A stretch of 64,000 nt of DNA, from positions 992,001-1,056,000 of the forward strand of contig OZ242008.1 in the NCBI GenBank assembly GCA_965204735.1. Direction: 5' to 3'. The translations under genes and the position numbers were made by a program. The DNA comes from Longimicrobiales bacterium. Lineage in GTDB: Bacteria; Gemmatimonadota; Gemmatimonadetes; Longimicrobiales; Gaopeijiaceae. Of the stretch, positions 1 through 64,000 are shown in pieces (the stretch's first letter is position 1; every line of letters begins with the position of its first letter). The notes under the pieces are model-generated. The model worked only from the letters and a program-made list of their open reading frames with translations. It did not search any database and was not told the DNA's origin.

Positions 1-1
1 G

Positions 2-523
2 TGCGCCCATCCGGTGGTGGCGGCGGTGGAGGGAGTGTGCGCGGGCGGTGGAGTGGCGGTGGCCGCGGCCTGCGACGTGAGGGTGTGCGGCGAGTCCAGC
101 CGCTTCGGCGTTCCGGTTGCCCGCCTGGGGCTGACCATGTCCTACGACGAAATGGCGCCGGCGCTGGCGGCGATGGGTCCCGGGCCGCTGCTGGAGGTGC
201 TGCTTTCGGGCGACTTGATGAGTGCGCAGCGGGCCCGGGAGATCGGACTGGCAAGCAGGATCGTCCCCGACGGGACAGCGGCGCGCGAGGCGATGCGCCT
301 TGCCCGCCAGATCGCCGCGGGCGCGCCGCTCGTCCACCGCTGGCACAAGAAGTTCGTTCGGCGCGCCGCCCTCGGGACGCCGGTGTCGAAGGAAGAGCGG
401 GAGGAGACCTACGAAGCCTTTCGGACCGACGACTACCGGGAGGGGCGGGCGGCTTTCCTGGCAAAGCGGGCGCCGCGCTTCACGGGCGAGCCGGCGGGTG
501 GGCGGGCGGGGGCGGATCGGTGA
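2..523 (+). CDS. Enoyl-CoA hydratase/isomerase family protein (5'-truncated by window edge)
   Basis: PVVAAVEGVCAGGG, CDVR and FGVP crotonase motifs; C-terminal DYREGRAAFLAKR. Confidence 0.9.
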   Translation, partial: CAHPVVAAVEGVCAGGGVAVAAACDVRVCGESSRFGVPVARLGLTMSYDEMAPALAAMGPGPLLEVLLSGDLMSAQRAREIGLASRIVPDGTAAREAMRLARQIAAGAPLVHRWHKKFVRRAALGTPVSKEEREETYEAFRTDDYREGRAAFLAKRAPRFTGEPAGGRAGADR

Positions 524-1731
524 GGCGGGCAGCGGAGTCGGCAGGCGCCGGAGCTCTCGCAGGCGTGCGGGTCGTGGAGCTGGCGCACGTCATGGCGGGT
601 CCGGTGTGCGGGCGCATGCTGGCCGACATGGGCGCCGACGTGGCGAAGGTGGAGCCGCCGGTCGGGGGAGACCCGACCCGCGCCTTCGAGCCCAAGGTGG
701 CGGGGGGCGAGTCCGCGGCGTTCGCGATGCTGAACCGGAACAAGCGCGGAGTGGCCCTCGACCTCAAGTCGTCCGAAGGCCTGGACGCGGCGAAGAGGAT
801 GCTCGCCCGCTGCGACGTGGTGATCGAGAACTTCCGACCGGGCGTCATGGAAGGGCTGGGCCTGGGCTGGGAGTCGCTTCGAGAGGCGAACCCGGGACTG
901 GTGTACTGCCAGATCACCGGCTTCGGCCGCACGGGGCCGCTGGCGGAGCGTCGCGGCTTCGACCTGGTGGCCCAAGGGATGACGGGCTTGCTGGGGATCA
1001 CGGGCGAGGGGCCCGGCCGGCCTCCCGTCAAGTGCGGTCCCCCCGTCACCGACATCACGGCGGGAGTTCTGGGCGCCCTGGGGGTCGTGGCGGCGCTTCA
1101 CGCCCGCACCAGAACCGGCGAAGGGCAGCGCGTGGACACGTCCCTCTACGAGGCCGGGATCGTCCAGACCTTCTGGCAGTCGGCCGTGGCGCTGGCGACC
1201 GGCGAGTCGCCCGGCCCGCTGGGCACGGCCCACCCCCTGGCCGCGCCTTACGAGGCTCTTCCCACGGCCGACGGATGGATCACGGTCGGCGGCTGGAACC
1301 AGGTGAACTGGCTGCGCCTGGTGACCGCGATGGACGTCGCCGAACTGGCCGGCGACCCTCGTTTCGAGACCAACTCGGCCCGCATGGCGAACATCCACGC
1401 CCTCCGCCGCGCCCTCTCGGAGAGGCTGCGGACGGCGGGCACCGACGAGTGGCTCCGGAAGCTGGAGGAGGCGGCAGTTCCCGCCGGCCCCGTGTCCTCG
1501 ATCGGCGAAATGCTGGCGCACCCCCAGACGGCGGCTCGGGAGATGGTGGTGGAGCCGAAGACGGGCCTGTCGGCCAGGAGCCTGGGAATGCCGGTGAAGA
1601 TGTCGGGCACGCCTGTAGCCGTGTCCCGCGGGGCGCCCGCTCTGGGAGAGCACACGGCCGAAGTGCTGCGCGAGTACGGCTTTGCCGACGAGGAAGCCGC
1701 TCGACTGTCCCGAACGGACGCCACGGCGTAG
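520..1731 (+). CDS. CaiB/BaiF family (family III) CoA-transferase
   Basis: LAGVRVVEL, LADMGADV, NRNKR, ENFRPG and FDLVAQ motifs. GTG start overlaps the upstream TGA. Confidence 0.92.
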   Translation: MRRAAESAGAGALAGVRVVELAHVMAGPVCGRMLADMGADVAKVEPPVGGDPTRAFEPKVAGGESAAFAMLNRNKRGVALDLKSSEGLDAAKRMLARCDVVIENFRPGVMEGLGLGWESLREANPGLVYCQITGFGRTGPLAERRGFDLVAQGMTGLLGITGEGPGRPPVKCGPPVTDITAGVLGALGVVAALHARTRTGEGQRVDTSLYEAGIVQTFWQSAVALATGESPGPLGTAHPLAAPYEALPTADGWITVGGWNQVNWLRLVTAMDVAELAGDPRFETNSARMANIHALRRALSERLRTAGTDEWLRKLEEAAVPAGPVSSIGEMLAHPQTAAREMVVEPKTGLSARSLGMPVKMSGTPVAVSRGAPALGEHTAEVLREYGFADEEAARLSRTDATA

Positions 1732-1732
1732 A

Positions 1733-3172
1733 ATGCTGCCGAGCGAGCAACCCGTCCAACTGGGCCGCGAGGCAGTCGTGCTGCAACCGCCCATGCCCAA
1801 CCCGATCGGCCCGGCCTCCCCGACGCAGCCTGCGGGCGCACCGGGCCGGAGCCAGGCGGATCGGCCTGCGGCAGCGCCGGGCCAGGACACGGCCGCGCAG
1901 GACACGGCCGCGCAGGCGCAAGAAGCCCCGCCACCGCAAGCCGCGCCGGGGGACGGAGCAGCCGTGCCGGGCGCCGGAGCGCCGGCCGAAGCAGCGCCGG
2001 GCCAGGAGACGCCGCCGGCAGGCGAGGAGGCCGCCGCCGAGTTCTCCTTCACGTGGGACGGGATCACGGAGTGGGCGACCGGGCTGATCGCCGATCTGGG
2101 CGTGCACGTGTTGTTTACCCTGGGCATCGTCCTTGCGGCTTGGCTGGCCATGTGGGTTGCCAAGTGGGTGGTGCAGCGGGTCGAGAAGAAGTTCGTCAAG
2201 CGCACGCCGACCGAGCTCGACGACTACATCTTCGTCTTCGTGCATCGCGCGGTGCGGATGACGATCGTCGTCGCGGCGCTCCTGGAGATCTGCCGCCTGT
2301 GGTCCCTCGAGGAGCCGGAGAAGTGGATCGAGTCCGCCTGGATGCTGATGCTCTTCCTGCTGGGCAGCCGCTTGGTGGGCGCCCTCCTGCGCATGACCGA
2401 GACTCCGCTGCTGGGGCGCAACCCGAACTTGGTGACGGCCCTGCCGCTCATCAATCGGGGCGTGCGCATCGGCGTCATCGTGCTCGGCGCGCTCTTCGCA
2501 CTGGCCCACGCCGGGCTGAACATCGCGCCCCTGCTGGGCGGCGCCGGGGTCATGGGGCTGGCCCTCTCGCTCGCGGCAAAGGACACGCTGTCGAACCTGA
2601 TCGCAGGCGTGCTGCTGACGATCGACCGGCCGTTCCAGGTAGGCGACCGAATCGAGCTGTGGAGCGCGCCGAGAGAGACCGGCACGTGGGGCGACGTGAT
2701 CGACATCGGCCTGCGGGCCACCAAGATCCGGAACCCGGACAACTTGGTGGTGGTGGTGCCCAACAACGAGATCATGCAGCGGGACATCATCAACTACACC
2801 ATGTCCGGCGACGACATCCGCCTGCGGCTCCCGTTCTCGGTGGCCTACGAGAGCGACGTGCAGCGGGCCAAGGACGTGCTCGTGCGGGTCGCGCTGGAGG
2901 TGAACAACGTGAGGGCGGAGCCGGCGCCGTTCGTGATCGTGCGCGGCTTCGGGCCGTCGGAGGTCAACCTTCAGCTGCGGGTCTGGATATCCGACGCCCG
3001 GGCCCGGCGCCGGATCGGGGACGAGATCACCGAGCGGGCGCTGGTAGCCTTCGAAGCCGAAGGGCTGGAGATTCCCTACCCGAAGCGGGAGCTGTACATC
3101 CGCCAGGGACCCGCGTTGCTGCCGCCGTCGTCGCCGTCGCCGTCGCCGCCGTCGTCGCCGCCGCAGGAGTGA
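1733..3172 (+). CDS. mscS: Small-conductance mechanosensitive channel (MscS family) with low-complexity N-terminus
   Basis: TM helices, then LSLAAKDTLSNLIAG, RPFQVGDRI, GLRATKIR, VPN and IPYP. Start uncertain (1733 or 1793). Confidence 0.88.
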   Translation: MLPSEQPVQLGREAVVLQPPMPNPIGPASPTQPAGAPGRSQADRPAAAPGQDTAAQDTAAQAQEAPPPQAAPGDGAAVPGAGAPAEAAPGQETPPAGEEAAAEFSFTWDGITEWATGLIADLGVHVLFTLGIVLAAWLAMWVAKWVVQRVEKKFVKRTPTELDDYIFVFVHRAVRMTIVVAALLEICRLWSLEEPEKWIESAWMLMLFLLGSRLVGALLRMTETPLLGRNPNLVTALPLINRGVRIGVIVLGALFALAHAGLNIAPLLGGAGVMGLALSLAAKDTLSNLIAGVLLTIDRPFQVGDRIELWSAPRETGTWGDVIDIGLRATKIRNPDNLVVVVPNNEIMQRDIINYTMSGDDIRLRLPFSVAYESDVQRAKDVLVRVALEVNNVRAEPAPFVIVRGFGPSEVNLQLRVWISDARARRRIGDEITERALVAFEAEGLEIPYPKRELYIRQGPALLPPSSPSPSPPSSPPQE

Positions 3173-3193
3173 CGCGGCCCGCGCCCATCGGTC

Positions 3194-4600
3194 CTACGCC
3201 AGTCCCGCCAGCACGTCCAGCAGCCGGTCCACGTCGCTTCGGTTGTTGAACATCGCCACAGCGGCCCGCAGCAGCTTGCCGTCCTCCTGGAAGGTGACCG
3301 ACACGTCGGCGTCCGCCAGAGCCTTGGCCAGCGTCTCCGGGTCCATCCCGTGATGGAAGCTGACGATGGGCGACGGGTTGGCGGGCGGAGTGAAGAGCTT
3401 CATCCCCAGCGCGGCGGCGCGTTCCCGGAGCTCGCCGGCCAGGGCGTGCGTGTGGGCCGCGATACGATCGAGTCCCACTTCGCCCAGGAAGCGCAGGGCG
3501 GCGTCCATGGCGGTGGCGGGTCCGTAGGCCGCGTTGGCGTATTGGAACTTGCGGGCGTCCGTCCTCATCCGGTAGCGACGGCCGGGCAGCTCCTCGGCGA
3601 CTTGGCGGTGCCCCCAGCGGTCCGGGGTCATCCACTCCAGGTGCTCCCTGCGAACGTAGAAGGGAGCGCAGCCGAAGTCGGCGAAGAGCCACTTGTAGCC
3701 GTTGCCGCAGGCGAAGTCGACCTTCTCGTCGTGCAGGTTCGCGGGGAAGGTTCCGAAGGCTTGGATGGCGTCGGCGTACAGGTAGCCGCCGTGGGCGTGG
3801 GCCAAGTCGGCCAAGGCCGGCAGGTCGTGGCGAAAGCCGTTGCGGTTGGACACCCAGGCGACGCTGATCAGGCGCGTCCGATCGTCGGTGCGGGCGGCGA
3901 AGTCGTCGGCCGAGACCGCGCCGTCGGCGGCAGGGACGATCCGCAGCTCGACCCCTTTCCGCCGCTCCAGCTCCCGATAGAGCACGAAGGTCGTGACGAA
4001 GTGGAGCTCGTCCACGACCACGTTGTCGCCCGGGCCCAGTTCAAGTGCGCTTGCAACGATGTTCTCGGCTCCGCTGGTGGCGTAGAGGAGGGCCACTTCG
4101 TCCTCGTCGGCGCCGAAGAGACGGGCGAAGCCGGCCCTGGCTCCCGTCTCGGCGGCGCCGCGGCTCGCCGGGTTGCGGTAGAGGGACTTCTCCTCCGCGT
4201 AGACCCTCAGCGCGTCCCGGACGGGGATCGGCAGCGGACCGGACGACGCGGTGTTCAGGTAGGCCAGCTCGCGCGTCACCGGGAAGCTGGCGCGGACGCC
4301 GAGGGGGTCGTCGTAGGCCTGGGAGTCGGTCGCGATGCGCGGAGGTCGGCCGGAGCCTGCGGCTTGCGGCGCGACGCTCGCGTCCCCGGCGTCGGCTTCC
4401 GCGTCGAGTCCCAGCGCGCGGGCGCCCGGAAGGCCGGCGAGGCCGACCGCGGCGCTCGTCTTGATGAAGCCGCGCCGGTTCCAAGGAGTCCGGCGGTCTT
4501 CGGGGGTTCGGCGGTCCTTGGGAGTCGGGCGGTCTTCGGGAACCCGAGGGGCTTCGGGAGTCCCGCGGTCTTCCGGGGCTCGACTGTTCGACGCGGTCAT
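3194..4600 (-). CDS. Class V PLP-dependent aminotransferase-fold protein with Tat signal
   Basis: YLNTAS, DAIQAFG, GYKW (PLP lysine) and MFNN motifs; NRRGFIK twin-arginine motif; GGAG upstream of the ATG at 4600. Confidence 0.85.
   Translation of the reverse strand: MTASNSRAPEDRGTPEAPRVPEDRPTPKDRRTPEDRRTPWNRRGFIKTSAAVGLAGLPGARALGLDAEADAGDASVAPQAAGSGRPPRIATDSQAYDDPLGVRASFPVTRELAYLNTASSGPLPIPVRDALRVYAEEKSLYRNPASRGAAETGARAGFARLFGADEDEVALLYATSGAENIVASALELGPGDNVVVDELHFVTTFVLYRELERRKGVELRIVPAADGAVSADDFAARTDDRTRLISVAWVSNRNGFRHDLPALADLAHAHGGYLYADAIQAFGTFPANLHDEKVDFACGNGYKWLFADFGCAPFYVRREHLEWMTPDRWGHRQVAEELPGRRYRMRTDARKFQYANAAYGPATAMDAALRFLGEVGLDRIAAHTHALAGELRERAAALGMKLFTPPANPSPIVSFHHGMDPETLAKALADADVSVTFQEDGKLLRAAVAMFNNRSDVDRLLDVLAGLA
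4488..4578. repeat. Degenerate 18-nt tandem repeat encoding (T/A/V)PEDRR-like units at the aminotransferase N-terminus
   Basis: Translation APEDRG TPEAPR VPEDRP TPKDRR TPEDRR TP. Confidence 0.8.
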
Positions 4601-4717
4601 CGGCTTCTCCGGCGGGCGCTCTCGGGCAGAACGGAGTTCGGGTGGAAGAGGCAAGGGCGGCGCGGGGGATTCGCGGAACGCCCCGTCCTGGTGCTAATGT
4701 TCACTCGTTGGACCGTC

Positions 4718-4759
4718 TGGTCACCCCCGCGCATCCCCTGGTCACCCCCGCGCATCCCC
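4718..4759. repeat. Perfect 21-nt tandem duplication in the divergent intergenic region
   Basis: TGGTCACCCCCGCGCATCCCC at 4718 and 4739. Confidence 0.9.
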
Positions 4760-4778
4760 CCCTGCGACGAGCGACGCC

Positions 4779-6014
4779 ATGAGCGAGAAGGTCGCGAGCG
4801 AGAAGGTCACGAGCGAAGAAGCGAACCGTCCCCACGCCGCCGCCGGTTCCGACGGGAGGGCTGAAGGGCCGGCCGACCCCGGCGCGGACGTGGGCCGTCG
4901 CCGGTTCCTGGGGCAGGCCGCGAGCGGCGTGGTGGGCGCCGGGGTCGTGGCGGCGTGCGGCGCCGCGGACGGCGGTGGCGAGGGCGGCGCGCCGGCGGTC
5001 CAGACGCTTCCGGAGGTTCGGTGGCGGCTGGCGTCCAGCTTCCCGCGGGGCCTGGACACGATCTGGGGCTCCGCCGAGATGCTGGGCGAGGTCGCCTCGG
5101 CCCTCACGGACGGCCGCTTCCAGATCCGTCCGTACCCGGCCGGCGAGCTGGTCCAGGGGCTGGACGTGATGGACGCGGTCCAGCAGGGCACGGTCCAGGT
5201 CGGCCAGAGCACCAGCTACTACTACACGGGCAAGAACCCGGCCCTGGCCTTCGACGCGGGCGTCCCCTTCGGAATGACCGCTCGCCAGCAGGACGCTTGG
5301 CTGAGCGGAGGCGGGGGCGGCGAAGTCGTGCGCGGCGTCTTCGCCGATTTCGGGATCATCACCTTCCCGGCGGGCAACACGGGCGGGCAGATGGGCGGCT
5401 GGTTCCGTCGCGAAGTGGACTCGGTCGAGGATCTGCAGGGGCTGAAGATGCGCATCCCGGGGCTGGGCGGCGAAGTCATGAACCGCCTGGGCGTGACGGT
5501 GCAGGTGCTGGCAGGGGGCGACATCTACCCGGCGCTGGAGCGCGGCGCCATCGACGCCACCGAGTGGGTGGGACCCTACGACGACGAGAAGCTGGGACTG
5601 CACCAAGCGGCGCAGTACTACTACTACCCGGGCTGGTGGGAGCCCTGCGCGTCGATGTCCTACCAAGTCAACCGGGCCGAATGGGACAAGCTGCCCTCGG
5701 AGTACCAAGCCGTCTTCGAGGTGGCCGCCCAAGCATCGGCGCGTCGGATGCTCAACACCTACGACGCCAAGAACCCGCCCGCCCTTCAGCGCCTTCTGGC
5801 GGGCGACACCGAGCTCCGCTCGTTCTCCGACGAGATCATGACGGCGGCCCGCGCGGCCAGCGAGGAGATCTTGGAGGAGCACGCCGCGGCCAGCCAGCAG
5901 TACCGGCAAGTCTACGACCACTGGCGGAACTTCCGCGACGCCTCCTACCGCTGGTTCGGCACCGCCGAGCTCCGCTACGCCAGCTTCGCCTTCGGCAGGG
6001 CCGGGAGCGCCTGA
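4779..6014 (+). CDS. dctP: TRAP transporter substrate-binding protein (DctP/TakP-like), Tat lipoprotein-like signal
   Basis: GRRRFL...VAAC signal; WRLASSFP, GNTGGQMGGW, LKMRIPG, EWVGPYDD and YYYPGWWEP. Confidence 0.92.
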   Translation: MSEKVASEKVTSEEANRPHAAAGSDGRAEGPADPGADVGRRRFLGQAASGVVGAGVVAACGAADGGGEGGAPAVQTLPEVRWRLASSFPRGLDTIWGSAEMLGEVASALTDGRFQIRPYPAGELVQGLDVMDAVQQGTVQVGQSTSYYYTGKNPALAFDAGVPFGMTARQQDAWLSGGGGGEVVRGVFADFGIITFPAGNTGGQMGGWFRREVDSVEDLQGLKMRIPGLGGEVMNRLGVTVQVLAGGDIYPALERGAIDATEWVGPYDDEKLGLHQAAQYYYYPGWWEPCASMSYQVNRAEWDKLPSEYQAVFEVAAQASARRMLNTYDAKNPPALQRLLAGDTELRSFSDEIMTAARAASEEILEEHAAASQQYRQVYDHWRNFRDASYRWFGTAELRYASFAFGRAGSA

Positions 6015-6078
6015 AGCGACCGCGCCGCTGGGCCGACCGCCTTGCCCCTGCGGGTCCCCGGCGGCTGGTCCGGCCTCG

Positions 6079-7401
6079 TCAGTCCACCAAGCCCGTCACC
6101 AGCTCCGGCCACTGGATGATCGCCAGCAGGCCGATCAGCTGAATCACGATGAACGGGACCACGGCCTTGTACAGGTCCGTGGTCTTCACCGACGCCGGCG
6201 CCACCCCGCGGAGATAGAAGAGGGCGAAGCCGAAGGGGGGCGTGAGGAACGAGGTCTGCAGGTTCATTCCGATCATGACACCGAACCACACCAGGTCGAT
6301 CCCCAGCAGGGATGCGGCGGGGGCCAGCAGGGGGATGATGATGAAGGCGATCTCGAAGAAGTCCAGGAAGAACCCAAGGACGAAGATCGCCAAGTTGGCG
6401 ACCAGAAGGAGGCCGACTTTGCCGCCGGGCAGGTTGGTGAGCAGGTTCTCGATCCAGACGTCGCCGTAGAGGCCGCGAAAGACGAGAGCGAAGGCGGTGG
6501 ACCCGATCAGCAGGAACATGACCATCGTCGAGAGCTTGGTCGTGGCCGTGCACGACTCCCGAACGACCGCCAGGTCGAGCCTGCCCCGGGCGGCCGCCAG
6601 CAGGAGCGCCCCGACAGAGCCGATGGCGCCGGCCTCGGTCGGCGTGGCGACGCCGGCGAAGATCGACCCCAGGACGATGAGGATCAGCAGCAGGGGCGGG
6701 AGGAGGACCAGCAGGACCCGTCGGACGAGCACGCCGAGGGGCACGTCGGTCATCTCGGGAGGCAGGGCCGGCGCCAAGCTGGGCTTCACGGTCGCGACCC
6801 CGCCCACGTAGAGGGCGTACATCCCGGCCAGCATGAGGCCCGGGATCAGTCCCCCGATGAAGAGGTCGCCCACCGAGATGCCCAGCTGGTCGGCCAGGAC
6901 GACCAGCACGATGCTCGGCGGGATGATCTGCCCCAACGTGCCCGAGGCCAGGATGACCCCCGACGAGAGCTGCGCCGAGTACCGGTAGCGAAGCATGACG
7001 GGCAGCGAAATGCTTCCCATGGCCACGACGGAAGCGCCGACGACGCCGGTGGCCGCGGCCAGCATCGCGCCCACCAGGACCACCGCCAGCGCCAAGCCGC
7101 CGGCGCGGCGGCCGAAGAGCGTGCCGATCGTGGTCAGCAGGTCCTCCGCCAGCCTCGCTCTCTCGAGCACCAGTCCCATGAAGATGAAGAAGGGGACCGC
7201 CAGCAGGACCGAGTTGGACATGACCCCGAAGATGCGCAGGGGCATCGCCGAGAGGAGGCTCCAGTCGAAGAAGCCGAGCTGAACCCCGATGAAGGCGAAG
7301 ATCAGCGACGCCCCGCCCAGGGCGAAGGCGACCGGATAGCCGCAAAAGATGATCAGGAAGACCGCCGCGAACATCAGCGGCGCCAGGATCGACCCCTCCA
7401 T
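6079..7401 (-). CDS. dctM: TRAP transporter large permease
   Basis: GYPVAFALGG, AVPFFIFMG, GTLGQIIPPS, ATPTEAG and NLQTSFLTPPFG. Confidence 0.95.
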   Translation of the reverse strand: MEGSILAPLMFAAVFLIIFCGYPVAFALGGASLIFAFIGVQLGFFDWSLLSAMPLRIFGVMSNSVLLAVPFFIFMGLVLERARLAEDLLTTIGTLFGRRAGGLALAVVLVGAMLAAATGVVGASVVAMGSISLPVMLRYRYSAQLSSGVILASGTLGQIIPPSIVLVVLADQLGISVGDLFIGGLIPGLMLAGMYALYVGGVATVKPSLAPALPPEMTDVPLGVLVRRVLLVLLPPLLLILIVLGSIFAGVATPTEAGAIGSVGALLLAAARGRLDLAVVRESCTATTKLSTMVMFLLIGSTAFALVFRGLYGDVWIENLLTNLPGGKVGLLLVANLAIFVLGFFLDFFEIAFIIIPLLAPAASLLGIDLVWFGVMIGMNLQTSFLTPPFGFALFYLRGVAPASVKTTDLYKAVVPFIVIQLIGLLAIIQWPELVTGLVD

Positions 7402-8091
7402 CTAGAGGCCCCCGGGGCGGGCCGGAGCGTCGTGCCCCTCTTCCCCTTCGTCGGTTTCGTCGCTTGCGCCCGTCGTGCCGCCGTCGCCGCCGCGCAGGAC
7501 GCGGACTTCCTTGACCAGCTCGGCCACGCCCTGCGCCAGCAGCAGGACGAAGCAGACGAGTATCACCGACTTCAGCGGATAGCGGGGCAGTCCGCCGGGG
7601 TCGGGCGAGAGCTCGCGGATCGCCCACGAGTTTCGGATCGCCGGCCACGAGACCCAGAGCACGAAGACGCAGAACGGGATCAGCATGAACACCGAGCCGA
7701 TCACGTTGATCCAGGCCTGCGCTCGCCGTTCCAGCCGTCCGTAGACCACGTCCACCCGCACGTGAGCGTTCTCCTTGAGCGCGTAGCCGGCGCCCAGAAG
7801 GAAGATCAGCGAGAAGAGGTACCACTGAAGCTCCAGGTAGAGGTTGGAGCTGAGGCTGGTGCCGGTGAAGCGGCCCAGGTAGCGGACGATGGCGTTGTAC
7901 GCGCCGATGAGGATCATGACGAGCACGAGCCAGGACACGAAGCGCCCCATGCGGCTGGTCGTCCAGTCGATGAAGCGCACGAAGAGGTCGATGAAGCGCA
8001 CGAAGAGGTTCGGGTTCTTTCGCGGAGGGGCGGAAGGGGAGCGGCAACGGAACGCGAGGGCGCGCCGGAAGCGGAGTGGCCAGCGTATCAC
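7402..8091 (-). CDS. dctQ: TRAP transporter small permease (start uncertain)
   Basis: Four TM segments; ELQWYLFS, HVRVDV and SPDPGGLP; abuts dctM. Contains a 21-nt duplication at 7966-8007. Confidence 0.88.
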   Translation of the reverse strand: MIRWPLRFRRALAFRCRSPSAPPRKNPNLFVRFIDLFVRFIDWTTSRMGRFVSWLVLVMILIGAYNAIVRYLGRFTGTSLSSNLYLELQWYLFSLIFLLGAGYALKENAHVRVDVVYGRLERRAQAWINVIGSVFMLIPFCVFVLWVSWPAIRNSWAIRELSPDPGGLPRYPLKSVILVCFVLLLAQGVAELVKEVRVLRGGDGGTTGASDETDEGEEGHDAPARPGGL

Positions 8092-8173
8092 TGGCCCGGC
8101 AGTGGAGCAAGCGGTTCGCCGAGCCGCTGGAAGGCTCCCGGTCGCGGCGCGCGGGCGCATTATATTGACGGAC

Positions 8174-9169
8174 ATGAGCGAGACTTGGTTGGAGAGCCTC
8201 GACGCCGCCGGTCGCCCGTCGCCCCCGATTTCGTGGGAGATCGCGGCGCCGCTCAAGGATCGGAGGGAGCTGTACCGGTGGCGAAGGGCGGTCGGCCCGG
8301 TTCGCTACGGCCAAGTGGCGGCCGCCGTCGCAGCCCCGCCCGGGCCGCCCCTTGCCGTGGCGGTCTGGAACGGACGGACGGGCGGAGGAGCGATCCGCGA
8401 TTGCTGGAAGCACCTGACCGAGGCCCATCCCGCCCCTGGAGGGCCCTTGGTCGCGTTGCTGCAGGAAGCGTTCGCCTCGGGCGACGAGCTCCCGGCGCTT
8501 GTGGACGACGCGGCCTGGGCCGAGCGCATCGACGACCGTCCCGACGACCAGGAGCGGACCGACGTGGCCGCCTTCTGCCGGGAAGAGGGCCTGTCGATGC
8601 TCTACGTGCCCTCCATGCGGAACGGAGGCGACGACGGCGGCCCGCCCGAGGACCGCGGCTGCGCCATCGTGGCCAACGTGCCCCTGGCGTCCCCCTGGGC
8701 GGTGGAGCTTCCCTTTGAACGGCAGCGCCGGGTCGCGGTCACGGCGGACGTGGTCGTCGGAACCGACGAGGCGAGCCTGAAGCTGACCCTCTGCTCGATG
8801 CACTTGGACAACCGGGCGCTCTGGCGACGAGCTTGGCGCAGCCTCGGCCTGGGGCGACGGAGGCAGATGAACGGCCTCATGGCAGTGCTGCGCAGAAGGT
8901 CCCGGGGCGTTGCGGTTGCGCTGGGCGGAGACTTCAACACATGGCTTCTCGGCCGACGCGAGGGTGCGTACAAGGTGGCCCGGCGGTGGTTCGCGCAGCC
9001 CGCAACGCCGGATCCCGCTCCGACCCACCACTTCGAGGTCGGCGGGTGGCCGAGGCTGTCGGACCACCTGCTCTTTCGGCTGCCTGCCGGTTGGCGGGGC
9101 AGCTACCGCCGCCTGGATCGCACCTTCGGCTCGGACCACTACCCGCTGCTGGGCACCGTGGTCCGGTGA
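8174..9169 (+). CDS. Endonuclease/exonuclease/phosphatase (EEP) family protein
   Basis: VWN, LLQE, HLD, GGDFNT, SDH and GSDHYP catalytic motifs. Confidence 0.85.
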   Translation: MSETWLESLDAAGRPSPPISWEIAAPLKDRRELYRWRRAVGPVRYGQVAAAVAAPPGPPLAVAVWNGRTGGGAIRDCWKHLTEAHPAPGGPLVALLQEAFASGDELPALVDDAAWAERIDDRPDDQERTDVAAFCREEGLSMLYVPSMRNGGDDGGPPEDRGCAIVANVPLASPWAVELPFERQRRVAVTADVVVGTDEASLKLTLCSMHLDNRALWRRAWRSLGLGRRRQMNGLMAVLRRRSRGVAVALGGDFNTWLLGRREGAYKVARRWFAQPATPDPAPTHHFEVGGWPRLSDHLLFRLPAGWRGSYRRLDRTFGSDHYPLLGTVVR

Positions 9170-9233
9170 ACCAGCGCTCCCGGTAAGCCGGACCTCGCCT
9201 TTGCGGGTTGACGGGAGGGCCTGTCGTCTCTTG

Positions 9234-10916
9234 ATGGGATCGGCGGTCCTGGTCCTGGCCGCCTTGCCGCCGGCGGTGGGTTCCGCCCAGTCGGCGCCCG
9301 TGGACTCGTACTCCCGAGATGTCTTCCCCGGCCGCATTGCCGACGGCGCCGAACCGTTGCTGGTGAACGTCTCCGAGTTTGCCCGGGTCCCGGGCGTGGA
9401 CGGCGAGCCGGCGCGCCTCCAGCGCCTCGTGGACGTGCCGGGGGCAGGCCGCCTCTTCGTTGCGACCGACCGCGGGATGATCTACGCGGTCAGCTACGAC
9501 GGGGCCGACGTGTCGCTCTACCTGGACGTCGGGCGCGACGGAGCCGCGCTGCCTCCGAAGCTGGTGCTGTACGGACGTCGTCAAGGCTTCCTCGGCGGCG
9601 TCGCCTTCCACCCCCGCTTTGCCGACGAAGGCGCGCCGGGGTTCGGCAAGTTCTACACGCTGACCGAGGCGTCGGACAACGGGCCCTCGGCGGACTTCAG
9701 GCCGGGGCGCGGCAGCCGCGACGTGTTCGACACGGTCCTGCTGGAATGGACGGCGCGCGACCCGGCGGCGTGGAGCTACGACGGCGGTCCGGCGCGAGAG
9801 GTGATGCGGATCGAGCAGCCCTACGAGGAGCACAACGGCGGCGCCGTCGCCTTCCGGTCCGGCGCCGGCCCTTCGGCCCCCGACTACGGCCTTCTGTACA
9901 TGGGGCTCGGCGACGGCGGCGGCGAGGGCGACCCCCTCGGCTTGGCCCAGGACCTGAGCAAGGTCTACGGCAAGCTGCTGCGCATCGACCCCCTCGGGTC
10001 CAACAGCGCGAACGGACGGTACGGCGTTCCGGCGGACAACCCCTTTGCCGGAGACGGAAGGGAAGACGCCCTGGGCGAGATATGGGCCTACGGCCTGCGC
10101 AACCCCAGCAGCTTCGGATGGGACGCCTCGAACGGGAACCTGTACGTCGCGGACATCGGCGAGGCCGTCAGCGAAGAGATCAGCTTGGTGCGCGCGGGCG
10201 CCAACTTGGGCTGGAGCAGGTGGGAAGGCAGCTTCAGGGTGGTCAGGCGTCGGGGCTTGGCGCGTCGCCTGGCCCGGCTGTGGTCGTGGGCGATCCACTT
10301 TGCCGCGGGTGCCGACTTCCTGCGGGCCAATGGCCAGGACGTCGCGACGGCCGGGATGCGCGGTGCCGCGGGCGTGACGTACCCAGTCGTCGAGTACGGT
10401 CGCTACGACCCCATGTTCGCGGGCGCCGGCGTCGCGGTGACGGGGGTCGTCGTTTGCCGGGAGTGCGGCGTTGCGCAGCTGAACGGCAACGTGCTGTTCG
10501 GCGACCTGCCCAGCGGCGCGCTCATGTACTTCCCGGCCGACGGGCTGCCAAGGGGCGGTCCCGAGGCGCTCCGGCAGGTTCTCTTGGTCGAAGGCGCCGG
10601 CGACGCGGGCGCGGAAGGGGCCGGGAAGACGCTGCTGCAGCTCGTTCAGGAGGAGAGGGTTGCCCAGGGTCGTGCCTTCCCGGGTCGGCGAGTGGACCTG
10701 CGGTTCGCCACGAGCGCGTCCGGCGACGTCTTCCTCCTCAACAAGCGCGACGGGGTCGTCCGCCGCCTCGACGGACCTTCCCCCGGGCTCGACGGACCTT
10801 CCCCCGGGCTTGACGGACCTTCCCCCGGGCTCGACGGACTTTCTCCCCGTCCCGACGGACCTTCCCTCCGGCTCGACCCTTCGCCGCGGCTAGACCCTCC
10901 TGGACCGGGCCGATAG
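9234..10916 (+). CDS. PQQ-dependent sugar (glucose/sorbosone) dehydrogenase family beta-propeller, exported (start uncertain)
   Basis: Signal-like N-terminus; AFHPRF, HNGG, GLGDGG, GKLLRIDP, PADNPF, WAYGLRNP and GANLGW. Confidence 0.85.
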   Translation: MGSAVLVLAALPPAVGSAQSAPVDSYSRDVFPGRIADGAEPLLVNVSEFARVPGVDGEPARLQRLVDVPGAGRLFVATDRGMIYAVSYDGADVSLYLDVGRDGAALPPKLVLYGRRQGFLGGVAFHPRFADEGAPGFGKFYTLTEASDNGPSADFRPGRGSRDVFDTVLLEWTARDPAAWSYDGGPAREVMRIEQPYEEHNGGAVAFRSGAGPSAPDYGLLYMGLGDGGGEGDPLGLAQDLSKVYGKLLRIDPLGSNSANGRYGVPADNPFAGDGREDALGEIWAYGLRNPSSFGWDASNGNLYVADIGEAVSEEISLVRAGANLGWSRWEGSFRVVRRRGLARRLARLWSWAIHFAAGADFLRANGQDVATAGMRGAAGVTYPVVEYGRYDPMFAGAGVAVTGVVVCRECGVAQLNGNVLFGDLPSGALMYFPADGLPRGGPEALRQVLLVEGAGDAGAEGAGKTLLQLVQEERVAQGRAFPGRRVDLRFATSASGDVFLLNKRDGVVRRLDGPSPGLDGPSPGLDGPSPGLDGLSPRPDGPSLRLDPSPRLDPPGPGR

Positions 10917-12468
10917 AGCGGCGGAGAAGGCTCCTTCCCGTCATCTCGAGAGGCTTGGGCAAGCCCATGATCTCCAGGATCGTGGGCGCAACGTCGGCGA
11001 GCGTGCCGTTTCGGAGTCGGCGGGGCGAGGGGACTCCGTCGGGCTCGCAGAGGATCAGCCGCACCGGGAAGGTGGTGTGGGCGGTGAAGGGCCGGCCGTC
11101 GTCGTCCCGCATCTTCTCTGCGTTGCCGTGGTCGGCCGTGACCAGCGCCGTGCCGCCAAGCTCGGCGATCCGTTCCAGGACGCGGCCTACGCATCCGTCC
11201 ACCGTCTCCACGGCCGCGACGGCGGCGGGGACGCTCCCGGTGTGGCCCACCATGTCGGCGTTGGCGTAGTTGACCAGAACGAAGTCGTGGCCGCCCCGGT
11301 CCAGGCTCGCCAGCAGAGCTTCCGTCACTTCTGGAGCGCTCATCTCGGGCTGCAGGTCGTAGGTCGCCACGTCCGGCGACGGAACCATCGTCCGTTCCTC
11401 TCCCGGGAAGGGCTCCTCCACGCCGCCGTTGAAGAAGTAGGTGACGTGGGGGTACTTCTCCGTCTCGGCCGTCCGCAGCTGGGTTCGACCGGCCTGGGAA
11501 AGCGCCTCGCCCAGCACGTTCTCCAGGGGCCGGGGCGCGAAGAGGACCGGGTGCGGAAAGTCGTCCTCGTAGCGGGTCATCGCCGCGAAGTTGGCGCAGG
11601 GCGGCCGGCGCCGCGGGAAGCGCCGAAAGGAGTCGCCGGCCACCGCCGCCGTCAGCTGCCGCGCCCGGTCGGCCCGGAAGTTGAAGAAGATGAAGCCGTC
11701 TTCGGGGGCGACGCCCGGCGGGCGCGGGTCGGGCATGTGCGCGGGCGGGCGGATCACGGCGGGGGGGAGGAACTCGTCGCCGACTTCGTTCTCGTAGCAG
11801 CGTGCGACGTGTTCCGTCGGGCTGACGGCCCGGGGACCCGCGGCTTCGACGATGGCGCGGTAGGCCTGCTCGGTGCGCTCCCAGCGGCCGTCCCGGTCCA
11901 TGGCGTAGTAGCGGCCCGAGATCGTGACGATCCGGGCATCGCGTCGCTCGTCCGCCAGCCTCTGCGTTTCGGCCACCCAGCGGAGGCCGGAGACGGGGGG
12001 CGCGTCCCTTCCGTCCGTGATGCAGTGGATCCGGATCGGCAGGCCGGCCCCGTCCGCCCACTCCAGCAGCGCTTCCAGGTGGTCGATGTGGCTGTGGACG
12101 CCCCCGTCGGAGCACAGTCCGGCCAAGTGGACCGCGCCGCCGGAAGTGCGCAGGTCCGCCGCCATCTTGGCCAGCGCCGGGATGCGGGAGAACGACCCGT
12201 CCCGCGCCGCCTCCGAAATGCGCGTCGCGTCTTGGGGAACGACCCGGCCGGCGCCCAGGTTCAGGTGGCCGACCTCCGAGTTGCCCATCTGGCCGTCGGG
12301 AAGCCCCACGGCTAGGCCCGAGGTCTCCAGCAGGCACCACGGCCGCTCGGCCAGCAGCCGGTCTCTGACGGGCGTGCGGGCCATGGCGACGGCGTTCCCC
12401 TGGCGCTCGACCTGGGCCGGGTCCGACGCGCCGACGCCCCAGCCGTCGCAGACGACGAGGACGATCAC
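10738..12468 (-). CDS. gpmI: 2,3-bisphosphoglycerate-independent phosphoglycerate mutase
   Basis: [57 protein letters not shown] and TADHGNAE. The conserved end EMTGRSL is followed by a ~60-aa read-through tail. Confidence 0.96.
10767..10898. repeat. 21-nt tandem repeat (about 5 copies plus decayed units) in the convergent overlap of two genes
   Basis: CTCGACGGACCTTCCCCCGGG-like units at 10767, 10788, 10809, 10830 and 10851; encodes LDGPSPG on the + strand. Confidence 0.92.
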
Positions 12469-13901
12469 CGACCGCCACCGGCAACGCCGCCGGGACCGCC
12501 CGTCGCCCAGTACCCGCCCCGCTCGTGGTCGAAGACGATCTCGCGGCCCAGGGGCTCGTCGGCTGTCCGGCCGTTGGCGAACACCGTGCGGCCGCAGACC
12601 CAGGTCCGCACCGGCCAGCCCACGAGCCGCGTTCCGTGCCAGGGACTCCATCCGCACTTGGTGACCTGGTCCTCGTTCCGCACCTCTCGCGTCGCCGACA
12701 TGTCCACAAGCGCCAAGTCCGCGTCGCAGCCTTCCTCGATCCGCCCCTTGCCCACCATGTCCCAGACGCGGGCCGGAGCGTCGCACATCCACGCCGCCAA
12801 GTCGTTCAGGGTGCACCGACCGCGGTTGACCGCGTCCAGCATCAGGGGCAGCACGAGCTCCACCGCCGGGACGCCCGACGGCGACTCGGGGTACGGGACG
12901 CTCTTCTCTTCCAGGGTGTGAGGCGCGTGGTCGGTGGCGACGACCTGGAGGGCGCCGTCCTGCAGCCCGCGCCACAGGGCGGCCCGGTCCGACGCCTCCT
13001 TGAGCGACGGGTTCATCTGGGCCAGCGCACCCAGGCGCTCGTAGTCGGAGACGTCGAGGAAGAGGTGGTGGGGACAGGCCTCGGCGGTGACCAGACGGTC
13101 GGCGGGCTGCGGGCGGGCGTCCGCGTCCGAGCGAGGTCCGTCCGAGTCCGTGCCCCGGCCCAGCAGCGCCACTTCGTCGGCGGTCGAGACGTGCAGCACG
13201 TGGAGGCGGCGCCTGTGGCGTCGGGCCAAGTCGATTGCGCGACGCGTCGCCACGACGGCGGCGCGGCGGTCACGGATGCGGGAGTGGTCGCTCACCGTCA
13301 GCGCTCCGGCCGCCTCGATCCGCGCCCGGTTGGCCCGCACCGTGGTCTCGTCCTCGCAGTGGGCCGCGATCGGGAGGCGGGTCAGCGCGAAGATCTCCTC
13401 CAGGCGTTCCTGGTCGTCCACCAGCATGTCGCCCGTGCTCGACCCCATGAAGACCTTGATCCCCGGCGTTGCCGGCCCGGGGGCGCGGCCCGCCTTCCGC
13501 AGCTCGCTCAAGTTGCCCGTGGTCGCCCCGACGTAGAAGCCGTAGTTGACCACGCACTTGCGCCCGGCGAGCTCCAGCTTCGCCGCCAGCGCTTCCAACG
13601 TGACGGTCTGGGGCGCCGTGTTGGGCATCTCCAGGAAAGAAGTCACGCCTCCCGCCGCGCACGCCCTGCTTCCAGTGCGCAGGTCTTCCTTGTGGGTCAT
13701 CCCCGGGTCCCGGAAGTGCACTTGGTCGTCGACCACGCCGGGGAGCAGGTGGAGCCCGTCCGCGTTCACCGTCTCGTCGGCGCGGACCCCCGGGGGCGCG
13801 TCCACGGCGGCGATCCGTCCGTCCTCGATCAGCACGTCGGTCCGCGCCGTCTCGTCCGGCAAGACCACCTGGGCGCCCCGGATCAGCGTGCGGTGCTGCA
13901 T
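12465..13901 (-). CDS. pyrC: Dihydroorotase (amidohydrolase, multifunctional-complex type)
   Basis: [46 protein letters not shown] and KCGWSP. Confidence 0.88.
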
Positions 13902-13983
13902 GGGGTCAGCCGAAAGTCGCGGGCCGGCCCAGTGCCCCGGGTCCGTCGAAGGTCGCAGGTCTGCCCGTCGCCGCAACCACGGA

Positions 13984-14574
13984 TCAGCTGAAGTAGGGGT
14001 TCTCTCCGCTCATGTGGTCGGTGACGTCGTGGATCGCCGTCACTTCCGGGACGGCCTGCGAAACCATCCGCTCCACGCCCTGGCGGAGGGTCATGCGGGA
14101 CATGGCGCAGCCCTGGCAACCGCCGGACATCTCGATGTAGACCTCAGTGTCCTGCACGTCCACCAAGTTGATGGCGCCGCCGTGGGCCGCCACCGCCGGG
14201 TTGATCTCCGTGTCCAGCACGTGGCGGACCCGGTCGGCCAGCTCGCCCTTCGGGCCCGTCGCGTCGATGGCCGCCTTCACGGCGTCGGGGTTCGGCGTGA
14301 TCTGGAACCCGCTCTCCTGAATCGTCTCGACGAAGTCCACGCTGGCGCCGTCCAGCCTTCCCGCGCTGGCTTCGTCCACGAGCACGGGAAACGCTCCGGC
14401 GCTGACCTCCACGTCCGACTCCTGCCGGCTCTCGGCCTCCACCAGCGTCAGCTCGTAGTTGGGGGCGAAGGGGCTCCCGTCCACGGCGATCCGCAGCGCC
14501 TGGGGGGCGTCCTCTTCCTGCTCCATGAACGACAGGACCATGTCCCGGGCCCGGTCGGTGAAGGTCAGCTTCAT
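13984..14574 (-). CDS. nfuA: Fe-S cluster carrier NfuA (degenerate A-type domain + NifU C-terminal domain)
   Basis: [18 protein letters not shown], and DVTDH..GENPYF C-terminus. Confidence 0.92.
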
Positions 14575-14786
14575 TGGGTCGTCTCCAAGGTGGGGAAACC
14601 GTGGCCCAATATGGCGCGTTCGCGTCCCAAGGTCCACAAGGCGGGGCTCTGCGGGACGTTCGGCGACCGCCAGGCTGTGGCCGCCTGGGCAAGCCATCTT
14701 CGGGGGCCGACCAAGCAGGGACCTCGGACAGATTCTTGGCCAAATAGTGGGGGGAATTTGTCGCGGCCGCCCGGGCCGCCCCCGAC

Positions 14787-17700
14787 CTACTCCAGCAGGC
14801 CCTCCATGGCCGCAGAGGCTTCCCACTCCGCGTCGGAGCGGGCCGCTCCCCGCCGTTGGTCGCGGGAGAGCCACTTGGCGCGGCTTCCCGAAGCGGTGCG
14901 CTCGACCTCCAGCACGTGGTCGACCTGCTCGGCGACGGCGCGCACGTGGGAGATCACGCCGACCATGCGTCCCGTCTTCGCCACGGTTCCCAGCGCCTCG
15001 ACCGCGGCGTCCAGGTTGCTGCGGTCCAGGGAGCCGAACCCCTCGTCCAGGAAGAGCGACTCCAGCCGCCCGCCCGAGCGGGCCATCATCTCCACCATCC
15101 CCAGGGCCAGGGCCAGCGACGCGATGAACTGCTCGCCCCCCGAGAGGCTTGCCGGCGACCGCGGCTGGCCGGACTCGTCGTCGAGCACTTGCCACTGCAC
15201 TTCGTCGTTCTCGGGGTCCACGAACGAGTACTTGCCGCCGCTGATCTCGCCGAGCATTCCGGATGCATGGATCAGCAGGCTGCGCGAGCGTCGCAGGGTC
15301 AGCCACTTGAGGAAGGCGCCGGGCTTGAGGGCCTTGTCCAGGTCGCCGAGGGCGCGTTCCAGCTCGTCGGCCTCGTCGAGCAGGGCTCGGAGCGCGAGCA
15401 TGTCGTCCTTGATCGCGGCGAAGTCGTCGCGCCGGCGAGCGGTGGCGCGGGCGGCGTACTCGGCTTCTTGGGCGGCGGCGGCAGCAGCGCCCCGGACGTC
15501 CTCGGGGGCGACCGGGACTTCGTCGGGCGGGGCGTCCGCGGTTCCTGCTCCTGGCTCAAACAAGAGTTCCGCGTCGGAACGCTGGGCGACCAGACGGCGG
15601 CCCAGCTCCACCAAGGCGTCTACTGCAGTTCGCTCCGCCGCGGCCGCCTCCTTGACGCGGTCGCGAGCGGCTTCGACGACGGCCGACGTGAGGTCGCGCA
15701 GCTTCCTCATCCACTCCTGGTGCGCGGCCGGGTCCTTCGCCGAGGGCGCGCCTGGGAGGTGCGCGGCGCCCAGCAGGTCGCCCAAGGCCAGGGCGTCGAG
15801 GGCCCGGAGCACGGCGTCGCGGTGGGGGCCAAGGCTCCCAGCAATGGCGGAGAGGGGTTGATCGACTTCGGCCACCCGGCGTTGCGCAAGGGCCTCCCGT
15901 GCCTTGCCGGCTTCCTCCAGCTCCTGATTGAACCGACGCCGCTGCTGCTCCCGGTGCTCCAAGACGCGCTGGCGTTCCTGGGCGGCCGCAATGGGTCCGT
16001 CGGCCGCCGACAGATCGATCTTGCCCAGCTGTGCCGGGTCCGAAGGGATCTCCGCTCTCGGTCGGTACGCCGAGGGAGTCTCGTCCACGTTCCGGGCCAG
16101 CCGCTCCAGCGCGTTGGCGGCGGTGCGCCGGGCGGCCGCCGCCAGATCGTCGGCGCCCTTCGCCTCGGCTTCCGCCGTCGCGGCGTCGTTGGAGAGGCCC
16201 GCTCGCTCTTGCTCCAGGGTCTTGTGCGCGTCGTCGTGTCGAGCCAGCGCATCGGACGCCTTCTGGTGGGCGGCCGTCAGCGGGCGAAGCAGGGAATCCA
16301 GGGAAGGGAGGGGCGGCGCGGCGGTGGAGGCGTCGTTGTCGGAAGCGACGGAGGCGTCGGAAGCGTCGTCGCTGTCGGAGGCGTCGTTGCTGTCGGAGGC
16401 GTTGTCGGGGCCAGAGGCGTTGTCGGGGCCAGAGGCGTTGTCGGGGCCGGAGATGTCGTCGGCCGTTCCGGCGAAGAGGTCGGGGGACTCTTCCCCGAAG
16501 GCAACCGCGAATTCGGTCACGGCCGACCTGTACACTGCCGCAGCCTGCTCTGCACTGGCCTGCGCATCGCTCAGCTGCCTCTCCACGGACCGCAGCTCGG
16601 TACGCACTTGCGCGGCTTTCTGGCCCGACTCCTGGGCCTTGTCCCGAGCCTCGCGCGCAGCCGCCTCCGCTTCGGCGTGACCAGCGTCCTCGGGCGGCGA
16701 CCACTCCACCGGGAGACCGCGCCGACACACCGGGCAGTCGTCTCCTGGGCGGAGCCCGTGGGCGGCCGCCGCGGCCGAGTTGGCGCGGCGGGCGTCGGCC
16801 TCTCTCTCCTCCGCGCTGGCGGCGGCGGCCTTGGCGCTCTCGGCCTCCTCGGCGGCGTTCTCGACCTTGGCCGCCACTCCACCTTGCCGGTCCGCCAGTT
16901 CCGCGACCTTCTTCTGCGCCTCGCCGGCCCGGTCCTGCAACCCGTCGCACCTCTGATGCTCAAGGCGCGCCTCCTCGCAGAGGGCGCGGGCGGCCTCGTC
17001 GGCCTTGGCAAGGGGTTGGCGAAGCTGGGCATGGCGCTCCGCCTCCTTCGCCGCCTTTTCGACCGTTTCCTTCGCTCGGCCGGCAGCCTCGCGCCTGCTT
17101 TCTGCCACCGTCGCCTTCTGGCGCATCTCCTCAGCCGCCTCGACCGCCCCCGCCGCCAAGCCGTCAAAGCGGTTCAGCGCGGCCAGGGCCGTAGCGACCT
17201 CCGTCTGGTCCGGGCCGTCCTCCGACGGAATGCGGGCCAGCTCGTCGCGGAGGCCCGCCTGCTTCCGCTTCCACTCCTCGTCGGCCTTGTCGATTTCCCG
17301 CAAGCGCTCCGCGACGGGCGCAACCCGAGCTTCCTCCTCTTCGATCCGCGACAGGCCCGGTTCCACTCGGTCGATCTCGGCCGACGCTTGCTTCCCGTCC
17401 TTGACGGCTGCTTCCAGCGAGCCGAACGCCTCGGACGCCTCGTTCGCCAGCGCCGCCGCCTCGTCCGCCTTCCGACGGGCGGTCGCAGCCGCTTCGCTCA
17501 GCTGCGCCAAGTGCGCTTCCGGGTCCTCCGGGCAGTCGCTCGCCTTTTGCCCGAGCTGCGCCCGAATCTGCGCCACGTCGTGCAACGCCCCCGACGCAAG
17601 CTCGCCCACGGCCTCCAGGTCCTCGGTCGGCCAGAGCTGGCGAAGGACCTTGCTTCGGTCGGCGGGCCGGTCCTCCACCAGAAGCCTCGCGAAGCGGCCT

Positions 17701-18140
17701 TGCGGCAGGACGACGGTGCGCAGGAAGGCGTCGCTGTCGAGTCCGATCAGCTGTTCGACCCGCTCGTTGACCGGCCGCACTTGGTCCACGACCTCGAGCG
17801 GCTCGCCGTCCTTTCCCAGGTGCCGCAGCCGAGCCCCGGACGGCTTGACCTGGCCCTTGGCGTCCCGACGCAGCGTCCGCACCGCCTCCCACTCCTGACC
17901 CGACACCCGAAAGCGGAGCACGACCCGCATCTTGTCGGACCTGTCGTTCATCAGGTCCTGGTTCACATGCCCCGCGAAGCTGGTCTTGCCGTAGAGGGCG
18001 TAGGTCATCGCCTCCAGGATCGAGGACTTGCCGGCCCCGGTGTCGCCCACCACGGCGATCTGGTCCCGGTCGCCGAAGTCGATCTCGACCTGCTTGCGGA
18101 ACGACCGCAGCCCCTCGATGCCCAGCGACAGCGGACGCAC
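14787..18140 (-). CDS. sbcC: SbcC/Rad50-like SMC-family ATPase
   Basis: Walker A GDTGAGKSS, Q-loop LPQGRF, zinc hook CPVC, signature LSGGE, Walker B LFLDEGFGSLD and ISH. Confidence 0.92.
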   Translation of the reverse strand: MRPLSLGIEGLRSFRKQVEIDFGDRDQIAVVGDTGAGKSSILEAMTYALYGKTSFAGHVNQDLMNDRSDKMRVVLRFRVSGQEWEAVRTLRRDAKGQVKPSGARLRHLGKDGEPLEVVDQVRPVNERVEQLIGLDSDAFLRTVVLPQGRFARLLVEDRPADRSKVLRQLWPTEDLEAVGELASGALHDVAQIRAQLGQKASDCPEDPEAHLAQLSEAAATARRKADEAAALANEASEAFGSLEAAVKDGKQASAEIDRVEPGLSRIEEEEARVAPVAERLREIDKADEEWKRKQAGLRDELARIPSEDGPDQTEVATALAALNRFDGLAAGAVEAAEEMRQKATVAESRREAAGRAKETVEKAAKEAERHAQLRQPLAKADEAARALCEEARLEHQRCDGLQDRAGEAQKKVAELADRQGGVAAKVENAAEEAESAKAAAASAEEREADARRANSAAAAAHGLRPGDDCPVCRRGLPVEWSPPEDAGHAEAEAAAREARDKAQESGQKAAQVRTELRSVERQLSDAQASAEQAAAVYRSAVTEFAVAFGEESPDLFAGTADDISGPDNASGPDNASGPDNASDSNDASDSDDASDASVASDNDASTAAPPLPSLDSLLRPLTAAHQKASDALARHDDAHKTLEQERAGLSNDAATAEAEAKGADDLAAAARRTAANALERLARNVDETPSAYRPRAEIPSDPAQLGKIDLSAADGPIAAAQERQRVLEHREQQRRRFNQELEEAGKAREALAQRRVAEVDQPLSAIAGSLGPHRDAVLRALDALALGDLLGAAHLPGAPSAKDPAAHQEWMRKLRDLTSAVVEAARDRVKEAAAAERTAVDALVELGRRLVAQRSDAELLFEPGAGTADAPPDEVPVAPEDVRGAAAAAAQEAEYAARATARRRDDFAAIKDDMLALRALLDEADELERALGDLDKALKPGAFLKWLTLRRSRSLLIHASGMLGEISGGKYSFVDPENDEVQWQVLDDESGQPRSPASLSGGEQFIASLALALGMVEMMARSGGRLESLFLDEGFGSLDRSNLDAAVEALGTVAKTGRMVGVISHVRAVAEQVDHVLEVERTASGSRAKWLSRDQRRGAARSDAEWEASAAMEGLLE
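16340..16450. repeat. 18-nt tandem repeat expansion (SGPDNA/SDSNDA) inside the SbcC coiled coil
   Basis: GAGGCGTTGTCGGGGCC(A/G) at 16396, 16414 and 16432, plus degenerate units. Confidence 0.88.
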
Positions 18141-18144
18141 CGGG

Positions 18145-19464
18145 TCAGCCCTCCGCTCCCGGCAAACCGCTTGGGCTCCCGCCCGAGCCCGTCGCTCCGC
18201 CGGCGGCAACCCGTCGTCCCGTCGCAAGCGCCGCCAGCGTCTTCTCCGCCCGCGCCGCCAACTCGCCGACGCCGAAGTCGGCCCCCTCTTCCTGGCCGAC
18301 AGTTCCCAGCGCTTGGACGAAGAGGGCGCGCACCCGCTCGTCGGGCGCCGTGCGCTGTCCCTTGGTTGCCGCCGACTCCCGCCACTCCATGAACAAGTCT
18401 TCCGTCGGCGGTTCGGGGCCGTCGTCGCCCTCGGCCTCCGAGATGGACTTCGCGCGGCGGTTCGCGACGTCGTTCACCACGTTGAACACGGCGCACTCGG
18501 GCGACCACTCGGCCAGCTGGTCGGCAAGGTTGGGGATCGGCTCGTCCGACACGACGCGGGCCTTTAGGATGACCTCGTTCAGCCCCCCGTCCTGGGCCTC
18601 GTCCTCCAGCTCGTCCAGCGTGCCGACGAACTGCCGCAGAGGCCGGCCGACGGGCAGGCGGTGGGACTCGACCTGGACGCCGTCGTCGTCGATGCGGACT
18701 TCGACCGCCACCTTGGCCTGCTTGGTCTCTCCGAAGTCCAGCGGCACGAGGGAGCCGGCGTAGCGTCCCGTCGCCGTCCCGCCCGGCAGGAGCTGCGGGT
18801 CGTGGATGTGGCCGAAGGCGCAGTAGAGCGCCCGGTCCAGCCCGTCCGTGTGCGTGGCGTAGTCCTCGCCGACGGTCAGCCGTCGCTCCGAGGCGCCGGG
18901 CGTGGCCCCGTGAAGGTGCAGGTGCGCCGCGTAGAGAACGACGCCGTCGGGCCCCGCCGCCTGTTCCGCTTCGCCGAGGACCCGTCGGTTCACCGTCCTG
19001 ATGCCGTCGGCGTAGCTGCCCTCGAAGCGGGCGTGGTCGTCGGAAGCGTAGTCCACCACGGCCCCGACGGGGATGAACGGCACGCACGCCACCGCGACCG
19101 GCTGGTCGGCGATCTCCGGGTACTCAGCCACGGTCGGGTCGACGACCATCCGAAGGCGGTCCTGGCCGGCGGCGCCCGCGAGTTCGTTGATCACCTCGAA
19201 GAGCTCGCGAGAGTCGTGGTTGCCGCGCACCACGAGGACCGGCGCGACCTCCGCCAGCCGGTTCAGCGCTTGCACGCCCATGCGGAGCGCCTCGTAGGGC
19301 GGCCTGTAGGCGTCGAAGAGGTCGCCGGCGTGGACGATCAGGTCGGGCCGAACGTCCTGGGCGACGTCCAGCAGGCCCAGCAGTGCTTCGCGCTGGTCGC
19401 GCCCGCGTTCGTGGCGGCCCAGCCGGGCGCCCAGGTGCCAGTCGGACGTGTGGAGGAGGATCAC
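18145..19464 (-). CDS. sbcD: SbcD/Mre11-like metallophosphoesterase nuclease
   Basis: HTSDWHLG, AGDLFD, GNHDS, GHIH and YAGS...DFGE. Confidence 0.93.
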   Translation of the reverse strand: MILLHTSDWHLGARLGRHERGRDQREALLGLLDVAQDVRPDLIVHAGDLFDAYRPPYEALRMGVQALNRLAEVAPVLVVRGNHDSRELFEVINELAGAAGQDRLRMVVDPTVAEYPEIADQPVAVACVPFIPVGAVVDYASDDHARFEGSYADGIRTVNRRVLGEAEQAAGPDGVVLYAAHLHLHGATPGASERRLTVGEDYATHTDGLDRALYCAFGHIHDPQLLPGGTATGRYAGSLVPLDFGETKQAKVAVEVRIDDDGVQVESHRLPVGRPLRQFVGTLDELEDEAQDGGLNEVILKARVVSDEPIPNLADQLAEWSPECAVFNVVNDVANRRAKSISEAEGDDGPEPPTEDLFMEWRESAATKGQRTAPDERVRALFVQALGTVGQEEGADFGVGELAARAEKTLAALATGRRVAAGGATGSGGSPSGLPGAEG

Positions 19465-19524
19465 GCGACCAATCTACGGCCACGGGGCGGCGGGTCAAGC
19501 GACGAGGGGCCGACCCCCGGGCGT

Positions 19525-19612
19525 TTCTTGACTGGAAGCCGCAAGCAAAGTCCAGAATTCCCGTAAGTCCTTGTCTGACAGTCACTTGATTTCTTGACTG
19601 GTTCTTGACTGG
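19525..19612. promoter_or_regulatory. AT-richer divergent intergenic element with three TTCTTGACTGG direct repeats
   Basis: TTCTTGACTGG at 19525, 19591 and 19602; overlapping short palindromes TGTC-T-GACA (19572) and TGAC-A-GTCA (19576). Confidence 0.5.
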
Positions 19613-19776
19613 GACGCTTGGCAGGACCCCGGGGGGAGGCGTGGGCAGGGCCACCCGCGGGCGGCGGGGGCCTTCTTGCGAATCCAGCGGAAGCCGTCGT
19701 ACCCTGCGTCACGAGCCCGAACCTCGACCGGGGCCGTCCAGGCTCTGGGGCAGGGGACCCCGAACAGGACGCCGCC

Positions 19777-21249
19777 GTGACCAGCCGACCGAACCGAGAC
19801 CACCTTGCGAGCTTGGTCCAGGAGCTGCGCGGGCGGCCCAGGGAGGCCGACTGGCTGGAGTTCAAGGTGAACTTCAGCGACCCGGAGGGCATCGGCGAAT
19901 ACATTTCGGCCCTTTCCAACGCGGCGGCCCTTTGCGGCAAGAACCATGGGTACTTGGTCTGGGGAATCGAAGACGCCACGCACGACGTCGTGGGAACGCG
20001 CTTCTCGCCGGCCAAGGCCAAGAAGGGAAACGAGCCCCTGGAAACTTGGCTTCACCGCCTTCTGGAACCTGCTGTCGACTTCGCATTCCACGATTTGGTG
20101 GTGGAAGGCCGAAGAGTTGTCCTGCTGGAAGTCGTCAGAGCCGTTCATCGCCCCGTCGAGTTCAAGCGAGCCAGGTACATTCGTGTTGGAAGGGCAAAGA
20201 AGCGGCTCGCCGACTTTCCGGAGAAGGAGCGCGCTCTTTGGCGGTTGTTCGACCACGTGCCCTTCGAGAAGCAGATCGCTGCGGAACGGCTTGGCGCCCG
20301 CGACGTTCTTCAGACGCTGGACTATCCCAAGCACTTCGACTTGCTGGGACGGCCGCCTCCCGACGGCGCCGAGGCGATTGCTGCCGCTCTGGCCGAGGAC
20401 TCCATCGTCGCACGAAACGGTGCGGGGGGGTTCGACGTCACGAACCTGGGCGCTGTGCTGCTGGCGAAGGACCTGGGCGACTTTCCAGGGTTGCGACGAA
20501 AGGCCCTGCGGGTGATTCACTACAGCGGCGCGGGCCGCATCAACGCTCTGGCGGAGCAGGAGTTTGTCGACGGGTACGCGTCCGGCTTCGACAAGATGGT
20601 CGCTCACGTCGTCGCTCGCCTGCCCGCGAAGGAGGAACTCGACGGGGTATTCCGGCGGTCGATCACGTCGTTTCCCGAGATTGCGGTGAGGGAGCTGATC
20701 GCCAACGCGCTCATTCACCAGGACTTCGCGCAGCGCGGCGCCGGGCCGATGGTCGAGATATTCGACGGGCGGCTGGAGATCAGCAACCCGGGAAAGCCGC
20801 TTGTGGACACGCAAAGGTTCGTCGACGCGACGCCGACGTCCCGCAACGAGGCCACGGCTTCCATGATGCGCAGGTTCGGCCTGTGCGAAGAGCGCGGCAC
20901 AGGCATCGACAAGGTGGTCTCGGAGATCGAACTGCGGCAGCTTCCCCCTCCTCTCTTCGAGGCTCCGCCCCTCTCCACGCGGGTCGTCCTCTTCGACCGC
21001 AAGACTTTGGCGCAGATGGACGGGATCGAACGCCTCCGGGCTTGCTATCTGCACGCCTGTCTGCAGTTCGTGACCCGTCGCCGGATGACGAACGGCTCGT
21101 TGCGGGAACGCCTGGGCGTCCCCGACAAGAACGCGTCCATGATCTCCAGGATTCTGCGAGAGGCGGTCGCTGCTGGGCTCATCGAAGTGGCGAACCCGGA
21201 GAACGGCCTGCGCGCCCGCCATTACGTCCCGTTCTGGGCCGTTTCGTGA
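19777..21249 (+). CDS. Schlafen/AlbA_2 + HATPase_c_4 + winged-HTH protein (paralogue 1)
   Basis: READWLEFK, ISALSN, GYLVWGIED; FPEIAVRELIANALIHQD, ISNPG, SRNE, CEERGTGI; C-terminal HTH-like segment. Confidence 0.85.
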   Translation: MTSRPNRDHLASLVQELRGRPREADWLEFKVNFSDPEGIGEYISALSNAAALCGKNHGYLVWGIEDATHDVVGTRFSPAKAKKGNEPLETWLHRLLEPAVDFAFHDLVVEGRRVVLLEVVRAVHRPVEFKRARYIRVGRAKKRLADFPEKERALWRLFDHVPFEKQIAAERLGARDVLQTLDYPKHFDLLGRPPPDGAEAIAAALAEDSIVARNGAGGFDVTNLGAVLLAKDLGDFPGLRRKALRVIHYSGAGRINALAEQEFVDGYASGFDKMVAHVVARLPAKEELDGVFRRSITSFPEIAVRELIANALIHQDFAQRGAGPMVEIFDGRLEISNPGKPLVDTQRFVDATPTSRNEATASMMRRFGLCEERGTGIDKVVSEIELRQLPPPLFEAPPLSTRVVLFDRKTLAQMDGIERLRACYLHACLQFVTRRRMTNGSLRERLGVPDKNASMISRILREAVAAGLIEVANPENGLRARHYVPFWAVS

Positions 21250-21287
21250 AGACGGGAGGCGGCCAAGAAAGGGACCGTGGTGGGGAA

Positions 21288-22070
21288 ATGAGCAATCGGA
21301 CGCTCCAGTTCCGCTTGGAGGCCGCCAAGCCGGGCATGGTAGTCGATGCGCGCGACTTCCGCGACTTCGTGTCTGCGGCGCTCGAGTGCCTGACGCGCTT
21401 GGAGAAGGAACTCGGATCTGCGGTCTCGGTAGCGTATCCGCTTGTCGGTCTGGAGTTCGGAAGCGCGAGCTTGACGATACGTCCGGAGTCCAAGGGCGAC
21501 CAAAACTCCACCGCTGGCACGATCTCGGCCCACTTCGAGCGAGGCTTTGCCGCACTCGCCACGCACAAACTGAACACAACGGCTTTTGCCAAGCAGACCC
21601 AAGCATCCTTCAGGCGTCTCCTGCAACCGCTAAAGCAAAGACTTGGTGCTATAGAATTCACCGGAACCAATACGTATCGCATGGACTCCGCATTTGTTGT
21701 TCGAACCCAGCGCACCGAGAAAAAGACCGCTAAAGCAACGAGTAGCGTGTCTGGACGCATCGAGGCCTTGAACATCCACAATAAGAGGATTTTCTTCGTC
21801 TATCCAATCACCGGCCCACGCGTGAGGTGCGAGTTCTCCGAGACCCACCTTGACGCTGTTCGCGATGCCATTGGTCGCCATGTCACAGTACACGGCACAT
21901 CCGATGCCGACGCTTCCGGCTTGTTTCCCCAGAAGATCGCTGTCAGCAAGATCAACATTCATCCTAGGGCCGACCAAACCCAGTTGCGGGACTTTCTTGG
22001 ATCTATTCCAGATCTCACTGGCGGCATAGACAGTGTTGCGCTCATAAGGGCCCAAAGAGATGCCGAATAA
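21288..22070 (+). CDS. Hypothetical protein (lower GC; possible OB-fold C-terminal half with antitoxin-like tail)
   Basis: 260-aa ORF from the ATG after GGGGAA; LEFGSA and VSGRIEALN segments; ends LRDFLGSIPDLTGGIDSVALIRAQRDAE. Confidence 0.65.
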   Translation: MSNRTLQFRLEAAKPGMVVDARDFRDFVSAALECLTRLEKELGSAVSVAYPLVGLEFGSASLTIRPESKGDQNSTAGTISAHFERGFAALATHKLNTTAFAKQTQASFRRLLQPLKQRLGAIEFTGTNTYRMDSAFVVRTQRTEKKTAKATSSVSGRIEALNIHNKRIFFVYPITGPRVRCEFSETHLDAVRDAIGRHVTVHGTSDADASGLFPQKIAVSKINIHPRADQTQLRDFLGSIPDLTGGIDSVALIRAQRDAE

Positions 22071-22133
22071 TAAGCTCTGACTGACGCGGCACCATGTCCA
22101 ATGGGGCGTTGTCGGAGTCACAGCATATTGCGG

Positions 22134-22430
22134 TCAACCCGACGTCGAGGGCGAGCCGCTGGGGCCGGCCAGCGCGCTCAGCACCGTGATCACCCGTTCG
22201 TACTGCTCGGCGGTGAAGGCATGGGCACCGAACGTCGCAACCACCACCAGGGTTCCGACGCTGGTCAAGGCCAAGATGCTTCGAACGGAGCCCTGGGGTA
22301 GATTTAGCCCACGCGGTGGTGCGATGGGATGCGGATGCCAGAATCGAGCCAGCAACGGATAGCCGACCAGAACGATGGCCAAGAGGATGGCCTCGGCAAT
22401 GATGAGCCCCCGCTTGTCTAGTGCCTGCAT
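22134..22430 (-). CDS. Small membrane protein, possibly truncated
   Basis: Two to three hydrophobic segments; GLNLPQGSVRSILAL. Confidence 0.45.
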   Translation of the reverse strand: MQALDKRGLIIAEAILLAIVLVGYPLLARFWHPHPIAPPRGLNLPQGSVRSILALTSVGTLVVVATFGAHAFTAEQYERVITVLSALAGPSGSPSTSG

Positions 22431-22681
22431 CCCGCCAGTGGGGTCTTGGAGTACCGCTTCGGCGATCAGGTGCAAAGCCGTGTTGCGTCCTCCAGCAGTA
22501 GCGGAAACCGGGTGCGGGCCCCGGAGCATGGGCGCGTGATCGAACAAGACTACCACCAGGGATGCCCGGCGTCCACTGGCCAAGCTACGTCGGCCCGACG
22601 GCGCACGACCCCCGGCCCGCCCATCGGCCAGCTCCCTCTGGGCGGCAGCCTCCTCAATCCGTACCATTGATCCCGTGACCA

Positions 22682-22939
22682 GTGTCCCCACCGTGCCTGT
22701 CCCCCGACCTCCGCAGCCGGCTGGCCAAGGTGGTCCTCAACGCCCGGCGCGTGGCCGAGGCGGGGGCCCGCCACGCGCTGGAGGTGCTGGCCGTGGACCC
22801 GAGCGCGCCCCACAAGGCGATGCCGCTTTGGATCATGAGCTTCCACACCGACTGCGAGCCGGCGGGCGGTAGCCTGGAGGACGCCGCCCGCGCCGAGGCC
22901 GTCACCCCATCAACCCGCGCCAAGGAGACCACGCCATGA
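22682..22939 (+). pseudogene. Short remnant resembling the N-terminus of BREX-associated/Eco57I-like methyltransferases
   Basis: LSPDLRSRLAKVVLNARRVAEAGARHALEVLAV recalls the LRxxLExTVxxARxxAExxAxxALxxL start of PglX-like proteins (from memory). Similarity ends after about 45 aa. Confidence 0.4.
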
Positions 22940-24159
22940 ACTGGCCCCACATCCACGAACGCATCCAAGCGGGCGAAGACGAGCGCACCGAGTTCAAGCA
23001 GGGCGCCTCGGACATGGGCGCCCTCGCCAAGGCCGTCTGCGCATTCGCCAACGGCACGGGCGGCCTGCTCGTCCTTGGAGTCGACGACGACGGGACGCTG
23101 GTCGGCGTCTCCAGGGATCCCGAGACCGTTCAGGAGCGATTGACCAGCCTTCTGCAAAGCGGATGCGGCCGGCCGGTGACGGCGGAGTGCGGCCGACACG
23201 AGATCCAAGGCGACCGATGGATTCACTGGATCGACGTTCACCGGCACCAGCGCGGCTACGAGCCCTTTGCCAGCGAGGGGCGCTACTGGATTCGCCGAGG
23301 CGGGGCGACCGTCCATCCGTCGCCCTCCGAGTTCCAAGAGCTGCTCAACGCTTTCGGGCTGGTCCTGACCGAGCAGCAGATCATACCCTCGGCGACCGTC
23401 GACGACATCGACTTCTCGGCCGTTCGCACCTTCTTGCAGGCGCAGGGCATGGACCTCGACGACGCGCCCCAGCCCACGCGCCCGGAGGACCTGCTCGTGG
23501 CCAGCGTCGCGGACGAGGTGGAAGGAACGGCCCGTCCGACGCTGTACGGGCTCATGGTGTTCGGACGCCAGCCGCAGGCCCATCCGCACACGCACAACCT
23601 GTTCGTCCAGTGCACGCGGTACGACGGCCGGGACCGGTCGGCCGACGTGCTCAGTGCCGCCGAGGGCACGGGCCGCCTTGAAGACCAAGTGCGGCAGTGC
23701 ATGGGCTGGTACCGCAGCCTGGGCAGACGCGAGGAGTATCGCGGACTCGAACGCATCGACATTCCGATGGTTCCGGAGCCGGCCCTTCGCGAGGCCATCG
23801 TCAACGCGGTCGTCCACCGCGACTACGCCATCACCGGCTCGCAGGTCCTGCTGGAGGTATTCTCCGACCGCATCGTTGTGACCAGCCCCGGCGCCCTGCC
23901 CAACCACATGACGGTGGAGCGGGCCACGGGCGGCGGCGCACCCCGGTCGCGCAACGAGATGATGGCCAACGCCATGGTCGTGCGCAGGCTCATGGAGCGG
24001 CGCGGCCGGGGCTGGCTCGTCATCCGCCACACGATGCGGCAGTTCAACGGAACCGAGCCGTCGTTGGAGAACGATTCCGTCAGCCGCTTCGTCCGCGTTA
24101 CGTTTCCGTTCGCCCCAGCTGCCGAGCCAGGAGGTCGTCGTGCCGAAGAGCCGCGCTGA
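22936..24159 (+). CDS. Schlafen/AlbA_2 + HATPase_c_4 protein (paralogue 2)
   Basis: AAGGAG RBS; GEDERTEFK, CAFANGTGGLLVLGVDDDG; ALREAIVNAVVHRDY, SPGALP and SRN. Confidence 0.9.
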   Translation: MNWPHIHERIQAGEDERTEFKQGASDMGALAKAVCAFANGTGGLLVLGVDDDGTLVGVSRDPETVQERLTSLLQSGCGRPVTAECGRHEIQGDRWIHWIDVHRHQRGYEPFASEGRYWIRRGGATVHPSPSEFQELLNAFGLVLTEQQIIPSATVDDIDFSAVRTFLQAQGMDLDDAPQPTRPEDLLVASVADEVEGTARPTLYGLMVFGRQPQAHPHTHNLFVQCTRYDGRDRSADVLSAAEGTGRLEDQVRQCMGWYRSLGRREEYRGLERIDIPMVPEPALREAIVNAVVHRDYAITGSQVLLEVFSDRIVVTSPGALPNHMTVERATGGGAPRSRNEMMANAMVVRRLMERRGRGWLVIRHTMRQFNGTEPSLENDSVSRFVRVTFPFAPAAEPGGRRAEEPR

Positions 24160-25885
24160 AGTCGAGGAGCTGCTGGAACGCTTGAACGAGCGCTCGGCGG
24201 ACGAGCTGGAAGCGCAGGACGTCGACTTCAAGGAATGGGGCAGGAACGACAAGCAGGCTGTGACCAAGGCGGTCGATTGGGCCGTCTGCATGGCCAACGG
24301 AGGCGGCGGAACGATCGTATTCGGAGTCGCCGACGACTTGGTGGGACGCCGGAACGCCGTCGTCGGGGTTCCTCACGACGTTGCCGTCGATCGTCTTCGT
24401 CTCGCGATCTACGACAGGACCGACCCGCGGCTCACGCCGACATTCGACCAGATCGAAGTGCCCGAGGGAACGGGCCGGGTCCTCGCCATGCACGTTCACC
24501 CCGGCATACCGCCCTACACGGACACGTCCGGAAAGGGATTGATTCGCATCGGCAAAGACTGCAAGCCGCTGACGGGCGCCATGCGACGGCAGTTCTTCCT
24601 GGATTCCGGGGGAGAGGATTATACGGGAGAGATTGTAGGGCCAGTGGATCGTGGCTTGTTTTCGACCGCCGCCATTGGGGCATTGCGAGACGCCGCGATC
24701 AAGGAAAGTGCGCCGGCCGAACTGACGAATCTGAGCGACGAGGAGTTGCTGGCGGCGATCGGCGTCGTTCGCGAAGGCAGACTGACGCGAGCAGCCGTTC
24801 TTCTCGCGGGCTCGGAGGATGCGTTGCGAAGGCACGTGCCCAAGTACGCCTGGACGCATCTTCGGATGTCGTCTGACACCGACTACTCGGCTCGGCTGGA
24901 CGGACGTGCGGCCATTCCTGTCGCCTTGGCGCGCATTCTCGATCGCATGTCGGCCGACAACCCCATCGAGACGATACGGCGCGGATTGCATCACTTCGAG
25001 TATCCGACGTTTCCCGAGATTGCTCTTCGCGAAGCGCTTCTCAACGCATTCTGTCATGCAGACTATCGCATTGCCAGTCCAATACTGATCAAGCAGTTTC
25101 TTGGTCGATTGGTAATCACGAATCCAGGAAGACTCGTGGGCGGCATTACGCCCGACAACATTCTTCATCATGCGCCCGTGGCTCGAAATCCGTGCTTGGT
25201 GGAAGCGCTGGTGCGATTGCGTCTGATCAACCGCGCCAACCTTGGCATTCAGCGCATCTACAAGTCGCTTCTCATCGAAGGGAAAGACTTGCCTGCCATC
25301 GAAGAAGTCGGCGAATCGCTTCGAATCACGTTTAGAGCGTCCAAGCTGGCACCGACATTTCGTACCTTTGTGGAGGAAGAACAGAAGGCGGGCATCGACC
25401 TCGACGTAGATGACCTACTTGTCCTGGCTCACTTTCTCCGTTCGGCGGAAATCGACCTTGCGGAAGCATCTCGAATCTGCCAAAGATCACGCGACGACGC
25501 GAGTGTTGTCCTTGCGCGAATGGAACTGAACTTGGGTTATGTGGACCGCGGCGGCGACGGTGTGGACAGCTATTGGACATTGCGTCCCGATGTTCACGCA
25601 AGGCTCTCGAACACCGAGGGACAGAATCGCGGGGTGGAATGGGATGCGACCAAAGCCAGAGTGCTCAGCGTCATCCAGCGTCAAGCCGCACGAGGAGCAC
25701 GGCCGTTGGTGAACACCGATGTTCGGCGCATCACTGGTCTTGATCGCTATCAGGTCTATCGTCTCATTCAAGAATTCGCCAAAGAGGGCAAGATCAGGAT
25801 CGATGGACACGGCAGAGCAGCCACGTACGTGTACTGCGACAGCTCAGCGAAGGATGTCCGAACTAGAGACCGGCCTAAGCGATGA
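24140..25885 (+). CDS. Schlafen/AlbA_2 + HATPase_c_4 + HTH protein (paralogue 3)
   Basis: AGGAGG RBS; LEAQDVDFKE, CMANGGGGTIVFGVAD; ALREALLNAFCHADY, NPG, ARNP; two C-terminal wHTH-like segments. Confidence 0.88.
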   Translation: MPKSRAEVEELLERLNERSADELEAQDVDFKEWGRNDKQAVTKAVDWAVCMANGGGGTIVFGVADDLVGRRNAVVGVPHDVAVDRLRLAIYDRTDPRLTPTFDQIEVPEGTGRVLAMHVHPGIPPYTDTSGKGLIRIGKDCKPLTGAMRRQFFLDSGGEDYTGEIVGPVDRGLFSTAAIGALRDAAIKESAPAELTNLSDEELLAAIGVVREGRLTRAAVLLAGSEDALRRHVPKYAWTHLRMSSDTDYSARLDGRAAIPVALARILDRMSADNPIETIRRGLHHFEYPTFPEIALREALLNAFCHADYRIASPILIKQFLGRLVITNPGRLVGGITPDNILHHAPVARNPCLVEALVRLRLINRANLGIQRIYKSLLIEGKDLPAIEEVGESLRITFRASKLAPTFRTFVEEEQKAGIDLDVDDLLVLAHFLRSAEIDLAEASRICQRSRDDASVVLARMELNLGYVDRGGDGVDSYWTLRPDVHARLSNTEGQNRGVEWDATKARVLSVIQRQAARGARPLVNTDVRRITGLDRYQVYRLIQEFAKEGKIRIDGHGRAATYVYCDSSAKDVRTRDRPKR

Positions 25886-25890
25886 ATCTC

Positions 25891-26085
25891 GGAAATGATC
25901 GCGACTCCAGGTCTTCCGCACATTTCTCGCCAATTTCCCCCGAAATGGGCGTTTTCCGCAGGGAAGCGTACCGGTAGAGGACCTTGGATTCCCCGAGAAT
26001 GATCGTCGCCTCCGTTCTTCCGATCATTTCCCTGCGATGGACGCCGGAATGATCGCGAACCCCGGTTTCCCGATCATTTCCCGCC
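25891..26085. repeat. Left copy of ~190-bp direct repeat; three 9-N15-9 palindromic units
   Basis: Units at 25893-25925, 25997-26029 and 26047-26079. Confidence 0.9.
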
Positions 26086-26210
26086 AGTTCGGGCACGGGC
26101 TCGGTCCTGTCGTTCGGAGGCGGGCCGTCGACGGCGGGTTCGGCAGAGCGAACGACTTCGCCACGCTGGCGGGGAGCGGGCTGGCCCGAGCCGAAGAGGT
26201 CGGTGGACGG

Positions 26211-29200
26211 TTATGCGGATGTGGCGCGCCCCCTCGGACTCGGCGAGCTGCGCTCCACGCCGATACGTCGCTCCACTGCCGCAACTTCCTGCGCAGTGAG
26301 CTTGTAGAGACGGTACACCAGACGATCCACTCTCTTTTCGATCCTACCGATCGCCGACACGTCTCCGTCGCCCTTTACCATGTCGATCAGACAACGGGCC
26401 AACTCGACGATGGATCGTTCGTCCTCCTTGCTGGGCTTCGGGACTGGAATCGCTTCCACGGTGTACTTCTTCCACCGAGGCAGTCCCATTCCGGTCGTCA
26501 GTGCGATGCGATCCACAAGCCACGATACCAGGGTGCTGTTGAGTATTGCACACAGGTAAGCCAGCGACACCCCCGACATCACGAACACCGTGTCGTTACA
26601 GTACATCTCGTGATCGGAGTATGCGAATCGGGAGTGGCCGGCCATGTCCATCCAGAATAGTTTCTCCTTCCCAAAACGGGCGTAAGCTTCGTCACTTGGG
26701 CTAGCCTGGAGTTCGTACCACGCGTTCGCACCCGACTTCTCGGACAATGTGTCCTTTTGCTGTTGGAGGCACGCGAATACCCCGGGATACTCCTTGATCT
26801 TGATTCCCCGACGTGCGCATATCAGCCACCGGTCGTTGAACGGAGCGTGCCACCGCCGAATGTCTCTGCCCTGGAGCAGTGGCTTGACGATCTCCGCTGA
26901 TCCCGGGTCCTCGGCCAACAGCCGCCGCCGAGTCGCACCGTCGATGACGAAGGCCTTGTTGTAGCCGGTCTTGATGCCGCTGTTCATGGTAACGTTCCAT
27001 TCCTTCAATGGAATGCCAACTGCCTTCATCTTGTTCATGACGCCTTGCTCGATCTTCGACAGCACCACCCACGGCTCGGCGTTGCGCGGACGGAACCGCC
27101 CCCAGTGCCGATCTTCGGGCGGGAAGTCGCCGACGTTGAACCGATCCATGTCCACCGTCATGCACGCGTGGTCGTGCTTGCCCTCGCGCAGGATCAGAAT
27201 GCTCGAGTCCACGATCGCGTTCTCGAAGACGTCCTTGCCCAGCTCGATCAGCCTAAGCGGCGCATGGTCCTCGGCGAACAACCGTCGCGTCGCCTTGCCG
27301 TACTCTGATCGCAGCCAGCTGTTCGACGTGATGTACGTCAGTACGCCTGTGCGTGCGGCGAGCAACCGGCAACCCTTCTCGTAGAAGAGCTGGTACACGT
27401 CGCCTCGCCGCGCGAACGTGCGATAGCCGAGAGAATCGTACAGCCGTGCAAGAGCGCCCTCTTGCTTCTGAAGCTGCACGTACGGCGGATTCCCGATCAC
27501 GATGTCGAAGCCGCTGCTGACGCCGAACATCCACTCCGGGTCGAACCAGCGGGCGTGCGTGTTCTGGTCGTAGGGGTCCCAGCCCGCGATCAGATTGGCG
27601 GCCTCCTTGCTCCACTCGTCTTCGATCAACGCCTCGCGGAGTCGCTGCCGAAGCCGCTTGTCCTTCTTCTTCAGCTCCCACTTCTGGTCTCGCGTGCGTG
27701 CGTCGAACCAGTCGGACCTGACCTGCTCCAACTCCTCTTCCAGGCCCTTGATCGTCGTGTTGGGGAGGGTCTGTTCCGACGGCCCCTTCAGCCCAATCAG
27801 CGCATCTGCGGCAACGAACCGAGTCTCGAGGTTCGGCAACGCCTGGATGCCGTAGTTGTCGTCCGCGTCGTCGTTCGACTGCTGCTCGATCACCAGCGAG
27901 ATGAAGAAGCGCAGCTTGGCGATCTGGCAGGCGATGGGCTGGACGTCGACCCCGTGAATCACGTTCTGGACGAGGTACAGCTTGCGGCCGTAGTCGCCGT
28001 ATCCCCGCTCCGGCGAGAAGCTCTTCTCGACGGCGGCCACGGCGTCCGTCCGGGCAACAGGGTCGAGGATCTGCCGAGCGCGCGCCAGCTGCCGCGCCTT
28101 CCACCGCGCGTTGTCCGGATCGACCTGCGCCAAGACCAGGACGAGCTTCTGGAGGACGCCCATGGGGAACGCCCCCGAGCCGCAGGCTGGGTCCAGGACC
28201 TTCATGGAGTCGATGGCGTCGATCAGAGGCTCGATCTCGTCGTCGCGCAACTGGTGGCCGACGGGAAAACCGGGATCGGTACTCTGCTTCGCGACCAAGT
28301 GGCGCAGTCGCGCTTCCACCCCGGCCCGGTCGCCGTCGTTGGGACGCACATGGGCGAGGAAGTGGGCCACCAACGCCTCGTCCACCATGTACTCCACGAC
28401 GCGGCGGGGCGTGTAGTAAGAGCCCGTGGCCTTGCGGGCCGTGTCCCGCGTCTCCGGGTTGTAGGAGGCGAGCAGGTTCTCGAACGCGCGGCCCAGGAGT
28501 TCGGGGTCGAGCGCCACTTCCTCGTCCAGCGGCGTGTTCTCCTCGACGGTGAACTTGTAGCGGCGAAACAGGGGAAAGAGGCCGTGCTCGTCAAAGAACA
28601 GCCGGGCCGGGACCGACATCGCGCCGCCGTGGTTCGGGAGGTCGATGTTGTCGGTGAACGCGTCGATGCGACGACCTCCGCCGCCCACGTGCGCGAAGTC
28701 GTCCAAGCAGTCGAAGAGGCCGCCGTCCACGAACGGGACGGAACTGAGCCGCTTCGCGAAGCCGTCGGGATCGCGGAGCAAGTCGCGATAGCGGTATCTG
28801 GTGAAGTCCCGATGCGTGCTCTGGTCCTTCTTGCTGAACGCCCGGCGGCGGATCTCCGTGTTCAGCGTGGCGAAGAACAGGTTCTGCAGCACGGCGCGGT
28901 AGTAGTCGGTGGCGTCGTCGGCGTGATGCTTCATCTGGCTCCGGGCGAACTCCTCGTCGAAGAGTGCGTCGGGCACCAGGCGCTTCTCCTTGAGGAACCA
29001 GACGAACAGCAGGCGAGTGATCAGCCGGATGACGTGACGTTCGGCGTTGCCCTCGCCCACTCCGTCGTCGGGGAAGGCGCACTCCCGAGTCGCTCGCTGG
29101 AACCACCCGAAGAGCTCCTTGTAGAAGCGCCGGTTCAGCTCGCCCGTGTCGAGGACGGCTTCCCACGCTGCAAGGAGCTGGTCGAAGTTGGACACCCCGC

Positions 29201-29843
29201 GCTGTTCGATCAGCCGACCGAGCGCAAGCTCCGAGAGCAGCTGAAGGTGCGCGCGATGAGGTTCTTCCAGACTCACGTCCTTGATGAGCGACACGCGTTC
29301 CAGGACGTCCTTGTCGGGGTCGAACTTGTGCACACGCCGATGAACGACGCCGATGGTGAGGTGCGGTTGCGCGCCGTCTTCGTCTCGGTGTCGGAAGAAG
29401 ACGACCGTGGGCATCGGAAAGATGCGGTTCACGGCGCGGGTGGCGGCGGCGAGCTCGGAGCGCGAGCGGCGCCCGGGCTTCAAGTCCACGGCAAGGAACA
29501 AGAACGACTTCGCCACGCCGCGGTCGAATTGGCGGGGAGCGGGCTGGCCCGAGCCGACGAGGGTGGACTGGGCGTCGGAGAAGTCGCTGGCTCCCGCAAC
29601 TTCGTCGTTCGTGACCTGGAAGACGACGTCCATCTCTTCCCACTGCTCGAACGTGGCCAGCTGGCCGGCGGCGAGCTTGCCCTTGGCGTCCACGTCCTCG
29701 AGAAAGACGGCGACCGAAGGGAAGTCGATCGTCCGGTCGCTGCGGTAGCCGAGCGTCCCGAGCAGGGCTTCGGTGCAATCTGCAAGCGATCCGTCGGCAA
29801 GGTCTCGGAGCGCGTCTCGGATCGTCCTCTCCGCTTCGCTCAT
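26211..29843 (-). CDS. Eco57I/TaqI-like N6-adenine DNA methyltransferase with C-terminal target-recognition domain (type IIG-like)
   Basis: GGLF, TGSYYTP, DPACGSGAF, GVD, FDIVIGNPPY, and a TaqI_C-like C-terminus (ILNS, VYRLYKLT). Confidence 0.92.
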   Translation of the reverse strand: MSEAERTIRDALRDLADGSLADCTEALLGTLGYRSDRTIDFPSVAVFLEDVDAKGKLAAGQLATFEQWEEMDVVFQVTNDEVAGASDFSDAQSTLVGSGQPAPRQFDRGVAKSFLFLAVDLKPGRRSRSELAAATRAVNRIFPMPTVVFFRHRDEDGAQPHLTIGVVHRRVHKFDPDKDVLERVSLIKDVSLEEPHRAHLQLLSELALGRLIEQRGVSNFDQLLAAWEAVLDTGELNRRFYKELFGWFQRATRECAFPDDGVGEGNAERHVIRLITRLLFVWFLKEKRLVPDALFDEEFARSQMKHHADDATDYYRAVLQNLFFATLNTEIRRRAFSKKDQSTHRDFTRYRYRDLLRDPDGFAKRLSSVPFVDGGLFDCLDDFAHVGGGGRRIDAFTDNIDLPNHGGAMSVPARLFFDEHGLFPLFRRYKFTVEENTPLDEEVALDPELLGRAFENLLASYNPETRDTARKATGSYYTPRRVVEYMVDEALVAHFLAHVRPNDGDRAGVEARLRHLVAKQSTDPGFPVGHQLRDDEIEPLIDAIDSMKVLDPACGSGAFPMGVLQKLVLVLAQVDPDNARWKARQLARARQILDPVARTDAVAAVEKSFSPERGYGDYGRKLYLVQNVIHGVDVQPIACQIAKLRFFISLVIEQQSNDDADDNYGIQALPNLETRFVAADALIGLKGPSEQTLPNTTIKGLEEELEQVRSDWFDARTRDQKWELKKKDKRLRQRLREALIEDEWSKEAANLIAGWDPYDQNTHARWFDPEWMFGVSSGFDIVIGNPPYVQLQKQEGALARLYDSLGYRTFARRGDVYQLFYEKGCRLLAARTGVLTYITSNSWLRSEYGKATRRLFAEDHAPLRLIELGKDVFENAIVDSSILILREGKHDHACMTVDMDRFNVGDFPPEDRHWGRFRPRNAEPWVVLSKIEQGVMNKMKAVGIPLKEWNVTMNSGIKTGYNKAFVIDGATRRRLLAEDPGSAEIVKPLLQGRDIRRWHAPFNDRWLICARRGIKIKEYPGVFACLQQQKDTLSEKSGANAWYELQASPSDEAYARFGKEKLFWMDMAGHSRFAYSDHEMYCNDTVFVMSGVSLAYLCAILNSTLVSWLVDRIALTTGMGLPRWKKYTVEAIPVPKPSKEDERSIVELARCLIDMVKGDGDVSAIGRIEKRVDRLVYRLYKLTAQEVAAVERRIGVERSSPSPRGRATSA

Positions 29844-29853
29844 CGCATATCGC

Positions 29854-32800
29854 TCATTGCTTGGGGTTCTCCATGATCACGAGCCACGTCACGAGCTCGA
29901 AGTCGGCCGCGGCGGCGGGCCGGCGCGAACGAGTGGAAAGCGACTTCCCCCGGGCTCCGACGAAGGAGCCGATCTCCGCCTGCCGGTACGTGCCCACCAA
30001 GCTTCGCAGGCAAGCACCGATCATTCGATCGTACTTGGCCACGTCCCGGCCGTGGCCGGTCTCTCGGTCGAATGCGCTCGCCAGCTCCGTCAGCGCCTCC
30101 GTCCGTCCCCGAGCCAGCGCGCTGAAGAGCGTCAGCGTCTGCTTCGCCTGCTGGAACGCATAGCGGACGCTCCCGTCGTCGCGGGCGTAGGCGAGGAAGT
30201 AGGGCTGGAGACGGTTCGGTGTCCTCCGCGCCCCGTCTTTCTGCTTCAGACAAAAGATAGCGCCGCGACGAACGCGCGCGCGGGCCGCGTCTTCCGACTC
30301 GCCCGCGCCGGCGGCGGGAACGGGCGGAACCACGGCTTGCACGCCGAAGGGCGCGGACTCCAGCGCCTCCCGGTTCTCCTGCAGGTAGTTGAGCAGGTCC
30401 ACCAGGAAGTCGTCCAGCGTGAAGTCGCTCATCGAGATGCCGTCCTCGACCTCTTCCAAGTCCAGGCTCTCCTCCCGAAGGCGGCGAAGCTGCCGGTCGC
30501 GGAAGCTCAGCTCGTGCTGGGCCGCCTCCTTGGCGCCGTTCGTCTTCTCCAGCGCCAGCGGGTCGTCGGTCCCCGTGGACGCCGCGTCCACCAGCGCCAT
30601 CCGCGCCTCGACCCGGTTCTTGAGGTCCAGATAGCGGTCCAGGTCCCGGGTCGGCCAGAAGTTGACCATGGCGACCTGCTGGTTGCGGCTGCCGATCCGG
30701 TCGATCCGCCCGAAGCGCTGCATGAGGCGAACCGGGTTCCAGTGAACGTCGTAGTTCACCACCAAGTCGCAGTCCTGCAGGTTCTGGCCCTCCGAAAGGC
30801 AGTCGGTGGCGATCAGGACGTCGATCTCCTCCGCGGGCCCGGGGCTCAGCTGGGCCACGGGCGCGAAGCGCGCGAGAATGCCGGCGAAGCTCGCCGAGCC
30901 GACGGTGGCGCGGTTGTCGCCGCTGCCCGTCACCAAGCCCACGTGCACGCCGAGCTCCGCGCGCGCCCACTCCGCGACGTTGCGGTACAGGTAGTGGGCC
31001 GTGTCGGAGAAGGTCGTGAACACCAGCGCCTTGCGGTTCGGCCGCCCGTCCTTGTCCGCAGGCGCCTCCGCCACCTTGCCCGCCAGCGTCCGCTTCAACT
31101 CGGCCAGCTTGGCGTCGCGCGCCACGTCGACGCGGACGACCTGCCGCAGGATCGCCCCGAACGTTCGTCGGTCCGCCTGCAAGTCCTCCCTCCAAGCCTG
31201 CAGATCAAGGTCGGCGAGCTTGTACCTGCGCCCCTTGCCCAGCGTGAACTCCTCGTCCTCCTCGTCGCCCTGGTCGTCTTCTTCGTCGTTGGCGAGAAGG
31301 TTGATCTGTTGGTTGCCGGGCTTCTCGATCCACGCTTCGATGCGCTCGTCCAGCGCGTCCATCTTCGCGACGATGCGCTCCATCGTCCGCGTGAACGAGT
31401 GCACCGAGCTCTCCAGCCGCTTGAGCAGGTTGACCCGAATCATTCCGATCAGCCAGCGCTCCCGGTCCCGCTGGTCGAAGTGCAGCCGCTCCTTCTCGGC
31501 GTCGAGCGCCGACGTGTCCCGCACGTACTGCGAAGGCATGTACACCGCCAGCCGAAAGTCGCTGATCCGCGCGTGGAGCGCGTCGTAGGACAGCTCGCCT
31601 TCGCTGTCCGTCGGCGGATGCAGGTTCACCGGCTTGGCCCGCTCCGGAAAGCCGCCGATCCGAGCCTCGACCTCCGGGTAGAAGCGCCGCACGTGGTCGC
31701 GGGAGCGCGCGATGCTCACGGCGTCCAGCAACGCCAAGAAGTCCGCGCCCAACCGCTCGAGCAGCCGGGCCTTGTCCCTCTTCCCCGTGGCCCTGCAGTC
31801 GTTCTCCCACTTCTGGAACGCCTTCTGCGCCACGCCGAACAAGCTCTGGACGCTGCCGATCCCGAGGCTGTCGCGGAAAGCGTCCTGCCGCTTCTCCGTC
31901 ATCAGATAGACCTGGTTGCGAAGGTCGCGAAGGCCCGTGTTGACGGGCGTTGCCGAGAGCATGAGCACCTTGGTGTGGACGCCGTCCTTCAGCACTTCCT
32001 CCAGCAGCCGGTTGTAGCGGCTGCGACGCACCACCCGCCCAGCCTCGTCCTTCCGGTCGCGACCTTCGTTGCGGAAGTTGTGCGACTCGTCGATCACGAT
32101 CAGGTCGAACGCGCCCCAGTTGAACTTCGCCAAGTCGATCGCGTCCGCCCTGCCCTGGTACCGGCTCAAGTCCGTGTGGGCCAGCACGGCGTAGCCGAGC
32201 CGGTCCTCGACCAGCGGGTTGTTGTCGTACCCCGCCCACGACGTGTAGCGGACCCAGTTCTCCTTCAGCTTCTTGGGGCAGAGCACCAGCACGCGCTCGT
32301 TGCGCATCTCGAAGAACTTCACGACCGCCAAGGCCGTCCACGTCTTCCCCAGCCCCACGCTGTCGGCAAGAATGCACCCGTTGTGCTCGAGCAACCGGTT
32401 GATCGCGCTCACCGCGCCGTCCTTCTGAAAGCGGTAGAGCGCCTGCCAAACGGCCGTGTCGTGCAGGTGAACGTCCTGCACAAGTCCGTCTCGATGCCCC
32501 CGCTCGTCCACCCTGTCCTTCAGGACGTGAAAGAGCGTCTTGTAGTAGACGAACTCGGGCGAGTAGTCCTTGCCCAGGCGCTCCAGCGCCGCCAGCACTT
32601 CCTCTTTCGCATCTCGAGTGAGCCGCTCGTCGTGCCAGAGCGCGTCGAACCACTGAATCAACCGGGTCCGGTCGGCGCCGTCGCGAACCTCCAGGTTGAG
32701 CTCGATGTTGGGGTTGGCGCCGAAGCCCAGGCCGCCCCGCGTGAAGTTGGAGCTGCCCACAAGTGCACCGGTGCCGCCGCCGGCGTGCTCGACATGATAC

Positions 32801-33198
32801 ATCTTGCCGTGCAGAAAGTTGGCCTTGCGCACGGTGCGCACCTCCACCTTCTCCTTGATCCAATCAGCGCACGCGCGCGCAAGCGGCTTCTGCGTCAGTG
32901 CGCCGCGCAGCTCCAAGGCGCCGTCGCGAGTCAGGCGGTAGGCCTTGTCCTCTCCCTCCGCCGGGTCCACCGACGCCGCGCCCGCCGGCTGGCCGTAGAG
33001 GAAGCGAAGGCGCCGGAGTCCCTCCAGCTCGGCCCGCAAGTCTCCATAGGCGTAGATCGTGAAGTAGGCCGACACGGCGGAGAGCGCGGCGTCGGCCTGG
33101 AGGCGGCCCCGCAGGAACTCGCCCACGGTGCGCACGCGGTTGTCCACGATGGCGTGCCCGTCGCGAACCGACCCGGTCGACCCCGGTTCCGTGCTCAT
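29854..33198 (-). CDS. PLD-nuclease + SNF2-family helicase fusion
   Basis: HGKMY...GSSNFT (PLD HxK); ADSVGLGKT, DESH, LSATP, DCLSEGQNLQ and QRFGRIDRIG. Confidence 0.92.
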   Translation of the reverse strand: MSTEPGSTGSVRDGHAIVDNRVRTVGEFLRGRLQADAALSAVSAYFTIYAYGDLRAELEGLRRLRFLYGQPAGAASVDPAEGEDKAYRLTRDGALELRGALTQKPLARACADWIKEKVEVRTVRKANFLHGKMYHVEHAGGGTGALVGSSNFTRGGLGFGANPNIELNLEVRDGADRTRLIQWFDALWHDERLTRDAKEEVLAALERLGKDYSPEFVYYKTLFHVLKDRVDERGHRDGLVQDVHLHDTAVWQALYRFQKDGAVSAINRLLEHNGCILADSVGLGKTWTALAVVKFFEMRNERVLVLCPKKLKENWVRYTSWAGYDNNPLVEDRLGYAVLAHTDLSRYQGRADAIDLAKFNWGAFDLIVIDESHNFRNEGRDRKDEAGRVVRRSRYNRLLEEVLKDGVHTKVLMLSATPVNTGLRDLRNQVYLMTEKRQDAFRDSLGIGSVQSLFGVAQKAFQKWENDCRATGKRDKARLLERLGADFLALLDAVSIARSRDHVRRFYPEVEARIGGFPERAKPVNLHPPTDSEGELSYDALHARISDFRLAVYMPSQYVRDTSALDAEKERLHFDQRDRERWLIGMIRVNLLKRLESSVHSFTRTMERIVAKMDALDERIEAWIEKPGNQQINLLANDEEDDQGDEEDEEFTLGKGRRYKLADLDLQAWREDLQADRRTFGAILRQVVRVDVARDAKLAELKRTLAGKVAEAPADKDGRPNRKALVFTTFSDTAHYLYRNVAEWARAELGVHVGLVTGSGDNRATVGSASFAGILARFAPVAQLSPGPAEEIDVLIATDCLSEGQNLQDCDLVVNYDVHWNPVRLMQRFGRIDRIGSRNQQVAMVNFWPTRDLDRYLDLKNRVEARMALVDAASTGTDDPLALEKTNGAKEAAQHELSFRDRQLRRLREESLDLEEVEDGISMSDFTLDDFLVDLLNYLQENREALESAPFGVQAVVPPVPAAGAGESEDAARARVRRGAIFCLKQKDGARRTPNRLQPYFLAYARDDGSVRYAFQQAKQTLTLFSALARGRTEALTELASAFDRETGHGRDVAKYDRMIGACLRSLVGTYRQAEIGSFVGARGKSLSTRSRRPAAAADFELVTWLVIMENPKQ

Positions 33199-33310
33199 CG
33201 GTCCAAGCTACCCGCTTCCCGTCTGCCATGCAACGCACGGCGGCCCGTCGGAGGTGGACCTGGAAGCTCTCTTCGCGGAGACGGAGACCCGGCCCTGAGA
33301 CTGGCCTCTC

Positions 33311-33545
33311 AAAATGCTCGCCGTTCCCGTTCTCCCGAGCATTTCCGCGCAATGAGCCCCCGAAATGCTCGCGAGTCCACGTCTTCCGAACATTTCCCCG
33401 GAAAATCGGCGTTTTCTGCAAGGAAGCTCGCCCGGCAAGGACCTTCGGATTCCCCAGAAATGCTCGCTGCTCCCGTTCTTCCGATCATTTCCGCGCAATA
33501 GACGTCAGAAATGATCGCGGACCCGGAGGTCCCCATCATTTGCCG
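33311..33545. repeat. Right copy of the direct repeat; four 9-N15-9 palindromic units
   Basis: Units at 33312-33344, 33363-33395, 33458-33490 and 33509-33541. Confidence 0.9.
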
Positions 33546-33718
33546 GGGATGCCGCTGACGGCAGAGTCCGCCATTCTGATGTCAGCAGCTTCGCTGTCAT
33601 CCGATTTGTTGACAATGAACCAAGACACGGCTATCCTTCTGATTCACGGCAGTTCTGGTCCGGCTCACGGCCGAGCTGGCTCCCAGCGAGACTGACCCTG
33701 CCCAAGGCGAATCCACCA

Positions 33719-34953
33719 ATGAAGTCATCCACTGGCCGCTGGGTAACCGGCGACAACTTCTTCGATCGGACCGACGAGCTGGATCAGCTGGAGGCGTTGG
33801 TCCGGGAGGGCAATCACGTCTCCTCACCGGTCAGCGACGGATCGGCAAGACCAGCGTGGCCCGAGAGCTGGCCGCTCGGCTCGAGCGCGATCGGTGGAAG
33901 GTGATCTTCACCAGCATAGAAGGCTCAAGAGACGAGGAGGATGTGATCACCTCCATGGCTTCGGCGGCCCACGGCTTGATTCCCACTTGGTCGCGATTGG
34001 CGAAGCAGATGAGCCGATGGATCGGCGAACAGAGCGGCAAGATCAAGGAGATCGGCGCACGCGACTTCCACGTCAGGCTTCGCGCCAGGACTACCAAGGA
34101 TACTTGGCGACGCCAGGGCCACGAACTCGTGACGGCGTGCGCAGATCACTCCACCCCCGTCCTCCTGGTCGTAGACGAACTTCCGATCTTCCTGGCCAAA
34201 CTCCTCCAACGCGACCACGGCACCGAACGAGTGGACGGCTTCCTCACTTGGTTGCGCGAGGCGTTTCAGCTGGTCGAGAGACGCTCGCCCGCGTTGCTTG
34301 TTTCGGGAAGCATCGGGTTGGCTCCGCTGGTGCGCAGGCTACGCATCCCAGACCGAATCAACTATCTTCACACCGTGCGCCTGGGGCCGTGGAGCCGCGA
34401 AGTCAGCGTGGAGTGCTTGCACGCTCTCGCAGCCGAATACGACCTGCGGATGGAGGACCGAGCGGCAGACGCCTTGTACGACCGGCTGGGGATCGGCATT
34501 CCGCAGCACGTCCAGTCGTTCTTTGCGCGACTACGGCATTTCCCCGCCACGAGAGCGAAAGGAAGAGTTGCGATTGCCGATGTGGATGCGGTATATCGTA
34601 CGGAAATGCTCGGACCGGTTGGGCAAGACGAGCTGTCCCACTACGAGACGCGCCTACGGGAGGCGTTGGCGGACGAAACAAGCCACGAGATAGCAAGCAC
34701 GATCCTCGCTGAGACGGCTGCCACGGGAGCGTTTGTCGCCGGCTCTCGCAGTGCGCTCGAACGCTTGTACTCGAACCGGGTGGACGACGTGGCCGCTCGC
34801 ATCAGTGATGTTCTGGACATCCTGGTCCACGACGGCTACCTGGAGCACAGTACCGAGGGCCATCGCTTCTTGTCCAACTGGCTGAAGGACTGGTGGTCCA
34901 TGCGCTCGCGGGAATGCTACGTGACACTGGAACGCCGCAGGATTGGGTATTAG
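33719..34953 (+). CDS. P-loop ATPase (STAND/archaeal-ATPase-like), with an apparent 1-nt frameshift near 33820
   Basis: The ATG 33719 frame gives GDNFFDRTDEL...GNHV; the other frame continues LTGQRRIGKTS (Walker A), LLVVDELP (Walker B), SGSIGL and GIP. Confidence 0.8.
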
Positions 34954-34955
34954 CG

Positions 34956-37586
34956 ATGTCTGCCGTCGAGCGCACGATTCGGAAGTTCAACCCGGGAACG
35001 TTTCAGTCCGACCAGGATGTGATGGAGCAGTTCGTCGTGCGAAACCACGACCTGGCCCTGGCGCTGGAGGTTCTGCGCGACAACATCGACGCTCCCTCCT
35101 GCCAGCATGTCTTGGTCCTCGCCCCTCGTGGGCGCGGGAAGACAATGCTGCTCGCTCGGGTTGCCGCCGAGCTTCGCACGAACGCCGCGTACTCCGAAAA
35201 GCTCCTGCCCGTGCGGTTCATGGAAGAGTGCCATGAGGTGTTTGACATCGCGGATTTCTGGCTGGAGGCCCTCTACTACCTGGCCAAGGAATGCGCATCG
35301 CATACACCTGAACTGGCACGTGAGCTTGCAGGCGCGCACGGCTCCTTGGCCAGCGAGTGGCGGGATCCCAGGCTGCGCGACCGGGCTCGGGCGACCGTAC
35401 TTGATGCGGCCGACAGGATCGGAAAGCAGTTGGTCCTGATGGTCGAGAACCTCCAATCTCTGTGCTCGCATACCGGCGAAGACTTCGGCTGGGAACTCCG
35501 GGAAACTCTGCAAATGGAGCCTGGGGTGATGCTCTTCGGTACTGCGACAACTCGATTTGCAGCGTTGGACGATGCGCGCGAGGCGTTCTTCGAGTTGTTT
35601 CGAGAGATCACATTGGGTCCGCTCGACACGGAAGAATGCGGCCGACTCTGGCAGGCCGTGACCGGCGAGCAGGTCGAGCATCATCAAGCGCGACCCTTGG
35701 AAGTACTGACTGGCGGGAGCCCGCGCCTCTTGGTCCTCGTGGCGGACTTCGCCAGCCACCGCTCGTTTCGCCAGTTGCTGGAGGAGCTGGTCACCCTGAT
35801 CGACGACCACACAGAGTACTTTCGCGGTCATCTGGAGGCGCTTCCCAGGACTGAGCGCCGCGTGTACCTGGCGACGATCAGCCTGTGGCGGCCGTCGTCC
35901 ACGAGCGAGATCGCCGCTCGCGCCCGCATGGGAGTCCGAAACACCTCTTCCATGCTTGGCCGGTTGGTCGACCGCGGCGCCCTAAGCGTGCAGGGAACGG
36001 CGAGGAAGAGGCGTTACGCTGCGGCGGAACGCCTGTACTGCATCTACTACAAGCTTCGGCGCGAGCGAGACGAGGCGGCCGTCGTGCAGAGCCTGATTCG
36101 GTTCATGTCTCTGTATTACAACGGCAGCCGCACGGCGAAGGAGATGCGTCTGGCTCTGGCCGACGAGGTCGAGAAAAATCCCAACGTGCTGGCTGGCATG
36201 ATTCGAGCGTTGCAAAAAGACTTCAACGTCGGCCTCCTTGATCCCGAGGCGGCCGTCGTTGCGTACGACAAGATGATCGACGACCAGGTCGGACAGTCCG
36301 ATCCCGACAGCCAGGGCGCTGTGGCCCGCATTATGTCGAACAAGGCGGCGATGTTGTTTCACGCTGGCAACGCTCAGGGTGGTCGCATCGCCTACGACCA
36401 ACTCGTCGCACAATTCGGACAGAGCAGTGCACCAGAGATACGGGCGACCGTAGCCAGGGCGTCTTTCAACTTGGGGCTGGCGATGCAGAAATCCAACGAC
36501 TTGGAGGCAGCGATCAACGCATATGAGGACGTCGAAGCCCGATGCGGCCGCCTAGATGTCGTATTGCAGCACGACAGCGCCGCTTCCGTGTCGATGAGCG
36601 AAATCGTCGTGCAGGCTCTCTCGAACAAGGCTGGTGTCCTTATTCTGCGAGGAAAGGAAGAATCGGCTATGTCGATCTACGACGACATCGCTCGATACAT
36701 ACGGGACGCGAAGGCGTCGAAACTGCGTGTGCACATGGCGAGAGCCCTCGTCAACAAGGGCAGCATGCAGGCAGAGCTCGGCCTCTGGCCAGACGCGGTG
36801 GAGACGTGGAATCAGGTAGAGCGAGAGTTTCGCAACGACGATGGAGCAGCGGTTCAGCTCGAGGTTGCGCGGGCGTTGCATCGCATGTCTGCGTCTCAAC
36901 TGGTGCTACCCGGCGGATCGGCGGAATCGGCAATCAGGATCAGCGATCAAGTTGTCGTTCGATTTGGAAAGCGCTCGGACTTGGAGATGCGGACAGTGCT
37001 CGCGGAGTGTCTCGATGTGAAGGGCTCTGCGCTGGAAAGGCTGGGGCGCAAGCCAGAAGCACTTGACGTGTATCGTGATATGGAAACGAAGTTCGGGGAC
37101 GTCGTCGACTCTTCCGGAACGTCGGTCAGATGGGAGTCGATTTCGGCGCAGACCCGCATCCTGTACGAGACCGGCGACGTCGTAGCAGCACGGCAATCCC
37201 TCCAGACACTGTGTACGGCGACCGACACGACAAGCGACAGGAACGTCGTCGACATGTATGTGCTGGCGGTCACTCTTGCCGCTTCCGATCTCGTGAGCCC
37301 GGGCGAGCTGGCGGATGCGCTGGCGGCGGATCCTCAGATGGCAGCGACGTTCCAGCCCCTTCTGGTCGCCCTGCGTCGGCTGGCCGGGCAGCCGGTGCGC
37401 GCTCCGATTGAAGTGACGGAGGTCGCGCGGGACATCCGGGAGGAGATAGAAGGGCTGAAGGCCGTGCTGCGCGACGTGCGGGCGGGTACGGCCGAACCGT
37501 CCTCGCTGAACCGGTCGCTTGCCGAGAACCTGCCTCGCCTCGCCGTCCGTGCGCGCGGCCTTGCTCCCGAGCCGCCGGAAGCCTAA
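34956..37586 (+). CDS. STAND-like ATPase + winged HTH + TPR-like repeats
   Basis: APRGRGKT, atypical Walker B LMVENL, GGSPR, HTH (TSEIAARAR...LGRLVDRG), and repeated A(R)AL.NK...AI..YD helical units. Confidence 0.82.
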   Translation: MSAVERTIRKFNPGTFQSDQDVMEQFVVRNHDLALALEVLRDNIDAPSCQHVLVLAPRGRGKTMLLARVAAELRTNAAYSEKLLPVRFMEECHEVFDIADFWLEALYYLAKECASHTPELARELAGAHGSLASEWRDPRLRDRARATVLDAADRIGKQLVLMVENLQSLCSHTGEDFGWELRETLQMEPGVMLFGTATTRFAALDDAREAFFELFREITLGPLDTEECGRLWQAVTGEQVEHHQARPLEVLTGGSPRLLVLVADFASHRSFRQLLEELVTLIDDHTEYFRGHLEALPRTERRVYLATISLWRPSSTSEIAARARMGVRNTSSMLGRLVDRGALSVQGTARKRRYAAAERLYCIYYKLRRERDEAAVVQSLIRFMSLYYNGSRTAKEMRLALADEVEKNPNVLAGMIRALQKDFNVGLLDPEAAVVAYDKMIDDQVGQSDPDSQGAVARIMSNKAAMLFHAGNAQGGRIAYDQLVAQFGQSSAPEIRATVARASFNLGLAMQKSNDLEAAINAYEDVEARCGRLDVVLQHDSAASVSMSEIVVQALSNKAGVLILRGKEESAMSIYDDIARYIRDAKASKLRVHMARALVNKGSMQAELGLWPDAVETWNQVEREFRNDDGAAVQLEVARALHRMSASQLVLPGGSAESAIRISDQVVVRFGKRSDLEMRTVLAECLDVKGSALERLGRKPEALDVYRDMETKFGDVVDSSGTSVRWESISAQTRILYETGDVVAARQSLQTLCTATDTTSDRNVVDMYVLAVTLAASDLVSPGELADALAADPQMAATFQPLLVALRRLAGQPVRAPIEVTEVARDIREEIEGLKAVLRDVRAGTAEPSSLNRSLAENLPRLAVRARGLAPEPPEA

Positions 37587-37596
37587 CGTCGCCTTC

Positions 37597-38439
37597 ATGA
37601 ACAAGTTGTCGCGCCGGGACGGAGGGCTCGCGCAGCCGGCGCCAAGGATCGCTGTCCGTTCGGTCGAGGACATGGAAGGGTTCCGGGCCTGCGTCGAGCT
37701 TCAGCGCGGAACGTGGGGCCGGACGTTTTCGGAGGTGGTGCCGGCGAGCATGTTGCAGATCACGTCCAAGATGGGAGGCGTGACGTTGGGCGCCTTCGAC
37801 GGCGACGGCGGGCTGGTCGGCTTCGTCTACGGGATCACCGGCTTTCGCCACGGGGCGCCGGCCCACTGGTCCCACATGCTGGCGGTGCGGCCGGAGGCGA
37901 GGAACATGGGCGTCGGCCGACGCCTCAAGCTGGGCCAGAAGGAGGCGCTCCTGGCCGCCGGCGTGAAGACGATGTACTGGACCTTCGACCCCCTGGTCTC
38001 GCGCAACGCCCACCTCAACCTGAACCGGCTGGGGGCCCAAGTCGCCGAGTACGTCCCGGAGATGTACGGCGCCTCGGACAGCGACCTGCACGACCTGGGA
38101 ACCGACCGGTTCGTCGTCGAATGGCGGCTGGACGAGGAGCGGAGCGCAGTCGAGCGCGCCGACGCGACAGACACGTCGGGCGCCGGACCGGCGACGGCCG
38201 TCTCCAGCCCTGGATCGGCGCCGGCCCGGACGCTTCCCCCCGACGCCGTCGAAGTCCCGATCCCCGCCGACATCGAGGCCGTGAAGCGCCGATCCATGGA
38301 AGAAGCCACGGAGTGGCGGGCATCGACCCGGCAAGCGTTCACCCGCCTGCTGGCGGAAGGTCGCAAGGTCTGCGCCTTCGTCCCCGGCGCCGAGCAGTCC
38401 AAGTACGTAGTCGCCCCCAAAGGAGTCCAGCCGAAATGA
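37597..38439 (+). CDS. GNAT-family N-acyltransferase (COG3375-like)
   Basis: HWSHMLAV, GVGRRLK, WTFDPLVSRNAHLN and TDRF..EW. Confidence 0.85.
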   Translation: MNKLSRRDGGLAQPAPRIAVRSVEDMEGFRACVELQRGTWGRTFSEVVPASMLQITSKMGGVTLGAFDGDGGLVGFVYGITGFRHGAPAHWSHMLAVRPEARNMGVGRRLKLGQKEALLAAGVKTMYWTFDPLVSRNAHLNLNRLGAQVAEYVPEMYGASDSDLHDLGTDRFVVEWRLDEERSAVERADATDTSGAGPATAVSSPGSAPARTLPPDAVEVPIPADIEAVKRRSMEEATEWRASTRQAFTRLLAEGRKVCAFVPGAEQSKYVVAPKGVQPK

Positions 38440-40592
38440 AGCCCCCGCAAACGACCGCTCACCCCCTTCTCGCCGCGTTCGCCGTCCTCGCACTCGGCCC
38501 ATCCCTCGCGACGCCGACCCCGGCCGCCTCCCAGCAGGACCCGGACCTCCTCACCGCCCACGACGTCTTCGACCTGGAGTACGTGGCGGACCCGCAGATC
38601 TCCCCCGACGGCGAGCGGATCGTCTTCGTTCGCCGATGGGCCGACGTGAACACGGACCGGCGCTACTCGAACCTGTGGATCATGGACCGGGACGGCGACG
38701 ACCAGCGGCCCCTCACCACGGGCAAGAGGCGCGACAGCTGGCCTCGGTGGTCGCCCAGCGGGGACCGGCTCCTGTACCTCTCCGACGCCGTCGGCCCGGG
38801 AGCAGAAGGTCCCGCGGCCGGCGCTGGCGGCCCGCCTCAGCTCCACGTCCGGTGGATGGACAGCGGCCACACGACCCGCCTCACCGACACGCCCCGCGGC
38901 CCCCGGGTCCCGTCGTGGTCGCCCGACGGCTCGACGATCGCGTTCTCGGCGTTCGTGCCCGATCCCGGACTTCAGCTGATCGCCATGCCCGAGCCGCCGG
39001 AGGGCGCCGAGTGGGCCGAGCCGGCACGGGTCATCGACGAGCTTGTGCACCGCTTCGACGGCGCGGGAGACCTGGAGCACGGCCATACCCACGTCTTCGT
39101 CCTGCCCGCGTCGGGCGGAACGCCTCGGCAGATCACCAGCGGCGACTTCCACCACGGAGGATACGTGGGACGGGCGGGAAGCGGGCGGCCCGTGTGGTCC
39201 GCCGACGGCCGGTCGGTGCTGATCTCGGCCAACCGTCACGCCGACTGGGAGCTGGAGAACCGCAACACCGAGGTGTACGAGGCGACGCTGGACGGCCGCA
39301 TCCGCGCCCTCACCGACCGCAAGGGGCCAGACGGGGGCGTGGCCGCCTCTCCGGACGGACGATGGATCGCGTACACGGGCTTCGACGACCGCTACCAGGG
39401 GTATCAGGTCGCCGGGCTCTGGCTGGCCGAAAGGGACGGGTCGGGCGCGCGGGCGGTGGCGGCGCAGCTGGACCGAAGCGTGGGCGGACTGACGTGGTCG
39501 GCGGACTCGGAGCGGCTGTACTTCAGCTACGCGGACCAGGGCAACACCAAGGTCGCCTACGTGGAGCCGGGCCGCTCCGGAGACGGGGCCGACGAGGTGC
39601 ACGTGGTGGCCGGCAACATGGGCGGCACCGGGTCGGCCTACGGCGGCGGAAGCTTCTCGGTGGGTCCCCGGGGGACGGTCGCGTACACGTACTCGACGCC
39701 TTCGATCCTCAGCGAGATCGCGGTGGCGGGCGGAGGCGGCTCGGCCGAAGGCGAATCCCGCGTCCTCACCGCGGTCAACGACGACGTGCTGGGGTACAAA
39801 ACCCTGGGCGAAGTGGAAGAGCTGTGGTGGCCCTCGTCCCACGACGGACGGCAGATCCACGGCTGGGTCGTCAAGCCGCCGGGGTTCGACCCGTCGCGGC
39901 GCTACCCGCTGATCCTGGAGATTCACGGCGGCCCCTTCGCCAACTACGGAGACCGCTTCGACGTGGAGAAGCAGGCGATGGCCTCGGCGGGCTACGTGGT
40001 GCTGTACACCAACCCGCGAGGCAGCACCTCCTACGGCGAAGAGTTCGGCAACCTGATCCACCACGTCTACCCCGAGAACGACTACTACGACTTGGACTCG
40101 GGCGTGGACGCCGTGCTCGAGCTGGGCTACGTGGACCCGGACCGCCTCTTCATCACCGGCGGAAGCGGGGGCGGCGTCCTCTCCTCGTGGACGATCGGCA
40201 AGACGGACCGCTACAAGGCGGCGGCGGTGCTGTACCCGGTGATCAACTGGTACAGCTTCGCGGTGTCGTCGGACATACCGATCACGGTGGCCAAGTACTG
40301 GTTCCGCGCGATGCCTTGGGAAGACCCGGAGCACTACCTTTCGCGCTCGCCGATCTCCCTGGTCGGCAACGTGACCACGCCCACGATGGTGATGACGGGC
40401 GTGGAGGACTACCGCACGCCCATGTCCGAGTCGGACCAGTACTACCAGGCCCTCAAGCTGCGGGGCGTGGACGCGGCGCTGGTCAAGGTGCCGGGCGAGC
40501 CCCACGGCATCCGGGTGCGCCCCAGCCACTTCATGCAGAAGATCATGTACATCCTGGGCTGGTTCGACCGGTACCGGACCGGAATCTCGTAG
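38436..40592 (+). CDS. S9 family peptidase (acylaminoacyl/dipeptidyl aminopeptidase), secreted
   Basis: Signal peptide, PD40-like SPDG repeats, IHGGP, NPRGS, GGSGGG nucleophile, EDYRTP and EPHG. Confidence 0.93.
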   Translation: MKPPQTTAHPLLAAFAVLALGPSLATPTPAASQQDPDLLTAHDVFDLEYVADPQISPDGERIVFVRRWADVNTDRRYSNLWIMDRDGDDQRPLTTGKRRDSWPRWSPSGDRLLYLSDAVGPGAEGPAAGAGGPPQLHVRWMDSGHTTRLTDTPRGPRVPSWSPDGSTIAFSAFVPDPGLQLIAMPEPPEGAEWAEPARVIDELVHRFDGAGDLEHGHTHVFVLPASGGTPRQITSGDFHHGGYVGRAGSGRPVWSADGRSVLISANRHADWELENRNTEVYEATLDGRIRALTDRKGPDGGVAASPDGRWIAYTGFDDRYQGYQVAGLWLAERDGSGARAVAAQLDRSVGGLTWSADSERLYFSYADQGNTKVAYVEPGRSGDGADEVHVVAGNMGGTGSAYGGGSFSVGPRGTVAYTYSTPSILSEIAVAGGGGSAEGESRVLTAVNDDVLGYKTLGEVEELWWPSSHDGRQIHGWVVKPPGFDPSRRYPLILEIHGGPFANYGDRFDVEKQAMASAGYVVLYTNPRGSTSYGEEFGNLIHHVYPENDYYDLDSGVDAVLELGYVDPDRLFITGGSGGGVLSSWTIGKTDRYKAAAVLYPVINWYSFAVSSDIPITVAKYWFRAMPWEDPEHYLSRSPISLVGNVTTPTMVMTGVEDYRTPMSESDQYYQALKLRGVDAALVKVPGEPHGIRVRPSHFMQKIMYILGWFDRYRTGIS

Positions 40593-40610
40593 GCGGGAAG
40601 GGGCCCTTGC

Positions 40611-40720
40611 CGGAGCTCGAGCGCCGGAACCGAGGCCGACCGCTACGCCAGCCCAAGTCCCGTCGCGGGCGATAGCCGTCCAGCGGAGCTCGAGCGCCGG
40701 CACCGAGGCCGACCGCTACG
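40611..40720. repeat. Two 37-bp direct repeats (one mismatch) separated by 36 bp
   Basis: CGGAGCTCGAGCGCCGG(A/C)ACCGAGGCCGACCGCTACG at 40611-40647 and 40684-40720. Confidence 0.9.
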
Positions 40721-41138
40721 GGTCGCCGCGAGCGTCGTCGCCGAGCCGCTCTTTCGCTCGCCGGACGAAGGCTTCCGCGCTCTCCACCGCCTCTCGCGCC
40801 TGCTGCTCGGTGAAGGACCTGAAGGGCACCCCTCCCGGCAGTCCGTTGGGGTAGCGGGAGGGGACGTAGTAGAGGTCCAGCACGCTCGCCGAACCCCGGA
40901 GGTCGGCCAACTCCGGCGCCTTGCCCGCGTAGCGGTCCACCAGCACGGTCACCGAATGCCCGAGGATCGTTCGGTCGCCCAGGTGGTACCCGATTGACTT
41001 GACGGCCTTCTCGGCGGCCTGCTGGGCGATGAAGCAGGCCTGGTGGTAGTACGCTTCGCGAAGCGCGAGACGGGCGAAGCCGAGATCGTTATCCGCCTGG
41101 AGCCACCACCGCCGCGCCTCGGCGGCGCCGTCCCACAT
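40716..41138 (-). CDS. HEPN domain protein
   Basis: WWLQADNDL, ACFIAQQAAEKAVK, GHS and YVPSRYP. Confidence 0.9.
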   Translation of the reverse strand: MWDGAAEARRWWLQADNDLGFARLALREAYYHQACFIAQQAAEKAVKSIGYHLGDRTILGHSVTVLVDRYAGKAPELADLRGSASVLDLYYVPSRYPNGLPGGVPFRSFTEQQAREAVESAEAFVRRAKERLGDDARGDP

Positions 41139-41146
41139 GGGCGACG

Positions 41147-41484
41147 CTATCCTGCCTCGGCGGCGCTGCCCGCACCGCTCTGCTTCCAGCGAATGGGCTT
41201 GGCCGTGGCCAGAGCGTCCACGAGAAAGGGCCGCGCTTCGGCCTTGAGGCGCTCGAACTCCTCCGGCGTGTAGACCAGAAGGTCGACGCCCCCGCCTGCG
41301 GCGAGCACCGCCGGCAGGTAGTCCTTGGGGCGTTCCACGACGGGCCGGTCGCTGGGCGCCACGACGATCACGTCGATGTCGCTCTCCGGTCCGGCGGCAC
41401 CGGTGGCTTGGGAGCCGAACACCCAGGCGGCCACCGCTCCGTTCCTGGCCAGAAGGGGACGCAGGGCCGCCAGGAACGCCTCCA

Positions 41485-41485
<1 letters not shown>
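41147..41485 (-). CDS. Minimal nucleotidyltransferase (MNT), partner of HEPN
   Basis: VFGSQATG, SDIDVIVV and VDLLVYTPEEF; the ATG overlaps the sucA TGA. Confidence 0.9.
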
Positions 41486-44628
<3,143 letters not shown>

Positions 44629-44788
44629 GACTTGCCGCTGCTTGCGTGGCCGGGGCGCCTGCGTGGCCGGCAGAGGGTCGGCGCGGGCCGTGGACGCCTT
44701 CTATAATTCGACGATCTTTCTGCGTCGTGGCAACCCTTCCCCCGACCAGCCTTCCCGCAATGGACATCGCGATGCGGCGGTGCGCTTG

Positions 44789-45802
44789 ATGGACGGACGC
44801 GGTTCGCCCGCGACGACGGCCCGTCCCGTCGGTTGGACCACGCCGGTGCCCGGCTGGAGCGAGACCTTCCCCTGGCTGCGCGCCGGAACGACTCGACGGG
44901 CGCCGAAGTCGAGCGCGAGCGTCGCCGCCGACCGTGCCGGGCCCACCAGCCGTCCAGCGGATCCGGCGCCCCCGGCCCTCGGCTTTCCCGGCGAGTGGGC
45001 GGGACGGCGCATTCCCGCCGAGAGCGTTCACGCCTTGAACGGCTCCGGGCCTTGGCGCTCCGTCGTGCGCAGCCGACAGGTCCACGGGACGAGAGTTCGA
45101 GTCCACGGCTCGGTTCCCCGAGGCTTCTTCCTGGCCGCCGAGTGCGACGGACACGCCACATGCGCGCCCGGTCTGCTTCTCACCGCGACTCTGGCCGACT
45201 GCGTTCCCGTCTTCCTGGCGGACCCGGCCGCCCGGGCGGTCGCGCTCCTTCACGCGGGCTGGCGAGGCGCCGCCGGAGGCGTGGTCGAGTCCGGGATCGC
45301 CGCCATGGCCGACGCTTTCGGAAGCGACCCGGCGCGCCTCTCGGTCCACGCGGGTCCTGCCATCTGCGGACGATGCTACGAGGTGGGCCCCGAAGTCTTC
45401 GCGGCCCTGGGGTTGCCGCCCCCTTCCGGCCCCGCCCTTCTGGACCTGCGGGAGAGGGTCCGGCGGCGAGCGGTGTCCGCCGGCGTCCCTTCGGCCAACG
45501 TGACGACCAGCGACGAGTGCACGCGCTGCGGAGACGGCCGCTACTTCTCGCACCGGGGCGGCGACCGGTGGCGGCACTTGGCGTTCGCGGGAGTCTTGCC
45601 ACGGGAAGGCGGCGCGGCCAAGGGCGACCCTCGGACCTTCCGCGCCGTCGGGCTCTGTCGGCGATGCAAGTGGTCGAGGACGGTGGAGACTCGCCGAGGC
45701 TCCGTCTTCCGCCTCTGCCGGCGCCACCAGGAGGACTCCTCCTTCCCCAAGTACCCAACCCTGCCCGTCCGCCTCTGCCGGGGGTTCGCGGCTCGGCCGT
45801 GA
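44789..45802 (+). CDS. pgeF: YfiH/PgeF-family (laccase-domain/purine nucleoside phosphorylase) protein with extra Cys-rich C-terminal domain
   Basis: QVHG, CDG, ADCVPV, LHAGWRG, GPAICGRCYEVG and YFSHR. Confidence 0.87.
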   Translation: MDGRGSPATTARPVGWTTPVPGWSETFPWLRAGTTRRAPKSSASVAADRAGPTSRPADPAPPALGFPGEWAGRRIPAESVHALNGSGPWRSVVRSRQVHGTRVRVHGSVPRGFFLAAECDGHATCAPGLLLTATLADCVPVFLADPAARAVALLHAGWRGAAGGVVESGIAAMADAFGSDPARLSVHAGPAICGRCYEVGPEVFAALGLPPPSGPALLDLRERVRRRAVSAGVPSANVTTSDECTRCGDGRYFSHRGGDRWRHLAFAGVLPREGGAAKGDPRTFRAVGLCRRCKWSRTVETRRGSVFRLCRRHQEDSSFPKYPTLPVRLCRGFAARP

Positions 45803-47364
45803 CGGATGCGCTCGCCGTGGCCGCCGTCGCCCTCCACGGCGTCGTGCTGGCCCTGCTGCTGCCGTTCGCGTGCCACCGAACGCTTCTGCTCCTGCTGTCG
45901 CGAAGGGGCCCGCCGCCCCCCTCGCCGTCGCCGGCGAGCCACCCCGAGCCACGGGTGACGGTTCAGCTCCCCGTCTTCAACGAGAGGCGGGTCGTGGAGC
46001 GGCTGATCGACGCGGCGTGCCGCTTGTCCTATCCCCGGGACCGCCTTCAGGTCCAGGTCCTCGACGACTCCACCGACGAGACCACGGCCCTTGCCGAAGG
46101 GCGCGCCCGCTTCTGGCGCCGGAGAGGGGTGGACGTGGCGGTGCTCCGTCGACCGGTTCGCACGGGCTACAAGGCCGGAGCGCTGGCCGCCGGGCTGGAG
46201 CGGGCCGCGGGCGAGTTCCTTCTCGTCCTGGACGCGGACTTCCTGCCCCGGCCGGACCTCCTCCGCCGACTGCTGCCGGCCATGTCGGATTCGGGCGTGG
46301 GGATGGTCCAGGCCCGCTGGGACCACTTGAACGAGCACGACTCCTGGCTGACCAGGGCCCAGGCGCTGCTTCTCGACGGTCACTTCTTCTTCGAGCAGGC
46401 CGGACGGTACCGGGGGCGGCGCTTCTTCAACTTCAACGGGACGGCCGGGCTGTGGCGGCGGCAGGCGCTGGAGGACGCGGGAGGCTGGCACTTCGACACC
46501 CTGACCGAGGACCTGGACGTCAGCTACCGGGCCCAGATGGCCGGGTGGCGCTTCGTCTTCTTGGAAGACGTGGGGGTGGGGGCGGAGCTTCCCCAAACCG
46601 CCCGAGCGTTCCTGATCCAGCAGCGACGGTGGGCGCAAGGCGGCGTGCAGACGGCCCGGAAGGTCCTTCCCCGACTGGTTCGGGGGCCTTTTCCGGCAAC
46701 GGTGAAGATGGAGGCCTTCGTCCACCTCTGCGGCCACTTGGCCCACCCGCTGGCCTTCGTCCTTTCACTGCTCGTCGTCCCGGCCGCGTTCGCCCGACGG
46801 ACGCTGGGACTGGACGGGCTGTGGTGGGTGGACGGGGCCGTCTTCCTGGCCGCCGCGGGGCCGTTCGTCGCCTTCTACCTGGCGGCTGCGCGGAAGCGGG
46901 GTCGGAGCTGGAGCGCCTCGCTGCGCGGCGCGGGCGCCGTGCTGGCCCTCGGGGCCGGGTTGTCGCTGCTTCTCTGCCGGTCGGCGCTGCGCGGCCTTCG
47001 CCGGCGTCGCGACCCCTTCCAGCGCACGCCGAAGCGGGGCGCCGCCGCGCCGTCGGCCGTCGGTCCGGCGTCGGGCGACTTCCCGGGCCGGGGCGCGGCC
47101 CGAGCGGCGGGGGCGATCATGGTCGCGGCTGCTGCCGGGGCGCTGGCCTCAGGGTTCTGGGCGTCGCTTCCCCTGTTGGCCCTCTTCGCCTCGGGACACT
47201 TGGCGCTGGGCGGCGTGACGCCGGACGCCCTTCGCGGCCTCCGTCAGCAGAAGCGCCCACACCGGAAGCCAGATGGCGACCAGGGTCCACGTCGGCTGCG
47301 GCCAGCCGTTGCCGGCCTGGTGCGACGCAAGGCCCCAGTAGCCGAGGAATGCGAGCCCGCTTAG
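45799..47364 (+). CDS. GT2 processive (cellulose-synthase-like) glycosyltransferase
   Basis: VTVQLPVFNE, DDSTD, KAGAL, DADF, FNGTAG, TEDLD, QQRRWAQG and FQRTPK. Confidence 0.92.
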   Translation: MTDALAVAAVALHGVVLALLLPFACHRTLLLLLSRRGPPPPSPSPASHPEPRVTVQLPVFNERRVVERLIDAACRLSYPRDRLQVQVLDDSTDETTALAEGRARFWRRRGVDVAVLRRPVRTGYKAGALAAGLERAAGEFLLVLDADFLPRPDLLRRLLPAMSDSGVGMVQARWDHLNEHDSWLTRAQALLLDGHFFFEQAGRYRGRRFFNFNGTAGLWRRQALEDAGGWHFDTLTEDLDVSYRAQMAGWRFVFLEDVGVGAELPQTARAFLIQQRRWAQGGVQTARKVLPRLVRGPFPATVKMEAFVHLCGHLAHPLAFVLSLLVVPAAFARRTLGLDGLWWVDGAVFLAAAGPFVAFYLAAARKRGRSWSASLRGAGAVLALGAGLSLLLCRSALRGLRRRRDPFQRTPKRGAAAPSAVGPASGDFPGRGAARAAGAIMVAAAAGALASGFWASLPLLALFASGHLALGGVTPDALRGLRQQKRPHRKPDGDQGPRRLRPAVAGLVRRKAPVAEECEPA

Positions 47365-48519
47365 CAGGAGGAACGGCCGGGAACCTCGGAGCGCCGCCGC
47401 CGGAAGCGTCCACAACGCGTACCAAGGGTGGACCGTGGGCGACATGAGCAGCCCGGCGCCGACGATCCACAGCATGGCGCGCTCCAGGGAGAACCGACGC
47501 CGCGCGGCGTAGAGGGCGGTTCCCAGCACGGCGGCGGCGGCCAGCACGCGGGCGGTCGCGGCGTCGCCGACCGCGGCCTCCACCAGGGCGAAGGCGCCGG
47601 GGTTGGCCGACCAGTGCTCGGCGTAGGTGCGAAGACCCGCCGCGACCCGACCGACTCCCGGGCCCGGAAGGGCGGCGCCGGCGCCGGTGAAGGGGAGGCA
47701 GAACGCGACGCACGTCGCCGCGAAGGCGAGCCCGGCCCAGACGCCGTGACGGCGCAGCAAGGGCGGGAGGAGCGCCGCCGGGGCCACCTTGACCAGCGTC
47801 GCCAGGGCGAGAACGGCGCCCATGGCAGCGGGCCGGGCCCGAGGGGCGCGGGGCGATCCCCTGCCCGCCGCGAGCCACAGAAGCGCGGCCATGAGGAAGA
47901 GGCCGGCGGCGTCGAAGTGGGCGCTCCATCCGGTCTCCACCACCAGAAGGGGCGACCACAGGTACCACAACAGGACGGGGGCGGGCCGGCGGCCGGTGCG
48001 GACCGCCACCCGCTGGAGCAGGAGGCCGCACCCCAGGTCCAGCACGAGCCAGAGCGCCTTGGCCGCCAGGACCGTGCCGCCGACGGCGGACGCCAGGGCG
48101 AAGAGGAGCTGGGCGACCGGCGGGTAGATCGTCGGCACGTCCGGGTGGTTGATTCGGTCGTGCCACGGGGCGCGCAGCGCCGTCAGGGCGTCGTCGGCCG
48201 GCGCGTGGGAGTACGGGTTCGTTCCCTCCGACAGCACGCGGCCGTCCCACAGGTAGCGGTACACGTCGTCGGAGAGCTCGGGCGCCAGGGGGAGCAGCGA
48301 GACGCGGGCCAAGACGGCGACCCCCCATACGGCGTCGGTCGCGGCGGCGTCGGTCTCGTCCCTTCCGTCCCGGTTCCGGGTCATGGTCCAGCCCGCAATC
48401 CCGTAGCATAGAAGGGCGCCGGCGGGCAGGAGCAGGCGGGGCAGCGGCAGGGCGACCCCGTCCAGCCATCCGAAGGCGGCCAGGAAGGCGGCTTCCGCCA
48501 GACCCAGGAGGACGATCAT
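47149..48519 (-). CDS. GT-C membrane glycosyltransferase (GT87/DUF2029-like)
   Basis: LSDDVYRYLWDG, NPY, TIYPP, HFD and VHPWY; multi-TM. Confidence 0.85.
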   Translation of the reverse strand: MIVLLGLAEAAFLAAFGWLDGVALPLPRLLLPAGALLCYGIAGWTMTRNRDGRDETDAAATDAVWGVAVLARVSLLPLAPELSDDVYRYLWDGRVLSEGTNPYSHAPADDALTALRAPWHDRINHPDVPTIYPPVAQLLFALASAVGGTVLAAKALWLVLDLGCGLLLQRVAVRTGRRPAPVLLWYLWSPLLVVETGWSAHFDAAGLFLMAALLWLAAGRGSPRAPRARPAAMGAVLALATLVKVAPAALLPPLLRRHGVWAGLAFAATCVAFCLPFTGAGAALPGPGVGRVAAGLRTYAEHWSANPGAFALVEAAVGDAATARVLAAAAVLGTALYAARRRFSLERAMLWIVGAGLLMSPTVHPWYALWTLPAAALRGSRPFLLLSGLAFLGYWGLASHQAGNGWPQPTWTLVAIWLPVWALLLTEAAKGVRRHAAQRQVSRGEEGQQGKRRPEP

Positions 48520-48571
48520 TCGACCGGACGACGCGCGGGACGGCGACTTCACCGAGCCGCTCCAGCGCCTC

Positions 48572-49327
48572 TTGGCCCGCACGGCGGTCCTGATCCCGGC
48601 CCTGAACGAGGAGGAAGCGCTCCCGGCGGTCCTGCGGGCGCTGCCTCGGGACCGGCTGCTTGCGGTGGTCGTGGTCGACAACGGGTCCACGGACCGCACC
48701 GCCGCGGTTGCCCGGGCGGAGGGCGCCGTCGTCGTCGCGGAGGCCGAACGCGGATACGGGGCCGCGTGCCTCGCCGGCATCGCCCGCCTCTCCGCGCTGG
48801 ACCCGCTTCCCGAGGCCGTCGTCTTCTTGGACGCGGACCACCCGGAGAGCGCGGAAGGCATCCCGCTGCTGCTCGGTGCGCTGTCCCGGGGCGCCGACTT
48901 GGCCCTGGGCGTCCGCGCCGGACCTCGGGGCGAGACCGGAAACCTTCGCGCCCACGCCCGATGGGGAAACCGAGTCGTCCTGGCATGCGCCCGCCTCCTC
49001 TTCGGCCGCCGCTTTCGGGACCTGCCCCCGTTTCGCGCCGTCGGCTTCCCGGTGCTCGACCGCCTGGCCATGGACGACCGCAGCTGGGGGTGGACCCTTC
49101 AGATGCAGCTGCGCGCCGCGCGCCTCGGCTTGTCGGTGGCGGAGGTGGAGGTGCCCCACCGTCCACGCTCCCAAGGGCGGTCCAAGATATCCGGCCGCCT
49201 GGGCGCGTCGCTCCGGGTGGGCGCCAAGATGGCCGCCACCCTGCTCCGCGAGCGGGTCAGCGCTCCAAGGGAAGGACCGCGGCGCCCCGGTCCTCCAGCT
49301 CCGCCGCCATCGCCGGGTGGCAGGTGA
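48572..49327 (+). CDS. GT2 glycosyltransferase (polyprenol-phosphate glycosyltransferase-like; start uncertain)
   Basis: LIPALNEE, VDNGSTD, GYGAAC, FLDAD and GRSKISG. Confidence 0.88.
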   Translation: MARTAVLIPALNEEEALPAVLRALPRDRLLAVVVVDNGSTDRTAAVARAEGAVVVAEAERGYGAACLAGIARLSALDPLPEAVVFLDADHPESAEGIPLLLGALSRGADLALGVRAGPRGETGNLRAHARWGNRVVLACARLLFGRRFRDLPPFRAVGFPVLDRLAMDDRSWGWTLQMQLRAARLGLSVAEVEVPHRPRSQGRSKISGRLGASLRVGAKMAATLLRERVSAPREGPRRPGPPAPPPSPGGR

Positions 49328-52046
49328 AGAAGAAGACCTGCCGCGTCTTCGACACCTGCTCGAGCAGGTCAAGGGCCCGGTCCCTCCGGACCGCGTCCCA
49401 GTTGACCAGGACCTCGTCCATGAAGAGGGGAAGGCTCTCTTCGCCGGCGTCCAGGTGGTCCACGATGGCGAGTCTCAAGGCCAAGTAGACCTGTTCCCTG
49501 GTTCCCTGGGAAACGCTGCCGTCCACTTCCCTCGACGTCGCTTCGGTCGGCCCGCCGAGCTGGAACGACCCTCCTCCTCTCTCGTCGGCCAGCTCGATCT
49601 GGTCGTAGCGCCCGCCGGTGACGGCCCGCATGTGCTCGCCGGCGCGACGCAGCAGCTCCGGCTGGTTCTCGTCGCGGAACCGCCGGTCCGCCTCCTGGAC
49701 CAGGCGGCCCAGAAGGAACGCCCGGTCCCGCCGCCGCTTCGCGTCGCGGATGCGCTCCTCCACTCGGCCGATGCGGCCGCTCGTCCGATCCGCCGTTTCC
49801 CCCTGCCGCGCGTGCTGCACCCTGGCGTCCAAGCGGGCGACTTCGCGCTGGAGCCGACGGAGTTCCTCGCCCAGCTTCCGCACTCGCTCGTCCCCGGCCG
49901 CCAGTGCTTCTTCCAGCCCGTCCCAGCGCTCGCCCTCCGCTTCCGCTTGCCGGACCTCGTCCAGGAGTTGATCCAGCTCCGGATGCTCCAGTCGAAGCTC
50001 CTCCTCCAGCCGGTCGGCCCGCTCCCGGGCATCGAGCATCTTCGCAGCCGCTTCGGCGCCCTGCTGCGGGTCGCCGTCTCCCAGCGCGGCGAGGCGGGCG
50101 TTCAGATCCCGAAGCGAGGCCTCGGCCGCGTCGCGGTCCTCGACCGCCATCGAGCGCTCCCCTTCCGCCCTGTCCAGCTCCCGCTGCGCGGCCTCGGCCC
50201 CCCTGCGGGCCTGCACCGCCTCGTCCAACCGACGGAGAAGCGCGTCCGCGTCGGCGCCCGTCGCCGGCGCCGTCGATTCCAGCCCGGCCGCCTCGAGGGT
50301 CCGGGCGATCTCCTGGCGCGCCTCCTCCAGTCGCTCCCGGCGTTCCTCGAGAGCCCGTTTCCGTTCGGCGAGCGCGTCCGCCGCCTCCGCCGCCTCCTCC
50401 ATCGCCGCCGCCAGCCGGGCTTGGGGCTCGTTCAGCAGCCCGGGCAGGACGGGAAGGTCCGCCACCAGCTCGGCCACCTCCCGGCGCGCCGCTTCCGCCT
50501 TCGCCCCGACCCCTTCGATCCTGCTCGCGCCTCTGCGACCGGCGTCGGCGGAGTCCTTCTCCCTCCCCTTGGCTCGCCGGCGGTCCTGGACCCAAGTCGC
50601 GATCAAGAGCGCACCGCAGAACGCGACGACGGCGGAGACGCCCAGGGCCGTCTCTGCCCCGAAGCGTGCGAGGAAAGCGGCCCACGGCGGCACGGCGTCG
50701 GGGAAGTACACGATCGAGAAGGCCGCGGCTGCTCCGAGCGTCGTCGGCACGCCCGCCGCCAACCGCAGCCAGCCGGGCCGGTCGGCGTCCCGCAGGCCGG
50801 CCAGCTCGTCCTGGATACCTTCCTCCACGCTTCGCCGCTTCTGCACCAAGTGTCGGTACGCCTCCACCCGCGACCCGAGCTCCGCCACCGGCAAGGTCCT
50901 CAGCGCGCCGACCTGCGCCTCTTCCCACTCGCCCCACGGCGCCGAGAAGAGGCCCTGCGCCCGCTCGTCGCACAGCCGAGACGCGTCGCGGACCTCCTGC
51001 TTCGCCTTCGCCTCCTTCTTCTCCAGCTCCGGCAGCCCCGCGATCCGCCGCGCCGCCTCCTGCAGCCGGCCCGCCGCCTCCGCGACCCGCTGGTGACGCT
51101 CCTCGTACGTTCCGATCCGGTCTCGGGCGCCCGCCGCCTTCGCGTCGCATTTGGCGATCCGTCCTTCGGCCTCCTGCCGCTTCCGCTGCACCTCGACCAA
51201 GCGGTCCGCCGGGTCCGGGGGCACGCCGTCGAGGGCCGCCCCGTCGCCGGCCCGCTCGCGCAGCGCCGCGACCCTGGCCCGCGTCCGCGCCACGGGCCGC
51301 AACCGGTTCATCCGGCGCTCCAGAACCCGTCTTCGCTCTTCCAGGCGCGCATGATCCGCCAGAACGGCGGCAAGCTCCGCCTCCGCCTCGGCCTGCCGCC
51401 CCACCAGCCGACGAAGCTCGCGATCCGACTCCAGGGCCTTCCGGCGCTGGTCCTGGAGCGCCCGCAGCTCTTCCGACAGCATCCGCGCCAGGGGCTTGCC
51501 CCGCTGGTCGGGGCGCCAGAGCGCGTTGGCGTCGGCAAGGAACTCGGCGGCGACCGCCCGGGCCGGTCGCAAGTCGGGGGCGCCCATGGCGCCCGTCAGC
51601 CGGTCCTGCACGCGCTCCCAGCTCTCGCTCTTCAGCGCCGCCAGCTCGGGAAGAGATATGGCGTACACCTGCCGAAAGACCTTCCGCGACACGTGCCGCG
51701 CAAAGGGCAGGGGCCGGTTGCGCAGGTCGTCGGTGCGCCCCGCCGCCGTCGTCCGCCCCCAGCCCGCCGAGGGCAGGAGCCGTCGATGAACCTCCAGCTC
51801 GCTGCCGTCGTCCAGGCGGACGCGGGCCTTCGCCTCGGGCGGCCCGCCGTCCCAGGGCGCGTAGGGGTGCTTCGCGGCGAGGGCCGGTCGGAAGCCGTAG
51901 AGGAGGGTGGTCAACAGGGAAAAGAAGGTGGACTTGCCGCTCTCGTTGGGTCCCAGCACCACGACGACGGAGGGCAGCGGCGCGTCGCCCGTGCGCACTC
52001 CTTCGAGCCGACCGTAGCGCGCGACCTCCACGGAGTCGAACCTCAT
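49257..52046 (-). CDS. YhaN-like AAA_27 coiled-coil ATPase with internal TM pair
   Basis: YGRL, GPNESGKST, SQGTREQVYLALRLA, LFMDEVLVNWD and FTCH; hydrophobic hairpin mid-protein. Confidence 0.88.
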   Translation of the reverse strand: MRFDSVEVARYGRLEGVRTGDAPLPSVVVVLGPNESGKSTFFSLLTTLLYGFRPALAAKHPYAPWDGGPPEAKARVRLDDGSELEVHRRLLPSAGWGRTTAAGRTDDLRNRPLPFARHVSRKVFRQVYAISLPELAALKSESWERVQDRLTGAMGAPDLRPARAVAAEFLADANALWRPDQRGKPLARMLSEELRALQDQRRKALESDRELRRLVGRQAEAEAELAAVLADHARLEERRRVLERRMNRLRPVARTRARVAALRERAGDGAALDGVPPDPADRLVEVQRKRQEAEGRIAKCDAKAAGARDRIGTYEERHQRVAEAAGRLQEAARRIAGLPELEKKEAKAKQEVRDASRLCDERAQGLFSAPWGEWEEAQVGALRTLPVAELGSRVEAYRHLVQKRRSVEEGIQDELAGLRDADRPGWLRLAAGVPTTLGAAAAFSIVYFPDAVPPWAAFLARFGAETALGVSAVVAFCGALLIATWVQDRRRAKGREKDSADAGRRGASRIEGVGAKAEAARREVAELVADLPVLPGLLNEPQARLAAAMEEAAEAADALAERKRALEERRERLEEARQEIARTLEAAGLESTAPATGADADALLRRLDEAVQARRGAEAAQRELDRAEGERSMAVEDRDAAEASLRDLNARLAALGDGDPQQGAEAAAKMLDARERADRLEEELRLEHPELDQLLDEVRQAEAEGERWDGLEEALAAGDERVRKLGEELRRLQREVARLDARVQHARQGETADRTSGRIGRVEERIRDAKRRRDRAFLLGRLVQEADRRFRDENQPELLRRAGEHMRAVTGGRYDQIELADERGGGSFQLGGPTEATSREVDGSVSQGTREQVYLALRLAIVDHLDAGEESLPLFMDEVLVNWDAVRRDRALDLLEQVSKTRQVFFFTCHPAMAAELEDRGAAVLPLER

Positions 52047-53299
52047 GTTCCGCCCTGCTCCGCATCGAGCATCCGGGAGGCGGCTTCCTCGGGCGCTCCC
52101 TTCATCAGCTCCCGGAAGTAGTCGCCCACGGAGCCGTGCTGCTCGGCGCTGTACCCCGCCAACTCCCCTTCGGACACCCCCAACTCCTCTTCGCCGGCGG
52201 ACACCTGGGCGGCGAGACGCAGAACCGCGCCCAGCACGTCGCGACGCTGGACGTGATCGGCGACCCGCACCGGCGGATGCAGCCTCTCCGCCCGCACTTC
52301 GACGCCCAGAGCCCCCAGCCGGCGGGCGATCTCGTCCTCCAGCGTCGCCGCTTCGTCCGGCCTTCGGAGCTCCGCCCAGAGGGGGGAAGGTCCTTCCAGC
52401 TCGAACGTCGCCATCCACTCGACGCCCGTCCCCGGGTCGTCCTTCCTGGCGGCTTCCCACGACCGCACCGCCGCCGCCGCCAGCCGCCGCAGCGTCGAAG
52501 CCTCTTTCAAGGCGGACACGGACGCCTTCTCCCACCGGATGGGGGCGAACTCCCGGAACTCCACGGCGGGCCGCTCCGGTTCGCTCAGATCCACCAGCAG
52601 GCCGCCCTTGGGCCCGGTCTCTCCCGGGTTTCGGCCCTGAAGATTGCCCGGGTACCAGATCGGCGGCTCGTCGGAGAGGGCTTGCCGGATGTGGACATGT
52701 CCCAGCGCCCAGTAGTGGAACCCGGCGGCCTGAAGGTCGGCGATACGGGAGGGCGCGTAGGGCCGGTGCACGCCGGCGTCGCCGGCCGCCGACGCAAGGG
52801 TGTGGAGCAGGGCCGCCTGAGGAAGGCGGGTGTCCGCCTTCGGACGCATCCGCCGCGAGAGGTTCTCGGTTTCCTCGGCGGTGGCGTGGCCGGCCCCGGT
52901 CACGTATCCGGCGACTTCGCCGCCGCGTCCCCGGACGGCCACCGTCTCCGGCTGTCCGCCGCAGATCACGGCGGCGTTGGCGGGCCACTCCAATGCGCCT
53001 TCTCGCGGGGCCGCGCCCGGATCATGGTTGCCCGCCGCGTAGACGAACTGGACCTCGGCTTCCTCGAGGCGCGCGACCTGCTGGAGCAGGAAGCGCTCGG
53101 TTTCGAGGGAGAGGCGACCGCCGTCGAAGAGGTCTCCCGCCACCAGCACGGCGTCCACCTTCTCGGCGACGGCGGCCTCGACGCAGCGGCCGAACGCTTC
53201 CCGCGAGGCCTGCCGCAGTCGGGTCCGCACCTCCTCGGATCGGCCCGAGAAGGTCGTGTCCAGGTGAACGTCCGCAATGTGAAGGAAGCGCAAGCGCAA
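52043..53299 (-). CDS. YhaO-like DNA repair exonuclease (SbcD/Mre11 family)
   Basis: HIADVHLD, AGDLFD, GNHD, YWALGHVH and YPGNLQGR..E.G.KG. Confidence 0.9.
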   Translation of the reverse strand: MRLRFLHIADVHLDTTFSGRSEEVRTRLRQASREAFGRCVEAAVAEKVDAVLVAGDLFDGGRLSLETERFLLQQVARLEEAEVQFVYAAGNHDPGAAPREGALEWPANAAVICGGQPETVAVRGRGGEVAGYVTGAGHATAEETENLSRRMRPKADTRLPQAALLHTLASAAGDAGVHRPYAPSRIADLQAAGFHYWALGHVHIRQALSDEPPIWYPGNLQGRNPGETGPKGGLLVDLSEPERPAVEFREFAPIRWEKASVSALKEASTLRRLAAAAVRSWEAARKDDPGTGVEWMATFELEGPSPLWAELRRPDEAATLEDEIARRLGALGVEVRAERLHPPVRVADHVQRRDVLGAVLRLAAQVSAGEEELGVSEGELAGYSAEQHGSVGDYFRELMKGAPEEAASRMLDAEQGGT

Positions 53300-53451
53300 T
53301 CTCCGTTGGATGACGTCCTTTGCCGCCCGGGAAGGCGTCGACGACGCCTTGGAGGGCTTCGGAAAGCTTGTAAATAGTAACCTTCGTTGCTAGACTTGTC
53401 CGAAAGCATTCCGAGGATCGGACGGCTCACCTTTCGAGGAGTTGCTCCCCA

Positions 53452-56400
53452 ATGAGCTCGCCAGAGGACGTCCAAGAAGTCCTCTCTTGCCTTCGGACCT
53501 CGCTGGACGACGAGCGCTTCCGACTGGCCCGGCAGTTCGTCCCCATCTTCCTCGGCAAGGCCCCGCTGGACTTGCTCGAGGAGCGGACCTCGGAAGAGCT
53601 GGGCCGCATGTGCATGGACTCCCTCCGCTTTCTGGAGGCGAGTCGCCCCGACCGGGTGGACGCCGAGGTCGTCAACCCCGACGAGGACAGGACCGGGTGG
53701 TACGCCCCCGTCACGGTCGTGCGGACCAACATCTCCGAGCGGCCCTTCATCGTGGACACGATCCGCGAGTACCTGTCCTCCCAGGACCTGCGGATCCGCC
53801 ACTTCGTCTACCCCCTCATGACCGTCGAGCGCGACGAAGAGGGCCGGGTTGCAAGGGTGGGCCCCGCCGACCGCAGCGGCCGCTCCGAGTCCGTCGTCCA
53901 CGCCGAAGTGGGACGGGTCACCAGCGCCGAGACCCTCGACACCCTTCGCCACGAGATCGCCCGCCGCCTCGGCGACGTGGTCAGGGCCACCGACGACTTC
54001 GAGTTCATGATCGACAAGATCAACGACGTGGTGGCGGAGCTGCGCTTCCTTTCCCGCGAGGTGCAGGAGCGCCGGGACGAGCTGCGGGAGATACAGGCGT
54101 TCCTCCGCTGGCTGCGGGACGACGGCTTGGTCTTCCTGGGCTACCGCGAGTACAACTTCGAGGAGATGGAGGACGAGGAGACGGGCGAGGCGGAGACGGT
54201 GGTGCGGGTGGAGGCGGGCTCCGGGCTGGGCATTCTCCAGGACGAGGGGAGCTCCACCTTCGCCCGCCCGGTGCCGTTCAGCCGTCTACCCGACGAGATG
54301 CGCCGGAGAGCCCTCCACGGCCCGACGCTCATCATCAGCAAGACCAACGCCGAGTCCACGATCCACCGCCGGGCGCGGATGGACTACGTCGGCGTCAAGA
54401 AGCTGCGATCCGACGGCTCGGTGGCCGGCGAGCACCGCTTCCTGGGCCTCTTCACCTCCAAGGCGTACGCCGAGCCTGCAAGGGACATCCCCATCCTTCG
54501 GGAGAAGCTGAAGACGATCCTGGGCCGCTCCGGCGTGGCGGAACGCTCCCACGACTACAAGGAGATCATCACGATCTTCGACTCCCTGCCCAAGGAAGAG
54601 CTCTTCCTGGCGTCGGAAGAGGAGATCGAGAGGGACATCCGCACGATCCTGACCCGGTACAACACGAAGGGCGTGATCGTGTCGGTGCGGCGCGACGCCC
54701 TGGGCCGAGGCGTGTCGATCATGGTGGTGCTTCCCCGGAACCGCTTCTCGGGCGAGTTCCGACGGGAGCTGGAGGAGCGGCTGACCACTCGCTACGACGC
54801 CCAGATCCTCAACTACCACTTGGCGATGAGCACCGGCGACCAAGCTCGCCTGCACTTCTACCTGGGGGGACCCGACGCCCGCCTGGACGAGGTGACCGCA
54901 GGGGAGCTGGAAGAGACGGTGGCCAAGCTGGCCCGCTCGTGGCGGGACGAGGTGCGGGAGCGGTTGGGAGAGGTCCGTCCTCCCGACGACGCCCACAGAC
55001 TGGCCAACCGCTACGCCGCCGCCTTCGCCCCCGAGTACAAGGCCGCCACCGACCCGGGCGCCGCGGTCCGCGACGTCCTCGAGCTGGAGGAGATGAAGGC
55101 TGCGGGGACCAGGGAGTCGGCCCGGTTCTACGACGACCCCGGGGGAGAGGGCGAGCGCGAACTGAAGATATACGTCCGGGGCCGGCGGATCGTGCTCTCG
55201 GACTTCATGCCGGTGCTGGAGAACTGCGGCCTGCGCGTGGTCGGGGTGTCGCCCTTCGAGCTTCGGCCCAACGGGGGCGAAGAGGGCTCCGTCATCTACA
55301 GCTTCGCCGTGCAGGCGTCGGCCGGAGAGGGACTGGACGTGAGGGGCCGAGGCCGGGTCCTCTCCGAGGCGATCCTGGCGGTCCGGGCGGGCGACGCGAG
55401 CAACGACGCCTTCAACCGGTTGGTCCAGCGCACCGGAATGGCGTGGAGGGAGGCCGACGTGCTCCGGGCCTACGCCGGCTACGCGTTCCAGATCGGCGCC
55501 GTCCCCAGCCGCCAGGTCCTGGTCTCGGCGCTGGAGGCGCACCCGGAGATGGCGTTGCTTCTCTTCCGGCTCTTCGAGGCCCGGTTCGACCCGGCCCTGG
55601 GCCCCGCCGCCGACGGAGTCCTGCTCGGCGACGGCGTCTCGGGCGGCGACGGCGGTTCCGGCGGCACGGACAGGCGCGGCGCGGCCGGCGACGGCGTCTC
55701 GGGCGACCGAGAGGTCCGCGTGGCCGCGGCCCGCTCGCGCATCCCGGACGCGCTGGCGGCCGTGCAGTCCCTGGCCTTCGACCGGGCGCTCCGGGCGCTG
55801 TGGACCGTCGTCGAGTCCACGGTCCGCACCAACTACTACCGAGGCGGAGGCCGGAGCCCCGTCGTCAGGTCGGGGGGCGTGCCCTACGTCTCGTTCAAGT
55901 TCGACTGCGCCCGTCTCCAGGAAGTCTCCAAGAACCGGCTGGAGTTCGAGGTGTGGGTCCGCTCGTCTCGGATGGAGGGGATACACCTCCGGGGGGCCCG
56001 CGTGGCCCGGGGCGGAGTGCGCTACTCGGACCGTCCCGACGACTTCCGCACGGAGATCCTCGGGCTGGTCTACACCCAGATGGTCAAGAACGTGGTGATC
56101 GTTCCCAGCGGCTCCAAGGGGGGGTTCGTGTGCCTGCGCTCCTTGCCCGCGCGGAGGCCATGGCCGGAGAGGTCAAGGAGCAGTACTGCACCCTCGTGCG
56201 GGGGCTGCTGGACGTGACCGACAACCTGAACCGCGACGCGGCCCTGCCCAAGGAAGTCGTCTGCTACGACGGCTTCGACCCCTACCTGGTCGTGGCCGCC
56301 GACAAGGGGACCGCGCGGTTCTCGGACGTGGCCAACGCCGTGGCGGCCGACTACGGCTTCTGGCTGGGAGACGCCTTCGCCTCGGGCGGCTCCAACGGCT

Positions 56401-58388
56401 ACGACCACAAGGAAGTGGGGATCACCGCCGGAGGGGCCTGGGAGTCGGTCAAGCGGCACTTCCGCGAGATGGGCAAGGACGTGGCGACCGAACCCTTCAC
56501 GGCGGCCGGCATCGGCGACATGAGCGGCGACGTGTTCGGCAACGGCATGCTCCTCTCCAAGGCGGTCCGACTGGTGGCGGCGTTCGACCACCGCCACGTC
56601 TTCATCGATCCGGACCCCGACCCGGAGAGCTCTTGGCAGGAGCGCAAGCGCCTCTTCGACCTGGGCGGCTCGTCGTGGGACGACTACGACCGGAGCAAGC
56701 TGTCCAAGGGGGGGACGATCGTCTCCCGCAGCCTCAAGTCGGTCGAGCTCGCCCCCGAGGCCGAAGCAGCGCTGGGGCTGACTCCCGCCTCCGGTCCCCT
56801 GGACGGCGAGAGCCTCATCCGGGCCGTCCTGGCCGCGCCGGTGGAGCTGCTCTGGAACGGCGGAATCGGCACCTACGTGAAGGGCGTCCACGAAACCCAC
56901 GCCGACGCCGGCGACCCCGCCAACGACGCGGTGCGGATCAACGCCAACCGGCTCCGCGCGAAGGTCGTGGGCGAAGGCGGCAACCTGGGGTTCACCCAGG
57001 CCGCCCGCGTGGAGTATGCGCTGGAGGGGGGACGGCTCAACACCGACGCCCTGGACAACTCGGGCGGCGTGAACCTGTCCGACCGCGAGGTCAACCTCAA
57101 GATCCTCCTCAACGAACCGCTCCGGCACGGCGAGGCCACGCTGGAGGAGCGCAACGAGCTGCTGCGAAGGCTCAAGGCCACGGTCGCGGCCCAGGTGCTC
57201 CAGGACAACGAGTCCAACAGCCGCGCCGTGTCCCTGGACGAGTACCGGGCCCGCATGGGGGTGGACCACTTCTGGGCCCTGATGGGCGACCTGACCCGTG
57301 CCGGCGTGCTGGACCGGGACGCGGAGGGACTCCCCTCGTGGGACGTCCTGGCGACCCGGCGCAAGGCCCATCAGTCCCTGACCCGTCCCGAGCTCGCCGT
57401 CCTCCTTTCCTACGCCAAGCTGCACCTGACGTCGGCGTTGCTGGCGTCGGACCTTCCCGACGACCCCGCCGCCGCGGCCTACTTCTACGACTACTTCCCG
57501 CCCGAGGCCATGGAGTTCGCCGGCCGCGACCGGGCGGCGAAGCACAGGCTGCGGCGCGAGATCGTGGCCAGCCAGCTCACCAACGACCTGGTGGACATCA
57601 TGGGCGCGGCGTTCGTGGCGCGGGTGGCGCGGGAGACCGGGCACGAGCCCGAGGAGGTGGCCCGGGCGTGGCTGGTGGCGGCCCGCCTGACCGGCCACGG
57701 CGCCCTGGTGGCGGAGATCCGGGCTCGGGAAGGCGCCGTCTCCGCCGGGGTGGCCTACCGCTGGACCCGGGGACTTGCCCGCGTCCTCGACCGCACGACC
57801 CGCTGGGTCCTCTCCAGCTGCGACCCGGAAGACTCGACCACCGAGCTGGTGGAGCGGAACCTGGAGGGGTTGGAGTCGCTGCGGGGCCGGTTCGACGAGA
57901 TCGTGTCCGGCGAGGATCGCCGCGTCTACGTCTCCCTGCTGAGCGAGACGCGGAAGCAGGGCGTGGACCAGGAGTTCGCCCGCCGGTTCCTGACCCTCCG
58001 CTTCTTGGACGGCCTGCTGGAGATCCTGCGCATCTCCCGCACCACCTCGGCCGATCCGGTGGAGGCGGCGCGCACCTACTACTTGGTCACCGAGGAGCTG
58101 CGGCTCCCTTGGCTGATGCGCGGCATCGAGAAGGCGGGGAGGCAGGGGAAGTGGGAGCGGCGCTGGGCTCTGGGCCTCGCCCACGACCTGGGCGCCGTCC
58201 GGCGCCGCCTGACCAAGGACGCCCTGACCGGCCGGGTCGCGCCGACCGACGGCCTGGGCTTCGCCGACCGCGAGGGCCGTCTGGACCGCTTCCACGACCT
58301 CCTGGAGGAGATGCAGGGCGAAGAGGCGACCTCCCTGGCGAGCCTCTCGGCGGCGGTCCAGGAGATCCGGCACCTGGGGGAGGGGTAG
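53452..58388 (+). CDS. gdhB: Large NAD-specific glutamate dehydrogenase, with an apparent -1 frameshift near 56150
   Basis: First frame: RMDYVGVK, FLGLFTS, EGIHLRG, RGGVRYSDR, DFRTE, VKN and GSKGGF. Second frame: GLLDVTDN, YLVVAADKGTA, DAFASGGS, GDMSGDVFGNG and EGGNLG. Confidence 0.92.
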
Positions 58389-58647
58389 GTGTGGGAGGGG
58401 CAGGCTTGCCCGACCGCCTGGACGAGACGGGCGGAACTCCTCGGCACACCGCGCGGGCCCGCCGGGCCGTGCGGCAAAGACCAGCTCCTGGGGGTCGGCG
58501 CATCTTCCTTTGCATTCCGGCTGAGGCAGGGATATCGTCATGATGCGGTGGCGAATCGGCCGCCGCTGCGGTGACCTTTAGCATGGCCGTGCAAACTGCC
58601 TTTGGCGACCTGACGGCCCGCCCCGCCGTCCAACAGGAGTCCTCGCG

Positions 58648-60673
58648 ATGAAGCCCGTGTCCCTGGACGTACTCTTCAACAACAAGATCTTCCGCATCCC
58701 GGACTACCAGCGTGGATTCGCGTGGCAGACGGAGCAGCTCCGCCAGTTCTGGGACGACTTGGTCAACCTCGCCGAAGGCCGTTCGCACTACACGGGCCTC
58801 ATCACCATGCGGGAAATTGCCACCGACAACACCGACCGGTACGGGAAGGAACAGTGGCTCATCAGGGATTTCTCCCATCGCGCCTACCACATCGTGGACG
58901 GCCAGCAGCGCCTGACCACTCTTGTAGTCCTTCTCCAGGCGTTCGTCGAATTGAAGAGAAGTCTTTGCAAAGACGAGTCCGACAGGGAGATCTACGTCTC
59001 CGAGAGTCTCACCATAGACGACGTCGTCGAGAAGTACATCGTCAGGAAGCATCCGAAGGGCATCTACCGGACATACAAGTTCGGCTACGACGCCGACAAC
59101 CCCAGCGACAAGTTCTTCCGCCACAAGATCGTTGGAGAACCGGACAGGGGCGCGGTCGACGAAACCTTCTACACGCTGAACTTGACTCGAGCCAAGGAGT
59201 ACTTCGCCAAGCGCCTGAGGCAGCTCTACGAGTCGGCTGGGATCCCTGGACTTCAGGAGATGTACTCGAAGGTCACCCGGTCGCTGCTGTTCAACGAATA
59301 CGTCATCGAGGACGAATTCGACGTCTACGTCGCCTTCGAGACGATGAACAACCGGGGAAAGCCGCTGTCGAACTTGGAGCTTCTCAAGAATCGGCTCATC
59401 TACCTCGTGACGCTCTACCCCAACGACTGCTTGGACGCCGTAAGCCGAGAGGATCTCCGGCAGCGCATCAACAAGGTCTGGAAGGGAGTCTACCACCAGC
59501 TGGGACGCAACAAGGCACACCCGTTGAACGACGACGAGTTCTTGCGTGCCCACTGGATCATGTACTTCGGCTTCGATTCTAAAGCGAACTACAGCCACTT
59601 CCTCCTGGACGACTACTTCTTCCCTCGGCGGGTACAAGATCCCGCCGCCGCGACGGTCCACCCCCAGGGGCTTCTTGGAACCTGCCGAGATCGACAAGTA
59701 TGTGGTCAGCTTGGGCGCCTCGGCGCCTCATTGGTTCAACCTTCACTTCCCTCGCAAGTCATACCCACCTCTGAAAGGCGCGGAGGTCGTAGCTCTGCTC
59801 AAGCTGCAGCGGGCGGGCGTCCGATACTTCAAGCCCCTAGTCATGGCCGTGCTCAAGAACGAGGCCGAATCGGCGAAGCGCACGGAAGCCTTCAAGGGCA
59901 TGGAGCGATTCGTCTTCCTCGCGTTCCACGTGCACGGAATGCAATGGAACTACGCTCGGCCCGAATTCCTGAGGGCGGCTCGCCAAGTGGACCGCGAGGA
60001 GATCGGCCTGGCCACGGTCCACAAGAAGCTGTCAGGTCGTCTGTCCGTAATGCTCGGAGAGGACGGGACGCTCAAGCAGCGTTGGTTCCGAAACCTCATG
60101 GCAAGAAAGTTCGCCGACGGCGGCTACGGCTACTACGCATGGAGCGGCCTGCGTCACTTGCTCTTCGAGTACGAACTGCACCTTCAGGGCCGACGCCTAA
60201 GCAAGGTGTCGTGGGAGCACCTCAAGAAGTCCAAGCGCGACATGGTAACCGTGGAGCACATCGCGCCGCAAGGCCCGAACAAACATTGGCGACCGGCGTT
60301 CAAGAAACACCACGCCTTTCGGGACCTGGATGGGCAGGAAGGCGACGCGACGTTCCGCGAACTGTACCACAGGCACGTCAACTCCCTCGGCAACCTGCTC
60401 CTGCTGTCCCGCTCCGTGAACTCGGCGCTTCAGGACCATTCCTTCGAGCGGAAGAAGAAAGCGTGGCGCGATTCCGAGGGCAACACGTTGCGGGACGGAT
60501 ACGCCAACGGTTCCCACTCCGAACTCGAGGTCGCCATGCAAGAATCGTGGGGTCCCGAAGAGATCCGCAAGCGCGGCATGAAGCTGCTGACCTTCTTCGA
60601 GGACCGCTGGCAGGTGCGGTTTCGGAGCGAGGAAGAGAAGGAGCGCCTCTTGATGCTCTCCGTCGACTCGTAG
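58648..60673 (+). CDS. DUF262-DUF1524 (GmrSD-like, type IV restriction) protein, with an apparent frameshift at ~59610-59680
   Basis: First frame: IPDYQRGFAW, DGQQRLTT and FETMNNRG. Second frame (stop 60673): EHIAP and LGNLLLL...NS HNH-like motifs. Confidence 0.88.
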
Positions 60674-60705
60674 TCCCGACGCGCTTCCCACGCCGCGTAA
60701 GCGAG

Positions 60706-61665
60706 TCAGCCTCGGTCGCCTGGAGCGCGACCAACGACGCTGACGCTGCCGGTCGCGACTTCCAGCAGCACTCCCTCCTTGAGTCCGACCGCGGGAACCA
60801 CGATCCGATCCGCCTGGGCAAGCTTCGCGAAATAGCGGTACACCAACGCCGCGGGAAGGATTACGTCGGCGCGGTCGGGGCGGAGCCTCAGGTCGCGGAT
60901 CCGCTCGGCCACCGACATGGACGAGAGCATCTGGATTACGGCTTCGAGGCGACGGAGCGAGAGCACGGCGATCTTCAGAGGGTCCACATAGGCGAGGGCA
61001 AGCTGGGCGATCGACTCGACGTTGCCTCCGGTGGCTGCCAACGCCACTGGAACCCTGCGGTTGCCGGGGTGCGGGACGACCAGCGGCTCCAGCTGCCGGG
61101 CAACCCACTGCCGCAGCGTGTCGTGACAGCCCTCGGCCGCTTCCAGCGTTTCCAGCAAGCGGACGGTGCCGACGCGGTGGGATTGGCTCCAGAGAATCCG
61201 CTCGTGGTCCACTAGCGACACCTCCACGCTGCCTCCTCCCAGGTCCACGAGCATCCAGCACCCGCGGGAGAGGTCGATCCGCCGACCCACGGCCAGGTGG
61301 ACCAGGCGCGCCTCCTCGTCCCCCGTGATCGGCTCCAGCTCGATGTCGGATTCTGCCCGGATTCTGTTCAGGAATCTGTCGCGGTTGGCGGCCTCCCTCG
61401 TGGCGCTGGTCGCCACCGCTCGATAGCGCTCCACGCCCAGGGCGTCCATCTCCGCTCGGAAGCCCCGGAACGCAGCCGCCCCCTGGGCCAGCGTCTCGTC
61501 GTCCAGCTCGCCTTCCGTGAAGACCCGGTGCCCAAGCCGCACGGACACCCGCCTGCGGACCACAACCTCGTAGCTGGCCGGACCGCTAAAGTCCGCAACC
61601 ATCAGCCGGATCGCGTTGGACCCTGCGTCGACGGCTGCGACCCGAACCGGGAAGGAAGCGCTCAA
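60706..61665 (-). CDS. ppx: Ppx/GppA exopolyphosphatase, short form (start uncertain)
   Basis: DAGSNAIR, ATSATREA, EEARL, DLGGGSVE, RADVI and GLKEG. Confidence 0.9.
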   Translation of the reverse strand: MSASFPVRVAAVDAGSNAIRLMVADFSGPASYEVVVRRRVSVRLGHRVFTEGELDDETLAQGAAAFRGFRAEMDALGVERYRAVATSATREAANRDRFLNRIRAESDIELEPITGDEEARLVHLAVGRRIDLSRGCWMLVDLGGGSVEVSLVDHERILWSQSHRVGTVRLLETLEAAEGCHDTLRQWVARQLEPLVVPHPGNRRVPVALAATGGNVESIAQLALAYVDPLKIAVLSLRRLEAVIQMLSSMSVAERIRDLRLRPDRADVILPAALVYRYFAKLAQADRIVVPAVGLKEGVLLEVATGSVSVVGRAPGDRG

Positions 61666-61687
61666 CCGGCGGGTTCCGCGACGCCGA

Positions 61688-62266
61688 CTACTCGCTCTTC
61701 CTTCCGAACGCCTTGACCCACCCCGGAAGGCGGCCAAGCGCGAAGATCGCAGCCAAGCTGATCACGGTCGAGCCCCCGAGGGTCGTAGCGAAGGATTCGT
61801 AGCCCGCGTAGAGCGCGATCATCGAGCAGGCCAGCACGGCGAGGACGACCACGAAGCCAAGCCGTCGACCTTGCTTGGTGTTCGAAATGGCGGCCGCCAA
61901 AGCGGTGCGGCCGAACTCGATCTCATGATCTGCCGCCTTCTCGGCCATCCGAACCACGCGCTCCGCGCCACCGGGCACCACGTCGTCGTACTGCTTCAGC
62001 ATGAGGGGCGGAGGCAGAGGACCCGTCACCTCGCGAAACGCAGTCCAGCAGGCCGCGGAAACCCTCTTCGTGCTCCGGCGCATGATGTCGTCGGCCTTGT
62101 GGGCGCCGACATCCTCGTAATCGACCACAGGCCACAGATCGAGAAGAGAACCCAACCCGGCGATGAAGGGCCGTACTCGAGGGTGCCGACCCGCGGCCAC
62201 CGAGTCATGCCTCTGTTCCATCAACACCGGTTCTCCCTTCGCCAGCTGGATGTCCCTCCATGACAT
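61688..62266 (-). CDS. DUF2335-like membrane protein (start uncertain)
   Basis: GPLPPP..LKQYDDVVPGGAERVVRMAEK followed by two TM helices. Confidence 0.75.
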   Translation of the reverse strand: MSWRDIQLAKGEPVLMEQRHDSVAAGRHPRVRPFIAGLGSLLDLWPVVDYEDVGAHKADDIMRRSTKRVSAACWTAFREVTGPLPPPLMLKQYDDVVPGGAERVVRMAEKAADHEIEFGRTALAAAISNTKQGRRLGFVVVLAVLACSMIALYAGYESFATTLGGSTVISLAAIFALGRLPGWVKAFGRKSE

Positions 62267-62372
62267 GCTGCCCGAATACTAACACGGTTCTCTCCGGCCT
62301 GCTGGCTGCTGGAGTCAGGCAAGGCGCAGCGGTGCCCGGGCCGCCGCCGTCCCCGGTCCGTCGCCTTGTCTC

Positions 62373-63842
62373 GTGTCGGCAGCTGGTGTATGTATGGTGG
62401 CACGAGACCATGAGGTTCTGTGTGTCCATGAGCAACCCGCAGCAAGAGACGCAACCTTGCCCGCCGATCCGCCCAGCAGCCGGATTCCCGTCGGAACCCA
62501 GTTCTCGCCTGGGCTGATCTCCCTTGCCGACTTCATTGCCGCAGTCGTCCGGCATTCCGGCGACAAGGCGTCGATGGAGGAGGCGGTGTGGTCGCCCCCC
62601 GTAAGAACCGAGTCGGTTGCCAGGCCACCGACCAAGAGGCGAGCCAGCTTGCCCCTCGAGGCGGCTGTCCAGTACGGTCTCCTGACCCCCGGCAACTACT
62701 GCGCAACCGATTTGGCGCGGGAGCTGCACCGTCTGGAGGGCCAGTCGCTCTTCGACCGGTTCGCCAGGCATGTCCTGCTGAACTGCGGCGGCCTGCGCGT
62801 CGTTGAAGCCGTTCAGCAGATGCAGGCCGACGACATGAGGGTCACGGGAGACGGCTTGGCCGAGTATCTCACGGCACAAGGGTTCCGGGTGAGCGTGCAC
62901 AACACCGCAGTCAACACTCTGCGATTGTGGCTTTCTCGGGCCGGGATCTTCCCTGTTGGGCGTTCCCGCGCCTGGACCGTCGACGAATCGGCCAAAAAGC
63001 GCGTTCTCGGTCTTGACGACGATCAGATCCTGACGCTGGCAGGACTGTCGCCCGCGCAAGTGGCCTTCGTGGAGGGCCTGTGCGTCCTTCGTCCAGAGGG
63101 ATGGGTGCGCGCCAGCGAAGTACGCGACTGGGCGGAGACGTTCCGAGGAGTCTCGATTGGACGCGGTTCGCTGCCAAAGGAGGTGCTCAACGCACTCCAG
63201 GAATCGGGACTCGTCGAGTATCGGACCGGTGGGACCAGGGGCGGCAAGGCGTCGCAGACCAGGGTGACCGACAAGTTCGACCGGGAAGTCTTGCTGCCGT
63301 TCGTCACGAAGGCGATTCGCGACCTGGACGCGTCGGTCAGCGCCTACTACAAGAAGCGCCCGGAGGACATATACGCGGGTCTGGAATCCCAAGACGGACA
63401 CGTGAAGGGACAAGCCCTCGAAGCGTTCGCCATATTCGTCATGCGGCTCATGGGCCTTCGTTTCGCCGGCTGGCGGAAGCGCGCCGAGGCCGAGGTGGAC
63501 GCCCTGTTGGAAGGCGTCCTTGGTCCCGTGGCCACGCGTTGGCAGGTCCAGTGCAAGAACACGCCGAGCACTGCCGTTCGGCTGGAAGAGGTCGCCAAGG
63601 AGGTGGGCCTGCTGCCGCTGACGCGGGCAACCCACGTCCTGTTCGTCGCCAACTCGACGTTCTCCGACGATGCCAGGCGATACGCACGCAACGTGATGAA
63701 GACCATGCCGGTCGGCATCTACTTCCTGGATCGGCGCGACTTCCAAGCTCTGCGGTCAAGTCCCGAAAAGATCACGGCAATCTTGAAGGAGCAATCCGCC
63801 TCCATGCTTGCGGCTGGTCGACCGGCCATCTTCAAGGGTTGA
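62373..63842 (+). CDS. Restriction endonuclease with C-terminal Mrr-like PD-(D/E)xK domain, possibly BsuMI YdjA-like (start uncertain)
   Basis: KGQALEAF, EVDAL and WQVQCKN catalytic-type motifs; N-terminal IPVGTQFSP. Confidence 0.75.
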   Translation: MSAAGVCMVARDHEVLCVHEQPAARDATLPADPPSSRIPVGTQFSPGLISLADFIAAVVRHSGDKASMEEAVWSPPVRTESVARPPTKRRASLPLEAAVQYGLLTPGNYCATDLARELHRLEGQSLFDRFARHVLLNCGGLRVVEAVQQMQADDMRVTGDGLAEYLTAQGFRVSVHNTAVNTLRLWLSRAGIFPVGRSRAWTVDESAKKRVLGLDDDQILTLAGLSPAQVAFVEGLCVLRPEGWVRASEVRDWAETFRGVSIGRGSLPKEVLNALQESGLVEYRTGGTRGGKASQTRVTDKFDREVLLPFVTKAIRDLDASVSAYYKKRPEDIYAGLESQDGHVKGQALEAFAIFVMRLMGLRFAGWRKRAEAEVDALLEGVLGPVATRWQVQCKNTPSTAVRLEEVAKEVGLLPLTRATHVLFVANSTFSDDARRYARNVMKTMPVGIYFLDRRDFQALRSSPEKITAILKEQSASMLAAGRPAIFKG

Positions 63843-64000
63843 GTGGTCGGCCCGCCGAGAGCCGCGCCTACGGCTCCAGCTTCAAGAGATCACGTTGCGA
63901 CGGCAGAGGATTGGTGGATTCCTCCAGACGCTTCGACATGGGAGGGCGTTCTTTCCCGCCGTCGGCGGCAAGAGGCTCCGTGGGCGGGCCGTCCCAAAGC

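Follow-up and report, generated by a model that had tools for sequence, protein, structure and literature searches.

The palindromic units on either side of the helicase–methyltransferase pair in the window (the whole 64,000-nt stretch of DNA analysed) are very probably bound by the C-terminal winged helix of Schlafen2, which is encoded just upstream of the left block, and would form the cognate array of that protein. Each unit would consist of paired 8-bp half-sites on which the winged helix docks, and it is equally probable that Schlafen2 binds the array as an oligomer. Across many bacteria, the winged-helix tip of the protein and the array change and swap together, which suggests that the array controls a predicted tRNA-cutting defence protein. 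Taken whole, the likely best explanation is a binding array of the upstream Schlafen2, joined to a weaker step in which the array cages the nuclease.

Repeat units and the two blocks

The initial annotation listed seven units of two 9-nt arms around a 15-nt spacer, and all seven are recovered at their positions (Table 1), on the + strand with 0–2 mismatches, against a mean of 0.22 and a maximum of 2 in shuffled sequence. A scan of the 4.14-Mb single-contig genome for this 9-N15-9 consensus, as had been proposed, returns at ≤2 mismatches these seven units only, in two clusters with none scattered; at any other spacer length between 5 and 30 there are 0–2 such matches, and no further site cluster is found in the rest of the genome. 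The two blocks are co-linear and in the same orientation, as annotated, with 73% identity. The spacers, annotated as variable in sequence, are not free but of two alternating types, B and C, which make up a B-51-C dimer. What is fixed in the geometry, across the family, is a lattice of ~51 bp; the proposed constant 15-nt spacer fails, the spacer being 16 nt in two of the eight units of the array in a related genome, G002, and in units of a second, G492. Contigs of sequencing run X1, possibly from the source sample, span the two blocks and show 0 differences. On inspection the repeats cannot be read as coding sequence, since the unit spacings (50, 91, 95, 103, and 104) break the frame.

Table 1 Features of the locus, in positions of the window
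Feature	Position	Strand	Remarks
Relic matching the start of the G002 BREX-locus methyltransferase gene (presumed pglX)	22669..22886	+	
Schlafen1	22936..24159	+	SLFN and HATPase_c_4 (Pfam); ends soon after the ATPase domain
Schlafen2	24140..25885	+	581 aa; SLFN_AlbA_2, HATPase_c_4 (GHKL), and two winged helices (Pfam)
Schlafen2 C-terminal wHTH2	25628..25837	+	~residues 497–566; from model secondary structure and covariation
Left array	25891..26085	.	Units at 25893, 25997, 26047; directly 3' of the Schlafen2 stop
45-nt piece, rearrangement scar	26086..26130	+	Four other copies in the genome
Type IIG-like restriction-methyltransferase	26211..29843	-	Between the arrays
PLD-SNF2 helicase	29854..33198	-	Second genomic copy, 98% identical, without arrays
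Possible 3' end of a reading frame	33246..33299	+	Just 5' of the right array
Right array	33300..33545	.	Units at 33312, 33363, 33458, 33509

The left array holds six half-sites, five AATGATCG and one AATGTGCG, and does without the first B unit that the G002 array has. Among the eight half-sites of the right array, position 5 is C in four, A in three, and T in one; the start of this array resembles the final codons of the G002 Schlafen2 gene, and the possible reading-frame end that precedes it has no match in the rest of the genome or in the compared loci. The right block is a putative orphan paralogous array: an older array whose gene would have been lost, with a rearrangement leaving the helicase–methyltransferase pair between the two. 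The sequence of the 45-nt scar recurs in the genome upstream of an IS21-type pair, whose second gene matches IstB_IS21 (E = 1.3e-44) and whose first, without a Pfam match, we take to be istA. The locus has the appearance of a BREX island in decay, in which Schlafen2 would be the owner of the arrays and the type IIG-like enzyme a passenger between them that does not own them; Schlafen1 precedes Schlafen2 in G002 too.

Schlafen2 has the domain make-up of Schlatpase-HTH proteins (SLFN_AlbA_2, HATPase_c_4, and C-terminal HTH), and its model (pLDDT 84.9) matches the fold of DIP2311 (PDB 3LMM; E = 5.5e-34). The nuclease motif E24-x4-D29-x-K31 is intact; among 53 representatives, two of them cut at the N-terminus, Ex4(D/E)xK is present in all 51 that are readable. 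The recognition helix of wHTH2 spans residues 536–548, including Tyr537 and Tyr540, and the wing lies around Gly558.

The array follows the Schlafen2 gene

In three relatives (G002, G299, and G492), a single array lies directly 3' of the Schlafen2 homologue and 5' of a pglZ-like BREX gene. Over 68 loci, AATG/CATT occurs 7.0 times per 200 nt directly downstream of the gene, versus 1.4 upstream and 1.7 further downstream; its density exceeds that upstream in 64 of these loci and that further on in 63. In 53 loci the first site begins a median of 6 nt 3' of the stop codon, and no recurrent site cluster occurs outside the 3' position, the gene's own 5' end included, many of the loci being short.

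The arrays of the family, which belong to homologues from many lineages, combine inverted and direct 8-bp half-sites on the ~51-bp lattice, with offset peaks in the 53 loci at 12 for direct pairs and at 9/20–21/32 and 18–19/30–31 for inverted ones. Their size ranges from one dimer in G299 and four in G002 to at least seven 223-bp units in G216. In a paralogue clade of 33–35% identity the helix is different, and AAATG/CATTT is found 0–2 times per 700 nt. The exact three-arm pattern is too strict for this family: it finds one locus in genome contigs (the G002 array), none in metagenome contigs, and one viral contig. A DNA search of 401 genomes of the phylum gave five matches; the inspected ones, G172 and G261, did not resemble arrays, and G286 lay outside this inspection.

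Recognition of the half-sites

The covariation of site and helix, together with the position of the array, strongly supports the suggestion that the units bind the HTH-bearing Schlafen next to them. In 52 loci, residue 540 ranks first of 563 protein columns for motif positions 4, 5, and 6, with an excess of 0.90 bits at position 5, followed there by residues 537 and 544; position 1 is led by wing residue 558 and helix residue 539, and positions 7 and 8 map cleanly to no helix residue. Lys540 goes with AATGG (9/9 loci), Asn or Ile540 with AATGT (11/11), Arg540 with WATGC (14/14), and Tyr or Phe540 with AATGC in seven of eight loci, the eighth being the AATGA of the window. Sites are split between C and T for Val540 (four and three) and Thr540 (two and one). 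Three held-out loci, all with Arg540 and so covering one rule alone, each carry AATGCG.

Proteins whose bodies are 93–95% identical have helices of 52–73% identity and different sites, and recognition helix and array have been exchanged as one block between such near-identical proteins. Helix–site counts are not independent events because of this exchange. Sign tests on the body tree (p = 0.016 and 0.031) overstate independence, since the tree of the helix domain only gives few origins (one for Lys540, four changes for Asn/Ile540) and no significant test; the weaker rules miss the tree test (Tyr/Phe540, p = 0.5; Arg558, p = 0.125; Tyr/Phe537, p = 0.25).

We note that none of the six sites in the left array has C, whereas in G002 11 of the 16 sites do (Fisher p = 0.012, the sites being non-independent). 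The change from His537 to Tyr537 is at most a suggestive explanation for the altered site of the window; G002, with His537, has A sites too.

A possible cage for the nuclease

The further step, that the array acts in cis to cage the nuclease, as a DNA antitoxin, is tentative, and we place it somewhat short of even. The array would dock the predicted tRNA nuclease in an inactive state on the chromosome; loss of docking through chromosome degradation, a phage DNA mimic, or loss of the island would free it, ATP-driven assembly and abortive infection would follow, and the caged nuclease would be a backup for the surrounding BREX or restriction–modification (RM) island. Consistent with such a cage are the sites behind the gene with none recurrent elsewhere, a next gene that varies, at the left block being a convergent one, and the catalytic E-(D/E)-K kept in every readable protein. 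By analogy, a Schlafen–GHKL–Argonaute is kept inactive in a filament glued by nucleic acid (10.64898/2026.05.29.728809). Against a cage, 6–16 sites would hold few molecules, a DNA target activates the nuclease of the analogous Argonaute fusion, and of the alleles without GHKL, two retain reduced arrays and one has none. Phage decoy arrays were not found either: a three-site AATGCG lattice occurs at 17 viral loci against 5 in the reversed control, which lends no support, 16 of the 17 having just 3–4 sites and several being duplicates. No Schlafen2 relative was found in viral contigs, nor in plasmids at 1e-30.

Alternative explanations

A serious contender, if a minority one, keeps the same binding and makes the protein a repressor or roadblock that sets expression of the downstream defence genes, pglX and pglZ; in the window, the helicase and ATPase genes, which are divergent, would be governed by the right array. 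Among the ORFs downstream in the same direction (44 in all), 18 match PglX/PglXI, 6 PglZ, and 9 other defence profiles (11 have no match), promoter-like sites lie beside the right array at 33609–33637 (+) and 33600–33573 (-), and helix and array persist together in the two GHKL-less alleles. RptR, a repeat-binding repressor of defence islands, is a precedent (PMC12255303). However, there is no overlap between the promoter-like sites and the array, the gene behind the left array runs towards it, the 5' end of the gene has no recurrent sites in the 53 loci, and the place of the gene in the operon varies (after brxC, pglX, LmuB, DRT, or RM genes); moreover, a plain repressor needs neither block-swapped specificity nor an intact nuclease motif.

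It is improbable that the bound array serves as a platform for assembly, on which the nuclease is activated or licensed upon a second signal, such as ATP state, a phage product, or copy number. The regular lattice fits oligomer assembly and the Schlafen–Argonaute fusion is activated by target DNA (10.64898/2026.05.29.728809), but a permanent activating site adjoining the gene requires an additional brake, of which there is no sign.

Much less credible is that the protein binds a structured RNA, either a 3' UTR or an array of RNA antitoxins. Compared with shuffled sequence the blocks do fold better (z -2.2 to -4.2), as expected of palindromes, and 11 of 15 units are complementary at the single variable arm position; yet the Rfam and covariation checks that had been suggested gave no signal, with no Rfam match near the gathering score (two at chance level) and hairpin covariation of 13 N15 units within the shuffle range (59/500). 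Family-wide, direct repeats at a 12-bp offset match inverted pairs in frequency; what is conserved is the spacing.

The proposal that the units are site-specific recombination sites bounding an exchangeable helicase–methyltransferase cassette is slimmer still and was not borne out. Although the blocks are direct repeats flanking the pair, and G002 has one four-dimer array without it, the second genomic copy of the pair, 97% identical, is without units, the shared DNA ending at 33245, and at 16 other helicase loci no exact arm lies within 1.5 kb of the helicase. Identity between the blocks is no higher than 73%, no recombinase occurs among the scanned ORFs of the window, and the left junction carries an IS21-type fragment. 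In contigs, covering four of 20 listed runs, low-depth joints of left-block to right-block sequence appear in X1; they carry extra G002-like letters, which a related genome in the sample fits better than an excision product does. Integron attC sites have the core RYYYAAC...GTTRRRY, which is absent from both blocks on either strand, in line with the initial annotation.

CRISPR and TIGR arrays set unique spacers between constant repeats and have a Cas or Nop-domain partner. Here, as had been noted, that geometry is missing: the spacers recur as two types, and no Cas or Nop Pfam match occurs among the scanned window ORFs. A dispersed REP/BIME/MITE repeat or neutral minisatellite, which the varying copy number among G299, G002, and G216 might recall, is rejected with near certainty, the units being confined to two genomic clusters, always tied to one gene, and following the helix in sequence.

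Relation to known systems

BrxR and CapW are defence-island repressors, HTH proteins that bind repeats. Like RptR, both are small regulators, and their sites lie in the promoter that precedes the operon, whereas those of Schlafen2 lie behind a nuclease–ATPase gene and diversify with it; a median of 6 nt after the stop and no recurrent upstream cluster (many loci being short) are not the promoter position of an operator. The type III toxin–antitoxin ToxIN places a toxin-specific nucleic-acid array beside its toxin gene. For the cage reading the likeness to ToxIN and retron Eco1 holds, both having a toxin-specific nucleic-acid element adjoining the toxin gene, but their elements are RNA or msDNA, whereas for Schlafen2 the evidence favours double-stranded DNA of the chromosome, lying downstream and in both orientations. 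Caging by Eco1 is cited in the discussion of the RzAgo report (10.64898/2026.05.29.728809). RptR, like Schlafen2, is an HTH protein for repeats in RM or BREX islands, the binding by Schlafen2 being predicted (PMC12255303).

Schlatpase-HTH (pSlfn HisKinase-HTH) is BREX-linked in at least 1017 taxa (PMC12839542) and makes up 19.2% of prokaryotic Schlafens (10.1101/2025.07.24.666596). Schlafen2 shares its domains (Schlafen, minimal histidine kinase, and wHTH), fold, and Ex4(D/E)xK motif. The literature describes the protein family and, as far as found, no such array; the accessible sections on Schlatpase-HTH mention neither a DNA site or array nor a recognition code, a helix–array exchange, or a mechanism for the HTH form. 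The Schlafen–GHKL module also occurs in the SLFN-pAgo RzAgo, in which nucleic acid governs oligomer state and tRNA cleavage and the module is exchanged among sensors (10.64898/2026.05.29.728809). The sensors differ: RzAgo is an RNA-guided Argonaute reading foreign DNA, whereas Schlafen2 has a fixed winged helix and sites beside its own gene.

Implications

Schlafen-GHKL accounts for 58.6% of 103,533 prokaryotic Schlafen proteins, most with no further domain or an HTH only (10.64898/2026.05.29.728809), and no description of how the HTH form is switched was found in the accessible literature. The array offers a predicted ligand for HTH-form Schlafens, together with natural matched and mismatched helix–array pairs, and the switching question therefore becomes testable by simple cloning. 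Constructs without the 100–300 bp 3' of the gene may give a false picture of toxicity or defence. That a large and common Schlafen tRNA nuclease family is caged by a double-stranded DNA array on the chromosome, fused to the gene end, as a DNA-site antitoxin whose helix and array make up a swappable specificity cassette with a legible amino-acid-to-base code, is unlikely though worth stating; such a module would guard BREX and RM islands and fire on destruction of host DNA, on displacement by a phage DNA mimic, or on island loss. If the cage is true, it would be a new way of restraining an immune toxin; if the protein merely regulates, the array would be a new layer of BREX control with a simple recognition code.

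Palindromic units of the window

Seven palindromic units, with a 15-nt spacer in each, were found at the starts proposed in the initial annotation (chance expectation, 0.22). The spacers had been described as variable in sequence at constant length; the length is 15 nt in all seven, but the sequences fall into only two types, B and C, which alternate to form B-51-C dimers with longer linkers between the dimers. Contigs of run X1 match both blocks with zero differences. In a scan of the 4.14-Mb genome, these seven were the only N15 units with two or fewer mismatches. Half-sites (8 bp, paired in each unit) form only two clusters genome-wide, against which a dispersed repeat of the REP/MITE kind can practically be dismissed.

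Coordinates of the features (window positions unless a genome or locus is named; G000 is the genome containing the window)
Feature	Location	Strand	Remark
TTCTTGACTGG repeats	19525-19612		three copies, just upstream of the third Schlafen gene
Third Schlafen-GHKL-HTH gene	~19780-21249		different helix
BREX methyltransferase relic	22669-22886		relic of the gene
Schlafen2 gene	24140-25885	+	Schlafen, GHKL and two winged helices
Left block	25891-26085
Methyltransferase, type IIG-like	26211-29843	-
PLD-SNF2 helicase	29854-33198	-
Right block	33300-33545		right array; co-linear part of the initial annotation starts at 33361
ATPase-like gene	33719-34953		past the right array; frameshift near 33830
37-nt direct repeat	40611-40720		97%, 73-nt spacing, behind a peptidase gene
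Second copy of the pair	G000:C1:2652130-2657907		97% identical; helicase and most of the methyltransferase, different methyltransferase C-terminus
Gene pair paralogous to the ATPase-like gene	G000:C1:644658-647023
Distant Schlafen-GHKL paralogue (L198)	G000:C1 ~439550-439950	-	downstream array, unrelated motif GACGCCAAGA/GCGTCAA, long G run
AATGTTCG half-sites, phage contig	L020 8001-8085 / L021 1-60		four, before a small gene

The array belongs to the Schlafen2 gene

The array is real and belongs to the Schlafen gene rather than to the helicase–methyltransferase pair. The units had been described as bracketing that pair; its second genomic copy, which matches window 27474–33245, is without units, and the DNA common to both copies ends 55 nt short of the right block. 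In addition, an exact arm lies within 1.5 kb of the helicase in none of 16 other helicase loci (two partial loci excluded; the far side of the methyltransferase lies outside coverage). That the units are recombination sites is exceedingly improbable, given the unit-free second copy; low-depth contig joints in X1 do link the left and right blocks, but they bear G002-like letters and would fit a related genome better than an excision product.

The units instead track the Schlafen2 gene. In G002, a genome of the same genus, a single eight-unit array lies between the Schlafen2 homologue and BREX pglZ, and at the equivalent position G299 carries a single dimer; in G492 the array found there is long and degenerate. 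Two of the eight G002 units have a 16-nt spacer, and the proposed 15-nt geometry is thus not constant among relatives. Closer homologues in the family (52–93% identity) have an AAATG/CATTT cluster 3' of the stop codon in 13/13 cases, and the paralogue clade (33–35% identity) has zero to two such motifs in each of 12 loci, one of them cut by a contig end.

Further relatives came from a metagenome scan (best 80 of 341); with one truncated and two frameshifted loci excluded and 14 family loci added, the set comprised 91 loci, or 53 after dereplication at 90% identity. The mean number of AATG/CATT motifs per 200 nt is 7.0 directly after the stop, compared with 1.4 upstream and 1.7 further downstream (68 of the 91 loci, with enough flank), and the median distance from stop to first site is 6 nt. 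Offsets between half-sites peak at 12 bp for direct pairs and at 9, 20–21 and 32 and 18–19 and 30–31 bp for inverted pairs, defining a lattice of ~51 bp. The 23 + 28 = 51 spacing of the window is a thinned form of this lattice, and thus the period is conserved and the 15-nt spacer is not. In L041 (genome G216) the array unit is repeated in tandem at least seven times, in almost identical copies of 223 bp that reach the end of the locus. L193, a control-pattern match, has 11 CGTAA/TTACG sites clustered on a 12-bp lattice much like this one.

Recognition helix and site sequence

Of the 563 columns in the alignment, the most informative on site positions 4, 5 and 6 is residue 540 (Schlafen2 numbering), which lies in the recognition helix of the C-terminal winged helix; residues 537 and 544 come next for position 5. 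For position 1 the most informative are wing residue 558 and residue 539, and positions 7 and 8 show no clean mapping to the helix. K540 accompanies AATGG (9/9), N/I540 AATGT (11/11), R540 WATGC (14/14) and Y/F540 AATGC (7/8, the eighth being the window's AATGA), while V540 (4 C, 3 T) and T540 (2 to 1) are mixed. Three loci added later all have R540, with the site AATGCG.

Protein bodies of 93–95% identity bear helices of 52–73% identity together with differing sites. On the protein-body tree, sign tests support the K rule (p 0.016) and the N/I rule (p 0.031), and the remaining rules fail among the tests shown; the helix-only tree has a single K540 origin and no significant test. Because helix and array move together, the evidence lies in the match of helix type to site type at the DNA-reading residues, not in many independent events. 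This covariation makes it very probable that the array comprises the cognate binding sites of the Schlafen2 winged helix.

Possible uses of the array

The fold of Schlafen2 matches structure 3LMM, and the nuclease motif E-x4-D-x-K is intact in 51/51 readable proteins. Genes upstream of the homologues include BrxC (14/30 ORFs) and PglX (4/30), and those downstream PglX (18/44) and PglZ (6/44); these neighbourhoods show a gene–array module inserted at varied places within defence loci. BrxR, CapW, ToxIN, TIGR and the attC consensus serve as systems for comparison.

Schlafen2 would bind the array as an oligomer. The use that we favour, tentatively, is a cage for the predicted nuclease, in which docking on the array would keep the nuclease of Schlafen2 caged; that the array would thereby be a DNA antitoxin of the nuclease we consider possible though doubtful. 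The cage is favoured by sites that lie 3' of the gene whatever comes next, even a convergent gene, and that do not recur elsewhere in the loci, and by the adjacency and swappability of helix and sites, the outcome that lethal mismatch would select. A related Schlafen-GHKL-Argonaute is described as locked in a nucleic-acid-glued filament until release, a likeness to the cage; activation of the same fusion by DNA speaks against it (10.64898/2026.05.29.728809). The few sites per array, the mixed array content of GHKL-less alleles and the lack of phage decoy arrays among viral contigs also count against caging.

Close behind the cage comes a regulator or roadblock seated on the array, a comparably plausible use for which RptR offers a repressor precedent (PMC12255303). 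An activating platform for the nuclease is unlikely, and a structured RNA highly improbable.

Four loci (L052, L053, L058 and L023) have the Schlafen domain fused to the last winged helix with GHKL deleted, the deletion extending further in L023, and their arrays are reduced or absent. The phage AATGTTCG half-sites, at offsets of 27/23/27, come close to the 23/28 lattice of the window; as an explanation of this cluster, a phage operator is likelier than a decoy.

History of the window locus

The opening sequence of both blocks resembles the final codons of the Schlafen2 homologue in G002, which would make each a gene-proximal array. The right dimers share 89% and 83% identity with the G002 dimers, and the left and right blocks are 73% alike; the right block may be an array whose gene was lost. 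In L112, L169, L071 and L085, a second cluster of other specificity type is stacked behind the cognate array, probably a relic of a replaced cassette like the right block. The left block is followed by a 45-nt piece of a sequence that elsewhere in the genome lies ahead of an istA-istB pair of the IS21 type. With its methyltransferase relic, the locus would represent a rearranged BREX island.

Related arrays and the known family

The TTCTTGACTGG repeats are possibly the own sites of the third Schlafen-GHKL-HTH protein, on its 5' side. The distant paralogue L198 has its own downstream array, so that the gene-plus-array layout extends beyond the Schlafen2 clade. The protein family is known as 'Schlatpase' (10.64898/2026.05.29.728809), HisKinase-HTH pSlfn is a described form of it (10.1101/2025.07.24.666596; PMC13056530), and Schlafen-kinase-wHTH proteins occur in BREX loci (PMC12839542). 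Neither the array nor the recognition code was reported in the literature searched, which included little from subscription journals. The cognate DNA array with its swappable specificity cassette is apparently a so far undescribed part of a known protein family that is very common in defence.
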